Position numbers and translations under genes: made by a program. Positions 1 to 64,000 of a DNA stretch of 64,000 nucleotides are shown in pieces. A model generated the notes under the pieces. The model did no database searches. It was not told the origin of the DNA and saw nothing but the letters and a program-made list of their open reading frames with translations. How positions within the stretch are numbered: the first letter of the stretch is position 1; the number at the start of each line of letters is the position of its first letter. Source of the DNA: Candidatus Bathyarchaeota archaeon (lineage in GTDB: Archaea > Thermoproteota > Bathyarchaeia > Bathyarchaeales > Bathycorpusculaceae); contig OY970340.1 of assembly GCA_963717465.1 (NCBI GenBank), forward strand, positions 704,001-768,000, read 5' to 3'.

Positions 1-95
1 TCAGTATCGGTAATTAGTAAGTATTAAATGTACTTAGGAAAAACACCAATTTAGGTGAACTCCAAGTTTAATAACTCAAACCCGGAAGTGAAAAA

Positions 96-314
96 ATGAA
101 CGAAAAATTTTTTGCTATCATGCTATTAGCTGGTGTAGTTCTCCTAATTGTAGGTTCTATCGTGGTCTTTTCCGCCATGAATCAAGTGGTCGAAAGTCCA
201 TTCATTACAGATGTTAACAGCATTTGGAATGCTGAGCTCTATGGTTTAACAACATTAATGGCTGGAATTCTTCTAACCCTCATAGGAACCCTTAAGATTT
301 TCAAGTACATGTAA
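96..314 (+). CDS. small hypothetical membrane protein (2 hydrophobic segments)
   Basis: 72-aa ATG ORF with two long hydrophobic stretches; no family recognised. Confidence 0.5.
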   Translation: MNEKFFAIMLLAGVVLLIVGSIVVFSAMNQVVESPFITDVNSIWNAELYGLTTLMAGILLTLIGTLKIFKYM

Positions 315-457
315 ACTGTGCTCTTTAGATGAAAAGGCTAAACTTAGCCAATCAACACGTCCAATTTTCTACCTTTTTCAGTAATGGTTAATCTTTTAGG
401 TGACTAGTCACCTTGGCATATAGTATAGTTTACAGAAGGCTTAGTGGGGTCTTCAAT

Positions 458-1354
458 ATGGAGAAATTTGAAGAATTATCTTATTCAATTGAAAATTTCA
501 TTAAGACCAACGTTGAAAAACTGGAAAAGATGGCGCAATAATCGGGGTATAAGGGGAGGAATAGATTCTTCAGTTGTTGCTTTTCTCTGCGTTAAAGCAC
601 TGGGCAAGGGCAAAGTTTTCGGCTTAATAATGCCTGAAAAAGAAAGCTCCCCCGAAAATATAAGAGACGCTGAAGAAATCGCAAAAATTCTTAAAATAAA
701 ATATGAAAAAATAGACTTGACTCCCCTTTTGGAGAAGATAGGCGTCTACAAGCATATACCACCAGTTACTTTGAAGAACAAATTTTTAGTCGAAAAAAGC
801 TTTGAAACTTATATTAAAAGCAAAGGAGGCAAAATGCTTCACAGCGCGGGCGCATTTGGCATGACAACTTCTGACCGCTTAGCTCAAAGAGTCACACAGC
901 TACCATGTTGCCAAAACTGAGACTAAGAAGCATGCTCCTGTACTATCGCGCTACGCTGAAAAATTATCTAGTAGTTGGGACAACAAACAAAACTGAATAT
1001 CTACTTGGTCACTATGATAAGTACGGCGATGGAGCCTGCGACATAGAACCTATAAGAAAACTCTACAAGACAAATGTAAAAAAGATTGCAAGATCCTTGG
1101 AAGTGCCAGAAAAAATAATTGCAAAACCGCCAACCCATTACTTACTCGCCGGATTCGTTTTAACAGATGAAAAAATGATGGGATATACTTTTGAAAAAGT
1201 TGATCCGATACTAGCAAAAATCGAAAAAGGAGAAAACACAGAAAAAATAGCTAAGGAATCAGATATTGACATTGACTCAGTAAAAGAGTTGGAAAAAGCG
1301 ATACAGATTCAAGAAACACACAGAGAAATGCCTCTCTATCCCAAATTAACTTAA
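458..1354 (+). CDS. nadE: NH3-dependent NAD+ synthetase, frameshifted as sequenced
   Basis: ATG at 458 (MEKFEEL...); motifs GGIDSSVVA, GLIMP, RLRSMLLYY, GTTNKTE..LGHYDKYGDGACD lie in different frames (indels near 530 and 900). Confidence 0.85.
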
Positions 1355-1598
1355 TATAACCTACCTTTGTTGCGCGAAAGAAAAAAAGAAGCTTTCCCCG
1401 CATTTCTTCTTCCTTTTTCTAATTTGTTTAAAATAGATTCGAATTATGACACAAATTAGTTGCAAAAAACTATCCATATGACGCGAAAAAAGCCTCGAAA
1501 ATGTAAAAAACTTATCAACAGCGAGAAATGCCAATCACTATCTATATATTGGTGTTGTTTAGAAATGCATTAAATAGAAAATAAACTGTGATGAGTGT

Positions 1599-1991
1599 AT
1601 GAGCAAGCCAGTTGATGTTGGAAGTTTACGTGTTGGAGGCTACATGATTATCGATGGCGAACCATGCCGAATAGTGGACATTGCAAAATCAAAGCCTGGA
1701 AAACACGGTTCTGCAAAAGCAAGAATAGTAGCCATCGGCGTATTTGATAATCAAAAAAGACAATTCGTCAAACCTGTCGATTTAGGAGCTGAGGTTCCAA
1801 TAATTGACAAAAGAACTGGACAAGTTTTTGCAATTAACCCAACAGGCGTCCAAATAATGGATTTAGAAACCTACGAATACTTAGACGCGCCTTTCCCTGA
1901 CGAAGAAGACCTGAAGGCTAAGCTGGTTTCTGGCGCAGAAATAGAATACTGGAAGATACTTGGCAAGGTCAAAATTGTTAGAGTAAAATAA
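1599..1991 (+). CDS. eif5a: translation factor aIF-5A
   Basis: hypusination motif SKPGKHGSAK; typical 130-aa length. Confidence 0.97.
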   Translation: MSKPVDVGSLRVGGYMIIDGEPCRIVDIAKSKPGKHGSAKARIVAIGVFDNQKRQFVKPVDLGAEVPIIDKRTGQVFAINPTGVQIMDLETYEYLDAPFPDEEDLKAKLVSGAEIEYWKILGKVKIVRVK

Positions 1992-2274
1992 ACCGATCGA
2001 TTTCTTTCCAACTTTTACATCGTTCTTTATTATTCAAACACAAAGATTCGGCAGAAGATTCCATGAAAGTTTATTTCTTAGCTTATTGCTTTTTTGATGT
2101 TGAAGCCAATGATGCATGAAGAGCCGTCTGAATTTGTGAAGAACATTTTAATGGGGACTGAGGCTTCAAAACCCATTATCTAACCAAAAACTCATCTTCT
2201 CATTATCCTGTTATTAAGTATCATTCTAGCGATTATTAATGTAAAAAAATTACTTGGGATACAGAGATATGATG

Positions 2275-3378
2275 CTAATCTTCTCTCCAATTGAACAATT
2301 TTGTTGCGGCTACAAAGAGCACAATCGTAATTATTGCAATAACGGCAATATCGATCATAGCCTGTGTATAGTTACCGTATATCATTACAGCGCTTAAGCC
2401 GTCAATTACGTAGGTTAATGGAAGGACGTGTGCTACGTATTGCAGATACAGTGGTAGAGAGGTTACAGGATAGAATACGCCTGAAAGAAGCATCATCGGA
2501 ATTAGTATCAAGTATAGTATCGTGTTAGCTGATTCGGGGTCCTTTGTTAAAGTTCCCGCTAGCATGCCTAATGCGGCGAAAAGTATCGGCCCCAAGATTA
2601 GGAATGGAATAAGCCAGACTGTTAATGAGATGTGTGCGCCGAAGACAAGTATTCCGACGGCAACCATCGGCAGGAAAGAGAGGGCATTCAAGAAAGTGCT
2701 CCATAGTGCTTTTGAGGCAAGCCATTCTGTCTTGGTTAAAGGGGTTAGCGATAGCTGTTTGAAGAGTTTTGTTTTTTTGTATTCAGATGAAACGCTTATT
2801 ATAGCCTCCATCGGGGTCAAGCATAAAGAAAGGCCGATGAGTCCGGGGACAAGAAAATCAATGTATTTGTGCACTTCGGGGTTAACCGTGGTTTGACTCA
2901 TTTCTATTATCGCTGAACCATTATAACGATTCAAGTTGAATGCGTTTATGACCCCGTTCACAGTTTCACTTACAATCGCGCTGGAGCTTGAAGCGGGATT
3001 CCCGTAAACGGTCACGTTGATAGGCTTGGCATCCTCATAACTCGAAGAAAAATTCGCAGGAATAACAATTCCGTCAGATGCCGATTGAGATGAGAGATAC
3101 TGGGCGAAGTTATCAGAAGGATTCACCAGCAATATGTGAATTGTGCCTGTGCTATTAAGAGCGTTAATGAATTGGGTTGAAACTTGACCGTTGTCTTGGT
3201 TCTGAAGGTAGACATTTACTTGTCCGGAGGAGCTTCCAGAGAAAAAGGAAAAAATAGCGCCAAAAGCGAACATCATGATTAAAGGAGAAATTAGAGCTGC
3301 AAGCAGAAAAGTCCTGCTTCTTACAACTCCAAGACCATATAAATGCAGATCACCAAAAATTCTCTTTGCGCTGGTCAT
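2275..3378 (-). CDS. ABC-2 type transporter permease
   Basis: N-terminal TM, extracellular loop, YIDFLVPG..G and LSGVFYP...LP motifs; directly downstream of an ABC ATPase. Confidence 0.9.
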   Translation of the reverse strand: MTSAKRIFGDLHLYGLGVVRSRTFLLAALISPLIMMFAFGAIFSFFSGSSSGQVNVYLQNQDNGQVSTQFINALNSTGTIHILLVNPSDNFAQYLSSQSASDGIVIPANFSSSYEDAKPINVTVYGNPASSSSAIVSETVNGVINAFNLNRYNGSAIIEMSQTTVNPEVHKYIDFLVPGLIGLSLCLTPMEAIISVSSEYKKTKLFKQLSLTPLTKTEWLASKALWSTFLNALSFLPMVAVGILVFGAHISLTVWLIPFLILGPILFAALGMLAGTLTKDPESANTILYLILIPMMLLSGVFYPVTSLPLYLQYVAHVLPLTYVIDGLSAVMIYGNYTQAMIDIAVIAIITIVLFVAATKLFNWRED

Positions 3379-3380
3379 CT

Positions 3381-4349
3381 TTAGTGTCTCCTTTGACCTC
3401 CATGATTGTTGTTGCCATGCTCTGCCATGATTGTTCCATGCTCATCCATCTTTCCACGCACCAACTTGACGAACACATCGTCTAAGCTATCCTCGTGGGT
3501 GTGTATTTCTCCCCAATCAAGCCCTGATTGTTTAGCTGCAGTTAAAGCTGTTAATGCATCAGTTTTTTCGCTAAGCCGTATACGGATCAAGCTTTTGTCC
3601 TTATCATATTCAACATTTAGACCCGTGTTCGCAATGATGTAATTTGCCAGATTTTCAGATGCTTGGATTTCAAGTCTTTCCCCTGAACCATGCTCCTTAA
3701 TGATTTCACCTGAAGTTCCCATCGCCATTATTTGTCCATGATCCATGATCGCTACTTCGTCCGAAAGTTGCTGAGCTTCATCCAGGTAGTGCGTAGTTAG
3801 AATTACTGTTTTCCCTTTGCTCTGCAACCCTTTTATGACTTCCCAGATTGTCCTTCTCGCGTTTGGGTCAAGTCCCGTGGTCGGTTCATCGAGAAAGAGA
3901 AGTTCAGGAGAATTCACAAGTGACAGGGCAAGCCCAACCTTTTGCTTCTGACCTCCAGAAAGATTCTCGTACAATACGCCTGCAGAATCCTCCAACAAAA
4001 CTTCATTCAGGATGTCGTCTGGATTCACTTCTATGCCGAAAAGAATTCCATAGTATTTCACCGCTTCTCTTGGGGTTGCTTTGTTGAAAAATGTAAAGTT
4101 TTGAGGTATAACCCCGATTCTTTTACGAAGCAGGTTACTGTTTTCCCAAGGATCAAGACCGAATATTTTCACGATGCCTTCGTCTCTTTTCCGTAAACCC
4201 TCCAGAATCTCTATCAGAGTAGTCTTGCCTGCACCGTTCGGGCCGAGGAGAGCGAAGATCTCGCCCTCGTCTACTGAGAAGGAAACTCCATCAATTGCTT
4301 TCAGATTACCGTAAGACTTTTTGATTGAAGAAATTTCAACTGGAAGCAT
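3381..4349 (-). CDS. ABC transporter ATP-binding protein (DrrA/NodI-like exporter)
   Basis: Walker A GPNGAGKTT, signature LSGGQ, Walker B LLFLDEPT, H-loop TTH; start either ATG 4349 or TTG 4376. Confidence 0.93.
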   Translation of the reverse strand: MLPVEISSIKKSYGNLKAIDGVSFSVDEGEIFALLGPNGAGKTTLIEILEGLRKRDEGIVKIFGLDPWENSNLLRKRIGVIPQNFTFFNKATPREAVKYYGILFGIEVNPDDILNEVLLEDSAGVLYENLSGGQKQKVGLALSLVNSPELLFLDEPTTGLDPNARRTIWEVIKGLQSKGKTVILTTHYLDEAQQLSDEVAIMDHGQIMAMGTSGEIIKEHGSGERLEIQASENLANYIIANTGLNVEYDKDKSLIRIRLSEKTDALTALTAAKQSGLDWGEIHTHEDSLDDVFVKLVRGKMDEHGTIMAEHGNNNHGGQRRH

Positions 4350-4395
4350 CCAAATGGCCTCTGATTTATTTGTCAAGTATGCCTGAGCTGTTTTA

Positions 4396-4442
4396 TTTAG
4401 GTTAGCCTAATTAATAAGCTTTTAGGTTAACCTAATTAATAA
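4396..4442. promoter_or_regulatory. tandem palindromic operator, DtxR/IdeR/MntR-like
   Basis: two 22-bp copies TTTAGGTTA(G/A)CCTAATTAATAA at 4396-4417 and 4421-4442; the second contains the perfect palindrome TTAGGTTAACCTAA. Confidence 0.7.
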
Positions 4443-4623
4443 TCTTCATAAAACTTCATTTGCTTTAACAAAAATTTCAGCCGTTGTGAGATTTAAGCGT
4501 CATTCCACCAAAAAATCATAACAAACAAAAATGAAACCGTCAAAATGTGAACGTTTAATATTCTATGTTGTTGTGTAATCTTTATCTAAAAGCGCAATAG
4601 ATGTTTAAGGGCTGGAGACACTG

Positions 4624-5973
4624 ATGGCTTTAGACCGTTTAGGATCCTCACTTTACGATGCCTTAAAAAAGGTTTTTAGAGCTTCTGTAGTTGATGAGGC
4701 TACAGTTAAGGAGCTTGTTCGTGACATTCAAAGAGCTTTACTTCAGGCAGATGTTAATGTTCAACTTGTACTTGCAATATCTAAAAGCATTGAGGACCGA
4801 GCGCTGAAGGAAAATGTGCCGCCTGGCATTTCAAGACGAGAGCACGTTATAAAAGTTGTTTATGAGGAATTAACCAAATTTGTCGGCGATAAACCTGTTC
4901 CACTAAAAATGGAGCCTGGAAAAAAGAAGACTATCATGCTTGTCGGAATTCAAGGTTCTGGAAAAACCACTCAGGCCGCTAAACTTGCACGATATTTTCA
5001 GAAGAGAGGCTTAAAGCCCGCGTTAATCTGCGCTGACACTTATCGACCTGGTGCTTTCGCGCAGCTTCAACAGTTAGCAAACCGAATAAACCTACCCATT
5101 TACGGTGAACCCAACACTAAGGACCCCGTTAAAGTGGTCAGGGAAGGGTTGAAACAGTTTGATGACAAAGACTTGATAATCGTTGACACAGCTGGTAGGC
5201 ATAAGGAAGAGAAAGAATTAATCAAAGAGATGAAAGAACTCGAGAAGAACATTAAGCCCGACGAAGTTATCATGGTAATAGACGGAACCATCGGTCAACA
5301 AGCGCTTATCCAAGCGAAAACATTCCATGAAGCAACACCAATAGGCGCAATAATAGTCACAAAACTCGATGGCTCCTCACGAGGCGGAGGAGCACTTTCA
5401 GCTGTCGCAGCAACCGGAGCACCGATAAAATTCATTGGCACCGGAGAAAAAATTGAAGATATTGAATCTTTTGTTCCTTCACGTTTTGTTGGACGCCTCT
5501 TAGGAATGGGTGATTTGGAGACTCTTCTGGAAAAAGTGAAAGACGCTCAGGTGCAGGTTCCCAAAAAGAAAGCCAAGGAAATTCTCAGCGGCAACTTCAC
5601 TTTAACGGACATGTATGACCAGTTTGAAGCAGTCAAGGGCATGGGTCCATTCAGGAAAGTCCTCAAGATGCTGCCAGGAATGTCGTACGATTTACCTGAA
5701 GACATGCTTAACACTGCTGAAGATCGACTTGAAAAATGGCGCGTAATCATCCAATCAATGAGTCCTAAAGAGAAAGAGAATCCTAAACTGTTTAATTCTT
5801 CACGAATTCGACGCGTAGCTCGTGGCTCAGGAACAACTGAAAGAGACGTAAAAGACCTTCTAAAGCAATACGTGATGATGCGCAAAATGCTAAAGACATT
5901 CAAACACAAAAAGAAGTTACCCTTCGGCTTAGGCGGAATGGGCGGCAAGGGATTTCCAAAAGATTTCAAGTAG
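4624..5973 (+). CDS. srp54: signal recognition particle protein SRP54
   Basis: GIQGSGKTT, DTYRPGA, DTAGRH, TKLDG motifs and Met-rich M domain. Confidence 0.98.
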   Translation: MALDRLGSSLYDALKKVFRASVVDEATVKELVRDIQRALLQADVNVQLVLAISKSIEDRALKENVPPGISRREHVIKVVYEELTKFVGDKPVPLKMEPGKKKTIMLVGIQGSGKTTQAAKLARYFQKRGLKPALICADTYRPGAFAQLQQLANRINLPIYGEPNTKDPVKVVREGLKQFDDKDLIIVDTAGRHKEEKELIKEMKELEKNIKPDEVIMVIDGTIGQQALIQAKTFHEATPIGAIIVTKLDGSSRGGGALSAVAATGAPIKFIGTGEKIEDIESFVPSRFVGRLLGMGDLETLLEKVKDAQVQVPKKKAKEILSGNFTLTDMYDQFEAVKGMGPFRKVLKMLPGMSYDLPEDMLNTAEDRLEKWRVIIQSMSPKEKENPKLFNSSRIRRVARGSGTTERDVKDLLKQYVMMRKMLKTFKHKKKLPFGLGGMGGKGFPKDFK

Positions 5974-5982
5974 GCTTAACTG

Positions 5983-7311
5983 ATGGATGTTTTAGAAAAA
6001 GCGTTTGAGCTTCTCAGCACACACCCTCTATGCGACAATTGCCTTGGAAGACAATTCGCATCACTTGGTTACAGCATGGAAAACAACATTCGCGGAACAG
6101 CAATAAAAATAAGCTTAACCATGCAAACAAGCGACTTAGCACAAACAAAAACAACTGAAGCTACCAAGCGCCTTAAAATTTTAGCAACAAATGGCTTTTC
6201 AAGAGAAGCTCAAGAAACCCTAAAGCACATGAAAAAAAAGGTTCCAAAAACAAGTACTGACTGCTTTTTGTGCGAAGGCAAGTTTAAGCTAATTGATAAC
6301 ATGCTTCCAAAATCTTTAGCTGCCCTAGCAAATTATGAGTACTCCACCTTTTTGGTTGGCATAGAGTTGCCCATGAAAGTAGAGGAGCGGGAAGATGAAC
6401 TTAAAGCCCAATTTAACCTTTGCTATGGAGAAAGCATTAGACATGAATTTGGGCGATTGTTCGGAAAAGCCTTAGCTGAAAAGACGGGCAAAGAAGTTGA
6501 TTATCTAACGCCTGATATCGTCGTGGTTATCAACCCTTTTTCTGAGAACTTTAGACTTCAGGTCAACCCCCTATTTGTTGCTGGTCGATACCGTAAACTT
6601 GTCAGGACTATTCCTCAATCAAAATGGTTCTGTTCAAACTGCCGTGGAAAAGGCTGCGAAAAATGCGGTGGAACCGGCAAACTGTATCCTGAATCCGTGG
6701 AAGAGTTAGCTTCAAAGCCCCTGCTTGAGGCTGTTGAAGGAGAAAAAACTGCTTTTCACGCTTCTGGAAGAGAAGATATTGATGCTCGGATGCTAGGTAC
6801 GGGTCGACCATTCGTAATTGAAATTTCAAAACCCAAAAAACGATTTGTTGATTTGAAAGAAATTGAAGCAGCCATAAACGCAAATGCTGTTGATAAAGTC
6901 AAAGTTTCACGTCTGCATTTTTCGAGCAAGAACGCTGTTAGACGACTAAAAAAAGGTGAGGGCGCACAAAAAGAGTATCGGTTGCTTGCTAGCTTCGAAT
7001 CTGACGTTTCAGATGAAGGCTTATGTATGTTAGAGGAAAAGCTCAGCGGCTGTTCAATCAAACAACAAACGCCCTTACGCGTTCTGCATAGAAGGGCAGA
7101 TTTAACCCGAGAAAAGTACATATATAAGGTTAAAGTTAAGAAGGTGTCACCTAAAAGGGCTCTGTTGGAAATTCGTTGCCAAGGCGGCCTTTACGTTAAA
7201 GAATTGGTGTCTGGAGATGAAGGTAGAACCATACCAAACGTTTCGGATTTGCTTGGAAACAGAGCGAAGACGCTTAAACTTGATGTTTTAAACGTTATAA
7301 TTGATGATTAA
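5983..7311 (+). CDS. pus10: tRNA pseudouridine(54/55) synthase Pus10
   Basis: LCDNCLGR N-terminal Zn site, catalytic SGREDIDARMLG, QQTPLRVLHRR, GLYVKEL. Confidence 0.95.
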   Translation: MDVLEKAFELLSTHPLCDNCLGRQFASLGYSMENNIRGTAIKISLTMQTSDLAQTKTTEATKRLKILATNGFSREAQETLKHMKKKVPKTSTDCFLCEGKFKLIDNMLPKSLAALANYEYSTFLVGIELPMKVEEREDELKAQFNLCYGESIRHEFGRLFGKALAEKTGKEVDYLTPDIVVVINPFSENFRLQVNPLFVAGRYRKLVRTIPQSKWFCSNCRGKGCEKCGGTGKLYPESVEELASKPLLEAVEGEKTAFHASGREDIDARMLGTGRPFVIEISKPKKRFVDLKEIEAAINANAVDKVKVSRLHFSSKNAVRRLKKGEGAQKEYRLLASFESDVSDEGLCMLEEKLSGCSIKQQTPLRVLHRRADLTREKYIYKVKVKKVSPKRALLEIRCQGGLYVKELVSGDEGRTIPNVSDLLGNRAKTLKLDVLNVIIDD

Positions 7312-7325
7312 ATGGTGAATGTTGA

Positions 7326-7622
7326 ATGAGAGGTTCAAAAGGATATTACGCTGGAACTCGTAGTCTATTAAAGAAACCTAATCGAGAAAAAGGTAAACCA
7401 CAGATTAGCAAATTACTGTATGAATATACTCCAGGCTCTCAAGTAATTATAAAGATGAACTCTAGCGTACAAAAAAGCATGCCTCACAAACGTTTTCACG
7501 GAAAAATAGGCAACATAGTCGAAAAGCGGGGTCGAAGCTACGTGGTAAGCGTGGCCCAAGGCAACGCAGTTAAGGAAATCATTGTTCGATCCGAGCATCT
7601 TGAACCTTACAAGGGTAGTTGA
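7326..7622 (+). CDS. rpl21e: 50S ribosomal protein L21e
   Basis: SKGY..GTR, MPHKRFHGK.G motifs; conserved operon position. Confidence 0.96.
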   Translation: MRGSKGYYAGTRSLLKKPNREKGKPQISKLLYEYTPGSQVIIKMNSSVQKSMPHKRFHGKIGNIVEKRGRSYVVSVAQGNAVKEIIVRSEHLEPYKGS

Positions 7623-7626
7623 GAAA

Positions 7627-7965
7627 ATGAGCAAGAGAGAATTAAGCGAAAGCCGCTTGACGCTGCCCCAAGTAAAAAAAGCCTTGGAATCCATAGGCGA
7701 AGAAAACTTGGACCAGTTTCAACGCAGAACCCTTGATTACGTTAGCAAGTTTTCAAAAATTAGCCCTGAAAAAGCAGAAGAACTCAAGGAAAAATTTGTG
7801 AAGGAATACGAACTTGATGAAGTTGAGGCTGTCCAAATCTTAAATTGCATGCCTGAAACAGTTGACGAATTACGCGTTTTTCTAGCCGGCGGACGCAAAA
7901 TCATTGAAACATCAAAATTAGCCACTATAGTTGCACTTTTGAATGAGAATAAGACGCTTAAATAG
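7627..7965 (+). CDS. rpoF: RNA polymerase subunit Rpo4 (RpoF)
   Basis: ATG at 7627; FQRRTLDY..KFSK and LNCMPETVDELR; follows rpl21e as in the conserved archaeal operon. Confidence 0.92.
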   Translation: MSKRELSESRLTLPQVKKALESIGEENLDQFQRRTLDYVSKFSKISPEKAEELKEKFVKEYELDEVEAVQILNCMPETVDELRVFLAGGRKIIETSKLATIVALLNENKTLK

Positions 7966-8042
7966 CCTCCGAGCAACTAAGTATTTTTAAGCAGTAAATG
8001 CCAATAGAATACAGGTAGAATACAGGTTAGTGTGGCAGTTTA

Positions 8043-8609
8043 ATGGAAAAACGATATGAGGAATACGCTTACGTACTAGACTTCTTGCAACATGGGAAGC
8101 CAGGCCTGCATCCGACTGGACGAGCAGGATACCGAGCTGGAGCTCTAATTCAATGTGTAGGCGAAGAATTCTTCACCATTCTGGAAGCCCTTGTGAAAGA
8201 AGGCTTAATTCTAAAGCCAGGTGACCGCGTTTACGTGGGGAAAGATTCACGCGAAGAGGTAACCTACATCATCGGACGCATAAATTTTGAAGAATTAACT
8301 GCCTCAGCGAAAGCGGAGCTTTCAAGCGTTATTAACCGTATAGTGTTGAACCGTGAGGCATGGTTTGTACACTTCTTTAATACTTCACAAGCTATTACTC
8401 CCCGAATGCATGCGCTAGAACTGGTTCCTGGCATTGGCAAAAAGTACATGTGGCAAGTAATCAACGAACGCACTAGAAAACCCTTTGAAAGCTTTGATGA
8501 CTTGCAAAAGCGCACAGAACTACCCAATCCATCAAAGTTGATTACCAAAAGGGTTATGGAGGAGCTTGAGGGCGACAGTAAATATCGTTTATTCACGCGT
8601 GCGCAGTAA
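8043..8609 (+). CDS. DUF655 putative RNA-binding protein
   Basis: EEYAYVLDFL, FFN...ITPRMHALELVPGIGKK helix-hairpin-helix; conserved rpoF-DUF655-ksgA context. Confidence 0.9.
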   Translation: MEKRYEEYAYVLDFLQHGKPGLHPTGRAGYRAGALIQCVGEEFFTILEALVKEGLILKPGDRVYVGKDSREEVTYIIGRINFEELTASAKAELSSVINRIVLNREAWFVHFFNTSQAITPRMHALELVPGIGKKYMWQVINERTRKPFESFDDLQKRTELPNPSKLITKRVMEELEGDSKYRLFTRAQ

Positions 8610-8618
8610 GGTTCAGAG

Positions 8619-9437
8619 ATGACCCTTGAGGAAACGAAGCAGCTGCTTCGAACTTACCGAATTACACCGAACAAGCTTCTTGGCCAAAACTTCATGGTTG
8701 AACCAGCATTTTACCCAAAACTATGCAATTACGCTTCACTAAACGATTCTGATGTTGTGCTTGACGCCGGCGCAGGCTTTGGTTTTTTAGCACGTTTCAT
8801 GGCGGCAAAATGTAAAACGGTAATCGCAGTTGAGAAAGACCCACAAATTGCCAATGCATTGCGTGAACAACTAGAAAACGTTAGCAACGTGGACATTATA
8901 GAAGGAAATGTGTTGAAAGTCAAGCTGCCCGCGTTTAACAAGGTCATTGCTATTCCCCCTTACTACTTATCCTCTAATTTGATAACATGGCTTATTGAAA
9001 GCACTATTGCTTGTTCCGTTTTGATTTTGCAAAAAGAATTTGCTCAAAGACTTATTGCACCCATTGGAAGTGAGGATTACAGTTGGCTAACAGTAGTCAC
9101 CTACCAAAAGGCTGAAGTGGACCTTTTCGACAAGGTTTCGAAAGCATCGTTTTATCCTCAACCAGAAGTCGATTCAGTAATTGTGCACCTAAAACCATGG
9201 AGCAAAACACCATTCAAAGTTAATGACAGCAGCTTTTTTAGGCGAATGGTTAAATGGCTTTTTACGCAACGAAACAAAAAACTCAACAATGCACTTGCCC
9301 CATTTGCCAAAAATGAATTTAAAATTGACAAAATAGAAGCAAAAAGAATAGTTGATAATCTTCCTTTCCAAGATAAACGCGTTAGAGACCTTTCACCTGA
9401 AGATTTTGGAGCTATTGCCAATGCCCTCAGTCGTTAA
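8619..9437 (+). CDS. rsmA: 16S rRNA adenine dimethyltransferase (KsgA/Dim1)
   Basis: LGQNF, DAGAGFG SAM motif, PPYYLSS, FYPQPEVDS, FTQRNKKL. Confidence 0.93.
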   Translation: MTLEETKQLLRTYRITPNKLLGQNFMVEPAFYPKLCNYASLNDSDVVLDAGAGFGFLARFMAAKCKTVIAVEKDPQIANALREQLENVSNVDIIEGNVLKVKLPAFNKVIAIPPYYLSSNLITWLIESTIACSVLILQKEFAQRLIAPIGSEDYSWLTVVTYQKAEVDLFDKVSKASFYPQPEVDSVIVHLKPWSKTPFKVNDSSFFRRMVKWLFTQRNKKLNNALAPFAKNEFKIDKIEAKRIVDNLPFQDKRVRDLSPEDFGAIANALSR

Positions 9438-10038
9438 ACGAGTTAACTTCGACGACTTGAAATTCGACGTTAACGAGAACGTTTACGAACCTTCTGAAGA
9501 CACTTTTCTTTTCGCCGAAAATCTTGATGTAAAAACTGGCGATCAAGTACTTGACATAGGTACTGGCTGCGGCATCCTAGCGATAATAGCAGCAAAAAAA
9601 GCAAACAATGTACTTGCAATAGACGTAAACCCTTATGCTGTTCAGTGCGCCAAAGAAAACGCGATATTAAACAAGGTTCACAATAAAATTTCTTTTATTC
9701 AAACAGACTTGTTCTCGACCTTAAACGACAATGCAAAATTCGACTTAGTCCTCTTCAACGCTCCATACCTGCCCTCAGAAGAAAAAGAAATGGATACTTG
9801 GATAGGCCGATCATGGGCTGGAGGCAAAACAGGTCGACAAGTTATTGATAGATTTATCCCAGCTAGTCCAAAGTATCTGCATTCTTCGGGGCGAATACTT
9901 CTTTTACAATCTTCCTTAACAAACGTTGAAGCGACATTACGCAGGTTTGAAAAATGCCGCCTCAAACCAAGCATTAAGGCAGAGTGTGCCCTGCCTTTTT
10001 TTGAGACAATTGCCTTAATAGAAGCTAAATGGGAATAA
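9421..10038 (+). CDS. HemK2/PrmC-family glutamine N5-methyltransferase
   Basis: VYEPSEDTFL, LDIGTGCG, FNAPY, WAGG..GR; ATG at 9421 overlapping the rsmA end. Confidence 0.9.
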   Translation: MPSVVKRVNFDDLKFDVNENVYEPSEDTFLFAENLDVKTGDQVLDIGTGCGILAIIAAKKANNVLAIDVNPYAVQCAKENAILNKVHNKISFIQTDLFSTLNDNAKFDLVLFNAPYLPSEEKEMDTWIGRSWAGGKTGRQVIDRFIPASPKYLHSSGRILLLQSSLTNVEATLRRFEKCRLKPSIKAECALPFFETIALIEAKWE

Positions 10039-10093
10039 AAAAGCAAATAAACCAAGGTAAATCATTCTATTCAGCAGTGAAGGAGACTAAAAA

Positions 10094-10423
10094 ATGACTC
10101 TTTGGTTTTATGTTAAAACAAGCGATGACCCACAAGTAGTTGGGGAAACTGTTTGTAAATTCAACTTTACGTTAGGCTTGCATCCTGAGGATAAATACTC
10201 ATGGATCTTGGAGAAAGGAAAGGATGAGCCTGGCTACTGGGAGATAAAAGGCAAATACTCAGAAATAAAGGAGCTTACTGTTATCGGCATGGTTTACAGA
10301 ACCGGTGACACAGTGGTGGTATCGGAGATAAATGACGCCTTAGCCCCAGACGTTATTGACCCACTGCTGGAGACGTATGGCTTCGATAACGTTAAATGGC
10401 TAGTTGTCCCATCAAGACATTAA
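10094..10423 (+). CDS. hypothetical protein
   Basis: 109-aa ATG ORF with GGAG ribosome-binding site; no family recognised. Confidence 0.65.
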   Translation: MTLWFYVKTSDDPQVVGETVCKFNFTLGLHPEDKYSWILEKGKDEPGYWEIKGKYSEIKELTVIGMVYRTGDTVVVSEINDALAPDVIDPLLETYGFDNVKWLVVPSRH

Positions 10424-10486
10424 AACAGCCTTCTTTTGATGAAAGACTGAAAACTCTTTTAGCATGCATTGTAAATCATAGGTTAA

Positions 10487-10612
10487 GCCGGGGTGGCGGA
10501 GTGGTTATCGCGCTGGCCTCGAGATCTAAAACAAAAGAGGGCTAAAGCCTAAAAGGCAAGTTAGCCAGTGGGCTTCGTGCTCGCAGGGGTTCGAATCCCT
10601 TCCCCGGCGCCA
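10487..10612 (+). tRNA. tRNA-Ser(CGA) with 39-nt canonical (37/38) intron at 10524-10562, CCA encoded
   Basis: acceptor GCCGGGG/CCCCGGC plus G73 and CCA; anticodon stem CTGGC/GCCAG; anticodon CGA at 10520-10522; long variable arm; TTCGAAT T-loop. Confidence 0.93.
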
Positions 10613-10675
10613 AATTCGCTAAAGCATACCTAATTGAGATTAATCTTGATGTATTCAAATAAAGAATTAAAGACA

Positions 10676-11221
10676 TTAAGCTGTTATTGCTTGGAATATT
10701 TCAAATGTTTTATCTTTTTTAGCCCGTTTTTTCACCGCTTCAATATCCACTTTAGTAAACGCCAAAATCGCTTTCACATCTTCCTTATCTTTGACCGCCC
10801 GTTCAGGAGGTAAAGTTGCCTTAATCATTCGTAGTTTAGCTATAATCAAGCCCTCAGGCGATTGAAAAAAAGTTTTAACACCATTTATTTTCCCAGAGAT
10901 TCTCTCAAGTTTACCTCTGAGCATGATGATGTCGACGCTGTATGGCGTTTTTTTGTCCTTGAATGTAGCTATTGAATAGTCTGATGTTAAAGCCATTTCA
11001 ATTTTTCGTCCATCAACTTGCAGACCTGCTTTTCCTAAAACGGCTGCAATTTTGCTTTTTGCTTCGGTTTCGTTGCTCACCGCAATGATTATGTCAACGT
11101 CTGTGGTTGTTCTCGGAACACCGTAAAAACTTGCAGCTAAAGCGCCAGTGAAGGCATATTGTAACTCTTCACTTTCAAAGGCATCGATTAGTTTCTTTAC
11201 AAAAGAGTAATATGCTTCCAT
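10676..11221 (-). CDS. nucleotidyltransferase-fold protein (putative toxin-antitoxin component)
   Basis: GALAASFYG.PRTTTDVD (G-x-DxD) and EGLIIAKL...KD..D motifs typical of DUF6036-like NTases. Confidence 0.8.
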   Translation of the reverse strand: MEAYYSFVKKLIDAFESEELQYAFTGALAASFYGVPRTTTDVDIIIAVSNETEAKSKIAAVLGKAGLQVDGRKIEMALTSDYSIATFKDKKTPYSVDIIMLRGKLERISGKINGVKTFFQSPEGLIIAKLRMIKATLPPERAVKDKEDVKAILAFTKVDIEAVKKRAKKDKTFEIFQAITA

Positions 11222-11418
11222 TACTTTTCAATCCAACGATTGCGTTTAGACCATTCAAACCGCTCACGAAGTTTACCTATAAGTTCTTCGTCGGAGATAT
11301 TTGGAAACTGGTTTCTTATTCCATCAGTGCATATCTGAACGCACCCCTCCGTCATATCTATGCAAAGCAACACTTTTTCTTCAGGTTTTAGTCTACCAAG
11401 ATACTTCCAGTTCTTATC
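11221..11418 (-). CDS. small protein translationally coupled to the NTase (putative antitoxin)
   Basis: L.PEEK....IR.QFP.IS.EEL...LR pattern; stop overlaps the NTase start (TAATG); start uncertain. Confidence 0.6.
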   Translation of the reverse strand, partial: DKNWKYLGRLKPEEKVLLCIDMTEGCVQICTDGIRNQFPNISDEELIGKLRERFEWSKRNRWIEK

Positions 11419-11832
11419 CATACGAAGCACTTGTTTTCAGAAGAATATTACGGGTCGATGTTAAAATAATCTTGTGCTGGCCGATCAAACTTTTAGCTTT
11501 TAACAGTTCAATTTTGATTCAAATGCTAATAATTTTTGAAATACCTCAGCGCCTAAAAAGGTTGAAGTAGATAAAAACTTGGCACCTCTCTTTTTTTTCG
11601 TAATAGTAAACATGTCGGAAACCTTTGGCAGTTTTCGCGCTTTATTGAATCCAGGTATCTTAAGCACATAGCGCTGCTCCTGAAATCTAAAAAGCACGCG
11701 ACTTTCAATTCATTGAATAACGTATGCTCAATGCCAAATTGCTATTTTTTTAGCGCGTTTGTATCTGGAAAAAAATAAGTAAAGTTTTTTTAGCTTATCA
11801 GTAAACGAGCACTATGATGTAGCGTGAAGTAA

Positions 11833-12930
11833 ATGGCAGAAATCACTGCAGAATATTCCCAGAGGGTGGTGGAAAAGCTTGAGGAGTTTATGCGTTATTG
11901 CCAAAGAGTGAAACATGGTGATGATTATATCCTTGTTAACCGAAGCGCCCCTTTATTGACTAAAGCAGCACTAAAAGCTGTGGAAAATTGCGGTCTAACC
12001 GTTCATGCCTTTAATTTGACAGCAAAGAAGCCGTATAAACACTTTCCAAAGGAACTTGTAAGATTACTTCGCCAAAAAACTCCGAAAGCTGGAATGGGTC
12101 TTTTTGATTATAGCTTAAATCCCGACTGGAACCTAAAAGAGGTCGGAGCAAGAATTGAATTACTGCATCAAACCATTGAGGAGGTTCCTATAAGCTGGGC
12201 ACATTCACCAGGCATCACATTAGACATGGCAGTAAATGGACCATTGCAATGCAATTATAAAAAAATGGGTGAAGAGTCAGAGAAATTGCTACAAAAATTG
12301 CAGAATATAAAAAGAATCCACATAACCTCTCCGGCGGGGACAGATATAGAAGTTCAGGTGCCGCTTGAAGTTAAGTTCGACACGGATTGTACGATTGTAC
12401 CGCCCAACATTTATGGTAAAGCTGGAAAGTTTGGCAACCTCCCCGTTGGAGAAGTCTGGTCACAGAAAGGTGAAATAATTGGAGTTCATAACAAAACAAC
12501 AGGCAAAATAGAAAACCAGAATTACCCTGTGAAGCAAACTGCTAATGGCAGAATCGTATGTGACGTTACGGCAGGTGGATACTCTGGAAGAATAAATCCT
12601 AACAAACCACTAATTGCCGAATTTCACGATGGCATCTTAACGAGGTTGCATTGTGATGATCCAGCGCTTGATAGCCTTCGAAAAGAAATGATGAATGCTC
12701 AATCATTATATGGCTTGCCGACGGTTCTGGAGGAAGTCGGTATAGGGCTAAACGAGAGGGCAAGGGTGACTGGAAACATGCTGGAAGATGAAAAGATAAA
12801 GGGAACATGCCACCTTGCCCCAGGCAACATCAGATGCCACGTTGACATGCTGATTAATAAGCCAACAATCGTCGGCTGCTACAGTGATGGAACAATAAAA
12901 GAAATAATGAAAAACGGAATTTTAGCTTAG
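11833..12930 (+). CDS. peptidase M29-like (thermophilic metallo-aminopeptidase family) protein
   Basis: ITSPAGTD, NLPVGEV, EVGIGLN...GNMLEDEK..GTCHLA.G, HVD metal-ligand motifs. Confidence 0.8.
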   Translation: MAEITAEYSQRVVEKLEEFMRYCQRVKHGDDYILVNRSAPLLTKAALKAVENCGLTVHAFNLTAKKPYKHFPKELVRLLRQKTPKAGMGLFDYSLNPDWNLKEVGARIELLHQTIEEVPISWAHSPGITLDMAVNGPLQCNYKKMGEESEKLLQKLQNIKRIHITSPAGTDIEVQVPLEVKFDTDCTIVPPNIYGKAGKFGNLPVGEVWSQKGEIIGVHNKTTGKIENQNYPVKQTANGRIVCDVTAGGYSGRINPNKPLIAEFHDGILTRLHCDDPALDSLRKEMMNAQSLYGLPTVLEEVGIGLNERARVTGNMLEDEKIKGTCHLAPGNIRCHVDMLINKPTIVGCYSDGTIKEIMKNGILA

Positions 12931-12951
12931 CTTAGTCTTGGTGTTGATTAC

Positions 12952-14310
12952 TTGCCTGACAATTCACGAAGCGACAATGCTTCAGTTTCACAGGTCACTG
13001 CTGAAAGCTCAAAAAAGAATTCGGCAGACTTCACGCGGGTAGTCAACTCTGAAACATCAACAGATGTTGGGTGGGTTAAATCCGTTGTTCCCTTCAGTAT
13101 CGCAACTGGTCCAATTAGTACTCTTGTTGTGCTTCTAATACTTAGTTTCAATGGAACCGTGATAGATGTTGGATATGCTGTTGCCATATTTAATGCAGTT
13201 AGCATACCAGCCTCCATATTCTGGGGGTTTGCCACTGACCGTTTTCACAGAAGAAGGCTAATAATCGTTGCAAGCTACTTAGCGACAGCTTTAGTTCTTA
13301 TCTTGTTTCTGTTCGCAAGCAACCTATATTACGTCATATTGTTGTACGCTTTATTCTCTTTCGTAACAACTGCGGTTACCACACCTCTTAACCTCCTCGT
13401 CATGGAAACAAGCCCTAAGAAGAAATGGAGTAGCGCGTTCGCCTGGTTTTCCATGCTATCGAGCATCGGAACGACATCAGGGTTAATCCTGAGCACGGTC
13501 TGGGCATCCTTTCTTCTTCTTACCTACCTTCTAATTCCTTTATCGATTCTCTCAATAGCATCAGCAGTCATGTCTGTGATGTTGATTAAAGAGCCCTCAT
13601 CCGTTTTTGAGGGCCAAATGATAATTCACAACAAACACAGTTTTTTCGATAGACTCCAAAGAGACCCCGTCATCTTCCTTCGAATTCCTCGATTAACTGA
13701 TTTCAAAAGAGTTTTTAGAGCCCTAAAGTTTGACCTCACCAGGAATGTGCCAATTCTATATTTTTCCATCTTCATATTTTGGGTTGCAGCTGGGCTCTTC
13801 AACACCTCGATTATCCCGTCGATGACAGCAAACAAAATTTCAAACATCACAATTTTCTTTATCATAACAATAGTGAATATCATTCAAATTTTTTCATTCG
13901 AATATGCCGGATCATACACTGAAAAAAACTCCTTGATTAACGCATCAATTTTTGGACTTACCCTTAGAAGCATAGGTTACGCGTTACTGGGCATTTCCTT
14001 TTATTTCATATCTGGCATTTGGTATGCACTTTTAGCCTTGGTTTTCTACTCCCTCGCAAGCGGATTCGCATTCACCATATATTACACCGCCTCTAACACA
14101 ATGGTTTTTAACACCATGGGAGGCAACAGCCAAGGATCTTCCCTAGGCGTTTACAGCGCCTTGGTAAGCATCGCCACCACAGCAGGCTCGTTGATCTCTG
14201 GATTCTTATCATTCTACCTCAACTTTAGTGCAACATTCATTATAGCCAGCATATGCTTGGCCTTTTCAATTTGGCTCATTTTCCTTTTGCGTGAAAAACC
14301 TCAAAATTAA
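12952..14310 (+). CDS. MFS transporter
   Basis: about 12 hydrophobic segments; motif A-like WGFATDRFHRRR. Confidence 0.88.
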   Translation: MPDNSRSDNASVSQVTAESSKKNSADFTRVVNSETSTDVGWVKSVVPFSIATGPISTLVVLLILSFNGTVIDVGYAVAIFNAVSIPASIFWGFATDRFHRRRLIIVASYLATALVLILFLFASNLYYVILLYALFSFVTTAVTTPLNLLVMETSPKKKWSSAFAWFSMLSSIGTTSGLILSTVWASFLLLTYLLIPLSILSIASAVMSVMLIKEPSSVFEGQMIIHNKHSFFDRLQRDPVIFLRIPRLTDFKRVFRALKFDLTRNVPILYFSIFIFWVAAGLFNTSIIPSMTANKISNITIFFIITIVNIIQIFSFEYAGSYTEKNSLINASIFGLTLRSIGYALLGISFYFISGIWYALLALVFYSLASGFAFTIYYTASNTMVFNTMGGNSQGSSLGVYSALVSIATTAGSLISGFLSFYLNFSATFIIASICLAFSIWLIFLLREKPQN

Positions 14311-14447
14311 CACGCAAATTATTAGCTTTTATTTTATCAGTTTTCAGCGCAAATTCAATATTCCAGAGTATTTATCTGGCTAAAATAAGGAAATCGTTGC
14401 GTTAAATTTAAGAGAACCTAAGAAATAAAGAAGGTTGGCGATAAAGT

Positions 14448-15545
14448 TTGAACTGTAAATCGTGTGGTACCCAAATATCGGATGATGCAGCTTTCTGCTC
14501 TAAGTGTGGAGCAAGCACCGGATTAAATGCATCTAAGCAGGATTCTTCCTCAAATCAACCTGCTACTCCAAGTCAACCTGTTATTGCAGCTTCAGGAGTT
14601 ACTGCTTTAAAATGCCCGAGCTGTGGAGGACCTATTGCTCCTAAATTCGGAGAAATGGTAATAACCTGCGAGTACTGCGGCAACGCTGTTACTCTGGGTG
14701 CCCAAGGCTGGACTAACATTCAGAAGCAGACAATGCTTTCTTTGAAGGTTGCCACAGTTGACCAAGTAAATTCAATAATTATACCTCTAATGGATAAGGG
14801 TCTATTACATAGGCATCTTCATGAGGATTCAAAACAGGAAGAAATGAGCCTGACGTTTGTGCCTTATTGGATTGTCAGCGTCTCTGCACGCACAAGTATT
14901 GTAGCTGCGGATGAAACTGCACAGGTGGCGCAGACCGCGACAACGGCCGCTTTATTGGGTGTCATCTTCGGCGGGATGGGAGGTGGCGGTGGCTATGGCG
15001 GTGGTGGTCGAGGTGGCGGTTTCGGAGGGGGAGGACGCAGACGAGCCTTCGGAGGGGAATTAAGGGCAAGCGACCCCTTTGCTGGAATTCTCGGGTTAAA
15101 ACGATTAAGAATAATGGCTTTCGGAATGGGAATGGGCTACGGGGGCGGTAATAGAAAGACGATGCAGATGGATGAGAATTACAACTTTCCTGTGATAGCA
15201 TTAAAAGCGTTAATGGATTATCAGCCTAAGGATTACCAATTCAATCTAGCAGGCAGAGAACTGTTTGACATTTCCAAGCTACCTAAGAACGTAAAGGTTC
15301 TTAATGGCGACATCAGCGAAGAATCAGCTAAAGCTCAGGCGAAAACCCTGGTAGATCAGCTCCAATCACAAAAAGCACACGCCAAGTATCATATGATCCA
15401 GCAGATACATACTGATTGCGATATTGGAGATGTCGAGCTACTACATGCACCAGTATGGTTCTCAAAGTTTGACCATAAAGGGAACAAAATTGTGCTAATT
15501 ATCGACGCCAACTCTGAAAGAGTAATCAACAGCTTCGGCCTCTAA
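14448..15545 (+). CDS. zinc-ribbon domain protein with Gly/Arg-rich insert
   Basis: CKSC..CSKC and CPSC..CEYC pairs; FVPYW and LLHAPVW motifs; central GGGGRGGGFGGGGRRR stretch. Confidence 0.75.
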   Translation: MNCKSCGTQISDDAAFCSKCGASTGLNASKQDSSSNQPATPSQPVIAASGVTALKCPSCGGPIAPKFGEMVITCEYCGNAVTLGAQGWTNIQKQTMLSLKVATVDQVNSIIIPLMDKGLLHRHLHEDSKQEEMSLTFVPYWIVSVSARTSIVAADETAQVAQTATTAALLGVIFGGMGGGGGYGGGGRGGGFGGGGRRRAFGGELRASDPFAGILGLKRLRIMAFGMGMGYGGGNRKTMQMDENYNFPVIALKALMDYQPKDYQFNLAGRELFDISKLPKNVKVLNGDISEESAKAQAKTLVDQLQSQKAHAKYHMIQQIHTDCDIGDVELLHAPVWFSKFDHKGNKIVLIIDANSERVINSFGL

Positions 15546-15814
15546 AAACGAACCAAAATTCATCGATCAACACGAAAAACTGTGAAGTCAAAAGGAAACG
15601 GCGTCACCACTCTCACCATCATTCAAATTTCACGCCCAGAAGAAGTCGAGCATTGGGATCAACCATGTGTACGCGTTTTTGAAAATGATGCTTTGAAATG
15701 TGCGCTTTATGACCTAAGTATATTAAAATTTGTTATTGCATCGAAACTACCACATAAAATTATATAGAATTTTAGTTTTATTAGTTAGAATAAACTCAAA
15801 GGGTGGATATATTT

Positions 15815-15958
15815 TTGGCAAAAAAACAAAAGAAACTAAAACCCAAAATGACAAAAGATGGAAAATATCAGTGTCCATATGACGACAAAGTATTTGACAC
15901 CGTAGAAGGCGTAAAAACCTGCATCGAAAAGCACATGGCTAAAATTGTACCAGGATAA
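15815..15958 (+). CDS. putative 47-aa C2H2-like zinc-finger microprotein (below ORF-track cutoff)
   Basis: own translation MAKKQKKLKPKMTKDGKYQCPYDDKVFDTVEGVKTCIEKHMAKIVPG; TTG start after GGGTGGA; T-rich tract downstream. Confidence 0.55.
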   Translation: MAKKQKKLKPKMTKDGKYQCPYDDKVFDTVEGVKTCIEKHMAKIVPG

Positions 15959-16303
15959 ATAAGCATCTAACTAAAGGATTTTTGTACTTTACCCTTTTTC
16001 TTTAGAAACGAACCGTAAAATTACTATTTATCAACAATTCTTTTCCATGTCTATTTGCAAAAATGTTGCTAGCGAAAACAGGGATTGATTAAATCGGGAA
16101 TAATATCGGGAATAATCCTGTCCGTGGTAGTCTAATTAAATCATCAATGTTTTAGTTGTTAATTGCTTTTGAAACCATATTTCTAATTTGTAGTTAGCGT
16201 TAACAACTTTAATTTACCCCTCAAAGCATTAAACAGCAGGTAAGGTATAGCAAGTAAGCTGATTTACGACAGATTCAAAAACCACTTTGGGAGATAAAGA
16301 TAG

Positions 16304-16792
16304 ATGTCGCATGAAAAAATTGACAAAAAAGGTTCTCTAAAGACCGTTAATGTAATGGTCAAGAAAGTAGTTACAGTTGATGAAAAAGCGTCAGTAAAAG
16401 AAGCGGCTGATTTGATGAGTCATTTCGAAATAGGATCTATTATTGTAACTCGGAAAGGTAAAGCGGTTGGAATAGTTACTGAGCGTGACCTTTTGAAGCG
16501 GATTGTCTCAGAAGGTAAAAACACAAAGAAGACGAAGGTTAATGAAATAATGTCAAGTCCACTGCTCGTCATTTCCCCTGATACAGCCTTAGAGGAGGCG
16601 GCACGCATAATGTTCGAGAAAAACATAAAGAAGCTGCCTGTAGCCGAACAAGACCACTTAGTCGGCGTGCTCAGTCTAACGGACATTGCTCGTCATCAAT
16701 CGATGTTAAACGTTCTGTATAAACTAGCTGAGGCTCAACCCAATTCAAATAAGCTACAAGACGTCTTAAACAGTTGCAGTTACATCGTTTAA
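16304..16792 (+). CDS. CBS domain pair protein
   Basis: two CBS repeats (GIVTERDLL; IMSSPL...IKKLPV..GVLSLTDI). Confidence 0.92.
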   Translation: MSHEKIDKKGSLKTVNVMVKKVVTVDEKASVKEAADLMSHFEIGSIIVTRKGKAVGIVTERDLLKRIVSEGKNTKKTKVNEIMSSPLLVISPDTALEEAARIMFEKNIKKLPVAEQDHLVGVLSLTDIARHQSMLNVLYKLAEAQPNSNKLQDVLNSCSYIV

Positions 16793-16795
16793 CCT

Positions 16796-18295
16796 CTATT
16801 GTTGGCGGTTATAGCTGGCTGTAAAGTAACCAAGTTTTTGAAGAACTTGCTCAGCCAACTGTTGTGATGTGACTCTCCACTCCCAGCTAGGGCACGATCG
16901 ACCTGGGCTGTTCATTCTAGCTTCGGAACCCAAGGATAAAGCATCTTGAATGGGAATAATGCTCAAGTTCGCTTTTGATGACAATGCTAGTTTTATAACT
17001 TCAAAACTTACTTCTTCAGTTGAGACTTTTCTGCCGATTTCTTCAAACAACTTTTGCTTTTTCGTTTCAGACGCTTCATCTAAAAACCAGCCTTTAACAG
17101 TGTTGGTGTCATGAGTGCCACTGTAAACTACCGCGTTTTCAGGATGACGACTTAAAATGTTTGGGTTGTCGTCGGTTCCGTCAAAAGCAAAAAGCATAAC
17201 TCTCATGCCTGGGATTCCTAATCTTGTTATTGCCTGTTTTACTTCTTCATCTATTGAGCCTAAATCTTCGGCTATAAAGGGAAGGTTTGGAAACGTTTTT
17301 CTTGTGTTCTCAATGAATGCTTCTGGTTCAGATCTGACCCACTTTCCATTTTTCGCTGTCATGTCGTTAGCAGGAATTTGCCAGTATGCAACAAAACCCC
17401 GGAAATGGTCAAGACGGACTTTGTCATAAAACTTTAAGTTGTGAGCTAACCTATCCATCCACCATTCAAAACCCGTTTCCTTAATTTTTTCCCAATTGTA
17501 AACTGGGTTTCCCCAGAACTGTCCTGTGCTGCTAAAGTAATCAGGGGGGACGCCGCCTACAAATTTTAACTGTTTATTTTCTGTTAAACTAAAGAGTTCG
17601 GGGTGCACCCAAACATCAGCGCTGTCATGTGCAATGTAAAAAGGTATGTCCCCGACAATTTTCACTTGCCTTTCCTTGCAGTAATCTTTAAGCGAACACC
17701 ACTGACTGAAAAAAATGAATTGAGCAAACTTTTCTTGTTCAATATCCTCTTTCAACTCCTGTTTTTTTTTCTCTAAACTATTTTTTTCGCGATCACGCAG
17801 CGAAGAGACCCAAGAATACCAAAAATTTCTATTGTTCTTCCTTAAGGCAATATACAAGGCGTAATCGTCTAGCCATTTTGTGTTTTCCGAGCAAAAAACT
17901 TCGTAGTCAGATTTTTTTTGACCTGTTTTCTTGAAATTCTCATAGGCATCTTGAAACATTAACCTCTTATTCCTATAAACCGCTCGATAATCGACTCGGT
18001 TATAAGACTGGCTTTTGATTTTCTCAAGGTATTCTTTAGCAAGAAAGCCATCTTCAACCATTTTCTCAGGACTTACAAGCAAAGTATTACCCGCAAAAGC
18101 AGAGCTTGTTTGGTACGGCGAGTTATCAACATCCGTATTTATAGGCGTAACCGGTAGAATGCTCCAGTAATGCTGCCTAAGATTTGCTAGTAGATCGATA
18201 AACTTGTAACTCTCCGGTCCCATGTCTCCTATGCCATACTCTGATGGAAGAGATGTGACATGAAGCAAAATGCCGCTAGCCCTTTTTTCACTCAT
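16796..18295 (-). CDS. malQ: 4-alpha-glucanotransferase (GH77)
   Basis: RASGILLHVTSLP, GVPPDYFS.TGQFWGNP, RLDHFRG, AEDLG, GTHDTNT. Confidence 0.96.
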   Translation of the reverse strand: MSEKRASGILLHVTSLPSEYGIGDMGPESYKFIDLLANLRQHYWSILPVTPINTDVDNSPYQTSSAFAGNTLLVSPEKMVEDGFLAKEYLEKIKSQSYNRVDYRAVYRNKRLMFQDAYENFKKTGQKKSDYEVFCSENTKWLDDYALYIALRKNNRNFWYSWVSSLRDREKNSLEKKKQELKEDIEQEKFAQFIFFSQWCSLKDYCKERQVKIVGDIPFYIAHDSADVWVHPELFSLTENKQLKFVGGVPPDYFSSTGQFWGNPVYNWEKIKETGFEWWMDRLAHNLKFYDKVRLDHFRGFVAYWQIPANDMTAKNGKWVRSEPEAFIENTRKTFPNLPFIAEDLGSIDEEVKQAITRLGIPGMRVMLFAFDGTDDNPNILSRHPENAVVYSGTHDTNTVKGWFLDEASETKKQKLFEEIGRKVSTEEVSFEVIKLALSSKANLSIIPIQDALSLGSEARMNSPGRSCPSWEWRVTSQQLAEQVLQKLGYFTASYNRQQ

Positions 18296-18300
18296 AAAAA

Positions 18301-20844
18301 TCATCCTTGACAAAGCAGTGCGACTGGAAAATCACTTAACGCTTCTTTAAGAAAAATCCTACCAGATATAGATTTAAGGTTTTTTCCCGTAAAAATGTTT
18401 GCCCAACTCGAAGGCTTACTGTTTGGAACTGAAATGTATGTTTCCTTCCAATCTACCGTTCCCCATTTAACTGGATATTTTGCTAAACTGGACAGAAACC
18501 TAGGTACAATAACGATGACGGACTCTTTGCCTTTTTCCCTGCAAAAAGCGATTACATGCTCCTTTTCTTCCCCTTCAACTTTTAACGGAATATATTTGCC
18601 TTCGTTAAACAGGCTTTTTGCCTTTCGCCTAAATCGTAACGATTTATTTATCAAGTATAATTTAGCTTTTCCATCCTCGAAATTCCCTAAGAGTTCATTG
18701 GTTTCTTTTGGTTTTAGCTTTGAAATTTCCGACAGCAGTCTTTGCCTTTTTTTGAAATCTACAAGTCTACGGTTATCGGGATCAACGAGGTTAAGGTCCC
18801 AAAGTTCAGCGCCTTGATAAAAGTCTGGGATTCCTGGGCTTGTAATCTTGAGTAATGTTTGCGAAAGAGTGTTAAAAAACCCGTAAAATGAGATTTTCTT
18901 TTGGAAGGGTAAAAAATCATCCATAAATCGTTGATTATTAATGATTTCAGCGGCGAAAGCAGTAACTGCTTCTTCGTAATTCAAGTTCGGAGAGATCCAA
19001 TTGCTGTTAACCTTGGCTTCTCTCAAAGCCTTAACCATATGCGCTTTTATTCTAACTTCAAATTTAGGATCATCGCTCATAAAAGGGTAAGCGCAAAGAA
19101 GTGTTTGGTAAATGTAATATTCCTCGTTACTGCAAGGAACAAGGTTGTTTTCGATTTTTGTTTTTAGGTTTCTGTTTACTCCTGCCCATTTCCAGATTCG
19201 CTTATTGAATTCTCCTGGAATTTCGCTAATTACGTTTAGCCGGGCGCGTGCGTCTTCGCCTCTTTTAGTGTCGTGAGTACTCGTAGTGTTAAGCGATAAA
19301 GGCCAATTCTGTTGGCGTATTTTGTTGAATTCGTGAAAAAATTCGACAGTGGAGCCGAATTTGTCCGGATTGCTGCCGACTTCATTGAGCGATAATAGCC
19401 TATTATAACGGTAAAATACGGTGTCTTCATAGCCCTTAGCCATAATAGAGCCAGTGAACTGCTGGAATCTCATTATAGCGTATGATGCTTCAGGTGAATT
19501 TGGGATTTTTTCAAGCAAGTAGTCTATAGCCGCAAATTCAGTCTGCAAATCTTTATTTTTTTGTTCTGCCAGCTTTAACGCTTTTTTGAAAAGCTCGCCT
19601 TTTTCTTTTGTGGATGCGTCATCTAAGTAGGTTCTGTAAACGGAAAAGCACGCCAGTAATTCAGCGACTGCTTCAGTAAGTTTTAAGCGGTTAATTTTTT
19701 TTGTGTACCGCGCTCTCTGTAACGATTGAATAAGTAAGCGAGTAAGATTTCTGACATCTCCCAAAAAGAAATTTTCAATAATCAGTCTTTTGCTTTCACA
19801 TGATGATTCATTGAAGGTTTGTGTGTTGCCAGTGAATTTCTTGTATATGAAATCAATTTTTCTTTTATTTGGTTTTTTCAGGAAAATCGCATTTACATGA
19901 GCTAGGAAATCGTAACCTGTTGTGCCTTCGACAGGCCATGAATCAGGCAATCTCTCTTCGTCAGATAGAATTTTCTCCACAACTGTATAAGTATCCGGTA
20001 AATGATTCCTAAGTTTTTGCAAGTATTCTTTGGGCTTAAATAACCCATCAATGTGGTCTACTCGTAATCCAGATATTTTTCCTGTTGCAACTAAATCAAA
20101 AATTAATCGGTGGGTTTCATTAAACACCTTAGGGTTTTCCATTCGGAGACCAATCAAATCGATTATGTCAAAGAATCGTCGATAGTTAATTTGTTTTAGT
20201 GCTGTTTTCCAGTATGTGAGCGTAAAGAACTGTTTTAAAAGCAAGTCGCCTAAAAGTCTTCGATTGTTGTTGTATCGCTTAATTGTTGCCTCAGTTGAAT
20301 TATTTTTCCGCAGGCTTTTCGAGATGTTATCGCTTGCTGGAAACTGAATGTCACTGTATTTAATTTTAAGGCCATCGTCAGGGACAAGTGATATTTGCCC
20401 CTGTTTTAAGCATTCTTCATAGGTGTTCGCAAGGAAAGGTGCAAGAATTTTTCCTTTCAATCTGTGAGTAGGATGATTCCAATCGATGTCTAAAAAGGAA
20501 GAGTAGTCAGAGGCAACTCCCTTTCTCATTAAATCGTTGACTATTTTGTTCTCGACTGAATATGAAACGTGGTTCGGAACAATGTCTTGTATCCATTCTA
20601 AACTGTAATCGGCGAGTTTTCCGATTAAGCTTTCAAAGTCTCTTGCTCCGCCAAGCTCGTCGCTTATCTTGTTGTGATCAACTATGTCGTAGCCGTGTGC
20701 GCTTCCCTTTTTTGCTTTAAAAATTGGTGAAGCATAAACATGTGAAATCCCCAGCTGCTTCAAGTAGGGTAGAACATCCTCTAAGGATTTAAAATTAAAT
20801 TCCCTGCCTAGCTGGATTCGATAAGTGGCTACAGGAATCTTCAA
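18301..20844 (-). CDS. treY: malto-oligosyltrehalose synthase (GH13)
   Basis: PVATYRIQ, DIVPNH, INYRRFFDI, RVDHIDGL, VVEKIL, STHDTKRGED, GIPDFYQG, LVDPDNRR. Confidence 0.96.
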   Translation of the reverse strand: MKIPVATYRIQLGREFNFKSLEDVLPYLKQLGISHVYASPIFKAKKGSAHGYDIVDHNKISDELGGARDFESLIGKLADYSLEWIQDIVPNHVSYSVENKIVNDLMRKGVASDYSSFLDIDWNHPTHRLKGKILAPFLANTYEECLKQGQISLVPDDGLKIKYSDIQFPASDNISKSLRKNNSTEATIKRYNNNRRLLGDLLLKQFFTLTYWKTALKQINYRRFFDIIDLIGLRMENPKVFNETHRLIFDLVATGKISGLRVDHIDGLFKPKEYLQKLRNHLPDTYTVVEKILSDEERLPDSWPVEGTTGYDFLAHVNAIFLKKPNKRKIDFIYKKFTGNTQTFNESSCESKRLIIENFFLGDVRNLTRLLIQSLQRARYTKKINRLKLTEAVAELLACFSVYRTYLDDASTKEKGELFKKALKLAEQKNKDLQTEFAAIDYLLEKIPNSPEASYAIMRFQQFTGSIMAKGYEDTVFYRYNRLLSLNEVGSNPDKFGSTVEFFHEFNKIRQQNWPLSLNTTSTHDTKRGEDARARLNVISEIPGEFNKRIWKWAGVNRNLKTKIENNLVPCSNEEYYIYQTLLCAYPFMSDDPKFEVRIKAHMVKALREAKVNSNWISPNLNYEEAVTAFAAEIINNQRFMDDFLPFQKKISFYGFFNTLSQTLLKITSPGIPDFYQGAELWDLNLVDPDNRRLVDFKKRQRLLSEISKLKPKETNELLGNFEDGKAKLYLINKSLRFRRKAKSLFNEGKYIPLKVEGEEKEHVIAFCREKGKESVIVIVPRFLSSLAKYPVKWGTVDWKETYISVPNSKPSSWANIFTGKNLKSISGRIFLKEALSDFPVALLCQG

Positions 20845-20846
20845 AA

Positions 20847-23288
20847 TTAATCCAACCGTACGCCAATTAATTCGCATAATTGCTTGAAAGCTAAAACCCA
20901 GGCTTGGGAAACTTCATCTTTCTTGTTTTTGATATCTTTATATTGGTTTTCAGCTATTTTGAAGGCAATGTTCTGCGATTGCCAAAGATTCAAGTTAACC
21001 GGCAACTTGCTAACTGTTTTTATTAGACCATCAATCTTTTTTAGCGTTTCAATACTTTCTGGTTCTTTTGAAAGCTTGGCAAATTCACTATCAATTTTTT
21101 CGCTTGCTTTAAACGCTAAAAATCTCCAATCAAGGTTTATTGACAAGCTTTTAGAGTTATCAATTAATCTCTGCAGTGTTTCCAAATCTAAATTCTCAGA
21201 TGATAACGCTTGATCTATTTCACTACTTAATATCACCTCTGCTGCTGTCCTAAACGGTTTAGGAGAAGGCATCCTATTTTCCTTCATAAAACGCAGCATC
21301 GCAGAGTTATCATGATAAACTATTCCAAACAAATCTTTAGCTTTTCTTAATCTGTCAGCAACAATAAAATCAAGAATTAAGCGTTGATCATCCTTAAACA
21401 TGTCTTTAAGAGAATAATTATTTTGACCAAAATACTTGGATAAAACAATAATTATCTCATTTATCTGTCCCTTCTCAAAACATGAGAGCACCTCGTTACG
21501 CATAACGTTGAATGCTTCTTCCTGCATGTTATGCATGGCACCGCAAGAAACATTATGATCTCCAAGCCAAATTGCCGCGCAGCCAAACGACTTCTTCATC
21601 TAACGTTATGCCTGAATGAACTTTGGACAGGTTTGTTACTAGCCTAAATTTTCCATCATCGCGTTTTTCAATATTTTCCACTGTAATGGTAAAATAGCAA
21701 TTTGCCAGTTGGGTGGCATCGATTTAATTTTATGTGGTCTGAAAAAAGATTCATTATAGTGTTTTGGGCACTTATTTTCGCAAAGTCAACTATTGACGGC
21801 TCTACAAAAATAGAGTATATTTTGCCTCCATTCTCAAATTCAGGTATATTGCTTGGTGCCTTCTTGAGAAAATTGACGTATTCATTTTCAAGTTCTAAAC
21901 CGAAGACTTCGCGAGCCAACTGCATAGCTCTAGCAGCGTACATCATTACCTGCACCGTTTCTATCCCTGAAATTTCATCAAAAAACCAACCGCAACTAGT
22001 ATACATGAGCATGCAATGTCGTTGAATTTCAAGTAGTTTTATTACGTGACGTTTTTCATCGTCGCTGAGAACTTTTTTTGCATGTTCTGCAAGAAATTTC
22101 TCTACATTTTCTTTGGACCTATCCAGCACAACTTTAATGTAATTGTTGCGTGCTTCCCATGGGTCTTTCAAGTATTCTTTTGCTTCGCGTTCGAAATTTG
22201 TCGCTAACGTGTCTCTTAGCCAATCCATAGCCTCTCGAAGAGGTTTTCTCCATGCTTGTTTCCAAGGCCTTTTGCCCATGTTACATCCGCAATCGTTTCT
22301 CCACCTTTCTATGCCATGTATGCAACTCCATGAAGTGTTCTCTTTGATTTGTATCTCGTATTGTGGCGGCGAATTTTTTTCCAGAAATTCAGCGTAGTTA
22401 GTTATTCTCGCCAGGTTGTTAGCTGTTATGTAGTAGAGGCAGTACGCTAAAGTCATGTCTCCATGAGTGATGATGATGACCGTATAACTCTCCGTCGCTT
22501 GCAACGCTCTCTAAGAAATTTTCTCCATTAGTCAATTTAAACACGTCAATTAACCGCTTAGCAAATGCCTCACCGCTATCAAGCAAATTTCCAAATGCAA
22601 TGTCACTTGCTGTCGGTTTATCAAAGAAGAAAAGGTTAATCGATTTGCCTGAAGGTAGATTGCATAAATAAAATCTTCTTGATTCAAACTTGCTGCCATT
22701 TGGAAACATCAATCCACTCTTTCTCGCCGATTCTCCTTATCTTTGCTACTTGATGCGGACTCAGAAGAGTAAATTTTATTTTATGTTCAGCTAAAACTTC
22801 CAGCGTTTCAATGTCAACCGCTGTTTCGGGGAGCCACATGCCTTCAGGATACCGATTGAATCTTTTTTCAAAATCAAATATCGCCCATCTGACTTGTGTC
22901 TCCTTGTCTCTTCTGTTAGCTAAGGGCATAATCATGTGATTGTAAACTTGGGCAATTGCCGATCCGTGTCCTGAAAAGTTTTTTATGCTTTCTTTGTCAG
23001 CGTCAAGAATTGACTGATAAACTGGCTTATTATGTCTCTCAAGCCAATAGAGAAGTGTAGGGCCAAAGTTAAAACTGATTTTGAGTAATTGTTGATTAAT
23101 CCAATTATCCTCCATTGAGGATCCATTATTCGTGAAACCGCGTTAGGCGCGTAGCATTCAGCAGTTACTCTTTCATTCCAATCATGATACGGCAATGCTG
23201 ATTCTTGAAATTCCACTTCCTCAAGCCAAGGATTTTCACGCGGAGGCTGATAGAAATGACCGTGAATACAAATGTAGCGTTCAACCAC
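20847..23288 (-). CDS. GH57/DUF3536 glycoside hydrolase, multiply frameshifted as sequenced
   Basis: HGHFYQPPRENPW, SFNFGPTL, HMIMPL, GMWLPETAV, DGELYGHHH, SWSCIHGIERW, MYTSCGWFFDE spread over five ORF fragments. Confidence 0.88.
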
Positions 23289-25110
23289 GATTATCTCCTC
23301 CAGCAAGCCTTCTTTTCAAGTAAACCGCGATATTGCAGCCTTGAATAACCTGTTTGTCGCCAAATGCCGCTTTGTCTGATAGGCTTGCGCCTGGGCCATC
23401 CCAAACAAGATCTGCGGAATCCAAAATCTTTTCATATTCACCTTTAAATGGAAAAACAATTTCCTTAGGTGACTGTGAAAAATTAATTAAAATGCAACCA
23501 GTAAAATCTGCTTCTCTTCTTTGAACAAACAGTAACTTTTCTTCTTCACTTGAGAATACCTCAATTTGCCTGTTGCTAGTTGGACTAAAAACTGGTAAGC
23601 TCCTAAGTTTTATTAACGCTTGATAGTAAGCTGCAATTTTCTTGTTTTTTCCCTGATATCGCAGTTGCCAATTAAGCTTTGACTTCTCAAAAGTCTCAAT
23701 GCTTTGAGGGTCTGGCGCTTCTGTTTTCCATTTGAAAGAAGCAAACTCTTTTTTTCTGCCTTCCCGAACTGCTTTTGCTAACTCTTTAGTTTGATAATCG
23801 GTGAAGAACAAGAAAGGAGCAGTTTCTCCGTATTCTTCGCCCATGAAAAGCAAGGGTACAAAGGGTGAAAGTAGCACTATTCCCGCAGCTGTTTTTGCTG
23901 CTTCAAAACCTGAAAGGACCGTTAAGCGTTCGCCAAGTCGTCTGTTTCCGACTTGATCGTGATTTTGAGAAAAAACCACAAATCTCTGAGTTGGAATGTG
24001 CCTGAAGGATTCATCTGGACTTCTGCGTCGAAGGTTCTCTTTATCCATGTAAACGTATGTTTCGGTTATTGCTTCAGCCAAGTCCTGAATTGTGCCGTAT
24101 TTATTGTAATACCCTTGTTTTTCTCCGGTTAAAAGCACATGTAATGCATGTTCAAAATCCTCGAGCCATTGTGCATCGAACCCATCACCGCCCTGATTGG
24201 TAGGAGTTAAAGTCTTCTTTTCGTTAAATCCGCTTTCGGCAATAAGATGCAATCTTTTTCCAGTTTCTTTTGAATAATTGTCAATGGTGTCATTTAACTC
24301 GCTGAGAAAGCGTCTTGGGCTTGAATCCACGATTGCAAAGACTGCGTCTAACCTTATTCCGTCAATGTGGTAGTCTCGGTACCAGTGAATTGTATTTTCA
24401 AGAAAATAGTTTCTTACCAGCTCGTTCCATTGTCCATCAAAATTGATTACAGGGCCCCAAGGAGTCTTCTTTTCTGAAGAGAAATATGGTCCATAATCTA
24501 TGAGGCAGTTTCCTTCTGGTCCTAAATGATTATAGACAAAATCTATGAATACCGAGACGTCGTTCAAGTGGCATTGGTTTACAAGCTTTTTTAGGTCCTC
24601 AGGGGTTCCATAGGTATTTTGAACTGCAAACGGGAAAACTCCATCGTAACCCCAGTTTCTTTTTCCTGAAAACTGTGTTATCGGCATCAATTCAAGCGCG
24701 TTTATTCCAAACTCAGCTAACTCTTTAATTCTTCTTGTAATAGCTTCAAAAGTGCCTTCTAAAGTGAAGGTTCCAACATGAACTTCGTAGAATACTAATT
24801 CCTTAAGGTCAAGTCCACGCCAACTCCTGATCTTTCCATTTAAACGATTCGTGGTCGATGACTGCTGATGAGCCGAAAACACCGTTGGGTTGAAAATGTG
24901 AAGCAGGATCAGGTCTACTTACTTGATCGTTTAGCAGGTACTTGTATGTCGTATTTGGCTTTAGCCCTTCCACACTAAGCGAAAAGTAGCCCTTTTCTGT
25001 CGCTTCCATTTCGCATTTTTCTTTTCAAGCAGCAATGAAACTTTCTCGTGGTATGGCGCCCAGACTACAAAGTCGCATTTTTTTTGCTTAAAACTTGCTC
25101 CAACTTGCAC
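23281..25110 (-). CDS. treZ: malto-oligosyltrehalose trehalohydrolase (GH13), frameshifted in the 5' part
   Basis: FVVWAP, RPDPASHFQP.GV.G.S, YEVHVGTFT, RNWGYDGV, RLDAV, QNHDQVGNR, LFMGEEYGE; GTG start at 25110. Confidence 0.93.
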
Positions 25111-25327
25111 GTTGAATCCTGCTTCTCTTGTTGAGTTACAGCAAGAAGCTTGCTTCGAGCCTGAAGTTATAGAAAACATGGCCTGAATCTGTTGCACTTT
25201 CGAAAAGGCGAAGCTTCGCTTGCTGTTTAATCGTTAAAACTCTAACAACATTATTATGGGAGCACACTAATAATAATTTTGTCTTAGATCTTTCTTGTAA
25301 GCGGCTTTTTATTGGTGAATTTTTTTA

Positions 25328-26575
25328 ATGTTACGAGTTGAATTATCGAGAAAAGTGGAGCTTGAAGATTATATAAAAATTGTCGGGGAACAGCAGATAG
25401 AAAACATTAGGGCGATTGGTGATAAATTAAAAGGTAAATCTGTTACTCATGTTAATTCTACTTCTTATGGGGGAGGAGTAGCGGAAATTTTACACAGCCT
25501 TGTTCCGCTAATGAGAGACGCTGGTTTAGATGTGCACTGGGAAGTAATGAAAGGCTCTTATGAATTCTTTAATGTTACAAAAAAAATTCACAATGCCCTG
25601 CAAGGCTTGAACGTTCACTTAACTAGAGAGGAAGAATACACTTACTTGGAATATAATCGTATGAACAGTGAATTAACAATTGTAGATACCGATCTTGTAA
25701 TGGTTCATGACAATCAGCCTGCAGCCTTGATCCAATTCTTCCCCAACAAATATAACAAGTGGGTTTGGCGATGCCACGTTGACCTCTCTACCCCCAACTT
25801 AGGCGTCTGGAGCTTTCTTGAACAATACATTATGTCGTTATGACGCTGCAGTTTTTACAGCTAAAGAATATGTTATTCCAAGCCTTAAAATTCCTGAGAT
25901 TGCTATTCGTCCCCCTTCTATAAATCCTATTAGCGAAAAAAACATGGACATATCAGAGAGCAAAACGAACGAGATTCTCCGTCAGATACGAGGTTAACCC
26001 GGAGCATCCGATAATCTCTCAGGTAGGACGTTTTGATCCATGGAAATGGCAACTCGGCGCAATCGATGTTTACAGGCTTGTTAAAAAGCAAATTCCAGAA
26101 GTTCAGCTTATACTGGCTGCAGGCATGGCTTCAGATGATCCTGAAGGTTGGCTGTACATGGAAAAAACTGCCAGGCACGCAGGCGAAGATCCGGATATTC
26201 ACTTATTAACGGATTTAAAAGGTGTTAAAGACCTTGAAATCAATGCCTTTCAACGAGCTTCACAGGTTGTACTTCAAATGTCAACTCGCGAAGGCTTTGG
26301 ATTAACCGTTGCAGAAGCACTCTGGAAAGGCGTGCCCGTTGTAGGACGTAAAGTCGGTGGAATTCCCCTTCAAATAATCGACGGGGTAACGGGTTACTTA
26401 GTGGACACAGTGGAACAAGCTGCTGAGAAAACACTTTTTCTGTTAAGAAATAGGGAAGAGGCAAAAAAGATGGGTGTAAACGGCAAAGAGCATGTAAAGC
26501 AAAACTTTTTAATAATCAATCATATGAAGAGACTACTTAATTTTATTCGCCGATCTTCTGCAGATCAAGCTCTAG
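25328..26575 (+). CDS. treT: trehalose synthase TreT-like GT4 glycosyltransferase, frameshifted as sequenced
   Basis: HVNSTSYGGGVAEIL, TKKIHNALQG, WRCHVD, RFDPWK, MASDDPEG, EGFGLTVAEALWK. Confidence 0.85.
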
Positions 26576-26975
26576 TCAACTTGGAATTCGGTTCACTATC
26601 TTACAGTCAACGTATCTTATAGTCAACGTAACCACATATTAGACAGTAATGATTTCAGATTGAAATTAGATAGATACAAAGCTTTTTAAGCCGAAGATAT
26701 CTTTTCAAAAAGTTCAGTTTGCCAAATTTAAGCGGTGGCTTTGGCAACTTCAGCTACAAAGCAATAGTATACCGATATCACTAGCAAATTGGGATGGAGG
26801 GGAAAACATTTACCGACATTCAAATAACCAACGTTGTAAATCAAGCGCAGCAATCAAAACAACCTGCTTATGCTTCAAGGTTTTCCCAATCAACAAAGAC
26901 TTTTTCAATTGCCCGTCTGACTTTTAGGAGGCACACGGAATAACACATGCAGCTCTTTCCAAGAATTTCGGTGAA

Positions 26976-28141
26976 ATGTTCAAAGAAACCTCATTAACAT
27001 ACCTATTTGATATAACGGGATTAATCGCTGGTTTCCTGATTGCCTTCCAACTTGGCATATTTCGACTTGCACCTTGGGCTATAGCTCTATATCCCGCCGT
27101 TTTAAGCATAAAAAGCTTAGTTAGCGGTTTGCTTAGCGGGCGCTTAAGCACCGCAGTTGCATTTGGGCACGATTTCTCCGTGTTTTCTCAAAAATTCTAA
27201 AAGTTTTTATAGAATTGTTGAAAGCATGCTTGTCTTGACTTTAATTATGAGTCTAACAGTGAGCTTGTTCTCGATAATTTTTGGTCAATTGTTCTGGAGA
27301 ATATCGGTATCCGATTATTTTCCAATTTTTTCAGTTTTGGTTGCGACAATAACAATAAGTCTTATCATTGTATTATTAACGATAAAATTAGCTTTTTTTT
27401 CGTTTAAACGCGGTTTGGATCAAGATATGTTGGTTTATCCCGTGCTGTCTACTGCTGCCAGCATTTTGGGGACTTTGTGTTACGTTGTCGTGCTCAACAT
27501 TTTCTTTTCCGGATTCATCGGCAACTGGATAATCAACATTATTACTATAGTAAGCATACTTCTTGCTTTATGCTTGTCATTTAAGAATATTCATCAGGCT
27601 GAATTTATAAAAACAATCAAAGATTCTCTGCCAATAATTTTGCTTGTCAGCTTTATGGTTAACATAACTGGAACCCTGCTCAAAGAGATAGGTGACTTTA
27701 CTCAGAATCTCAAAGCGGTCTACACTGTTTATCCAGCTTTGGTTAACGTTGTAAGCGATGTTGGGTCAATCGTCGGTTCAACAGACGTCTACACAAATTG
27801 CCTTAGGTCTTGTTCCACCTTCTTTTTCTTCAATGGCTAAACATATAAAAAACGTTCTTAGCGCTGCTACTGCTTCACTTATAATGTTTATCCTGTTCGG
27901 GGTCTTATCCTTATTTATTAATGGAATATTTTCATTTCAGAGCATTACAAGCTTTATCTTGGTGATGATTATTTCAAACATAATTTCAGTTCTTATGATG
28001 GTCATTATTTCTCATGCAATCTCGATACTAAAGTTCAAAAAGGGTTTAGACTCTGATAGATTCGTCACGCCACTTGAAAGCTCATTTGCATATCTAACTA
28101 CAACTATTGCTTTGTTATTGGCTTTGCTTTTACTGGCTTAA
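26976..28141 (+). CDS. MgtE-family (SLC41-like) divalent cation transporter membrane protein, frameshifted
   Basis: duplicated membrane repeat with SGRLSTA.HLG and F(K/R)RGLD.D....P motifs; upstream of a PhoU/TrkA-C gene; start uncertain. Confidence 0.75.
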
Positions 28142-28183
28142 AAATCAAAAGAACATAAATATTTAATCGCCTATTATTTTATT

Positions 28184-29401
28184 ATGGGGACTCTTTTAAG
28201 TATGTCTCGGATTGAAAAAATAAAATATAAACCCATACCAGTTCGCGATCTTCTACTTGAAATGAAGAACCTCTCTGAATTAATGATCGACCTATCATAC
28301 TCCTCAGCTTTATATAACGATAAAGATCTTGCTAAAGACGTTCTTGAACTTGAAGGCAGGATAGACACTTTAGCATATCACTTAAACATGGAAGTCATGG
28401 TTGCTGCCCGAGGAGACCCCAAAGCAGCTGAGGACTTGTTGGGCATTTTAATAGTAGCCTCTGCCACAAACAAAATCTCAGATGCCGCTGCTGATATAGC
28501 TGCAATTGTAACACGAAACATCGGAGTACACTCTGTTGTAAGTGAAGTCTTCGAAAAAGTTGAAGAACATTTAATGAAAGTAACAGTCAAAGAAAAATCC
28601 GAAATTGTCGGCAAAAAAATATTCCAACTCAACTTAGCCGCAAGAATGGGCGTTGACATTATTGCAATCCGCCGAAACAATGAGTGGATTCTAAATCCAA
28701 AAAAAGATGAACGTGTATTAAAAAATGATATATTAATAACGCGTGGTGCTCCAAAAGGTATTCAAGCTTTCAAAGATTTAGCTGAGGGCTCCCTTGCAAA
28801 ACTTAATCAATCTCAAATACTCAAGTTTGCGGAAATAGTTACGAGGCTTGTTGAGCTTAAAGACACTTCTGAACTGATGATTGACTTAGCCTATTCATCG
28901 TTAATGCTGGACAGTAGGGATCTGGCAGAAGAAGTGCAGATGCTTGAGGAAAGAGTTGATGAAATGCATACTGCTTTTGAGTTGCTTTGCTTGACGAGCG
29001 ATTTTGAAAAGGCTGAGGCTTCTGGTTTTCTTGGCTTAATCAGGTTGGGTGTTGCAACAGAGAAAATAGCTGATGCTGCTGCTGATATGGCTGAGGTTGT
29101 CCTCAGAGGAATTGAGCCTCATCCAGTACTGCAACTAGCCATTAAGGAAGCTGAAGAAACAGTGGTTCAAGCATGCGTTGACTCAAATTCAGTATTAGTA
29201 AATAAAACTTTGAAGGAATCAAGAATAAACGAAGAGACTGGAATGAGAGTCTTAATTATTAAACGCGGCGACAAATGTTTACGTCCAAAAGGTGACTCGA
29301 GAATCCAAGTTGGTGATGCATTGATAGCTTCAGGTTACGCTGAAGGTGCAGAAGCTCTAAAACGCCTTGCCTCTCCAAAACAAAAATGTGTAGCTACCTA
29401 A
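28184..29401 (+). CDS. duplicated PhoU + TrkA-C (RCK_C) domain protein
   Basis: two repeats of LxEMKxxSELMIDLxYS...E/KIxDAAAD, each followed by an RCK_C segment (GVDIIAIRR; GMRVLIIKRG). Confidence 0.88.
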   Translation: MGTLLSMSRIEKIKYKPIPVRDLLLEMKNLSELMIDLSYSSALYNDKDLAKDVLELEGRIDTLAYHLNMEVMVAARGDPKAAEDLLGILIVASATNKISDAAADIAAIVTRNIGVHSVVSEVFEKVEEHLMKVTVKEKSEIVGKKIFQLNLAARMGVDIIAIRRNNEWILNPKKDERVLKNDILITRGAPKGIQAFKDLAEGSLAKLNQSQILKFAEIVTRLVELKDTSELMIDLAYSSLMLDSRDLAEEVQMLEERVDEMHTAFELLCLTSDFEKAEASGFLGLIRLGVATEKIADAAADMAEVVLRGIEPHPVLQLAIKEAEETVVQACVDSNSVLVNKTLKESRINEETGMRVLIIKRGDKCLRPKGDSRIQVGDALIASGYAEGAEALKRLASPKQKCVAT

Positions 29402-29721
29402 TTTTATCTCTTAATCTTCCATGTTGCATCCAATAATACTATAATTTCATTTTCCCATAAATCTTCATGAATCAATTAAAGCAGTGCTAATTAAAAATTG
29501 AATTGATATTGGAAAAACTTGGGAAATTCCTCAAAAATTTTGTCTCCGCCATCATATAGGCTACCGATTGAATGGATACAGATAGAATTCCATGCAATGC
29601 ATAGATTTTAGGGATAGTTGATTGCATTGTTAAGAAATGAGGCTATAGTGCATGTTTTTTGAGACACACATTCACTTTTAGCCTGTATAAGTGATTTTTA
29701 AAAACAGATTAGGAAAGTAGA

Positions 29722-30130
29722 TTGGAGACGGTACGGTTGTCCACGACCCTTCAAGAGCCTATGCCAGGTGTTGCCATTACTCCAGAGGTTGCTACTACTT
29801 CAGATACCGTACCGGCTAAACCTTTGAATGCTGAAGAAGTAACAATCATGGCCTCTGAGTTTTTGAGGCGGATCGGTCACAAGGGTAAACTAAAGCCTAA
29901 GCGGGTCTCCTTAGAGGAAGAAATTTACACGGTGGAGATTGAAACAAGCAAGTTAATGGCTGTGGTTAAGGTTAGCACTCAAATCACGCGAAATAACAGA
30001 ATTCGATGTTCAACCTAAAAATGAGGAAAGTTCTTCTCCAATAAATCCAAAAATCATTATAACTATGCTGGTCATCTCTGCAATTGTTGATGTAGGACTG
30101 TCTTTCATTCTTAAGATATTTGGGCTCTAA
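29722..30130 (+). CDS. hypothetical protein with C-terminal membrane anchor, one frameshift
   Basis: ORF 29722-30018 continues in another frame as REITEFDVQPK...IIITMLVISAIVDVGLSFILKIFGL* to 30130. Confidence 0.5.
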
Positions 30131-30223
30131 AATCATTACACGCGTAATAAAATCATTAGATTAAAAATCAAATTAGAAATAAAAAAACTAAAGAATTGGG
30201 ATTTTAAAGAAAAATATTGTTCT

Positions 30224-30562
30224 TTATTTCTTTTTCTTAGCTGGTGCTTCTGCAGGTGCTTCTGAAGTTTTCGTTTCAGCTGGTGCTTCTGTTTTTGGCT
30301 CTTCTTTCTTGTCCTCTATTTCAGTCGTGATTTCTTCGATTGGTTTCGGTGGAGGTGTTGTAGCCATAGTCCAGCCTATCCATGCCCCGATTAACATTAT
30401 AGCTACGAAAGCTACAAAGACCGGGATAGCGATTAGCCAGAATTGAACGACTGACGCACTACCTAAGTAATATGGATAGAATAATGTTACAACATAGAAT
30501 ACTGCAACGATAACGCACACAGCTAGTATTGCTGCACCTATAGCTTGATCTTTGCTTACCAT
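30224..30562 (-). CDS. conserved archaeal small membrane protein
   Basis: MVSKDQAIG..., two TM segments, WIGWTMATTPPPKPIEEI motif, charged tail. Confidence 0.8.
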   Translation of the reverse strand: MVSKDQAIGAAILAVCVIVAVFYVVTLFYPYYLGSASVVQFWLIAIPVFVAFVAIMLIGAWIGWTMATTPPPKPIEEITTEIEDKKEEPKTEAPAETKTSEAPAEAPAKKKK

Positions 30563-30909
30563 TATGATTCACCACTTTATAGGCATGTATTATTTCAAAC
30601 CTTTTAAAGTTTGCCGTTTAGTATACCCGTCGAACACCCAATAGACTGCTGTAAAGAAGGTTCTGAATGGTCCATCTAACGTATCCAATGAGAAGCATGT
30701 TGGGAGAACTCATCGATAATGCCTGGCTTGACGCCTTCGCATAGGCGTGTAATATTGTTAATTTCATAAATTGTAAGTCAAATAGCCAAGTGGTTTGTGT
30801 CTATGGTTTACACTTATTATTCCTGCTTTAAACCAATCTACCTTTGTATAACTATTATATTATGCCATTCCACTTAGAAAGTGGATAAGACAAAAAGAGG
30901 CGAAACGGG

Positions 30910-31692
30910 ATGGAATTAATTTTCTTAGGAACCGGAGCTGGAAATGGTGTTCCTTTATTTTATTGTGATTGTACAGCGTGCAAAGAAGCTAAAGAAAACC
31001 CTGCATTTTCAAGGATGCGATCAGCAATTTTAATAAAAGGTCCTGAAGAAAATACGCTCATTGATACTCCACCTGATATTAGATCTCAACTTTTACGGCA
31101 AAACATTTCTGATGTAGAGAGGGTGTTCCTTACACATGATCATTATGATCATTTTGGTGGAATGGGTGATTTACATTATTACGTTTTTCTTAAACGGAAA
31201 AAACCCTTAGACGTATATCTTCACAAGGAAGTTACTTCTATTTTTACAGATGCATTCGGGTTTATGACAGAATCCGTTAACCTGATACCCTTATCTATCT
31301 TTCAAGACTACACTTTTAAAGACTTGACAATTACTCCTATAAAGGCAAATCACGGTGTCAACGGGCTTGGCTTTATTATCAAGTCAAAACTGAAAATTGC
31401 TTACTTGCCGGATACTTATTATGTTCCAGAAGAAACAAGAAAATACTTGCACGATGTAGATATTTTGATAGCGGATTCCACTTTCTTTGAAGAAAGCTTG
31501 TTCAAGAAACGTTCCCATATGACTGTCGATGAAGCGATTGATCTTGGTCAGCAAATAGGAGCAAAAACCACTTATTTAACTCATCTTTCGATGCATTTCA
31601 CCAAAACAATCACGAGCAAGTTCTTGGAAGAATACATAAAACAAAAAGGAAATGTTAAGGTAGCATACGACGGATTAACGCTTCAAATATAG
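30910..31692 (+). CDS. PhnP/YcfH-like metallo-beta-lactamase-fold hydrolase
   Basis: FLGTGA..GVP...CDC..C, LIDTPPD, THDHYDH, SHMT, THLS, AYDG. Confidence 0.88.
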   Translation: MELIFLGTGAGNGVPLFYCDCTACKEAKENPAFSRMRSAILIKGPEENTLIDTPPDIRSQLLRQNISDVERVFLTHDHYDHFGGMGDLHYYVFLKRKKPLDVYLHKEVTSIFTDAFGFMTESVNLIPLSIFQDYTFKDLTITPIKANHGVNGLGFIIKSKLKIAYLPDTYYVPEETRKYLHDVDILIADSTFFEESLFKKRSHMTVDEAIDLGQQIGAKTTYLTHLSMHFTKTITSKFLEEYIKQKGNVKVAYDGLTLQI

Positions 31693-31697
31693 CATCA

Positions 31698-32529
31698 TTA
31701 GTGAAGCATTATATCTCTTTGATTTGGTGGCGCAGTTACGCTTAGGTTTAGTTTTTTAATAAATGACAGCGTGTTTTTTGGCACGTTGAGGTTTGGTTGA
31801 AATCCAGAGGCGTAGTCGATAGATCTTAAATTTACAACTAAAGCGGCCAGGTCGGATGGAATATCAACGTCGGTAACTAATTCAAGAATGGCAAAAGGAA
31901 CATGCTTATCCATTAGCCTTTTTTGTATAAATTTCTAAAGATGTTATACCCTGCGCGTTGTAGAAAACATCCTTGAAATCAACTGGTATATTGCTTGTTT
32001 GTGCAACTAAATAAAGGCCCGCTTCCAAACATGGTCCAGCAACGATTGCTCCTCGATGGTATTCTTTTTCTAACCTTTCAAGATGCTCGAATGCTTCCTT
32101 TACAGAGTGCGGTTGAATAAGAGGATGGTCTCCTCCAATCATAACTGCTGATTCGTAGCCTCTTTTGAAAACGTTTCAAAAGACATTGCAATGCGATCGT
32201 TAAAGTTGTTACCGCTTGTCGTAAAAAGTTCTATTGAATCCTTTGGCAAGCCTTGCATGTCTACTTTTTCAAGTAATTTCCTTCAGTTTATCCTCTTGTT
32301 CTTTGGGTTCATAAGCGATAAACAGCTTGTTTTCCACAGTTGGTTTTTCTTCTTTGAATGACTTTATGACTTTTAAAACAACTTCCATCGTATCCATTAA
32401 TGAAGCTTTGTAAAATGTTGCTGCCTCTTCAGGTGTTAAGAATCCTCCCTCTTCTTTTGCTGTAAGCCGAGTTTTAGTGTAGCCAGGCAATGGAACTCGC
32501 GTAAAAAGAATTGAGGCTAATTTATTCAA
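31698..32529 (-). CDS. DUF2064/TIGR04282-like (CofC-related) transferase, frameshifted
   Basis: LFTRVPLPGYTKTRL...EEAA.FY.A.L.D, IGGDHP, VAGPC.EAGLYLV, L.DVD.P.DL across three fragments. Confidence 0.75.
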
Positions 32530-32642
32530 ATGATTTGCACCTTTTTGTCCCGATAAAGTTGCTTCTCACTTTTAAAGTTTAAGCTATTCAACATCGAAGG
32601 GTTTTCTGTTAATGTTAAGACGTTAATGGAATTCGTGAAATT

Positions 32643-33693
32643 TCATCTTTTGACAAATTCTTCTCTTTTTTCCTGTGTCATACTACTCGCGTAATCGTGT
32701 GTTGCTTTAACCAATTCTTTAAGCCCTTCCGCATCATGCTCGTAAATTTCGGAAAGTGGCTGATTGCTATTTTCGGCTTGTTGAATCGATCTACCTACTG
32801 CTATACCACTTTCAGCGGCTAAACGTATGCCTTCCCCAGTAAACGCATTACAGAATCCAGCCGCATCCCCAGCTAGAATCACGTTACCTTTGCCAACCAG
32901 TTGATAACCGTATGGTACGGCAGCTGCGCTTTTCCGCTTTAGTTTCAATGGTTCAAACGCAAATTCTCGATTTAACCACTCCTTAAAATTGTCTATGCAA
33001 TCGGATGCTGGGACGAGCAAAAGTTGCTAGTAGATCCAGTGCCAATTATTATTTCTTCGTCTTTCGGTATGACATAACCGTATGTTGGGGTAATGTTGCC
33101 GTCAAGAAAGAAGTAAAAAAAATCTTTGAAGTCGCCTTTTGCTTGCCAATGTTCTTGCAAGACAGTCATTATTTCTGTTCGTAAATTAGGATAAAGACAT
33201 TTTTCTTATTTTAGAATGAACACCGTCGGCGCCAACTAGATAACGTGTAGTAAACTTCTTAGTGTGTCCTTTGGTTTTGGCAAGTACTGTTAAGCCTTCT
33301 TTTTTTTCTTCAAAACTCACAAACTCTGTGTTAAATGAGACTTCTGCTTTTTCGCTTTTTACAACCGAATCTTGCAGCCATTCATCAAATTTGTCGCGAT
33401 TTAAATTTAATAGCTTGTAATTTTTGGGAGATCCGCTATTTCTTCTGCCACTTGGCGGAACGTACATTAGACCTAAAGATTCAGGTGAACTCATGACGCT
33501 TGTGGGAATATCTAAACCTATCTCTTTAAAAACATCGATGCCTACCGTTGGCATAACTCCGCCGCAGGGTTTATGGCGACCATATCGATTCTTTCTCAAG
33601 CACAAGCACATTGAAGCCTGCCTTAGAACAGGCTAATGCGGAAGTGCAGCCTGCTATGCCGCCGCCAACGATGATAACGTCAAAATCTTGCAA
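32643..33693 (-). CDS. geranylgeranyl-reductase-like FAD oxidoreductase (LipT-like), frameshifted
   Basis: TTG start; DVIIVGGGIAG dinucleotide fold, KPCGG, LNRDKFD.WL, VGADG, YGYVIPK, LAGDAAG...FTGEGI. Confidence 0.82.
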
Positions 33694-33698
33694 AGAAT

Positions 33699-35281
33699 TT
33701 ACCTTTTCACTTCTTTTGCCTGTGTTCCTTTTAGTAGTTTGGATAGAAGTTCCATTTTAAGCTGTGTTTGGACGTCAAAATTGCCTCTGTAAGCTTCATG
33801 GTCTTTGCCTAAATCATAGCACGTCTTGTCATCAATGTCAATAATTATTCCTGGCATACCTGCCTCTTCAAGTTCATCTTGATGTTTGCAGTAGAATGCT
33901 TCGCAACAGCAGCCGATAAAGCCCTTTGCGCCTGCTTTCTTTTTCTCAGATAGCGTGTCTCATTAAATGCTCGAAGTTTTGGATTGTAATTACGTCTTTT
34001 AGCCCAAGTTCTTCAGCCCATTTGTACACTTGCCCAACTGAGCATCGTCCGCATTTATTACAGCCTTCTATCCACTTGTACTTGCAATCGCTGGGTTTGG
34101 CACAGTAGGGTAAAAGGAGAAAATCATACCCGTTTTGCAATAGTTTTTTGTATTGGTTAGTTACGGGGTAAATGTGATTTGCATCTGGTAAACTGATTCC
34201 GAATGTTTCAAATGATGTTTTGTCGATTGCTTGAAGAATTAGCTGCAGAATTATTTCAGGTGTCACACCGGGCAAGCTGAATTTTTTTTTGAGCAAAGAA
34301 GTCAAAGACAATTTTCCTGATTTCATATGCGTCGCAGTGGACAAATTTCATGGTTGCTTCAAAGTCTAATATCGCTTTTGATGGGAAAACGAAGAAGTCA
34401 CCCGTTACAAGGATGCTCTTTATGATGTTGGTTCCTCTGTCAATCGCTAGTGAAACTCGAATTAGTCCTCCAGGAGTTTTAGCTATGGCGTGAACGACTG
34501 CTGCTTCGTTTAATGGTCTGCGGTCAAGGTAAATCCATTCTTCCGACTTAAAGTATGGCAATTTTTTTTCAAAAAGTTTCTTTTCGGCAATTTTTAGTTT
34601 GCCTGGTTCAAGTTTAATGTTTAATGTATGCTCAAAGCTTTTTTTTATGGCGGTTTTTATTTCTTCCAAGTTTGAGCTGTGTCCAAGTTCGCGGTCTATC
34701 CAAGTTACTCTTTCTTTGGCTGATTTTAGCTCCTTATCCTTCAGTTTTGCAATTGGGATTCTTAAGGCTCGAATCATCATCTCAACGTTGAAGTCTATAA
34801 GAAGCGTTCCTTGAAACAGGAAAGCATCTTCTCTTTCGACTCCTCCTGTCCCTGAAATTTTTCTTCCTTTTACTTCTATGTCGTTTTTAGGGCGGTAAGT
34901 TGCTGGGATGCCGATTTTTTTTAATGCTTCAATTGCACCCTTGCACATTAACTGAAAAAGCCTTTCAACGTTAGTGTATTCAGGTACCGATTTGCGCAAT
35001 GCTACGATTTCCCATCCGAGCACTTTTTCGTCAAAAAGCAGTGCGCCTCCTCCTGTTAATCTTCGATTGAAATCAATGTTGTTGCTTTTGACGTAGTCAA
35101 GGCGGACTTCATGTTCAATGTCTTGATGATAACCCACTAAGGCTGCTGGAGGACTGAATTGGAGAAAGCGAAATGTGTTCGGGGCGATATGTTTTGATAC
35201 TGCTTCCAGAATTATGTCATCAAGTGTCATGTTTTCTGCGGCAGTCATATGTCCCGTGTCTAAAAATCGCCATTTCTTCAC
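33699..35281 (-). CDS. lplA: lipoate-protein ligase A (LplAB-like) with C-terminal Cys-rich DUF116-like domain, frameshifted
   Basis: WRFLDTG, RRLTGGGA, RPKNDI, RKISGTG, FQGTLL, KTPGGLI, TGDFF; tail LPYCAKP..C..C..C..C and IGCCCEAF to stop at 33699. Confidence 0.88.
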
Positions 35282-36330
35282 CTTACAAGCCGCTCCGTCG
35301 ATGAATCGATTATTTCTTGCTTGTTCTTTAAAGATTCAATATCCTGCCAGATAAGCGAGCAGCATTCTTCGTGGAAAATTGTTTTTAGTCCTGCTTTCAT
35401 GGCTGTTTTAGGGGCTTCTTCGCTTGGGTAAGCGATGCCGTTTATTCCTGCCTTAATCGCCAGCACGTCAGTTTTAACCCTGTGAATCCCTCCAGGTCTT
35501 GCGCATCCTAATAGTATTGGCTTATTAGGCATAAGATGTCTGCAAGCCAAAATCACACGAGCAACATCTAAGGCAGAAGGAGGTTTCACTTGCTCCATTG
35601 ACGTGTTTTTTAGCGGTTTTAAGGCGACAATAACTACTGCAGTGGGGTTTGTTTCCGATATTATTTGAACAGCTTTTTTTTCGCCTTTAAGTTTGCCATA
35701 ATGTATCCCAACCACTATATGGGGCACCGTTGGAATGTTGTTTTGCTGTAATGAAATAAGCGATTGCTTAAAAACATCTATGTCGCAATCAAGATGGTAA
35801 ACGTCCTTAATTGTTTCTTCATTACCTAGCACATCCAGCATTGCCGCATCAATATGTGCTTTGGCTAATGCTTTGGCGAGTGAAGGCGAAATAAGCCCAG
35901 TGTGAACAACAACCTTTAGGTCGAGTTCCTCTTTTACTCGCTTTATTGTGGGAACAAATTCTGTTAGTGGAACAGCGCCTTCCTTTTGGCTTCCGCCGCT
36001 TATAAGACACCCTTGACCTCCAAGTTGTTTAATTTTTAGGCATTGATTGAATAATTCTTGAGGATTAGTGGCGGGAATCATGCTTTCAAGCAATGATTTT
36101 TTGCAGTGTTCACAGTTTAGTTGACAATTTTTTCCGGTAACCGAAATTGCAGGAAAACTTTGGCAGTTCTTAGTTTGGTAGACCTGTGTGTCATACTGTA
36201 CCATGCTTGGAATGTAAAAGTGGATTTCGTCTGAAAAATTTTTACACCTTAAGGCAATGGCTTCATCAAATAGAGTCTTCAGACGGTTGAAGGGTTCGTT
36301 GAAACATTGGTTAATGGTTTTTTCAGCCAA
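35278..36330 (-). CDS. lipS1: radical SAM lipoyl synthase component LipS1 (Thermococcus TK2109-type)
   Basis: CQLNCEHC radical SAM motif plus LGCARP and EECC motifs recalled as characteristic of LipS1; adjacent to ligase. Confidence 0.82.
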   Translation of the reverse strand: MAEKTINQCFNEPFNRLKTLFDEAIALRCKNFSDEIHFYIPSMVQYDTQVYQTKNCQSFPAISVTGKNCQLNCEHCKKSLLESMIPATNPQELFNQCLKIKQLGGQGCLISGGSQKEGAVPLTEFVPTIKRVKEELDLKVVVHTGLISPSLAKALAKAHIDAAMLDVLGNEETIKDVYHLDCDIDVFKQSLISLQQNNIPTVPHIVVGIHYGKLKGEKKAVQIISETNPTAVVIVALKPLKNTSMEQVKPPSALDVARVILACRHLMPNKPILLGCARPGGIHRVKTDVLAIKAGINGIAYPSEEAPKTAMKAGLKTIFHEECCSLIWQDIESLKNKQEIIDSSTERLVR

Positions 36331-36361
36331 ATACGACCCATCTTTTAGCAGAATGCCTGAT

Positions 36362-37481
36362 TTATGACAAGCAACTTATGCAGTTGCTGCATCCGAGTCC
36401 TTCCGCCCATTCTTTAACTGGGACATCGGAGTAGTCCAGCAGTTGTTTTCTAATTACTACTATGTCTTCGTTGTTAGGCGTGAAGGGATAATTTCGCATT
36501 TCACCCATGTAAGCTTGATACGGAGTGTAGTCTCCAAAGGGTCTGTTGCAAGCGTTATCTTTGGTTTTACTGGCACATCCCGATGTCATAAAGGGTAATC
36601 CACCCTTTATTTCATCGTTCAAGATTTCTTTGTCGACATTGTAGTTTGTAACTTTGCCTTCATCATTAAACGAGATCTGGTTTATAGTGATTTTTCCTTT
36701 ATTAATGAGATATCGCGCAAGCTGTACCCGACGATAATGCCCAATGGGTGGTTGAAGACAATCCTGCATTTGCGACTCTTCTTCTGCGAAGAACGAGAAC
36801 AGGTGAGTTGTCGCCCCGAGGTCATACGCGTTTTGGATTGCTTGTATCATTTGCTTTTCAGTTTCGCCTAAACCGACAATTAAGTGTGTTCCGACGTTGT
36901 ATTGCCCGAAGATTTCTACTGTATCTTTAACTATTTTCCAGTAGTGTTCCCATTTATGTGGGCCTTTGACGCCTTTGCCTCGGAACTTATCAAACAATTC
37001 CGGAGTGACAGCGTCAATGGCTATTCCTATCTTGTCTGAGCCTGCATCTTTGAGTTTAGTTAGCCAGTCTTTGTTAATAATTGTAGGCGCTACCAATGTG
37101 GAAATAGCATCCGTTTTTTTCCGTAATTGTTTAACAATTTTTAGTGTATCTTCTTTTGCTCTCACGTTTGTAACCATCGAAACACAAACCCGTTCAATAT
37201 GAGAGCATCCTTTACTACCCATTCTTTCCAAGATTTCGTTCAAGCTTACGGTTGGCCAGTCAACCCTGATGAAACTTTGCTGATTCCACTTCTTAGAATT
37301 ATGTCGTCGCGCCTGATAACCCGCAGTATGCGCATTTTCCAACGCAGCCTTCGTTGTAGGTCAGTAATAGGTTGAGGCAGTAGAGTTTTGCATCTCGAAA
37401 GAATTTGCCTTCTGCTAAGCCCATTGTCATGGCTGCAGCATGGCTTACGCGCACGTATTCTGGGGATTCGTAACTATTCAA
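36362..37481 (-). CDS. lipS2: radical SAM lipoyl synthase component LipS2 (TK2248-type), one frameshift near 37310
   Basis: SPEYVRVS.AAA.TMG, CVGKCAYC, FIRVDWP, HLIVGLGETE, TSGC..ACNRP motif. Confidence 0.82.
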
Positions 37482-37954
37482 TTCTTGGCACCTTTCAGAA
37501 TTGTAATATCCTGTGATATATGAACTGGTGCTCCATTCTGCAGGGCTCTTAATGCGAAACTTGAGTTCTTTGTTATTTCAACGCATCTTTGGGCTCTAGC
37601 TTTGTCGGCTTCATTTGCTGTTTCAACATGAAAGACGGCGTCGACGCCGATTAATTCATAGCCGTTGGCGCCTAGTTTGACTACGGCGTTGACTGTAACT
37701 TTTAGGCTTTTAATTTTAAGTCTCATTCTCTCCTTCGTGTACAGGAAAGTTGTTAGTAAACAACCTCCAATTGACGAGAAGAAGAGTGCACATGGGCTGA
37801 CAAATTTGCCTTTTCCACCAAACTCAGTAGGCCTGTCTAAGCTAAACTCATGAACAGGGCTTCCTTGATTATCGCCAACATGTACTTTTCCACCGCTTTT
37901 TCCATCCCACTCAATCTCAGCAGAATACTCCAAACTATTCGGGATGGAAATCAA
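37478..37954 (-). CDS. OsmC/Ohr-family protein
   Basis: DRP.EFGG.G...SP..LF.SS.GGCL.TT motif; overlaps the lipS2 start (ATGA). Confidence 0.8.
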   Translation of the reverse strand: MISIPNSLEYSAEIEWDGKSGGKVHVGDNQGSPVHEFSLDRPTEFGGKGKFVSPCALFFSSIGGCLLTTFLYTKERMRLKIKSLKVTVNAVVKLGANGYELIGVDAVFHVETANEADKARAQRCVEITKNSSFALRALQNGAPVHISQDITILKGAKN

Positions 37955-38016
37955 AAACTTCAGCCTTTAAAAAACTAAAATTATTGGTTGTGTTTTACTG
38001 GAAAATATAAGAGGGA

Positions 38017-38445
38017 TTATTTTTTGACTCTTGTTTCAATTTCTTTTTTGTACCATTCAACGGATGCTTCGCCATGTACCAAGGCTTCCATTTCTTCAGG
38101 CTTTGTTGGCTTTAATATGGCTATCCAGCCTTCACCGTAAGGGTCATCGTTAATCAATTTTGGTGTTGCTCGTAGTTTTGCATTTACTTCATCAACTGTG
38201 CCTGTAACTGGAGATTCGACTGCACCAACCCATTTTTGGCTTTCAATGTTTGCGACTGCCTTCCCTTGTTCGATTGCTGTGCCTTTTGGTTTAGCGCGGA
38301 CAAACATCAATTGTTGAGCAAGCTTTTGTCCTAAATCAGTTATTCCAACTCTTATTCTGCCGTCTGGTTCTTTTTTTGCCCAAGTTACTCCTCTTGGCCA
38401 ATAGTTAAGGTCTTCTTTAAGTTCATATTCTCCAACTTTAACCAT
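38017..38445 (-). CDS. gcvH: lipoyl-carrier protein (GcvH/LbpA-like)
   Basis: RVGITD, IESQKWVG lipoyl-lysine site, SPVTGTV.EVN, INDDPYGEGWI. Confidence 0.9.
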   Translation of the reverse strand: MVKVGEYELKEDLNYWPRGVTWAKKEPDGRIRVGITDLGQKLAQQLMFVRAKPKGTAIEQGKAVANIESQKWVGAVESPVTGTVDEVNAKLRATPKLINDDPYGEGWIAILKPTKPEEMEALVHGEASVEWYKKEIETRVKK

Positions 38446-38711
38446 ATCTCTTCAACCCATTCCTTAAGTGTTAAGTTGTTATACCTTGTTCTTAGTTGAT
38501 AAATATTTTGGGACTGACCTAATATTGATTTCTAAATAAGGCTCAGTAAAATTGTCGGCAAAACTACTCAAGTAAAAATTCGGTGGATTAATAGATTATT
38601 CCATGTGATGACCTGATATTTTTTCAATATCTTCGTGATTTGTAAACATCTTCGAATTTACCCATAAGGTTCTTTTTGGAGTTTAAGAATATATTACAAG
38701 AGGAATAAGAA

Positions 38712-39230
38712 ATGGAGTTTGATAATGTTGTTGCTTCAAGGAAGAGCGTTCGAGATTTCTTGAGCAAGGACGTTGAAGATGAAAAATTAATGAAGATTTT
38801 GGAGGCGTCGAGATGGGCACCTTCTTGGGAGAACCATCAAAGCTGCCAGTTCATTGTAGTGAGAGATAAAGCTATCATACAAAAATTGTGCCTTTTTGAA
38901 AATGTACCTGTTCTTTTAGTTGCTTGCGCGAATCCTGAGGAGTCAGGCCAATTGAATGGCATGGACTATTATCTTGTGGATGTTGGCATATGCACCCAAC
39001 AGCTTGTTTTAGCTGCAACTAATCTGGGTCTTGGAACATGCTGGACAGGCTTTTTCAACGAGGAAGATACCAAGAAAATGTTGCAGGTACCTGAAAATAT
39101 TAAGATAGTAGCGTTAATACTATTAGGTTATCCTGATCCCGCTGGCACCATCGGCAAAGACTTGAGAGAAATGGTTAAGGGTGACACTAGAAAACCGCTT
39201 GAAGAAATGATCCACAAAGAAAAATGGTGA
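38712..39230 (+). CDS. nitroreductase family protein
   Basis: SRKSVRDF, WAPSWEN.Q, LAATNLGLGTCW, LGYP, RKPLEE. Confidence 0.92.
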   Translation: MEFDNVVASRKSVRDFLSKDVEDEKLMKILEASRWAPSWENHQSCQFIVVRDKAIIQKLCLFENVPVLLVACANPEESGQLNGMDYYLVDVGICTQQLVLAATNLGLGTCWTGFFNEEDTKKMLQVPENIKIVALILLGYPDPAGTIGKDLREMVKGDTRKPLEEMIHKEKW

Positions 39231-39485
39231 CAAATCGGACTAAACGCTAAAGCTTTGCCAGTTCACCTACACTTCTTGTAAACTCATCTTGTTTTAAAGC
39301 AGCCCCTGCATGCACCAAATCAGGGCATTCACCCGGGACTTTACGGAACCCTGAATAAGCAGCCAAGTGAATGCATTCCATCTTCATCTGAATCTAAATT
39401 GCGCTTGCCTAATTATGCGCTTAGTTACCTGGATGGCGGGCAAGCTAAGTTTTGCAAGCAAGAAAAAATAAGCAAAGATGTGCGA

Positions 39486-39968
39486 TCAAAAGCGAGGTTG
39501 AAATAAACCATCGTCAATGTTATTTTTAATATCCGCTGGTGGTGGCTGTGGCTTTACAGGTGGTAGACCTGGAAACTCTTTTCTTATGGTCATCCATGCT
39601 ATCTTTAATGGTCTTTCCATGCTCTCTAGAAAGAATACGACGTCATCGTTTCCACCTAAAGTTACCAGTATCTCGCTGTTTATTAACAGGGCAACCATGT
39701 AAGACTCTCTGCCTTCCAAGCAATGTTTCAGTATCTGCACTGCTACATATTCCATAATCAGTGTTGGCTCTTTTACTGCTCCTTTGTGTACTGTTATTTT
39801 GTCTTGATGTGCTTCAATTTGCAAGTTGGCTTTAGGGCAATCTGCAAACCGGATTTCAACAACCATTTCACAGCCTTTAAAGGCTTCAAGAGCTGCAGGG
39901 TCTACACTAGCAATCGTGAATAATCGATGCATGAAGTCCAATAGCTTTGGTTCAATATCAGTTGACAT
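39486..39968 (-). CDS. SCP2-like small protein, paralog of 43820-44227
   Basis: aligns by eye with the 43820 protein over its whole length; pattern resembles SCP2 sterol-carrier fold (fold inferred). Confidence 0.65.
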   Translation of the reverse strand: MSTDIEPKLLDFMHRLFTIASVDPAALEAFKGCEMVVEIRFADCPKANLQIEAHQDKITVHKGAVKEPTLIMEYVAVQILKHCLEGRESYMVALLINSEILVTLGGNDDVVFFLESMERPLKIAWMTIRKEFPGLPPVKPQPPPADIKNNIDDGLFQPRF

Positions 39969-40064
39969 ATCATGTCCTCAACACTTTGATATTTTAACTA
40001 AGTACAATAAAAAGGTAATAAAAAAATTTAACTTATTTATGATAGTCTTTCAGGCTTTCCAAGA

Positions 40065-41093
40065 TTACTTCTTCGGTACGTACTCTTTAGCTGCTTCGAC
40101 GAAAGCTTTTACGTTCGCAAGTGGGACTACTGATGAGATTCCGCATCCTGGCTCCAGCAAATCAGCGCCTGCCTGTAATGCATTCATTGCTTCAGCTTTT
40201 ACTTCAGCCGGTGTACCAAAGACTAGTGTCTTCTTTGAGGATACGTTGCCTAAGATTTTAACGTCACCGACTAAGTTCTTAATGTTAGCAATGTTTACAG
40301 CTTCTTCTATGCTTATGCCATCGAACCCTGAATCGACCATTTCAGGAATTAGTTTTTCTGTTCGCCCGCAAATGTGCAAGACTCTAATTCCGCCTAAGTT
40401 GTCAGTTAAATCGAGTAGTACGGGTTTTACAAATTTCTTGTACCAATCTACGCTTATCATTTCAAGTGACGCCATTGGCTCAGCAATACATACAATGTCA
40501 GCACCTGCTTGAAATTGCGCTTTTGCATATTGCAAAACGAAATCGTATCCAAATTTAGTGTATGCCTTGATGTTGTCAGGAGATCTTACAATCCATTTCA
40601 AGAAAGTTTCTATTCCTGGTAACTCTCCGGCAATTGTGAACGGTCCAACTACGTGACTTGCAATTGGTAGATAATCGCCTACTTGTTTCCTTAATAGTCT
40701 GATGGCTTCCAGCACAACGGGAATTCTGCCTAATTCGAGAATGTTTTCAGGCATTTTTAAGTCTTCGGGTTTCGCAAAGGGATGTCCTTTTACTGCAGGA
40801 AGATGCTCGGGGCTATCGAACCATTTGACCTCGCATCCTAATGCTTCAGCTTCTACCACGAAATCGAAGGGAACCCTGACACATTCGACGCCAGCTAATT
40901 CATAGCTAGCTATAGCTAGTTTTGCCATCTTTTCCGCGTTTTTGTGGGCGTCTGGCCAGAATATTCCAGTAGCGTTTTGCATATCAACGTTAACTGTTCC
41001 TCCACATCCCGCAACTGAAGTCGCTGGTATCCTATCAACAGGCCCTCCTAACAGGGCAGCCATAACTCGTCGTTTAGGGCTAAATTTTTTCAA
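40065..41093 (-). CDS. mtaA: MtaA/CmuA-family methylcobamide:thiol methyltransferase (MT2, UROD superfamily)
   Basis: WPDAH..AEKMAKLA, VRVPFD..VEAEALG, GRIPVVLEAI, VGPFT, Zn ligands LHICG and PGCGI. Confidence 0.9.
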   Translation of the reverse strand: MKKFSPKRRVMAALLGGPVDRIPATSVAGCGGTVNVDMQNATGIFWPDAHKNAEKMAKLAIASYELAGVECVRVPFDFVVEAEALGCEVKWFDSPEHLPAVKGHPFAKPEDLKMPENILELGRIPVVLEAIRLLRKQVGDYLPIASHVVGPFTIAGELPGIETFLKWIVRSPDNIKAYTKFGYDFVLQYAKAQFQAGADIVCIAEPMASLEMISVDWYKKFVKPVLLDLTDNLGGIRVLHICGRTEKLIPEMVDSGFDGISIEEAVNIANIKNLVGDVKILGNVSSKKTLVFGTPAEVKAEAMNALQAGADLLEPGCGISSVVPLANVKAFVEAAKEYVPKK

Positions 41094-41230
41094 TTACTTT
41101 CCTCCTTTTCTTTCAAAATTAATCTTGCGTACCTAATAAGATTTCCGTAAAGAAGGCAAAACTATCCTGTGAGCAAAATAATATGGCGGAAAGATGTTTT
41201 TCAGGCAAAGTTCATGGGTTTGTTGTTTTA

Positions 41231-41260
41231 CAAGTTTTCAAATGTTCAAGTTTTCAAAGT
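41231..41260. repeat. direct repeat CAAGTTTTCAAA x2 (16-bp period) in the divergent mtaA/mttB intergenic region
   Basis: copies at 41231-41242 and 41247-41258. Confidence 0.55.
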
Positions 41261-41476
41261 TTGCTGGCGAAGTTGCGCTAAGTTAAGAAATAGAATTGTT
41301 ACTTGCTATAGTGTGCATCGTTAAACTTGTTTGGCGTACCCTGCAGCATGTTCTATTGATTGTGCGGGTGAGAAAAGCTTGTTAAAAGTTTTTTTGAAGC
41401 ATTTATAAGGCTTTTGTCGACTTATCGCAAAAATATAAATACCTGCAAGCCCAACCAAGGTATTAGGTGAATAAAA

Positions 41477-43048
41477 TTGAGACTTGGAATTAATATTCCT
41501 AAACGATTCGCTCCACCTATAGCAACAGACGAGGAGCTTATGAAAATCCATCAAGCCGCAATGTATCTATTACAGAACGTTGGAATTGGAGGAGTCACTC
41601 CTAAACTACAGAAATTGTTCAAGGATCTAGGCTGTACTGTTATTGACGAGAAGAAAGGCGTTGTTACGATACCTCAACATCTTGGAATGGAAGGCATAAA
41701 TGCGATACCAACTACGAACATTTTGCCCGGTAGGGTACCCGCAAACGACATTGTCTTGGAAGCTGGAAGCCGAAGATGTTTTGCTGGGGCTTTCGGAATC
41801 ATGGCCCTTTACGCAAAATTTAATCCGAGCAACCGAAACTTTGAGTATCGAGACGGAGTTGATGCTGACAACTGGAGAGAACAGAAGGTTACTGAGTACT
41901 TCCCAGAATTCGACATGGTAAGCCCAATTTACCTGCCTATGGACTTGGCAGAGGCAGGCTTGCCAGTGGACACTCATGACCTCAACAGCACCATTCAGTG
42001 CACTACCAAGCATATTTGGCACATTGACGCAATTGACCATATTGACTGCTACACTGAGTTAGCCGCTGAAGTTCTCGGAGGAATGGACGAAGTTGCGAAG
42101 AGACCATTCATTACTAACCATGGAGACACACCAGGCATCGTTTACGGTCAAAAGACCAGTGACAGAATGTACGCAACTGTAGAAGGCTGGCAAAAAGGCA
42201 GGCCTCTGATGATAGACTTCACTGATGTTTGCATACCTGGGTTCCAGGGTCCCCTTAGCTTAACAGGAGCTTACGCAGTGACCGTTGCTTGCGACATTTC
42301 AATGGCAGTAGGTTTAGCTCTAGGAATGAACGGAGTTGGAAAAGGGCGTATCCCCGACATGACCTACGCACTAGTCATGGCCATGGACGCATACACACAA
42401 CAGTTAGGATGCATGACTGAATTTACCAAGTGTCTAGCTCTACACGCGAACTTCTGGCACCGCAACTACCCAACACCAAAAGCTACCATGTGGCCAGGTG
42501 TAACCATTGGAGGTAACATGGGTAATGCAGATACACAAGGTGGTATGTTTACTTACCATTTGATGAACGCCATGCAGAGCGGTACTGATCAGTTCGGATG
42601 TTGGCCCACAACCGTAGGTCCAAACGGAATTAGGATGGCAAGTCACACCATCAACGCTGAATGTATCCGAATGTTTACACACATGTTCCAAGACCTTGAC
42701 TTCGGCGCTTCAAACTTCGCGTATGAAAAATGGCTCAAGAAAGGTCCAAGAGGCGACTTCATGAAGGAACCTGAAACTCTCAAAGGAATGGCAGACATTG
42801 GTTTCATGCCCATGAGACACGGTTACGGACTATATGAAACAAGGCAATGGCTACGATGGATTGAAGACAGACTCGGCTTAGATGACCGCGCAGAAGCTTT
42901 GACTGCAAAGATTATAAAGGAATATCCAGCTCCACTACCACCAAAAGACGTAGCTGACAAAATGAATGCAATAATCACTAAATACGACAAGGTACTACAA
43001 ATCGGCGGCTATCAAGTAGACGTAAAGGGAACCGGAGCAAGATTCTAA
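41477..43048 (+). CDS. highly divergent trimethylamine methyltransferase (MttB/COG5598) family protein, no pyrrolysine codon
   Basis: EL.KIHQAA..LL.NVG, TTKH, PGFQGPLSLTGA, D.QGG, GP.GDF..PETL, W..W......DRA, PLP.DV..K...II; followed by a corrinoid protein gene. Confidence 0.8.
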   Translation: MRLGINIPKRFAPPIATDEELMKIHQAAMYLLQNVGIGGVTPKLQKLFKDLGCTVIDEKKGVVTIPQHLGMEGINAIPTTNILPGRVPANDIVLEAGSRRCFAGAFGIMALYAKFNPSNRNFEYRDGVDADNWREQKVTEYFPEFDMVSPIYLPMDLAEAGLPVDTHDLNSTIQCTTKHIWHIDAIDHIDCYTELAAEVLGGMDEVAKRPFITNHGDTPGIVYGQKTSDRMYATVEGWQKGRPLMIDFTDVCIPGFQGPLSLTGAYAVTVACDISMAVGLALGMNGVGKGRIPDMTYALVMAMDAYTQQLGCMTEFTKCLALHANFWHRNYPTPKATMWPGVTIGGNMGNADTQGGMFTYHLMNAMQSGTDQFGCWPTTVGPNGIRMASHTINAECIRMFTHMFQDLDFGASNFAYEKWLKKGPRGDFMKEPETLKGMADIGFMPMRHGYGLYETRQWLRWIEDRLGLDDRAEALTAKIIKEYPAPLPPKDVADKMNAIITKYDKVLQIGGYQVDVKGTGARF

Positions 43049-43073
43049 GGAGACAAAAAAGAAGGAATCATTT

Positions 43074-43727
43074 ATGGTAACTAAAGCTGAAGTACTTGAA
43101 CACCTCGCAAAAGCAATCATTGACTATGATGAGGAAAAGGCTGTTGCAGCGGCAAAAGAAGCAGTAGAAAACAAGCTGGAGATTATGGACGCTATCGAGA
43201 AAGGCCTATCAGTTGGCATCAAAGAAGTTGGTGACCGCTTTGGCCGCTTCGAATACCCACTACCCTACGTAATCATGGCTGCAAACGCGATGACTGCTGC
43301 AGTTAACTACCTCAAAGAAAAGTATCCCAAAGACAAGCTGCCAAAGGCAAAAGGCATAGTCGTAATTGGCACGGCTTTCGGCGACATCCACAGCATCGGC
43401 AAGAACTTGATTGCTGACATGTTGCGTACCGATGGCTTTGACGTTTATGACTTAGGTGAAGAAATTCCAACCGAGGACTACGTCAAGAAGGCTGAAGAGG
43501 TCCATGCTGATATTGTTGCGATGGGCGCTTTGATGACTAGCAGCATGTCTTATCAGAGAGCGCTGGTTGATACGCTTGTTGAGCGTGGTCTTCGTAAGAA
43601 GTATAAGGTTCTTGTTGGCGGTACTCCGATGACTGATGATTTCTGCAAACGCATTAAGGCTGATACTTGGGGTGCGGACTGCGGAGACGCAATCAAGAAG
43701 GCAAGAATGCTCGTAGGCAAAACTTAA
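43074..43727 (+). CDS. methyltransferase cognate corrinoid protein (MttC/MtbC-like)
   Basis: cap domain (AIE.GLS.G...VG.RF) and B12-binding GDIHSIGKN, GALMT, VGG. Confidence 0.93.
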   Translation: MVTKAEVLEHLAKAIIDYDEEKAVAAAKEAVENKLEIMDAIEKGLSVGIKEVGDRFGRFEYPLPYVIMAANAMTAAVNYLKEKYPKDKLPKAKGIVVIGTAFGDIHSIGKNLIADMLRTDGFDVYDLGEEIPTEDYVKKAEEVHADIVAMGALMTSSMSYQRALVDTLVERGLRKKYKVLVGGTPMTDDFCKRIKADTWGADCGDAIKKARMLVGKT

Positions 43728-43819
43728 ACAAACTGCAAAACCGAAAAACAAAAATATCTATCCTCTTTTTCTTTTCTCTGTATAAAATCTAAAATTTAAA
43801 ATGAAAGGTGGAAAATGTT

Positions 43820-44227
43820 ATGTCTTATGAAGATAAGTTGATGAATTTCGCGTATAAGTTGTATTCTAAGCTTGCTGATGATCCTGCTATTATTGATGCG
43901 TGTAAGGATCAGGAGAATGACATGATTGTTGAACTAAGTATTGGTGATGTTCCTGATGTTGTTTGGCAGATTGGTTCGAAGGGTAAGAAGTGGGTTGTGA
44001 ATAAGGGTAGTGTTGATGAGGCTAATGCGGCTATTCAGTATCTTAAGCTTAAATACTTGAATGATTGGTGGTCTGGTAAGATGGGTGCTGACGCGTTGTT
44101 TTCGCAAGGAGCCATGTCACTGTTGTCTGGTGACCTGGGTGATCTGGGTTTCATGGCGCCAGTTGAAGAGCCATTAAAGAAAGTTTATCAGCAGATTAAA
44201 GGCGAATTTCCAGGTCTACCAGAGTAG
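43820..44227 (+). CDS. SCP2-like small protein, paralog of 39486-39968
   Basis: V.KG....A.A.I......L.DWWSGK.....LFSQG.M...GDLG pattern resembling SCP2; shared EFPGLP C-terminus. Confidence 0.7.
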   Translation: MSYEDKLMNFAYKLYSKLADDPAIIDACKDQENDMIVELSIGDVPDVVWQIGSKGKKWVVNKGSVDEANAAIQYLKLKYLNDWWSGKMGADALFSQGAMSLLSGDLGDLGFMAPVEEPLKKVYQQIKGEFPGLPE

Positions 44228-44237
44228 ACTGCAAAAA

Positions 44238-44258
44238 TCCTATATTTTTATTTTTTTG
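44238..44258 (+). terminator. archaeal T-rich terminator after the mttB-corrinoid-SCP2 operon
   Basis: oligo-T tracts (TATATTTTTATTTTTTTG) just after the stop; similar tract at about 43760-43780. Confidence 0.45.
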
Positions 44259-44295
44259 TCGTTTAAAACATTGTTCTCTCAGAGAAAATAAGGCA

Positions 44296-44877
44296 CTATT
44301 TCTTAAGGTCAAAACCTATAATAACAGTGCCTAGTTTTCGGTTAAAGATGTCTATTCCCATCCTGCTTTTTTGATAATTATCAGAATGGGGCGTTGGGGA
44401 CCCTACTATAGCATTGCAGGCGCCTGAGACCTTTTCAACTTCGGGACATGGCAAAGGTGAGAAGACCACTTTGGAACGCTCTATAAGCATTTCCTCAGGT
44501 TTAGGCATCCTATCTTTGTAGAGCGCAATGTTCCCCATAAAGATGGCACTCTTATTCTTTTTTAATTCTTCCCGTTTGACAGGGTCAGGAATATCCTCTC
44601 CTATCACTTTTCCTTTCCACTCAACGATCATCATTGGTACAGGAGGCCATTCAAAAACCATATCCGTTACGCAAGCAACTACGACTTCCCGCTTTAGGAC
44701 TTCCTTAACCCCACGGTTATCGCCAAGCCCAAGCCCCATCAATACCTCTCCCTCAGACAGCGCTTCAAGCTCCAAAATCTTCTGTCTATCCTCATTAGTG
44801 AGAACTAATACTTGACGGATACCTTTGAGACTTTTGAGTCTTGATAATACTTCGTTAACTACTTCCTGATGCGACAA
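44296..44877 (-). CDS. hypothetical protein within the methyltransferase cluster
   Basis: 193-aa ORF with plausible globular composition; no family securely recognised. Confidence 0.7.
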   Translation of the reverse strand: MSHQEVVNEVLSRLKSLKGIRQVLVLTNEDRQKILELEALSEGEVLMGLGLGDNRGVKEVLKREVVVACVTDMVFEWPPVPMMIVEWKGKVIGEDIPDPVKREELKKNKSAIFMGNIALYKDRMPKPEEMLIERSKVVFSPLPCPEVEKVSGACNAIVGSPTPHSDNYQKSRMGIDIFNRKLGTVIIGFDLKK

Positions 44878-45025
44878 GAATAATCCCTACGCCATGCCAG
44901 ACGCAATAATAATTATCTATTCTCGTCTATAAATCATTAGGGTATGATCATGCAAATTTGCCAGAATCGAGGTTGACTGCATTAAGTTTGTAAAACAACT
45001 AAAGAACGAGAAAGATTTACTTCTT

Positions 45026-45958
45026 TTAAGACTGCTTGCTTGTTTGTTTTGGCATGATGATTTGGAGTTGATTGGATGGTGTCAATGTTTTGAGTTTTAC
45101 ATGTTCGATTTCGAAGACAACTGAACCTTTTAGTCCCGCATGAAGTCGCCACGTTCTCTTGTCGAAACTTGGAACAAAACCTTGTCGCCATAAATCTACT
45201 ACCGATTGAAAAGGATAACCTGGAAGGTTTAGTTCTTCAGTGTATTTCCATTTTTTGATTTCTGGAAAGAGTGAACCTATGTAAGCCCAGAATGAATCCC
45301 CGACTGAGGCCCTGATTGTATCCCACACTGAGGCTCTGACTGAGGTTCCAACTGCCTCCCAGACTTGAGCCCAGCCCGAAGACATAACTGAATCCCAAAT
45401 TGAATCCCAGAACTCATCCCCGAGTGAAGCCTTGACTGAATCCCAGACTGGATACCATGTTGCTTCCCAGATCGAATCCCCGATTGATGCCCCAACTGAA
45501 TCTCCAACTGAACCCCCGATTGAATCCCAGACTGAATCATAGATCAAAACCCAATTTTGAAGAAGCATTACTTGCTCGTTGGTCACTTTCTTAGGTTCGA
45601 GTTTAAACGGGTGAACCGGTTTACACGCTTCCAAATAATTAAAACCGAACAAATCATTAATTTTTTCCTGCGGAATCTCCTCAACTATGGTCAATTCTTT
45701 GAAACCACATTTCTCTGTATCCTCGACTACTGGTTTTCCTTCAACCAAAAATAACCGAAAAGGAATTTTCGTGACAATAAATATGTCCAAAGGCCTTTTG
45801 CAAGCATGTAACACGCTGTCTGAACAGAGAACTGGCTTAGCTTTATAATTAGGTACTTTTATAATTCGCCCAATATTCTCCGCATAATTAATCGTGTTTC
45901 CACTATGCAAGTCCCATCCTTGAAGGTTGGCTGCTTTATAATAATGGTTGTTCCCCAT
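45026..45958 (-). CDS. hypothetical protein with tetrapeptide (W/G/R)-(D/A)-S-(V/I) repeats, possibly phage-derived
   Basis: ATG with GGGG/GGA upstream; about 20 imperfect tetrad repeats between an N-terminal domain (YYKA...LC...LHAC) and a C-terminal domain. Confidence 0.75.
   Translation of the reverse strand: MGNNHYYKAANLQGWDLHSGNTINYAENIGRIIKVPNYKAKPVLCSDSVLHACKRPLDIFIVTKIPFRLFLVEGKPVVEDTEKCGFKELTIVEEIPQEKINDLFGFNYLEACKPVHPFKLEPKKVTNEQVMLLQNWVLIYDSVWDSIGGSVGDSVGASIGDSIWEATWYPVWDSVKASLGDEFWDSIWDSVMSSGWAQVWEAVGTSVRASVWDTIRASVGDSFWAYIGSLFPEIKKWKYTEELNLPGYPFQSVVDLWRQGFVPSFDKRTWRLHAGLKGSVVFEIEHVKLKTLTPSNQLQIIMPKQTSKQS
45280..45545 (-). repeat. degenerate 12-bp coding tandem repeat
   Basis: recurring + strand units such as GAATCCCAGACT, GAATCCCCGATT and GAATCCCAAATT. 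Confidence 0.8.
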
Positions 45959-46316
45959 TCCGAGTCCCCTCTACTTTTCTTGCACAGACACCCAAGACCC
46001 ATTCGGCATTCTAATTTTAACTGACATTTGTTTTAACGTGCGACCTAAATAATCCATTCACTCGTCCTTTAATTTTTTTCCTTCTTGTTTCACATTTTGC
46101 TCTCTTTCTAACTTGTTACTTTGATCCTATAGTTGATGCAGACATTTTGAGATTAATGATGCCAAATTTTTAATATTAACGTCGACCATAACTATTCGAA
46201 ATCAATGGAAAACGAAACTGTAAAAATTCTAATCCTCTTTACCAAGATTTCGTTGATGTCCAAATCAAGTTTAGAACACTTAATTGATTGGGTATAACTA
46301 GGCAAGGGAATGTGTC

Positions 46317-47297
46317 ATGTTTAAGTTTAAGGCTTCACAAAAAATCTTCGAAATAGGCAATATGCGTATTGGCGGGCAGCCTGGTGAGCTTCCGAAAGTG
46401 TTGTTCGGAAGTATTTTTTACAGCAAACATAAAATCGTGAAGGATGCGAAAAAAGGGGTCTTTGACAGAAGAAAAGCAGAGATTTTGATAAACAAGCAAG
46501 AAGAACTTTCTGACCTTACCGGCAACCCCTGCGGAATAGATGTTGTATGCACCTCGCTTGAATCAGCTTGCGCACTAATCGATTTTGTCGCAGAAGCAAC
46601 TGATGTGCCGATTTCTACTGATTGCTGGGCTCCAGAGATTAAGATCAAAGTTTTGCGTCACGTTGCTGAGGTTGGTTTGTCACAAAGAATTATTTATAAT
46701 AGTATAATGTCTGTCCCGTTTCCTAAATAAGAAGAACTCAACGCTATTAGAGAATCTAAAGTTAAGGCAGCAATAATTTTATGCTATAACTTGAAGGATC
46801 GGTCAGCGAGCGGGGTTCTGTCTTTACTGAGAGGCACGGAAGAGCAAAGAGGCCTGTTGGAGATTGCACAAGAGGCAGGAATAGAAAAACCGTTGGTAGA
46901 CGCAACCATATTTACATATATTCCGAGCATAGGCGTAGGCGCTAGGGCCTGCTTTATGGTGAAAGACGAATTTGGGCTTCCAGTAGGCGGTTCACCTGGA
47001 AATGCAACAACCGTTTGGAAAAAACCAAAGGAGCTTGGACAAGACATCTATAAAGCCTGTGAAGCAGCTTCAGAAGTCATACCCTTAGCCTTAGGCGCAG
47101 ACTATCTACACTATGGACCAATCGAATCAGCTCCCTGGGTATTTCCAGCATGCGCTGGAATAGACGCAATGATTGCCATGGCAGCACAAACAGAATTCGG
47201 AACAAAGACCCTGACTACTACACATCCATTGAACAAGCTATTCCCAGATATCGTTGAAAAGTTAGAAAATAAAAAAAATCGGTTAGAAAAGCACTGA
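46317..47297 (+). CDS. mtrH: MtrH-like methylcorrinoid:tetrahydromethanopterin methyltransferase with in-frame TAA at 46728-46730
   Basis: MFKF...QKIFEIG...IGGQPGELP.VL.GSIFY..H, IIYNS, then in frame past the stop EELNAIRESKVKAAIILCYN...GLPVG..GADYL.YGPIE. Confidence 0.88.
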
Positions 47298-47391
47298 AAA
47301 CGCAATAATGATGCACCAATGGATGTCATGACAAAGTTTTTATTATTGAAAAGGAATTAACCCTTTCAAAATTTACTGGGTAGATTAAAGT

Positions 47392-48039
47392 ATGAGTGAA
47401 AATGAAATGCTAAAAAAACTTTCTGATGCGGTTGATGCTGGTGACACGGAAAAGGCTCAGAATGCAGCAAAAGAGTCTCTGGCTAAAGGTGTCCCACCAT
47501 TGAAGGCAATCCTAAATGGACTAGCAGAAGGAATGAGAATAGTTGGTGAAAAGTATGAAAGACAAGAATATTTCTTGCCTGATATGCTTTCGTCAGCAGA
47601 CGCCATGTACGCCGGTCTAGACATTTTAACTCCACAAATTCCTGCATCCGAAAAGACAACTAAAGGAAAGGTACTTCTCGGCGTTGTTGAAGGCGACGTA
47701 CATGACATTGGAAAAAACATCGTTAAAATTATGCTAACAGCTTCTGGATACGAAGTCGTGGACTTAGGCAAAGATGTACCAACACCAGAATTCATTAACA
47801 AAGCTAAGAGTGAAGGCGCGCAAATACTAGCGATGTCAACACTTATGACACCAACACTCATGAACATGAAGGCTGTAGAAGACAAACTAAAGGAGGCAGG
47901 CTTGAAAGGCAAAGTGAAAACAATCATAGGCGGCGGTTCAGTAAGTGAAGAATGGAGAGCAAAAATAGGCTCAGACGCATATGGCAAGGATTCCACAGAA
48001 GCCGTTAACAAAGTTAAGCAGTTAATAGATAGCATGTAG
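47392..48039 (+). CDS. second methyltransferase corrinoid protein
   Basis: GL.EGM..VG.KYE..EYFLPD cap; GVVEGDVHDIGKN, STLMTPT, IIGGG. Confidence 0.94.
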   Translation: MSENEMLKKLSDAVDAGDTEKAQNAAKESLAKGVPPLKAILNGLAEGMRIVGEKYERQEYFLPDMLSSADAMYAGLDILTPQIPASEKTTKGKVLLGVVEGDVHDIGKNIVKIMLTASGYEVVDLGKDVPTPEFINKAKSEGAQILAMSTLMTPTLMNMKAVEDKLKEAGLKGKVKTIIGGGSVSEEWRAKIGSDAYGKDSTEAVNKVKQLIDSM

Positions 48040-48044
48040 AGGTT

Positions 48045-49987
48045 ATGAAAGAAGAAAGAACAAAAAAAAGTTCATTGCCGTTTGCCGAAATCGAAATAGT
48101 TTTTCAACCTTATGGCAAACGAGCAAAATTTCCCCCCGGCATCGTAATTATGGATGCAGGTAAGACTTTAGGTGTAGATTTATCTTCACTTTGTTCTGGA
48201 AAAGGCACTTGTGGAAAATGCAAAATTAAGGTCCAAAAAGGGGCTGACGGATTAAGTCCTCTTACAGAAAAAGAACTCAAGCATCTGTCTGAAGAGGAAC
48301 TTAACGCATCCTTTAGGTTAGCATGCCAAGCTCAATTAACTACGCCTTCGGTAATTTATGTTCCATTGATTAGAAGAGTTGGCGTACAAAGGCTGCAAAC
48401 AGAAGGGCTTGATGTACCAGTAAAACCTAACCCATTTGTAAGAAAATACTTTTTGCAAATGCCTCAGCCGACGCTTCATGACAATAGATCCGATGAAGAT
48501 AGACTCCTTGATTCATTAACTAGGCAGTTTGGCCTATCTAACCTTAAAATCGATTTTGAAGCTGCAAAAAGCCTTCCCATTAACCTTCGAAAAGAAAACT
48601 ACGCTGCGACCGCAGTAATCTGGAACAATGAAATTAGAGCTGTTGAACCAGGAGATACGTCTGATAGATGCTATGGGCTTGCTGAGATATTGGGACCACG
48701 AAGTTGGCTGGCTTCTTGATGAATCTTAAAACAGGCAAAGTTGTTTCTGTCGCCGCTAGAATGAACCCTCAAATCCCATTTGGCGAAGATGTCATGTCGC
48801 GGATAACTTATGCCATGATGGGTGAATGGAAAGCCCTTAAAGAGCTTCAAGCAGCTGTTGTTTCGGGAATTAACGAAATAATCGAGGAAAGCTGCAAAAA
48901 AGCTAATGTGAAAATTGAGGAAATATACGAACTCAACTTCGTGGGTAATACGGCAATGCAACTTTTATTTCTCGGCATCTGGCCTCAATATGTTGGATTT
49001 TCCCCTTATCCACCAGTATTACGAAAAGGCGTTGACGTAAACGCTGCAAACTTGGGATTAAAATCTCATCCAAACGCGAATGCACACTTCGTCTCAATCA
49101 TCGGAGGCTTCGTGGGAGCAGATAGCGTTGCAGATATTTTGGCATCAAAAATTTTTGAGTCAGACAAAATTATGATGACCATTGACGTGGGTACAAACAC
49201 TGAGATTCATATAGGAGACAAAGACTATTGCATGGCTGACTCTTGCGCATCTGGACCTGCCTTTGAAGGAATGGAAATAAAATTCGGTATGAGGGCAGCT
49301 ACAGGGTCCATCGAAAAAATAAGCATAGACCCGGACACCTTGGACCTTAACTACAGAACAATAGGGAACGTTCCTGCAGTTGGTATATGCGGCTCAGCAC
49401 TTATAGACGCTCCAGCTGAGTTACTAAAGGCTGGCATAATTAATTTAAGAGGCAACTTTGTCCCTGAAATGACGGCAAAAACCAAAAGATTAAGAAAGGG
49501 ACCTGACGGCGGGGAATTTATTGTTGCAAAGAAGAATGAAACAGGTATAGATACAGACATCGTGATAACTTTAGCAGATATCAGAAAGCTTCAGCAAGCA
49601 AAAGCTGCCATTCATACTGGTGCTGAAATTCTGATGAAAGCAATGAACATAACTGAAAAAGACATTAGTAAACTGGTAATTGCAGGTGCATTTGGAAACT
49701 ATATCGACGCCGAAAACGCAAGAACCATCGGTATGTACCCTGAAATTCCCTATGAAAGAATCGAGTTCTGCGGAAACCTTGCTGGCACAGGCTCCAGGCT
49801 ATCTCTAATTTCAAAAGAGATGAGAGACCAAACTGAAAGAATAAGTGAAAAAGTAAAATATTACGAGCTTGCAGCGGACCCCAACTTCCAAGCTGAATAC
49901 GTGAAGTCTCTGTACTTACCCTACGCTGACCTGAATAAGTATCCAAGCACTAAAGAATTGCTGAAAAGGCTAGGTCGAGTTCCGTAA
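48045..49987 (+). CDS. ATP-dependent reductive activator of corrinoid proteins (RACo/RACE, DUF4445 ASKHA), one frameshift near 48685
   Basis: N-terminal [2Fe-2S] CSGKGTCGKC...RLACQ; DIGTT split by the indel; NPQ..FGEDVMSRI, DVGTNTE, SCASGPAFEG, GICGS, AGAFG. Confidence 0.9.
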
Positions 49988-50205
49988 AATCTCCTCACTC
50001 CTCAAATTAACCATCCAATACAATATCCATAATCAATAACGCCTCTGCAGCAAGACTAACCGTCACCTGCTGGCTTTTTTTTGATGTTTTTGTTCTTTTC
50101 AATTGCGTTTTGCTCCTCTTCTTTTAAGACGAAAGCATTAAATTTATCGTGCACGCTCATAATAGCGCGCTATGTACGTATTAATTCATTAAATGAGGGG
50201 TAAAG

Positions 50206-51957
50206 ATGTCTGTATCTTCATCGCTAACTGGTCGCCCAACGCCTATCTTATCCAAAGGCTACTCTAGGCTGAGGGACGTTAGAAGAAATAACATTAAGGT
50301 TGCAGTTTGGCTTTCCGAGAGCTTAAAAACAATGTTGGGTCCAAAAGGGATGAACAAGATGCTAGTGGACGTGCTCGGAAAACCACTTATTACAAATGAT
50401 GGAAGAGAGGCGCTGGATAACATGGGTGCCACTAATCCTGTTGCCAAGATGATCATAGAAATTGCGAGAACCCAAGATTTCGTAGCTGGTGACGGCACGA
50501 AAACCTCTGTAATTCTCGCTGGAGAACTGCTAAAAAAAGCTGAAAAACTGTTAAACCAGAAAGTCCATCCAATATTTATAATCAAGGGTTATGAAGTAGC
50601 GTCCAAAAAGGCCCTAACGTTTCTAGATACTCTTGCCACCGGTGTGTCAATCGAAGACGAGGCGACTTTGAAAAAACTTGTCAAAACAGTTATTGGTGGC
50701 AGGCTTGATGAAGACTCTAAGAATCATCTCACTAATCTTATTGTTACTGCAGCCAAGACGATTGCTGAAGAAAAATCAGGCAAAATAGTTGTAGATCCTA
50801 TTCATTTGGACATAAAGAAGCAAGAGGGAAAAAGCGTAAAAGATACGGAACTAGTTAGCGGCTTAGTCCTCACTAGAACGAAGCCTCACATAAAGATGCC
50901 AGATAAGATTGAAAATCCAAAAATTGCATTAGTTAAATTACCCCTTGATCCTCATGCGCACAGAGCTGTAGAAACACGCAAAATAATCATGCTTAATCGC
51001 CCAGAGGATTTGAAGGGAATCAGCGATATGGCAATTGAGCATGCTCAAGGTATTGTGAATCAAGTTAAACGCGCTGGAGCAAACGTGTTGTGCTGCCGCA
51101 AGACGATTAGTGACCTCATTCTAAGTTGTTTTGCAGACGCTGGTATACTCGCTTTGAATCTAGTTTCAGAAGAAGACTTACTAAGACTTGAGAAAGCGAC
51201 GGGAGCCAAGATCGTGATGAGTATGAATGAATTAACTGCTGAAGACTTAGGCCAGGCTGGATTGGCAGAATATAGAAGCTCATCGTTCCATGAACTCCTA
51301 TTTGTTGATCGATGCAAAGATCCAAGGGCTGTCACAATACTAGTTAGAGGTGGCACTGTTCAAATGGTCGCAGAAATAGAAAGGATAATTAAAGATTGCA
51401 TCAAAGCGATTTCGGTGGCAATAGAAGCTGGAAAAGTTATTTCAGGCGGCGGAGCTGCAGAGATTGAAATCGCCCGAAAACTAAGAGCTTTATCAAGGAC
51501 GTATAAAGGCAAGGAACAGTTGGCGATAGAAGCTTTCGCTGAAGCTGTGGAGACTATTCCAAGAACTCTTGCATCTAACGCTGGTTTAGACCCAATCGAT
51601 GTACTGGTAGAGTTAAGGTCAGGTCATGCTAATGGCAACGTGAATCTCGGGGTTAATGGGCTTGGGCGTAAGGTTGAAGATATGGCGGAGAGAGGCTGTT
51701 TAGATGCATTCACCGTCAAGCAGCATGCAATTAAAGTTTCTTGCGAGATTGCCCAGATGATTTTAAGGATTGACGATGCCGTAGCCGCTACGAATCTGAA
51801 GGTAATTAAAGCTGAGAAGAAGAGGAAAGAAGACGAGGTTGCATTCAAGACTAACGAGAGGGTTATTGAAGCAAGTAAAAATCGTGAGGAGTTTAAAGAA
51901 CTCGAAAAGTTTGATAAAGAATTAGACTATAGACAGGAGCATCCAGAAGTTCTTTAA
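50206..51957 (+). CDS. divergent group II chaperonin (thermosome subunit)
   Basis: LGPKGMNKMLVD, ITNDG, GDGTKT, TILVRGG, GGGAAE, GKEQLA, LRIDD. Confidence 0.92.
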   Translation: MSVSSSLTGRPTPILSKGYSRLRDVRRNNIKVAVWLSESLKTMLGPKGMNKMLVDVLGKPLITNDGREALDNMGATNPVAKMIIEIARTQDFVAGDGTKTSVILAGELLKKAEKLLNQKVHPIFIIKGYEVASKKALTFLDTLATGVSIEDEATLKKLVKTVIGGRLDEDSKNHLTNLIVTAAKTIAEEKSGKIVVDPIHLDIKKQEGKSVKDTELVSGLVLTRTKPHIKMPDKIENPKIALVKLPLDPHAHRAVETRKIIMLNRPEDLKGISDMAIEHAQGIVNQVKRAGANVLCCRKTISDLILSCFADAGILALNLVSEEDLLRLEKATGAKIVMSMNELTAEDLGQAGLAEYRSSSFHELLFVDRCKDPRAVTILVRGGTVQMVAEIERIIKDCIKAISVAIEAGKVISGGGAAEIEIARKLRALSRTYKGKEQLAIEAFAEAVETIPRTLASNAGLDPIDVLVELRSGHANGNVNLGVNGLGRKVEDMAERGCLDAFTVKQHAIKVSCEIAQMILRIDDAVAATNLKVIKAEKKRKEDEVAFKTNERVIEASKNREEFKELEKFDKELDYRQEHPEVL

Positions 51958-51973
51958 TCATTAAACAATGGCG

Positions 51974-52603
51974 TTAGTAGAAACAGGGGATGTATTCTCT
52001 AACCCTGAATTTAACCGCTAGCTCCTTTGTGACAGCCTCAACTTTCTGTATATCAACTTCTGGCATCCGTACAGCAGTGACTTCAACATCAAGCACGTCC
52101 TTTGCTCTTCGAATGAAATCGAGCACTTCTTCGTAAGCATCGTCAAAAGTTGGTCTGCAAATCTCATTGTACGTTCCTTTTTCGCCTGCGTTCAGGCTGA
52201 CGCTGACTTTATTGATGCCTGCGGTTTTTAATTCATCAGCTATATCTCTGCCTGGATTAAGCTTGTAGCCATGCCCGTTAGTGTTAACTCGAAGTTGAAC
52301 TTGCCTCCAAAAATTACTTCGTATCCACCTGGCGACCTCTAATAAACCATCAAGCCTCGCAGTAGGCTCTCCAAATCCGCAAAAAACGATTTCCGACCAG
52401 TTTCTCATATACAAAACATCGCTCAGTTCAGAAGTAATGTCCTCTATCGATGGGTCTTCACTTAATTTTAGGTTAAAGCCACCTACTCCACGCCTAAAGT
52501 TCCTAAGGCAAAAAAAGCAATTGTTTGAGCAATGGTTAGTTATATTGAGGTAAAGCTTGTCTTCCATCCAGTAAACAGTGACCGGTTTTTCACAATTACT
52601 CAT
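51974..52603 (-). CDS. TatD-associated-type radical SAM protein
   Basis: LYLNITNHCSNNCFFC, FCGFGEPT, RVNTNG, SVSLNA. Confidence 0.85.
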   Translation of the reverse strand: MSNCEKPVTVYWMEDKLYLNITNHCSNNCFFCLRNFRRGVGGFNLKLSEDPSIEDITSELSDVLYMRNWSEIVFCGFGEPTARLDGLLEVARWIRSNFWRQVQLRVNTNGHGYKLNPGRDIADELKTAGINKVSVSLNAGEKGTYNEICRPTFDDAYEEVLDFIRRAKDVLDVEVTAVRMPEVDIQKVEAVTKELAVKFRVREYIPCFY

Positions 52604-52818
52604 GTTTTTCCCATATTACTAAGCTAATACACTCAAACTTTTATTTTAATGTAAAAGACTGCCCCAAAACATCTTTACGTGCGTCAGCTTTTTTAACTGC
52701 TTCTTCAGGGCTTATGCGCTTTTTTCATCTTATTTTAATGATTTTCTAACAAAATTTTTAGTGGGCGCATCAAACGATTTAAATAATAGTTTTGGAATAA
52801 ACCCAAAGGGAGATAAAA

Positions 52819-53061
52819 ATGAGCTCGCCTGAAGAAAAAATAATAAAGAAAATAAATGCACATATGAAGCAAGAACGGGGGAGAGTAAGATTCCAAAGTC
52901 TATCCCTGCTCATGATGGAAGTCACCATGGACGACTTATTCACCATACTTAAAAAGATGAAAACAGAAGGATCAATAACTTTCGGAGACGAAAACGGTCC
53001 AACCTCAGAAGTCCCCGCACTTCCAACACCAGCCTTATACGTTTACAGCACAAATAAGTAA
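52819..53061 (+). CDS. small hypothetical protein
   Basis: ATG with GGGAG RBS and TATA-like TTTAAATA upstream; T-rich tract downstream. Confidence 0.55.
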   Translation: MSSPEEKIIKKINAHMKQERGRVRFQSLSLLMMEVTMDDLFTILKKMKTEGSITFGDENGPTSEVPALPTPALYVYSTNK

Positions 53062-53292
53062 AATAGGTCTCCACTAGAGCGCGTTCTTCCACGCTCCTTT
53101 CTTATCATTTTTTTTATTGCCAAAACATAACCTAAACTGTTATTTTTTGCCGCAGTCTCATTACTGGAAGCAAGCACAAAGCAAAAAAAAGCCGTTATTT
53201 GAGCAATAAATGGTAATTCTTAGGCAAATGAGTAAACTCGTCCAAAATGGTTTTACTTCACCACAATAGAATATTTATCAAGTGAAGTTGAA

Positions 53293-54162
53293 GTGCCGTT
53301 AATCACTAGTTTCGACCCTTGGCGTAGTGGTCTTTGTACTTGTCCAATCAAACTTACTTTTAACCCTTATACTGGCTGCGACCACAAATGTGTCTACTGC
53401 TATGCATCAAGCTACATCCGCAACTTCACTGATTGCCACCCAAAAAAGGACATTTACGAAGCCCTCAAACGTGAAGCAACAAAACTTAATGGAGAAATAA
53501 TCTCCATATCGAACTCTTCTGATCCTTACCCGAAAATTGAAGTTTCAATCGGGCATACACGGAAATGTCTTCAAATCCTTTCAAAAAGTGATTGCAAAAT
53601 CCAAATAATAACAAAAGGCGATATTGTTACGCGAGATGTTGATTTGCTACTTGATGTTCCTTCAACAGTTGCGTTAACAGTAATAACCGACGATGATTCA
53701 ATCGCTAAAATTCTTGAGCCAGAAGCACCCTCACCAACTCAGCGCATAAGTGCTGCTCAAAACCTTATAAAAAAAGGAATTCCCGTCTCAGTGCGCATTG
53801 ACCCAATAATTCCATTCGTTAATGATAACCAAGAAAAACTTGTTGCTGCACTGTCAAGCATCGGTGTTACGCATATAACAAGCTCAACCTACAAGGTTAA
53901 ACCAGACAATTGGAGGCGTCTTTGCACGGCGTTGCCTAAAGCAGCTGAAAAATTGAAGCCGCTTTATTTTCAACAAGGCGAAAAAGTCGGCGGCAACATG
54001 CTTTTGCCAAGAGACTTGCGGTTTAAACTGTTGAAAAACATTCGTGACTTAGCCGACTTGCACGGCATTAAATTTGGCGTTTGCAGAGAAGGCATACCTA
54101 AACTTAACACAGCATCCTGTGATGGTTCATGGTTAATCCATAAGAAACGGTTGGAAGCCTGA
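53293..54162 (+). CDS. spore photoproduct lyase (SplB)-like radical SAM protein
   Basis: FNPYTGCDHKCVYCYA, SNSSDPYP, ITKG, LEP.APSP..R, VRIDPIIP. Confidence 0.85.
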   Translation: MPLITSFDPWRSGLCTCPIKLTFNPYTGCDHKCVYCYASSYIRNFTDCHPKKDIYEALKREATKLNGEIISISNSSDPYPKIEVSIGHTRKCLQILSKSDCKIQIITKGDIVTRDVDLLLDVPSTVALTVITDDDSIAKILEPEAPSPTQRISAAQNLIKKGIPVSVRIDPIIPFVNDNQEKLVAALSSIGVTHITSSTYKVKPDNWRRLCTALPKAAEKLKPLYFQQGEKVGGNMLLPRDLRFKLLKNIRDLADLHGIKFGVCREGIPKLNTASCDGSWLIHKKRLEA

Positions 54163-54167
54163 AAATC

Positions 54168-55269
54168 ATGCAAGCCCGTGTTATCATGCTGGTTGACTTC
54201 GATTACTTCTTTGCGCAATGCGAGGAACTTCGAAACCCAGCTTTGAAAGAAAAACCCGTAGTTGTCGGAGTCTATTCAGGTCGCACGGAAGATAGTGGCG
54301 CCGTAAGCACCAGCAATTACATTGCTCGAGAATATGGCGTTAAATCAGGGATGCCCCTGTTCTTGGCAAAGCGAAAACTTGAAGGCAAAGACGCAGTTTT
54401 CTTGCCAGTTGACCATACCTATTATGAACAAATAAGCGGAAAAATAATGGGGTCGTTACGAGGCTTTGCTGAGGCGTTTGAGCAGGTAAGCATAGACGAA
54501 GCTTACCTTGATGTATCATCGAAAGTCCAATGCAGTTTTGAAAATGCACGAATTCTTGCTCAAAAAATGAAAAATGAAATCAAGGGTCAGCTAAGGATAT
54601 CTTTTTCGGTTGGTATTGGGTCTAACAAGCTCTTGGCTAAAATTGCATGTGACAGCCAAAAACCAGACGGCTTAACCGTTGTCACTCCGCAGGAAATTCA
54701 TGATTTTCTTTCGCCCTTGCCCGTTGACAGATTGCTCGGTGTTGGAAAAAAGATTAGTGCTAAGAATGGCAGAATTAAGCATTAAAACAATCGGCGACTT
54801 GGCAAATTATGATGTGCAGATTCTAGTGGATGTCTTCGGAAAAACGTTAGGCGTTTACTTCCATAATGCCGCTAACGGCGTTGACGATGAACCTGTGGTG
54901 GAGCAAGGGGAAGCTGAATCCATCAGTAGAATAGCCACTCTAAAAAGCGATACACACGACCTCGCGTTTATTTTGCAGAAAACTGACCAGCTTGCTAACG
55001 AAATCGGTAAGGAACTTATGCAGAAGGACCTGAGTTACAAGCAAGTCACAATTATAGCCATCCTGACTGATTTAAGCACGAAAAGCCGTTCAGTAACACT
55101 TGAACATGCCACTAAAGATGCTGAAATAATCATGCACTCGGTAAGGTTGCTTCTTGAAAAGTTTCTGGGTGAATCAACACTTGATATCCGCAGGATAGGC
55201 GTAAAAGTCTCAGGTTTTTGCAAAGAAGAAAAAGGACAAAAACAGCTAACAAGTTTTTTTTCGAAGTAA
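54168..55269 (+). CDS. dinB: DNA polymerase IV (Y family, Dbh/Dpo4-like), one frameshift near 54760
   Basis: VDFDYFFAQCEE, SNY.AR.YGVKSGMP, SIDEAYLD, NKLLAKIA, KPDG, little-finger IRRIGV. Confidence 0.93.
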
Positions 55270-55330
55270 ATAATTACTTTTCAGAAAACTTTTTTTCGAA
55301 GGAAAACAAGATTTCTAGAGGTTTTTACAT

Positions 55331-55924
55331 TTGTCTTCTGAAAATCAAAATAGTCTACCTCCTAACCAGACAGAAATAAAACGACTTTTACGCTGGGGGA
55401 AAGATCATCCTGGAATAAAATCAGCCACGCCACAATTAAAACTTGAAACATACCAATTAACCATCGATGGAGAAGTGCAAAATCCAGTGCGGCTTAAATG
55501 GGCTGACTTCTTAGCGTTGCCTCAGTCAGTGTCTGTGAGCGATTTTCACTGTGTCGAAAGTTGGAGCGTTAAAAACCTCAAATGGGAAGGAGTTCGCATT
55601 AGAGATATAGAAAAGCTCGTTAAGCCCTTAGACGTGGCAAAAGCTGTTACTTTTGAATCCGCAGACTCCTACAAAACTTCACTTTACCGCAATGAACTAT
55701 CAGGCGACGACGTTTTATTAGCCTACAAACTTAACGACGAGGTACTTGAGGAAGGGTACGGCTTTCCAGTGCGACTAGTTGTACCATCCAAATATGCCTA
55801 CAAAAGTGCCTTGTGGGTTATTGCTTTACATTTTACTCGTGATAAAGAATTGGGTTACTGGGAGAAACGCGGATACAGCGACAGCGCTGACGTCTGGAAG
55901 AACGACCGTTACAAACGATCATAA
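55331..55924 (+). CDS. sulfite-oxidase-family molybdopterin-binding oxidoreductase
   Basis: LPPNQ, DFHCVESWS, WEGV, GFPVRLVVP.KYAYKSA.W, GYWEKRGYS. Confidence 0.88.
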   Translation: MSSENQNSLPPNQTEIKRLLRWGKDHPGIKSATPQLKLETYQLTIDGEVQNPVRLKWADFLALPQSVSVSDFHCVESWSVKNLKWEGVRIRDIEKLVKPLDVAKAVTFESADSYKTSLYRNELSGDDVLLAYKLNDEVLEEGYGFPVRLVVPSKYAYKSALWVIALHFTRDKELGYWEKRGYSDSADVWKNDRYKRS

Positions 55925-56031
55925 AGCCCTCATGCAAAACAATGGGTAAAACCAAACATGTCCGCTTTTTATTTTCAGTTTAACTGTTTATATGCCTGTT
56001 TCTGGAATCAATCGTAATAGAGGTTAAACTC

Positions 56032-56478
56032 TTGGATTTCACAGAAGCAAAGTTGGGTAAAATCTTTATTCTCAGATTGCGTGATGGAGAAAGATTGCAC
56101 GAGGTTATAGAATCCTTTGCTCAAAAACAAAAAATCAAAAGCGCATTGTGCTTTTTTTTAGGCGGGGCACAAGATAAAAGCAAAGTTGTCGTAGGACCAA
56201 AAGAAGGCAACGCTATGCCCCCAAATCCAATGGTGACTCTATTGAAAGGAGTACATGAAGCGTGCGGTGTGGGCACAATTTTCCTAAATGAAGCCGGAGA
56301 ACCCAAACTGCATATGCACGCAAGCTTCGGAAGAAACGATAACGCAGTCACAGGCTGTGTTAGAATGGGCGTTGACGTCTGGCAAATTGGCGAAGCCGTA
56401 ATTCTGGAGTTATCCGGCGCTTCGGCTAAAAGAGTAAAAGATAAGCGCTCTGGTTTTGAAGTTTTAGAAACTTCCTAA
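56032..56478 (+). CDS. PPC/DUF296 domain protein
   Basis: GKIFILRL.DGE, GTIF, PKLHMHASFG motif. Confidence 0.85.
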   Translation: MDFTEAKLGKIFILRLRDGERLHEVIESFAQKQKIKSALCFFLGGAQDKSKVVVGPKEGNAMPPNPMVTLLKGVHEACGVGTIFLNEAGEPKLHMHASFGRNDNAVTGCVRMGVDVWQIGEAVILELSGASAKRVKDKRSGFEVLETS

Positions 56479-56621
56479 GCGCCTTAATTCTTTGGGAATT
56501 ACATTTTTTAAAATCCAAATATTTTCAATAAAAATTCAGTTATTTTGCCAGAATTTCTTTTTTGCTAAATAGTTATTCTTTTATATTTCTTTGGTCCCAG
56601 AAAAGGGAACGGGGTGAAGGG

Positions 56622-56897
56622 TTGACGAGCATTAGAAAACGCTTAGACAACGTCTTAAATGAGCTGTCAAACTTAGGCAGAGAGCCTGACGAAAAGGCGT
56701 GCGGTAATATTGCAGCTGAATTAGCTATCATTAGAGGAGCCTTTAAGGAATCATATCAGTTTCCTGTTTGCTGTTTTACTTATGATGCTAACGGTAAAGT
56801 CATCTGTGACATGAACGGTCCATTTGCAATCGAAGAATTCATGAATAAATGCAGACTTTGTCAAGCCCAAATTAAAGAAATTCTTACGATTCTCTAA
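56622..56897 (+). CDS. Cys-rich hypothetical protein
   Basis: TTG start after GGGGTGAAGG RBS; six Cys including CC and CxxC. Confidence 0.55.
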   Translation: MTSIRKRLDNVLNELSNLGREPDEKACGNIAAELAIIRGAFKESYQFPVCCFTYDANGKVICDMNGPFAIEEFMNKCRLCQAQIKEILTIL

Positions 56898-57069
56898 GGG
56901 AAATTATCTCGAAAATAAGGAAAATTCCTTCAAGCCTATGGAAAATCCGGAAAATACCGGAACGCGTCTTCTAATTTATGTTTATTTGCCTACTGCTTTT
57001 GTTATGGTCAGATTACAATCACACAAGTTTAAGCGTTAATTTTACTTTAAATTTTTTAGGTGATTTTAA

Positions 57070-57339
57070 ATGGAAAAATATCTAGTTTTTGTAAAATTGC
57101 ACCCATCCAAAACTGAGCCATTCTTTAATTCTTTAAACGCACTTGATAAGGAGCCGATGGAAGGAGTCAAAGTTATTGCCACTTACAACGTTTTTGGAAA
57201 TTGGGACTTCGCCGTATGGTTCGAAGCCGACAGCAATGATAACGCTTTGCATTTCGTCGGTGACATGATCAGGCCAATGGAGGGCATCATAGAAACTTCA
57301 ACGATGCCGACAAGCCTAATAAAAGAATACAAAATGTAA
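57070..57339 (+). CDS. Lrp/AsnC ligand-binding (GYD-like) domain protein
   Basis: Y.VFG.WD..V.FEA and IR...GI.ET.T pattern; GGTGA RBS. Confidence 0.75.
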   Translation: MEKYLVFVKLHPSKTEPFFNSLNALDKEPMEGVKVIATYNVFGNWDFAVWFEADSNDNALHFVGDMIRPMEGIIETSTMPTSLIKEYKM

Positions 57340-57475
57340 AATACACCCTTTTTTCTTTAAACCACTTTTGCAAAGTGCACGAACGTTTTTGACGATTAGC
57401 TTAACCTTCCGTCTTTTTGAATCGAAGTAAATGAGAATGTCTCTTTCATACTTCGTCTTTTTTTGAGGCTCGCAC

Positions 57476-58156
57476 TTGAATAAAAAACCAGAGAAAAACC
57501 AGATTCAACTGTGCGATCTGTTAAAGCAGTTTGGCATGCTTTACTCTGAAGAGCTTGGAATAGACGTTGAGAGAGACCCGTTTAAGTGGTTTTTGGCTTC
57601 ATTTCTTTTTGGAGCAAGAATTTCGGCAACGATAGCTAAGAATACTTACAAGATTTATGAACGCGAAGGACTGACGACTCCAAAGAAACTTGCGTTGGCT
57701 GACCTGATGGTTTTGATTCGAATTCATGGGAAAGGCGGTTATGGTCACTATGATGGCGTTACAGCAAGATACGTTAATGCAATAGCGAATAAACTCTTGG
57801 CAGATTACGGTGGAAAAATCACTGAACTAGACAAGCGGAGCAAAAGTCCGACTGAGCTAGAAGCTAGGCTATTAGAATTCAAAGGCATTGGACCTGTTAG
57901 GGCACAGATTTTTCTTAGGGAACTTAGAGGCGTCTGGAATAACGCTGACCCACAGCTAACTGCAATGGAGATTTCAACCGCTAGACATCTAAAGATAATA
58001 GATTCTGACTTTGAAGCTTTGGAAAAGCTCAAAGATTTTTGGCGAAAGAACGCGGTTAAAGGTTTTGATTTTCGAAATTTTGAGAGTGCACTTGTAAGGT
58101 ATGGGTTGAAATTGCGAAGAAGAAAAATCATCAAAGAGCTAGAAATAACTTTGTAG
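57476..58156 (+). CDS. helix-hairpin-helix (HhH-GPD-like) hypothetical protein
   Basis: YSEELGID, FKWFLASFLFGARIS..IA, L.EFKGIGPV..QIFLRELR.VW. Confidence 0.75.
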   Translation: MNKKPEKNQIQLCDLLKQFGMLYSEELGIDVERDPFKWFLASFLFGARISATIAKNTYKIYEREGLTTPKKLALADLMVLIRIHGKGGYGHYDGVTARYVNAIANKLLADYGGKITELDKRSKSPTELEARLLEFKGIGPVRAQIFLRELRGVWNNADPQLTAMEISTARHLKIIDSDFEALEKLKDFWRKNAVKGFDFRNFESALVRYGLKLRRRKIIKELEITL

Positions 58157-58157
58157 G

Positions 58158-58269
58158 CGCCGGGAGGGGGATTTGAACCCCCGTGGCCCCGAGAGGCCAC
58201 AAGCTGATTGGTGCTTTTTATATGTAAGCATCTCCAGGCTTGCTCCCTGCCTGGCTAGGAGACCCCGGC
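58158..58269 (-). tRNA. tRNA-Ser(GGA) with 26-nt canonical intron (58206-58231)
   Basis: reverse complement GCCGGGG...CAAGC CT GGA G[intron]A GCTTG, long variable arm, GGGGG TTCAAAT CCCCC, TCCCGGC G; intron helix TGCT/AGCA. Confidence 0.92.
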
Positions 58270-58471
58270 ATTACTAGTCTGGGTGCATTTCTTTTCTGAG
58301 ATTAAATACATAAAGGTTTACTGTTTTTCGATTTATACTTGTGTGTTTGTTTGGACTTTTGATATTGTTAACGATGATTAGTGTTTATAAACGAGGCAAA
58401 AATTATATATGTTGGCAGACAAATAAGCACCTAAAGTAAGCCAAATAATCTGTAAGTCGTAAATAGAAAGG

Positions 58472-59464
58472 GTGGGCTTTTCAACGAAGCGAATAATAGT
58501 TACAGGTGTTGGTGGAGCAGCGGGTATCTCGATACTTTTAAGTCTCAAACGAAGCAATGATTACTACGTAATAGGTGTCGATTCAGACCCGTATGCCACT
58601 GGTCAATTCTTAGCCAGCGCTTTTCATGTTCTGCCAAAAGCAGATGATCCACTTTTCATCCCGTCGCTTCTTAACCTTTCACAAGGATGCGACGCCATGT
58701 TTTGCACTGTAGACGAAGAGATACCCAAAATAAACAGTGAAAAAAAAGCCTTTGGTTGCAAGATTTTTCTTTCAGAAACTGAATCAGTGGAAGCATGCTT
58801 GAACAAACTAAAATCTGCTCAGTTGATGAAAGCAAATAATATTCCAGTGCCGCAAACTTGGGCTTATGAAAAACGAGCGTCAGCTGTAAGAAAGATTGGT
58901 TTTCCATTAATTGTCAAACCAGTCATGGGCCGAGGCGGAAAAGATGTATTTAAAGTTTCTAATTTAAATGCACTTACTGCTGTCAGTTATTTGGTTCAGA
59001 AAAAATTATTAGTGCAAGAATACTTGCCTGAACCTGAATACACGGTTGACGTCCTTGCAAATGAACATTCGCAATTAAGAAAAATCGTGGCAAGAGAACG
59101 AGTTAGAGTAAAAGCTGGTGTTGCAACTGTTAGCAGGGTTGTTGATCCTCAGCCATTTATTGGGCCTGTCAAGCGTATTCTTGCCACATTTGGTTTGAAG
59201 TACATTTTCATGGTTCAATTTAGGTCTAATCCAGTCCAAGTCATAGAAATTGGTCCCAGACCCGCTGGAACACTAATTCTCTCCACCGAAGCCAATGTAA
59301 ACATGCCTCTCATGCTTTTAGAGAACACTTATGATAACAACTTAACGGTTCCATACCAATCCGATGTTTGGTACTACAGGCTAAATCAAGGAATAGTATT
59401 TAAAAGATCAATTCCAACGCCTGTAGCAAATCCCGAGTTATCTCCAAAGGTTGATTTATCATGA
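58472..59464 (+). CDS. ATP-grasp domain protein (CarB-like, glycan-cluster type)
   Basis: VTGVGG, IGVDSDP, CLNKL, FPLIVKPV.GRGG, LVQEYL..EYTVD, IEIGPR. Confidence 0.85.
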   Translation: MGFSTKRIIVTGVGGAAGISILLSLKRSNDYYVIGVDSDPYATGQFLASAFHVLPKADDPLFIPSLLNLSQGCDAMFCTVDEEIPKINSEKKAFGCKIFLSETESVEACLNKLKSAQLMKANNIPVPQTWAYEKRASAVRKIGFPLIVKPVMGRGGKDVFKVSNLNALTAVSYLVQKKLLVQEYLPEPEYTVDVLANEHSQLRKIVARERVRVKAGVATVSRVVDPQPFIGPVKRILATFGLKYIFMVQFRSNPVQVIEIGPRPAGTLILSTEANVNMPLMLLENTYDNNLTVPYQSDVWYYRLNQGIVFKRSIPTPVANPELSPKVDLS

Positions 59465-60069
59465 ATGTGCTCGTGGTAGCTCCTCACGCCGACGATGCAG
59501 AAATAATGTGCGGCGGAACAATTGTTCATCACATTAGAAACGGCGATAAAGTAACTTTCTTGATTCTCTGCAGTGAATACCTCAATGCTCCAAGCTCACT
59601 AAGACAAGCTGAAGCAAAAGAAAGTGTAAGAAGGCTTGGTGTAAATGAACTTGCCTTTGGAGGGCTAACGGACGGCAGCATCACTGACACCTCAAGCACC
59701 GTTTCCGTTATTGATGAATATATCAAAAAAACCAAGGCAAACCTAATCTACACAACCAGCACAAAAGATAGGCATCAGGATCACAGAAATACGTGCAGGG
59801 CAGTCGAATCTGCAGCCCGCCATGACGTAAACCTTCTCTCATGCGAAATGCCATCGGGCAGTCAAAACTTCTTTCCAACCTTTTTCGTTGACATTTCTGA
59901 TTCAATAAAAGAAAAAATTAATGCTATCGAAGCGCATGTCTCTCAGAACAATGGTCACTCCATAGTGACATCCGTTATTGAAACAATGGCAAAATTCAGA
60001 GGCTCACAAGTTTACACTGAGTATGCAGAAGCATTCGAACCTATACATTACTTAATTAGGCGATTCTAA
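59461..60069 (+). CDS. PIG-L/LmbE family deacetylase
   Basis: APHADDAE..CGGT, HQDH, AH.SQ, AEAF. Confidence 0.9.
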   Translation: MNVLVVAPHADDAEIMCGGTIVHHIRNGDKVTFLILCSEYLNAPSSLRQAEAKESVRRLGVNELAFGGLTDGSITDTSSTVSVIDEYIKKTKANLIYTTSTKDRHQDHRNTCRAVESAARHDVNLLSCEMPSGSQNFFPTFFVDISDSIKEKINAIEAHVSQNNGHSIVTSVIETMAKFRGSQVYTEYAEAFEPIHYLIRRF

Positions 60070-61247
60070 CGAAAGTAGCTTGCGTTTTCGGAACTAGACC
60101 TGAAATCATAAAGTTTGCGCCAATAATATGGGCAGCAAAAGATTACCAAGAAATTAACCTGCTACTAATACACACAGGTCAACACTATGACTACTCGCTT
60201 AGCGACACTTTCATAAAGGATTTCAACCTTCCCCAGGCTAATTACAACCTCGGAGTTGGCTCTAATTCATCTGTAAGACAGATAGCTCAATCAATTGTTA
60301 AACTAGAAGAAGTACTTTTATGCGAAAAACCCGATGTGCTTCTGATTCAAGGTGACACGAATACTGTTCCTGCGGCAGCACTCGTATCTAGAAATCTGGG
60401 TATTCCCTTATGCCATGTTGAGGCTGGTCTAAGATCATTCAATGAAAGAAGTTGGGAAGAAATCAACCGAAGAATCGCTGACGTCTGTGCACTTTACCAT
60501 TTTGCACCAACTGAATTTGCACGCGCAATCTTGAGGCGACAAGGGATCGATGAAGAAAGAATTTTTGTCACTGGCAATACCATTGTAGATGTAATAGAAA
60601 GAATGCGTAAAAGGCTCTTTATTCCAGAGTTTTTAAAAAAATTTAGTAAGTCTAAAACTGTTCTAATTACAATTCATCGTGCTGAGAACACTGATACAAA
60701 AAACTTGCTTGAAATAATTTCCGCCGTTGAAAAAATAAGTGAAACGTGCAATGTTGTACTTCCGCTTCATCCAAGGGCACGATTGAAAATTGAAGGTGCT
60801 AATCTATTAGGGCGACTTAATCAAGATAGTGTTCTCATAACTGAACCTCTTGATTACGTTACCTTCATTAGTGTTATGGTAAATGTTGATTTGATAATAA
60901 CCGATTCGGGAGGCGTTCAAGAAGAAGCAGCCATATTAGGAAAGCCCACAATTACAACTAGACCGAGTACTCCTCGTTGGGAAACTCTTTTTGAAGGAAA
61001 CAATAGCCTAGCAAACCCGACGAGTGCATCAATTCTTGATGCTTTCACTCTAGCCATCGAAGAAAACAAGCAAAAAAAATCTTCACCAAATCCATATCTA
61101 TTCGGAGAACCTGGAGCGGGGAAAAGAATTGTAAAAATTCTGCTTGATCTCTGCAAGGCTGCAAAATTAGAATATCCATCGCCGGATTTTGCCGGTAAAT
61201 CGTCAGAGCAAATTTTAGATGAATTATGGCGACATGTTAAATGCTGA
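60069..61247 (+). CDS. wecB: UDP-N-acetylglucosamine 2-epimerase (non-hydrolysing); apparent start codon is ACG
   Basis: frame open from 60060; KVACVFGTRPEIIK, HTGQHYD, QGDTNT, HVEAGLRS, EEINR, TDSGGVQEEA. Confidence 0.88.
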   Translation, partial: TKVACVFGTRPEIIKFAPIIWAAKDYQEINLLLIHTGQHYDYSLSDTFIKDFNLPQANYNLGVGSNSSVRQIAQSIVKLEEVLLCEKPDVLLIQGDTNTVPAAALVSRNLGIPLCHVEAGLRSFNERSWEEINRRIADVCALYHFAPTEFARAILRRQGIDEERIFVTGNTIVDVIERMRKRLFIPEFLKKFSKSKTVLITIHRAENTDTKNLLEIISAVEKISETCNVVLPLHPRARLKIEGANLLGRLNQDSVLITEPLDYVTFISVMVNVDLIITDSGGVQEEAAILGKPTITTRPSTPRWETLFEGNNSLANPTSASILDAFTLAIEENKQKKSSPNPYLFGEPGAGKRIVKILLDLCKAAKLEYPSPDFAGKSSEQILDELWRHVKC

Positions 61248-62695
61248 AAGCTGTAGTTTTTGACCTTGATGACACGCTCTATGATCAATATGAATATCTT
61301 GCAAGTGCTTTTCGAGAATCAGCCAAGTATCTCAGTGCCAGATTGAATTTTAATGAGAATTACCTGTTGGACAGGTTGCTGGAAATATCGCGAACTATAG
61401 GAAGTGATTCAGGAAAAATCATAGATGCACTTATCCAGTCCTTAGGCGAAAACTTGTATGAAAAAGAACTTGCTGACGGAGCTGTCAATTCTTTCTTATC
61501 TTATCGCCCTGCCAAACTAGAAACATACGATGGCGTAAGAAATGTTCTTGAGAGTTTGAAAGCCAAGAATTTTAAAATCGGAGTCTTGACTGATGGAAGA
61601 AGAGAGATACAGATATCAAAGCTGCAAGCTTTATCTATAATTCATTATTTTGATGCTATAGTTACTTCTGATGATTATGGCAGGGAAAAACGTCGACCCG
61701 CCCCCTTCACGTACCATTTGATCTTGCGTAAACTTGAAGTTAAACCCCAAGAATGCGCTTTTGTTGCAGATAATCCGAAAAAAGATTTTATCACAGCAAA
61801 AAAAATTGGGATAATAACCATAAGAACATTAACGGGTGAGTACCAGAACCTGTCTCTTGTAGAAGAGTATGAGGCAGAATATACTATAAACCAAATTCAA
61901 GAATTAATAACAAAAATAAATGTAATAAATAAAATCTCTTTAAGAAAATATTATGAAGAAGTTGGGTCATTCGAAGAAAAAACTTCTACATACGAATCGA
62001 TACTTCCTTCCAAGCAATTTTTTTTCAAAGAACGGTTAAAAACGACTCTAAAAATAGTAAGCAATTTTGAATCGCCTTTCTTAAACATTGGTTGTGGACT
62101 AGGTGTCTATGAAGAAAAAATCAATTTAGAAACAGTTTCAATCGACATTTCCAAGACTTTTCTCAATAAAGCCAAGAAATCAAACAAACAATTAATTGCT
62201 AAGAAAAGCACGAGTTTTATCCAAGCAGACGTAGCTATGTTGCCTTTTAAAGAAGGCGCATTCAAATCTGTACTCTGTTCAGAAGTTATTGAGCATCTTC
62301 CAGATCCTCCATCTGCCTTTAGTGAAATAAGAAGGGTCGCTAAAAACTCATGCCAATGTGTTATTTCAATACCTTCTCCGTACTCATTCGCGGAAAAAGA
62401 AAGACGCAGCCGGTTAAATAAGAACGGTAAATTCAATGATCATATCAGCCTTTTTACCCCAATGAATTTGCGAGAAACATTAAAAGTCAACAACATGAAA
62501 ATAAGCAACGTTAGGTCTACTTTTTTCTTTCCACCTTTCTCTATAGATTTCTTTAACAGGAATCCCAAACTCTTGAGGCTATTCTTGGTTCAGAATATTC
62601 TTGGGCGATTGCCTATAGTGAGGTATCTGGGCTGGTGCTTGATTTATTCTTTGAAACCCACTAAACGCAAAACTGATAAAGCAAAAATTGACTAG
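61241..62695 (+). CDS. HAD-superfamily hydrolase fused to a class I SAM-dependent methyltransferase
   Basis: N-terminal FDLDDTLY, LTDG, VADN..KD; C-terminal LNIGCGLG, QADV..LPF..G.F..VLCSEVIEHL. Confidence 0.8.
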   Translation: MLKAVVFDLDDTLYDQYEYLASAFRESAKYLSARLNFNENYLLDRLLEISRTIGSDSGKIIDALIQSLGENLYEKELADGAVNSFLSYRPAKLETYDGVRNVLESLKAKNFKIGVLTDGRREIQISKLQALSIIHYFDAIVTSDDYGREKRRPAPFTYHLILRKLEVKPQECAFVADNPKKDFITAKKIGIITIRTLTGEYQNLSLVEEYEAEYTINQIQELITKINVINKISLRKYYEEVGSFEEKTSTYESILPSKQFFFKERLKTTLKIVSNFESPFLNIGCGLGVYEEKINLETVSIDISKTFLNKAKKSNKQLIAKKSTSFIQADVAMLPFKEGAFKSVLCSEVIEHLPDPPSAFSEIRRVAKNSCQCVISIPSPYSFAEKERRSRLNKNGKFNDHISLFTPMNLRETLKVNNMKISNVRSTFFFPPFSIDFFNRNPKLLRLFLVQNILGRLPIVRYLGWCLIYSLKPTKRKTDKAKID

Positions 62696-62706
62696 GAGCT
62701 TGAAAG

Positions 62707-63996
62707 ATGCTGGATCCTTTTTTCTGGGCTTCTTCTTTCTTGATTGATCTATTTTTCACCTTTTCTTTGGTGACGCTGGTTATTTATGCTTCGCTTTATT
62801 ATATTATGTCGTTTGGAGCCCTGAAAAGAAAAAAAGGGATATTGCCGCCTTTACTAACTGATTATCCTTCAGTTTCAATTATTATCCCAATGCATAATGA
62901 AGAGCTTGTTGTTCCAACAACCATGGAGGCTTTGTCGCTTATTGATTATCCTAACTTGAAAGCTGAAATAATCATAGTGGAGGACAGATCAACCGATAAT
63001 ACACCAGAGTTATTGAAAAAATATGTAAACAATTTTCCATTTAAGTTAAAAATAATCTATAGAGAAGAAAACCAGCGAATGGGGAAGGCGGCGGCTTTGA
63101 ATGATGGAATCAACGCATCCGTTGGTGATGTACTTGTCTTCTTTGATGCTGATCATAAACCTGACGTAAATTGCGTCAAGTTACTTGCTTTTAAACTGGT
63201 AAACTCTGGTCCAAAAGTTGCTGCAGTCCAAGGAGTAACTCACTATCTCAACGAGAACGAAAATATTTGCACAAAAATTGTTGCGTTAAACAGAGATCCC
63301 GGATTTGCAGTTTATCTTGAAGCTGGAAAATGTTTGTTTGTTGCAGGTAGCACATTAGCCATTAAAAGAGAGGTTTTAAATAAGGTCGGTCTTTTTAATG
63401 AAAATTCAGTTACGGAAGATACTGATTTAAGCGTACGCCTGTACTTGAACGGTTTTAAGATAGTTTCTGAAAGCAGCGCTTTTTCTTTAGAAGAAGCTGT
63501 TAACAATTTTAAAGCTATGCGAACAAGAACTTATCGCTGGTCACGAGGGCACGACAGGGTTTTACTTGATTACTGGAAGAAAGTACTTGAATCAAAATTG
63601 CCAAAAGCAAGCAAAATTTACTTAGAGTTTTATCTTGCTTACTTTTTGATTCCGGTTGTAACATTCTTTAGCGGTATCCTGTTCCTTCTTAGCATCCTAC
63701 TTGTCTTCCCAATGAAAGCTTTCTTTATTAATTGGACGACGATTCCCTGGTTAATATTTAGCATTTTTTACTTTCTTTATTGTTTTCTTTCTATACCAAC
63801 ATTTTATTGGGTGGGAATCAAACTTACCGGTAGGCGTTTACGCGGCATTTTTGTCTTTTTGTTTGATGTTCTTTATGCTTTTGTCAACATATGGGTTTGT
63901 ACAAGAGCTTTTTTTGATGAACTTTTTAAACGTAAGTATCTTTGGGTTAAGACTCCTAGAAGTGAGACTTTTTATAAAAATAAAAAAGAGAATTAA
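62707..63996 (+). CDS. membrane GT2 glycosyltransferase (cellulose synthase/IcaA-like)
   Basis: SIIIPMHNEE, EDRSTD, GKAAALN, FDAD, TED, R.RW.RG, W.KTPR; N- and C-terminal TM segments. Confidence 0.9.
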   Translation: MLDPFFWASSFLIDLFFTFSLVTLVIYASLYYIMSFGALKRKKGILPPLLTDYPSVSIIIPMHNEELVVPTTMEALSLIDYPNLKAEIIIVEDRSTDNTPELLKKYVNNFPFKLKIIYREENQRMGKAAALNDGINASVGDVLVFFDADHKPDVNCVKLLAFKLVNSGPKVAAVQGVTHYLNENENICTKIVALNRDPGFAVYLEAGKCLFVAGSTLAIKREVLNKVGLFNENSVTEDTDLSVRLYLNGFKIVSESSAFSLEEAVNNFKAMRTRTYRWSRGHDRVLLDYWKKVLESKLPKASKIYLEFYLAYFLIPVVTFFSGILFLLSILLVFPMKAFFINWTTIPWLIFSIFYFLYCFLSIPTFYWVGIKLTGRRLRGIFVFLFDVLYAFVNIWVCTRAFFDELFKRKYLWVKTPRSETFYKNKKEN

Positions 63997-64000
63997 TCCT

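Follow-up and report, generated by a model that had tools for sequence, protein, structure and literature searches.

A cassette that joins an mttB-like methyltransferase gene, a corrinoid protein gene and a gene for a small protein of predicted SCP2 fold (SCP2b) occurs in five copies in this Mcr-encoding bathyarchaeal genome, and in all five the SCP2b gene lies directly 3′ of the corrinoid gene. One copy lies in the window (the whole stretch of 64,000 nucleotides that was analysed), where it stands back to back with an mtaA-like gene that is followed by a gene for a diverged relative, SCP2a. We propose that the SCP2-fold protein may be a soluble carrier whose cargo, a methylated compound of low water solubility, would be demethylated by the MttB enzyme, a reading on which we stand evenly divided.

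The divergent locus and its methyltransferases

All five genes lie where the earlier note had placed them, and in the same orientations. The minus strand carries the gene for an MtaA-like methylcobamide:coenzyme M methyltransferase, the candidate MT2 (40065-41093; H240-x-C242 and C317), and that for SCP2a (P0001; 39486-39968), a protein of 160 residues with an SCP2-fold part of ~135 residues and a low-confidence tail of 25 residues, which is single-copy in the genome. Across a divergent intergenic region of 383 bp (41094..41476), the plus strand encodes a non-pyrrolysine MttB-superfamily methyltransferase, the candidate MT1 (41477-43048; it belongs to a set of nine close paralogues that the genome encodes), its cognate corrinoid protein (43074-43727; seven genome copies at 94-100% protein identity) and the acidic, 135-residue SCP2b (P0002; 43820-44227, with the start placed at the ATG common to its homologues). 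Family profiles matched the three larger proteins at E 1.4e-74 (URO-D/MtaA), 4.2e-17 (MTTB) and 1.4e-21 (B12-binding). Farther along the plus strand, 46317..49987 holds an MtrH/MtgA-like gene (two ORFs), a second corrinoid protein gene and a gene for a RACo-type corrinoid activator (two ORFs), which are probably shared downstream machinery; the ORF at 44296-44877 gave no usable atlas match. A lipoate assembly cluster, LplA-LipS1-LipS2-GcvH, is located 1 kb from SCP2a, and within the window no steroid-type redox gene adjoins the cassette. A gene for a nitroreductase-family protein also neighbours the locus.

The mttB-like and corrinoid genes are spaced by 25 bp that hold no T-tract. The gaps 5′ of both small genes are 92-96 bp long, and each contains a T-rich tract and then a TATA-like box, possibly a terminator and a separate promoter (39990..40026 on the minus strand, between mtaA and SCP2a; 43766..43788 on the plus strand, between the corrinoid gene and SCP2b). 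Because these elements part both small genes from their upstream neighbours, operon status is doubtful, as is co-transcription of the small genes with those neighbours, as far as the DNA indicates. A scan for sigma-70 promoters and hairpins, which is ill-suited to archaea, stayed at chance level, and the upstream motif common to four to five other mttB promoters was absent 5′ of the window's mttB.

The MtaA-like protein scored 367 bits against PRK06252 (cut-off 244), also passed the subfamily cut-off of TIGR01463, and carries the HxC...C motif. This motif binds zinc; URO-D-fold MT1 enzymes exist, so that it is compatible with an MT1 role too. The protein resembles MtaA of Methanosarcina mazei (PDB 4ay7) in a full-length match (E 4.6e-83) with the HxC and the distal Cys aligned, and in a host that has Mcr (mcrBDCGA is encoded in the genome). 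It differs in falling below the cut-off of the MtaA equivalog NF040654 (358 against 400 bits), in having three further paralogues that adjoin mcr, and in being followed by an SCP2 gene. With MT1, corrinoid and MT2 candidates together in a genome that encodes mcrBDCGA, the methyl-transfer chain put forward in the earlier note is plausible.

The candidate MT1 scored 61.8 bits against PF06253 (cut-off 25), and its frame is open over 523 codons with no in-frame UAG for pyrrolysine. It missed the cut-off for the trimethylamine methyltransferase MttB (TIGR02369; 113.5 against 525 bits), and PylS gave no match over cut-off in the genome, which is 88% complete by markers. We mapped MtgB residues by hand on an HMM stretch of E 5e-6, a weak alignment rather than a superposition, which places MtgB His348 and Phe356 on C375 (variable among the paralogues) and P382. 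Arg312, which is kept in MtcB, MtpB, MthB and MtyB, falls in this weak alignment on V342 or A336 depending on the register, with no Arg in either and a conserved K335 adjacent in one. The positions at which the paralogues vary most include those aligned with the MtgB pocket, and from this comparison the paralogues appear to lack the betaine-binding residues.

Fold and cavity of the small proteins

SCP2a and SCP2b share 42 identities over 133 positions (32%; BLASTP, E 6e-22), and the alignment bears out their paralogy, showing every motif that had earlier been matched by eye, EFPGLP included. Neither protein was matched by Pfam or NCBIfam; both missed the PF02036 gathering cut-off, with a best E of 0.15 among 18 family members, and a homologue, P0021, passed it narrowly (22 against 21.3 bits). 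The predicted model of SCP2b (pLDDT 94.6) gave 35 Foldseek matches at E <= 0.001, SCP2-fold throughout among the matches listed, and a fold comparison at Z 11.8 (rmsd 2.8, 112 aligned); a profile match to rabbit SCP2 (1c44) reached E 3.5e-4. Support for SCP2a was weaker, with a model of pLDDT 81 that has the same order of structural elements and a best Foldseek E of 3.5e-3, the best 10 matches listed all being SCP2 structures. The models, the Foldseek and rabbit SCP2 matches and the bridging homologues thus uphold the SCP2-like fold that had been suggested for both small proteins. Matches of the small proteins to interferon-gamma and amylase in a single-sequence PDB search were rejected as chance, and P0023, a 1,165-residue repeat protein among nine representative matches, was discarded as spurious.

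By sequence mapping from an insect SCP2, all 11 cavity-lining positions that could be placed in SCP2b hold hydrophobic residues. Three of these residues are larger aromatics, Y74, W83 and W84, which stand in place of smaller ones and might constrict the cavity or occupy it. In mammalian SCP2, a basic portal (human K98, K100 and K110) binds anionic head groups and fatty-acid carboxylates. This portal is absent in SCP2b, which has a net charge of -7 and, by HMM alignment, A98, S100 and F111 at these positions.

Cassette copies and SCP2-like genes in the genome and beyond

Copies of the corrinoid gene differ at 39-84 synonymous versus 0-13 non-synonymous codons, and the flanks of the cassettes differ as well. 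We therefore rejected an assembly artefact; judged by their codon differences, the cassette copies are true paralogues under purifying selection. In three cassettes the MttB proteins are 71-72% identical and the SCP2b proteins 99-100%, the SCP2b gene being homogenised there at 96-100% DNA identity, beyond its neighbours, and the two cassettes of the five with the most similar MttB proteins (81%) have SCP2b at 67%. SCP2b divergence does not follow MttB, and SCP2b is thus no carrier tailored to a single enzyme. Four of the nine close mttB genes have no small-protein gene of the SCP2a/b family behind them. The locus stands out only because its cassette is docked beside genes for MT2 and the activator, and because its mtaA is accompanied by the diverged SCP2a.

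In total, the genome has 26 SCP2-like genes, 20 of them outside the SCP2a/b family, and its Pfam SCP2 genes number 10, compared with one in 54 of 60 genus relatives. For 17 of the 26, a count that is inflated by duplication, the distance to a corrinoid gene is under 5 kb, as against 5.7% of 1,024 small ORFs; nine of the 20 genes outside the family are more than 5 kb from any corrinoid gene. Separate SCP2 clades stand beside three MT1 types, namely MttB, MtmB-like proteins (whose genes lie elsewhere in the genome, outside the window) and an unassigned family of 420 residues. The islands around the sister cassettes gave 3-ketosteroid dehydrogenase and OYE/BaiCD as best NCBIfam matches, all below cut-off, and further encode a CrtC lipocalin, a CoxG/START protein, SDRs and molybdoenzymes. 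The earlier suggestion of a dedicated SCP2a/SCP2b pair or heterodimer is left without support by the copy numbers (five SCP2b to one SCP2a), by mtaA standing beside a single cassette, that of the window, and by the 20 further SCP2-like genes.

Among 401 genomes of the class, one has close members of the family, and a few metagenome proteins can be added to these. Four other assemblies apparently show shared-contig links, as judged from equal source and bp size, three of them from close relatives: a 7,276 bp ENA contig with SCP2a, MtaA and corrinoid protein, a 183,114 bp NCBI contig with SCP2a, SCP2b and MtaA, a 1,093 bp JGI contig with corrinoid protein and SCP2b, and a 7,288 bp JGI contig of a divergent relative, where an SCP2 with the name 'putative sterol carrier protein' (46% identity) is paired with an MttB (59% identity). 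With the five cassettes and these apparent parallels, the proposed link between the small proteins and corrinoid methyltransferase genes stands as non-chance and repeated. Scans of genome and metagenome contigs for related loci gave no confirmed relative, and a comparison at DNA level yielded short pieces, none of which bridged genes; the remote class matches in G048 and G382 are ordinary SCP2 genes whose surroundings, out to 1.5 kb, contain neither a corrinoid nor an MttB gene, and none of 19 distant mttB loci has an SCP2 gene in its 1.5 kb flanks. The reach of the SCP2a/b family looks narrow.

A possible carrier role, its alternatives and known systems

If the SCP2 protein acts as a carrier, it would pick up a hydrophobic substrate, or the product left after demethylation, as its fold and context suggest. 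An MttB paralogue would move the methyl group to corrinoid Co(I), which is established chemistry for the family, and the divergent MtaA would transfer it to coenzyme M, after which Mcr would reduce it to methane; alternatively, the neighbouring MtrH-like enzyme would pass it to tetrahydromethanopterin. Re-reduction of the corrinoid would fall to the RACo activator. Specificity would come from the MttB paralogues, with the corrinoid protein and SCP2b as common, nearly interchangeable parts. The substrates would most likely be neutral or cationic bulky compounds (steroid-, terpenoid- or alkaloid-like) and not carboxylate-bearing betaines. The acyl-carnitine and betaine lipids that the earlier note had offered are unsupported, since in the weak alignment the MtgB-type residues are missing (His348 and Phe356 lack counterparts, and neither register has Arg312), as is the basic portal of SCP2.

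The SCP2-fold proteins could instead be ligand-free adaptors, docked on the corrinoid protein or on its complex with MT1, that would aid its shuttling to MtaA or the activator, with SCP2a as the MtaA-side version. SCP2b conservation resembles that of the corrinoid protein and not that of MttB, the position directly 3′ of the corrinoid gene is invariable, the invariant bulky aromatics could fill the cavity, SCP2a accompanies mtaA on two other contigs (judged by source and size), and Eis acetyltransferases match the SCP2b fold as well. We nevertheless regard such docking as unlikely: SCP2b falls to 58-67% identity in two cassettes whereas the corrinoid proteins stay at 94-100%, so that SCP2b keeps pace with the corrinoid protein no more than with MttB; two of the seven corrinoid copies are without SCP2b; the would-be partners are both acidic (net -7 for SCP2b and -3 for the corrinoid protein); and characterised MttB/MtgB systems, as described in PMC13080624 and in part as generally known, function without such a subunit.

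Similarly improbable, in our judgement, is that the genome's many islands serve hydrophobic-compound catabolism at large, with SCP2 proteins that assist redox enzymes or the removal of products, and that came along when the cassette was copied without ever contacting the methyltransferase. The abundance of SCP2-like genes, several of which stand beside molybdoenzymes, SDR/AOR, OYE or alcohol dehydrogenase genes far from corrinoid genes, speaks for it, as do the possible own promoters of the small genes and the homogenised SCP2b in three cassettes, which fits recent copying. Yet each of the six SCP2a/b family members has a corrinoid gene no farther than 3.7 kb away, five of them standing directly behind it, the divergent relative apparently keeps SCP2 and MttB on one 7.3-kb contig, and the window's cassette retains two SCP2 genes without adjoining redox enzymes. 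Very unlikely, finally, is a role in carrying cofactor precursors, either octanoate or lipoate for LplA-LipS1-LipS2-GcvH or a corrinoid lower ligand made by the nitroreductase-family protein. Besides the lipoate cluster next to SCP2a, it could draw on modules of SCP2, GcvH-like and corrinoid genes (six others in the genome, two in G393) and on an LplA-like gene near the 2814k cassette; but the GcvH-linked SCP2 genes belong to a different clade from SCP2a/b, three of the five cassettes have no lipoate gene nearby, and the acidic SCP2b lacks the portal with which human SCP2 binds fatty-acid carboxylates.

A carrier role would have a precedent in UbiJ and UbiT, SCP2 accessory factors of ubiquinone biosynthesis that are proposed to hold hydrophobic intermediates for soluble enzymes (PMC6747719; PDB 6h6n-6h6p). 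Shared features are a stand-alone SCP2 fold (SCP2b, Z 9.8 to 6h6p) and genes encoded with those of the pathway enzymes, whereas the Ubi pathway is biosynthetic and bacterial and the partners here are corrinoid MT1 and MT2 in an archaeon, at 12% identity and known from genes and models. Like UbiJ and UbiT, the SCP2 proteins would be accessory factors of a soluble pathway acting on hydrophobic intermediates. The methyltransferases of the UbiJ/UbiT pathway use SAM.

The characterised non-pyrrolysine MttB members MtgB, MtcB, MtpB, MtyB and MthB are described as taking small soluble quaternary amines, and MtgB-type systems likewise place a non-pyrrolysine MT1 beside its cognate corrinoid gene and have genes for an MT2 and an activator in the vicinity (PMC13080624). 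The window's MttB is distant from them (it matches structures of MtgB at E 9e-9 and other class members at 23-30%), has no counterpart of His348 or Phe356 and probably none of Arg312 in the weak alignment, and belongs to nine paralogues with one common corrinoid sequence and an SCP2 gene after it. AbeABC of Phosphitispora sp. TUW77 carries out cobalamin-dependent steroid demethylation, and together with EmtAB of Denitratisoma it is described as combining cobalamin-dependent methyl removal from a hydrophobic ring compound, multiple gene copies and a ketosteroid dehydrogenase (PMC11912376); in this genome, sister cassettes are accompanied by MtmB-like and KstD-like genes. AbeA and EmtA, however, are MtmB-related with tetrahydrofolate as acceptor, whereas the window's MT1 is MttB-related, and the main text on AbeABC makes no mention of 'SCP' or 'sterol carrier' (PMC11912376). 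Our search, mainly of openly available main texts, found no literature linking SCP2 to MttB.

For most non-pyrrolysine MttB proteins the substrates are still to be found. The association of an MttB branch with lipid-carrier genes suggests substrates of another class, and the small SCP2 proteins offer a direct route to them by ligand pull-down. Methane metabolism in the class Bathyarchaeia has been described as unresolved (PMC12694404). As a tentative and, taken whole, rather unlikely extension, this bathyarchaeon might make methane from methyl groups of hydrophobic natural products (steroid-, terpenoid- or alkaloid-like), with SCP2 as the dedicated delivery subunit of a four-component corrinoid system and a new MttB branch whose nine paralogues would serve a series of substrates, one common corrinoid protein feeding MtaA and Mcr. 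If the methyl groups do reach Mcr, the substrates of methanogenesis would be widened to hydrophobic organic matter.

Locus and fold of the small proteins

The five genes of the divergent methyltransferase locus lie in the position and orientation that the earlier note had given them: on one side of the intergenic region (41094-41476) stand mtaA (40065-41093, minus strand) and SCP2a (39486-39968, minus strand), and on the other a cassette of an mttB-like gene (41477-43048), a corrinoid gene (43074-43727) and SCP2b (43820-44227), all on the plus strand. Family searches placed the mtaA product with MtaA-like URO-D proteins, the mttB-like product in the MttB superfamily and the corrinoid gene product among B12-binding proteins; the two small proteins are, as had been proposed, paralogues (32% identity over 133 residues, E 6e-22). 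By eye, the intergenic region carries a direct repeat, CAAGTTTTCAAA, at 41231-41242 and 41247-41258 (period 16 bp). SCP2a and SCP2b each sit behind a gap of 92-96 bp that holds a ten-base stretch with nine T and a TATA-like box. Similar T-tracts lie 3' of the two corrinoid genes that lack SCP2b; the small genes may be separate or attenuated transcription units.

To the left of SCP2a we found a nitroreductase-family gene and, 1 kb away, a lipoate assembly cluster (34256-38445: LplA, LipS1, LipS2-like under cut-off, OsmC-like and GcvH). The cassette is followed on the right by an MtrH/MtgA-like gene (46317-47297), another corrinoid gene and a gene for a RACo activator (48045-49987). Both the MtrH-like and the RACo gene span two ORFs, through either an error of sequencing or genuine decay; the paralogues of both, at about 1,652-1,657k of the genome, are whole. 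Convergent with SCP2b is a 193-residue ORF (44296-44877, minus strand) without a match in Pfam, NCBIfam or the atlas, and between the two methyltransferase blocks lies a 310-residue ORF (45026-45958, minus strand) with a repeated low-complexity W-D-S-type stretch and a weak DUF7666 match.

Neither small protein matches Pfam. A profile of 18 relatives retrieved nine proteins, one of them spurious, among 1.84 billion representatives, and the most remote true matches bridge the family to SCP2: P0020 (source name "putative sterol carrier protein"), P0021 (above the Pfam SCP2 cut-off) and P0024 (SCP2 score E 2e-14). The atlas gave clusters bearing SCP2, at 0.93, and a wider profile matched rabbit SCP2 (E 3.5e-4). 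The predicted SCP2b model (pLDDT 94.6) yielded 35 Foldseek matches at E <= 0.001 and Z 11.8 against SCP2 structures; the SCP2a model was weaker (pLDDT 81, best E 3.5e-3), with SCP2 structures in all of its first ten rows. The SCP2-like character that the earlier note had suggested is supported by Foldseek of both models, by the rabbit match and by the bridging relatives.

In HMM alignments, SCP2b is hydrophobic at 11 of 11 mappable positions among the insect SCP2 cavity residues listed in PMC4674756, with Y74, W83 and W84 bulkier than the insect residues at those positions. For the basic portal that PMC12636295 describes in human SCP2, the aligned residues are A, S and F. Since the basic portal is replaced and SCP2b is acidic, a fatty acid or acyl-CoA would be a disfavoured ligand.

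Cassette copies and SCP2 expansion

The SCP2a/SCP2b family has six members in this genome. Five are of SCP2b type, each immediately 3' of the corrinoid gene in an mttB-corrinoid-SCP2b cassette (about 120k, 748k, 1208k, 2488k and 2814k); SCP2a is a single copy on a branch of its own, and mtaA adjoins only the window cassette. Of the ten mttB loci, nine are closely related paralogues, with 67-81% identity among the eight intact ones. Five of the nine are followed by corrinoid gene and SCP2b, two by a corrinoid gene alone, and the remaining two by neither. Identity among the seven corrinoid proteins is 94-100%, and their genes differ mostly at synonymous sites, which indicates that the copies are real. 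SCP2b identity (99-100% in three cassettes, 58-67% in the other two) tracks neither MttB nor corrinoid protein, and in DNA the three near-identical genes (96-100%) resemble one another more closely than do the genes around them, as if homogenised recently. Related Lrp/AsnC-like regulators stand beside most mttB cassettes, and molybdoenzyme genes beside sister cassettes (L001, L002, L003, L013, L036) are split at the same point into 150- and 606-residue ORFs.

The genome holds ten Pfam SCP2 genes; in a set of 60 relatives from the genus the usual number is one (54 genomes), with two such genes in two genomes, three in one genome and none in three. A local profile raised the total to 26 SCP2-like genes, the SCP2a/SCP2b family included, of which 17 have a corrinoid gene no more than 5 kb away (a count inflated by duplication), versus 5.7% of 1,024 small ORFs. 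SCP2 clades differ by MT1 type, the SCP2a/SCP2b family going with MttB and others adjoining MtmB-like genes. A third clade occurs in six modules (L015, L020, L023, L024, L026, L031), where it is joined by genes for a GcvH-like protein, a corrinoid protein and an unassigned protein of 420 residues, in most copies with a TrmB regulator; the same module occurs twice in another genome (G393, L061 3806-15550), with an LplA-like gene after it. Genome-wide, we counted at least six MtmB-like loci and 22 ORFs matching a corrinoid-protein profile. A further SCP2 clade was seen as two proteins of identical sequence (C1 2,309,603 and 2,613,315; L017 and L022), one adjoining ETF/Hdr-like genes, the other immediately 3' of DUF2112, a BcrAD-type ATPase and DUF2102, which we take to be methanogenesis markers.

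Methyl transfer and Mcr

An mcrBDCGA cluster is present (C1 about 1,660,000-1,665,000; L028 15047-19847), beside hdr-like genes, three more MtaA-like genes, MtrH, a corrinoid gene and RACo; its McrA has what we presume to be canonical active-site motifs, and mcrB is in two frames. McrA was found in three of 401 class genomes and in none of 39 of the genus. The window MtaA scores above the cut-offs of two subfamilies, falls short of the equivalog one and retains HxC...C; given Mcr, its simplest role would be MT2 to coenzyme M.

The window MttB has no in-frame UAG, and PylS was absent above cut-off from the genome. Against the MtgB pocket residues Y97, Arg312, His348 and Phe356, as described in PMC13080624, hand-mapping through a weak stretch retains an aromatic (F106) at Y97 and places V342 or A336 at Arg312, C375 at His348 and P382 at Phe356. 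In a comparison of seven paralogues, positions 103, 342, 343, 347, 358, 373 and 378 were among the most variable, with mostly small or uncharged residues, which fits an enzyme set diversified on related substrates without a carboxylate.

Distribution and readings

Close members of the SCP2a/SCP2b family were found in one of 401 class genomes, and the same holds for the MttB branch: MttB matches at E <= 1e-10 occur in 36 of the 401, with identity of at most 30% everywhere outside this genome. Four locus scans found no related locus outside it, and the 1.5-kb flanks of 19 distant mttB loci hold no SCP2 gene. Four links in other assemblies were deduced from proteins sharing source and contig size rather than from DNA, three of them in close relatives: P0020 with MttB P0036 (59%; JGI, 7,288 bp), an SCP2a orthologue with MtaA and corrinoid protein (ENA, 7,276 bp), SCP2a, SCP2b and MtaA (NCBI, 183,114 bp), and corrinoid protein with SCP2b (JGI, 1,093 bp). 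Five further MttB relatives (48-49%) paired by source and size with none of the listed small proteins. The distribution of the family looks narrow. A literature search of open-access main texts gave no paper linking SCP2 with corrinoid methyltransferases. In the proposed reading the cassette would operate in the manner of UbiJ/UbiT (PMC6747719), and AbeABC (PMC11912376) offers a parallel, yet the cassette is a member of neither.

The islands of the sister cassettes hold molybdoenzymes, SDRs, a CrtC lipocalin, a CoxG/START protein, and OYE/BaiCD-like and ketosteroid-dehydrogenase-like flavoproteins, all these flavoproteins below NCBIfam cut-offs. It is unlikely that the SCP2-fold proteins are a general carrier of such islands, copied along with the cassette, and we hold it similarly doubtful that they act as a ligand-free adaptor; a carrier of cofactor precursors seems quite improbable. 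Following these family matches, a steroid-like substrate may be entertained as an idea. The best-supported model, to which we give about an even chance, starts from what the analysis showed (fold, order and copy number of the genes, their expansion and the presence of Mcr) and proposes a carrier-assisted demethylation of hydrophobic compounds feeding methanogenesis; ligand binding by the SCP2-fold proteins, their contact with MttB, the substrate and the methyl acceptor are its inferred elements.
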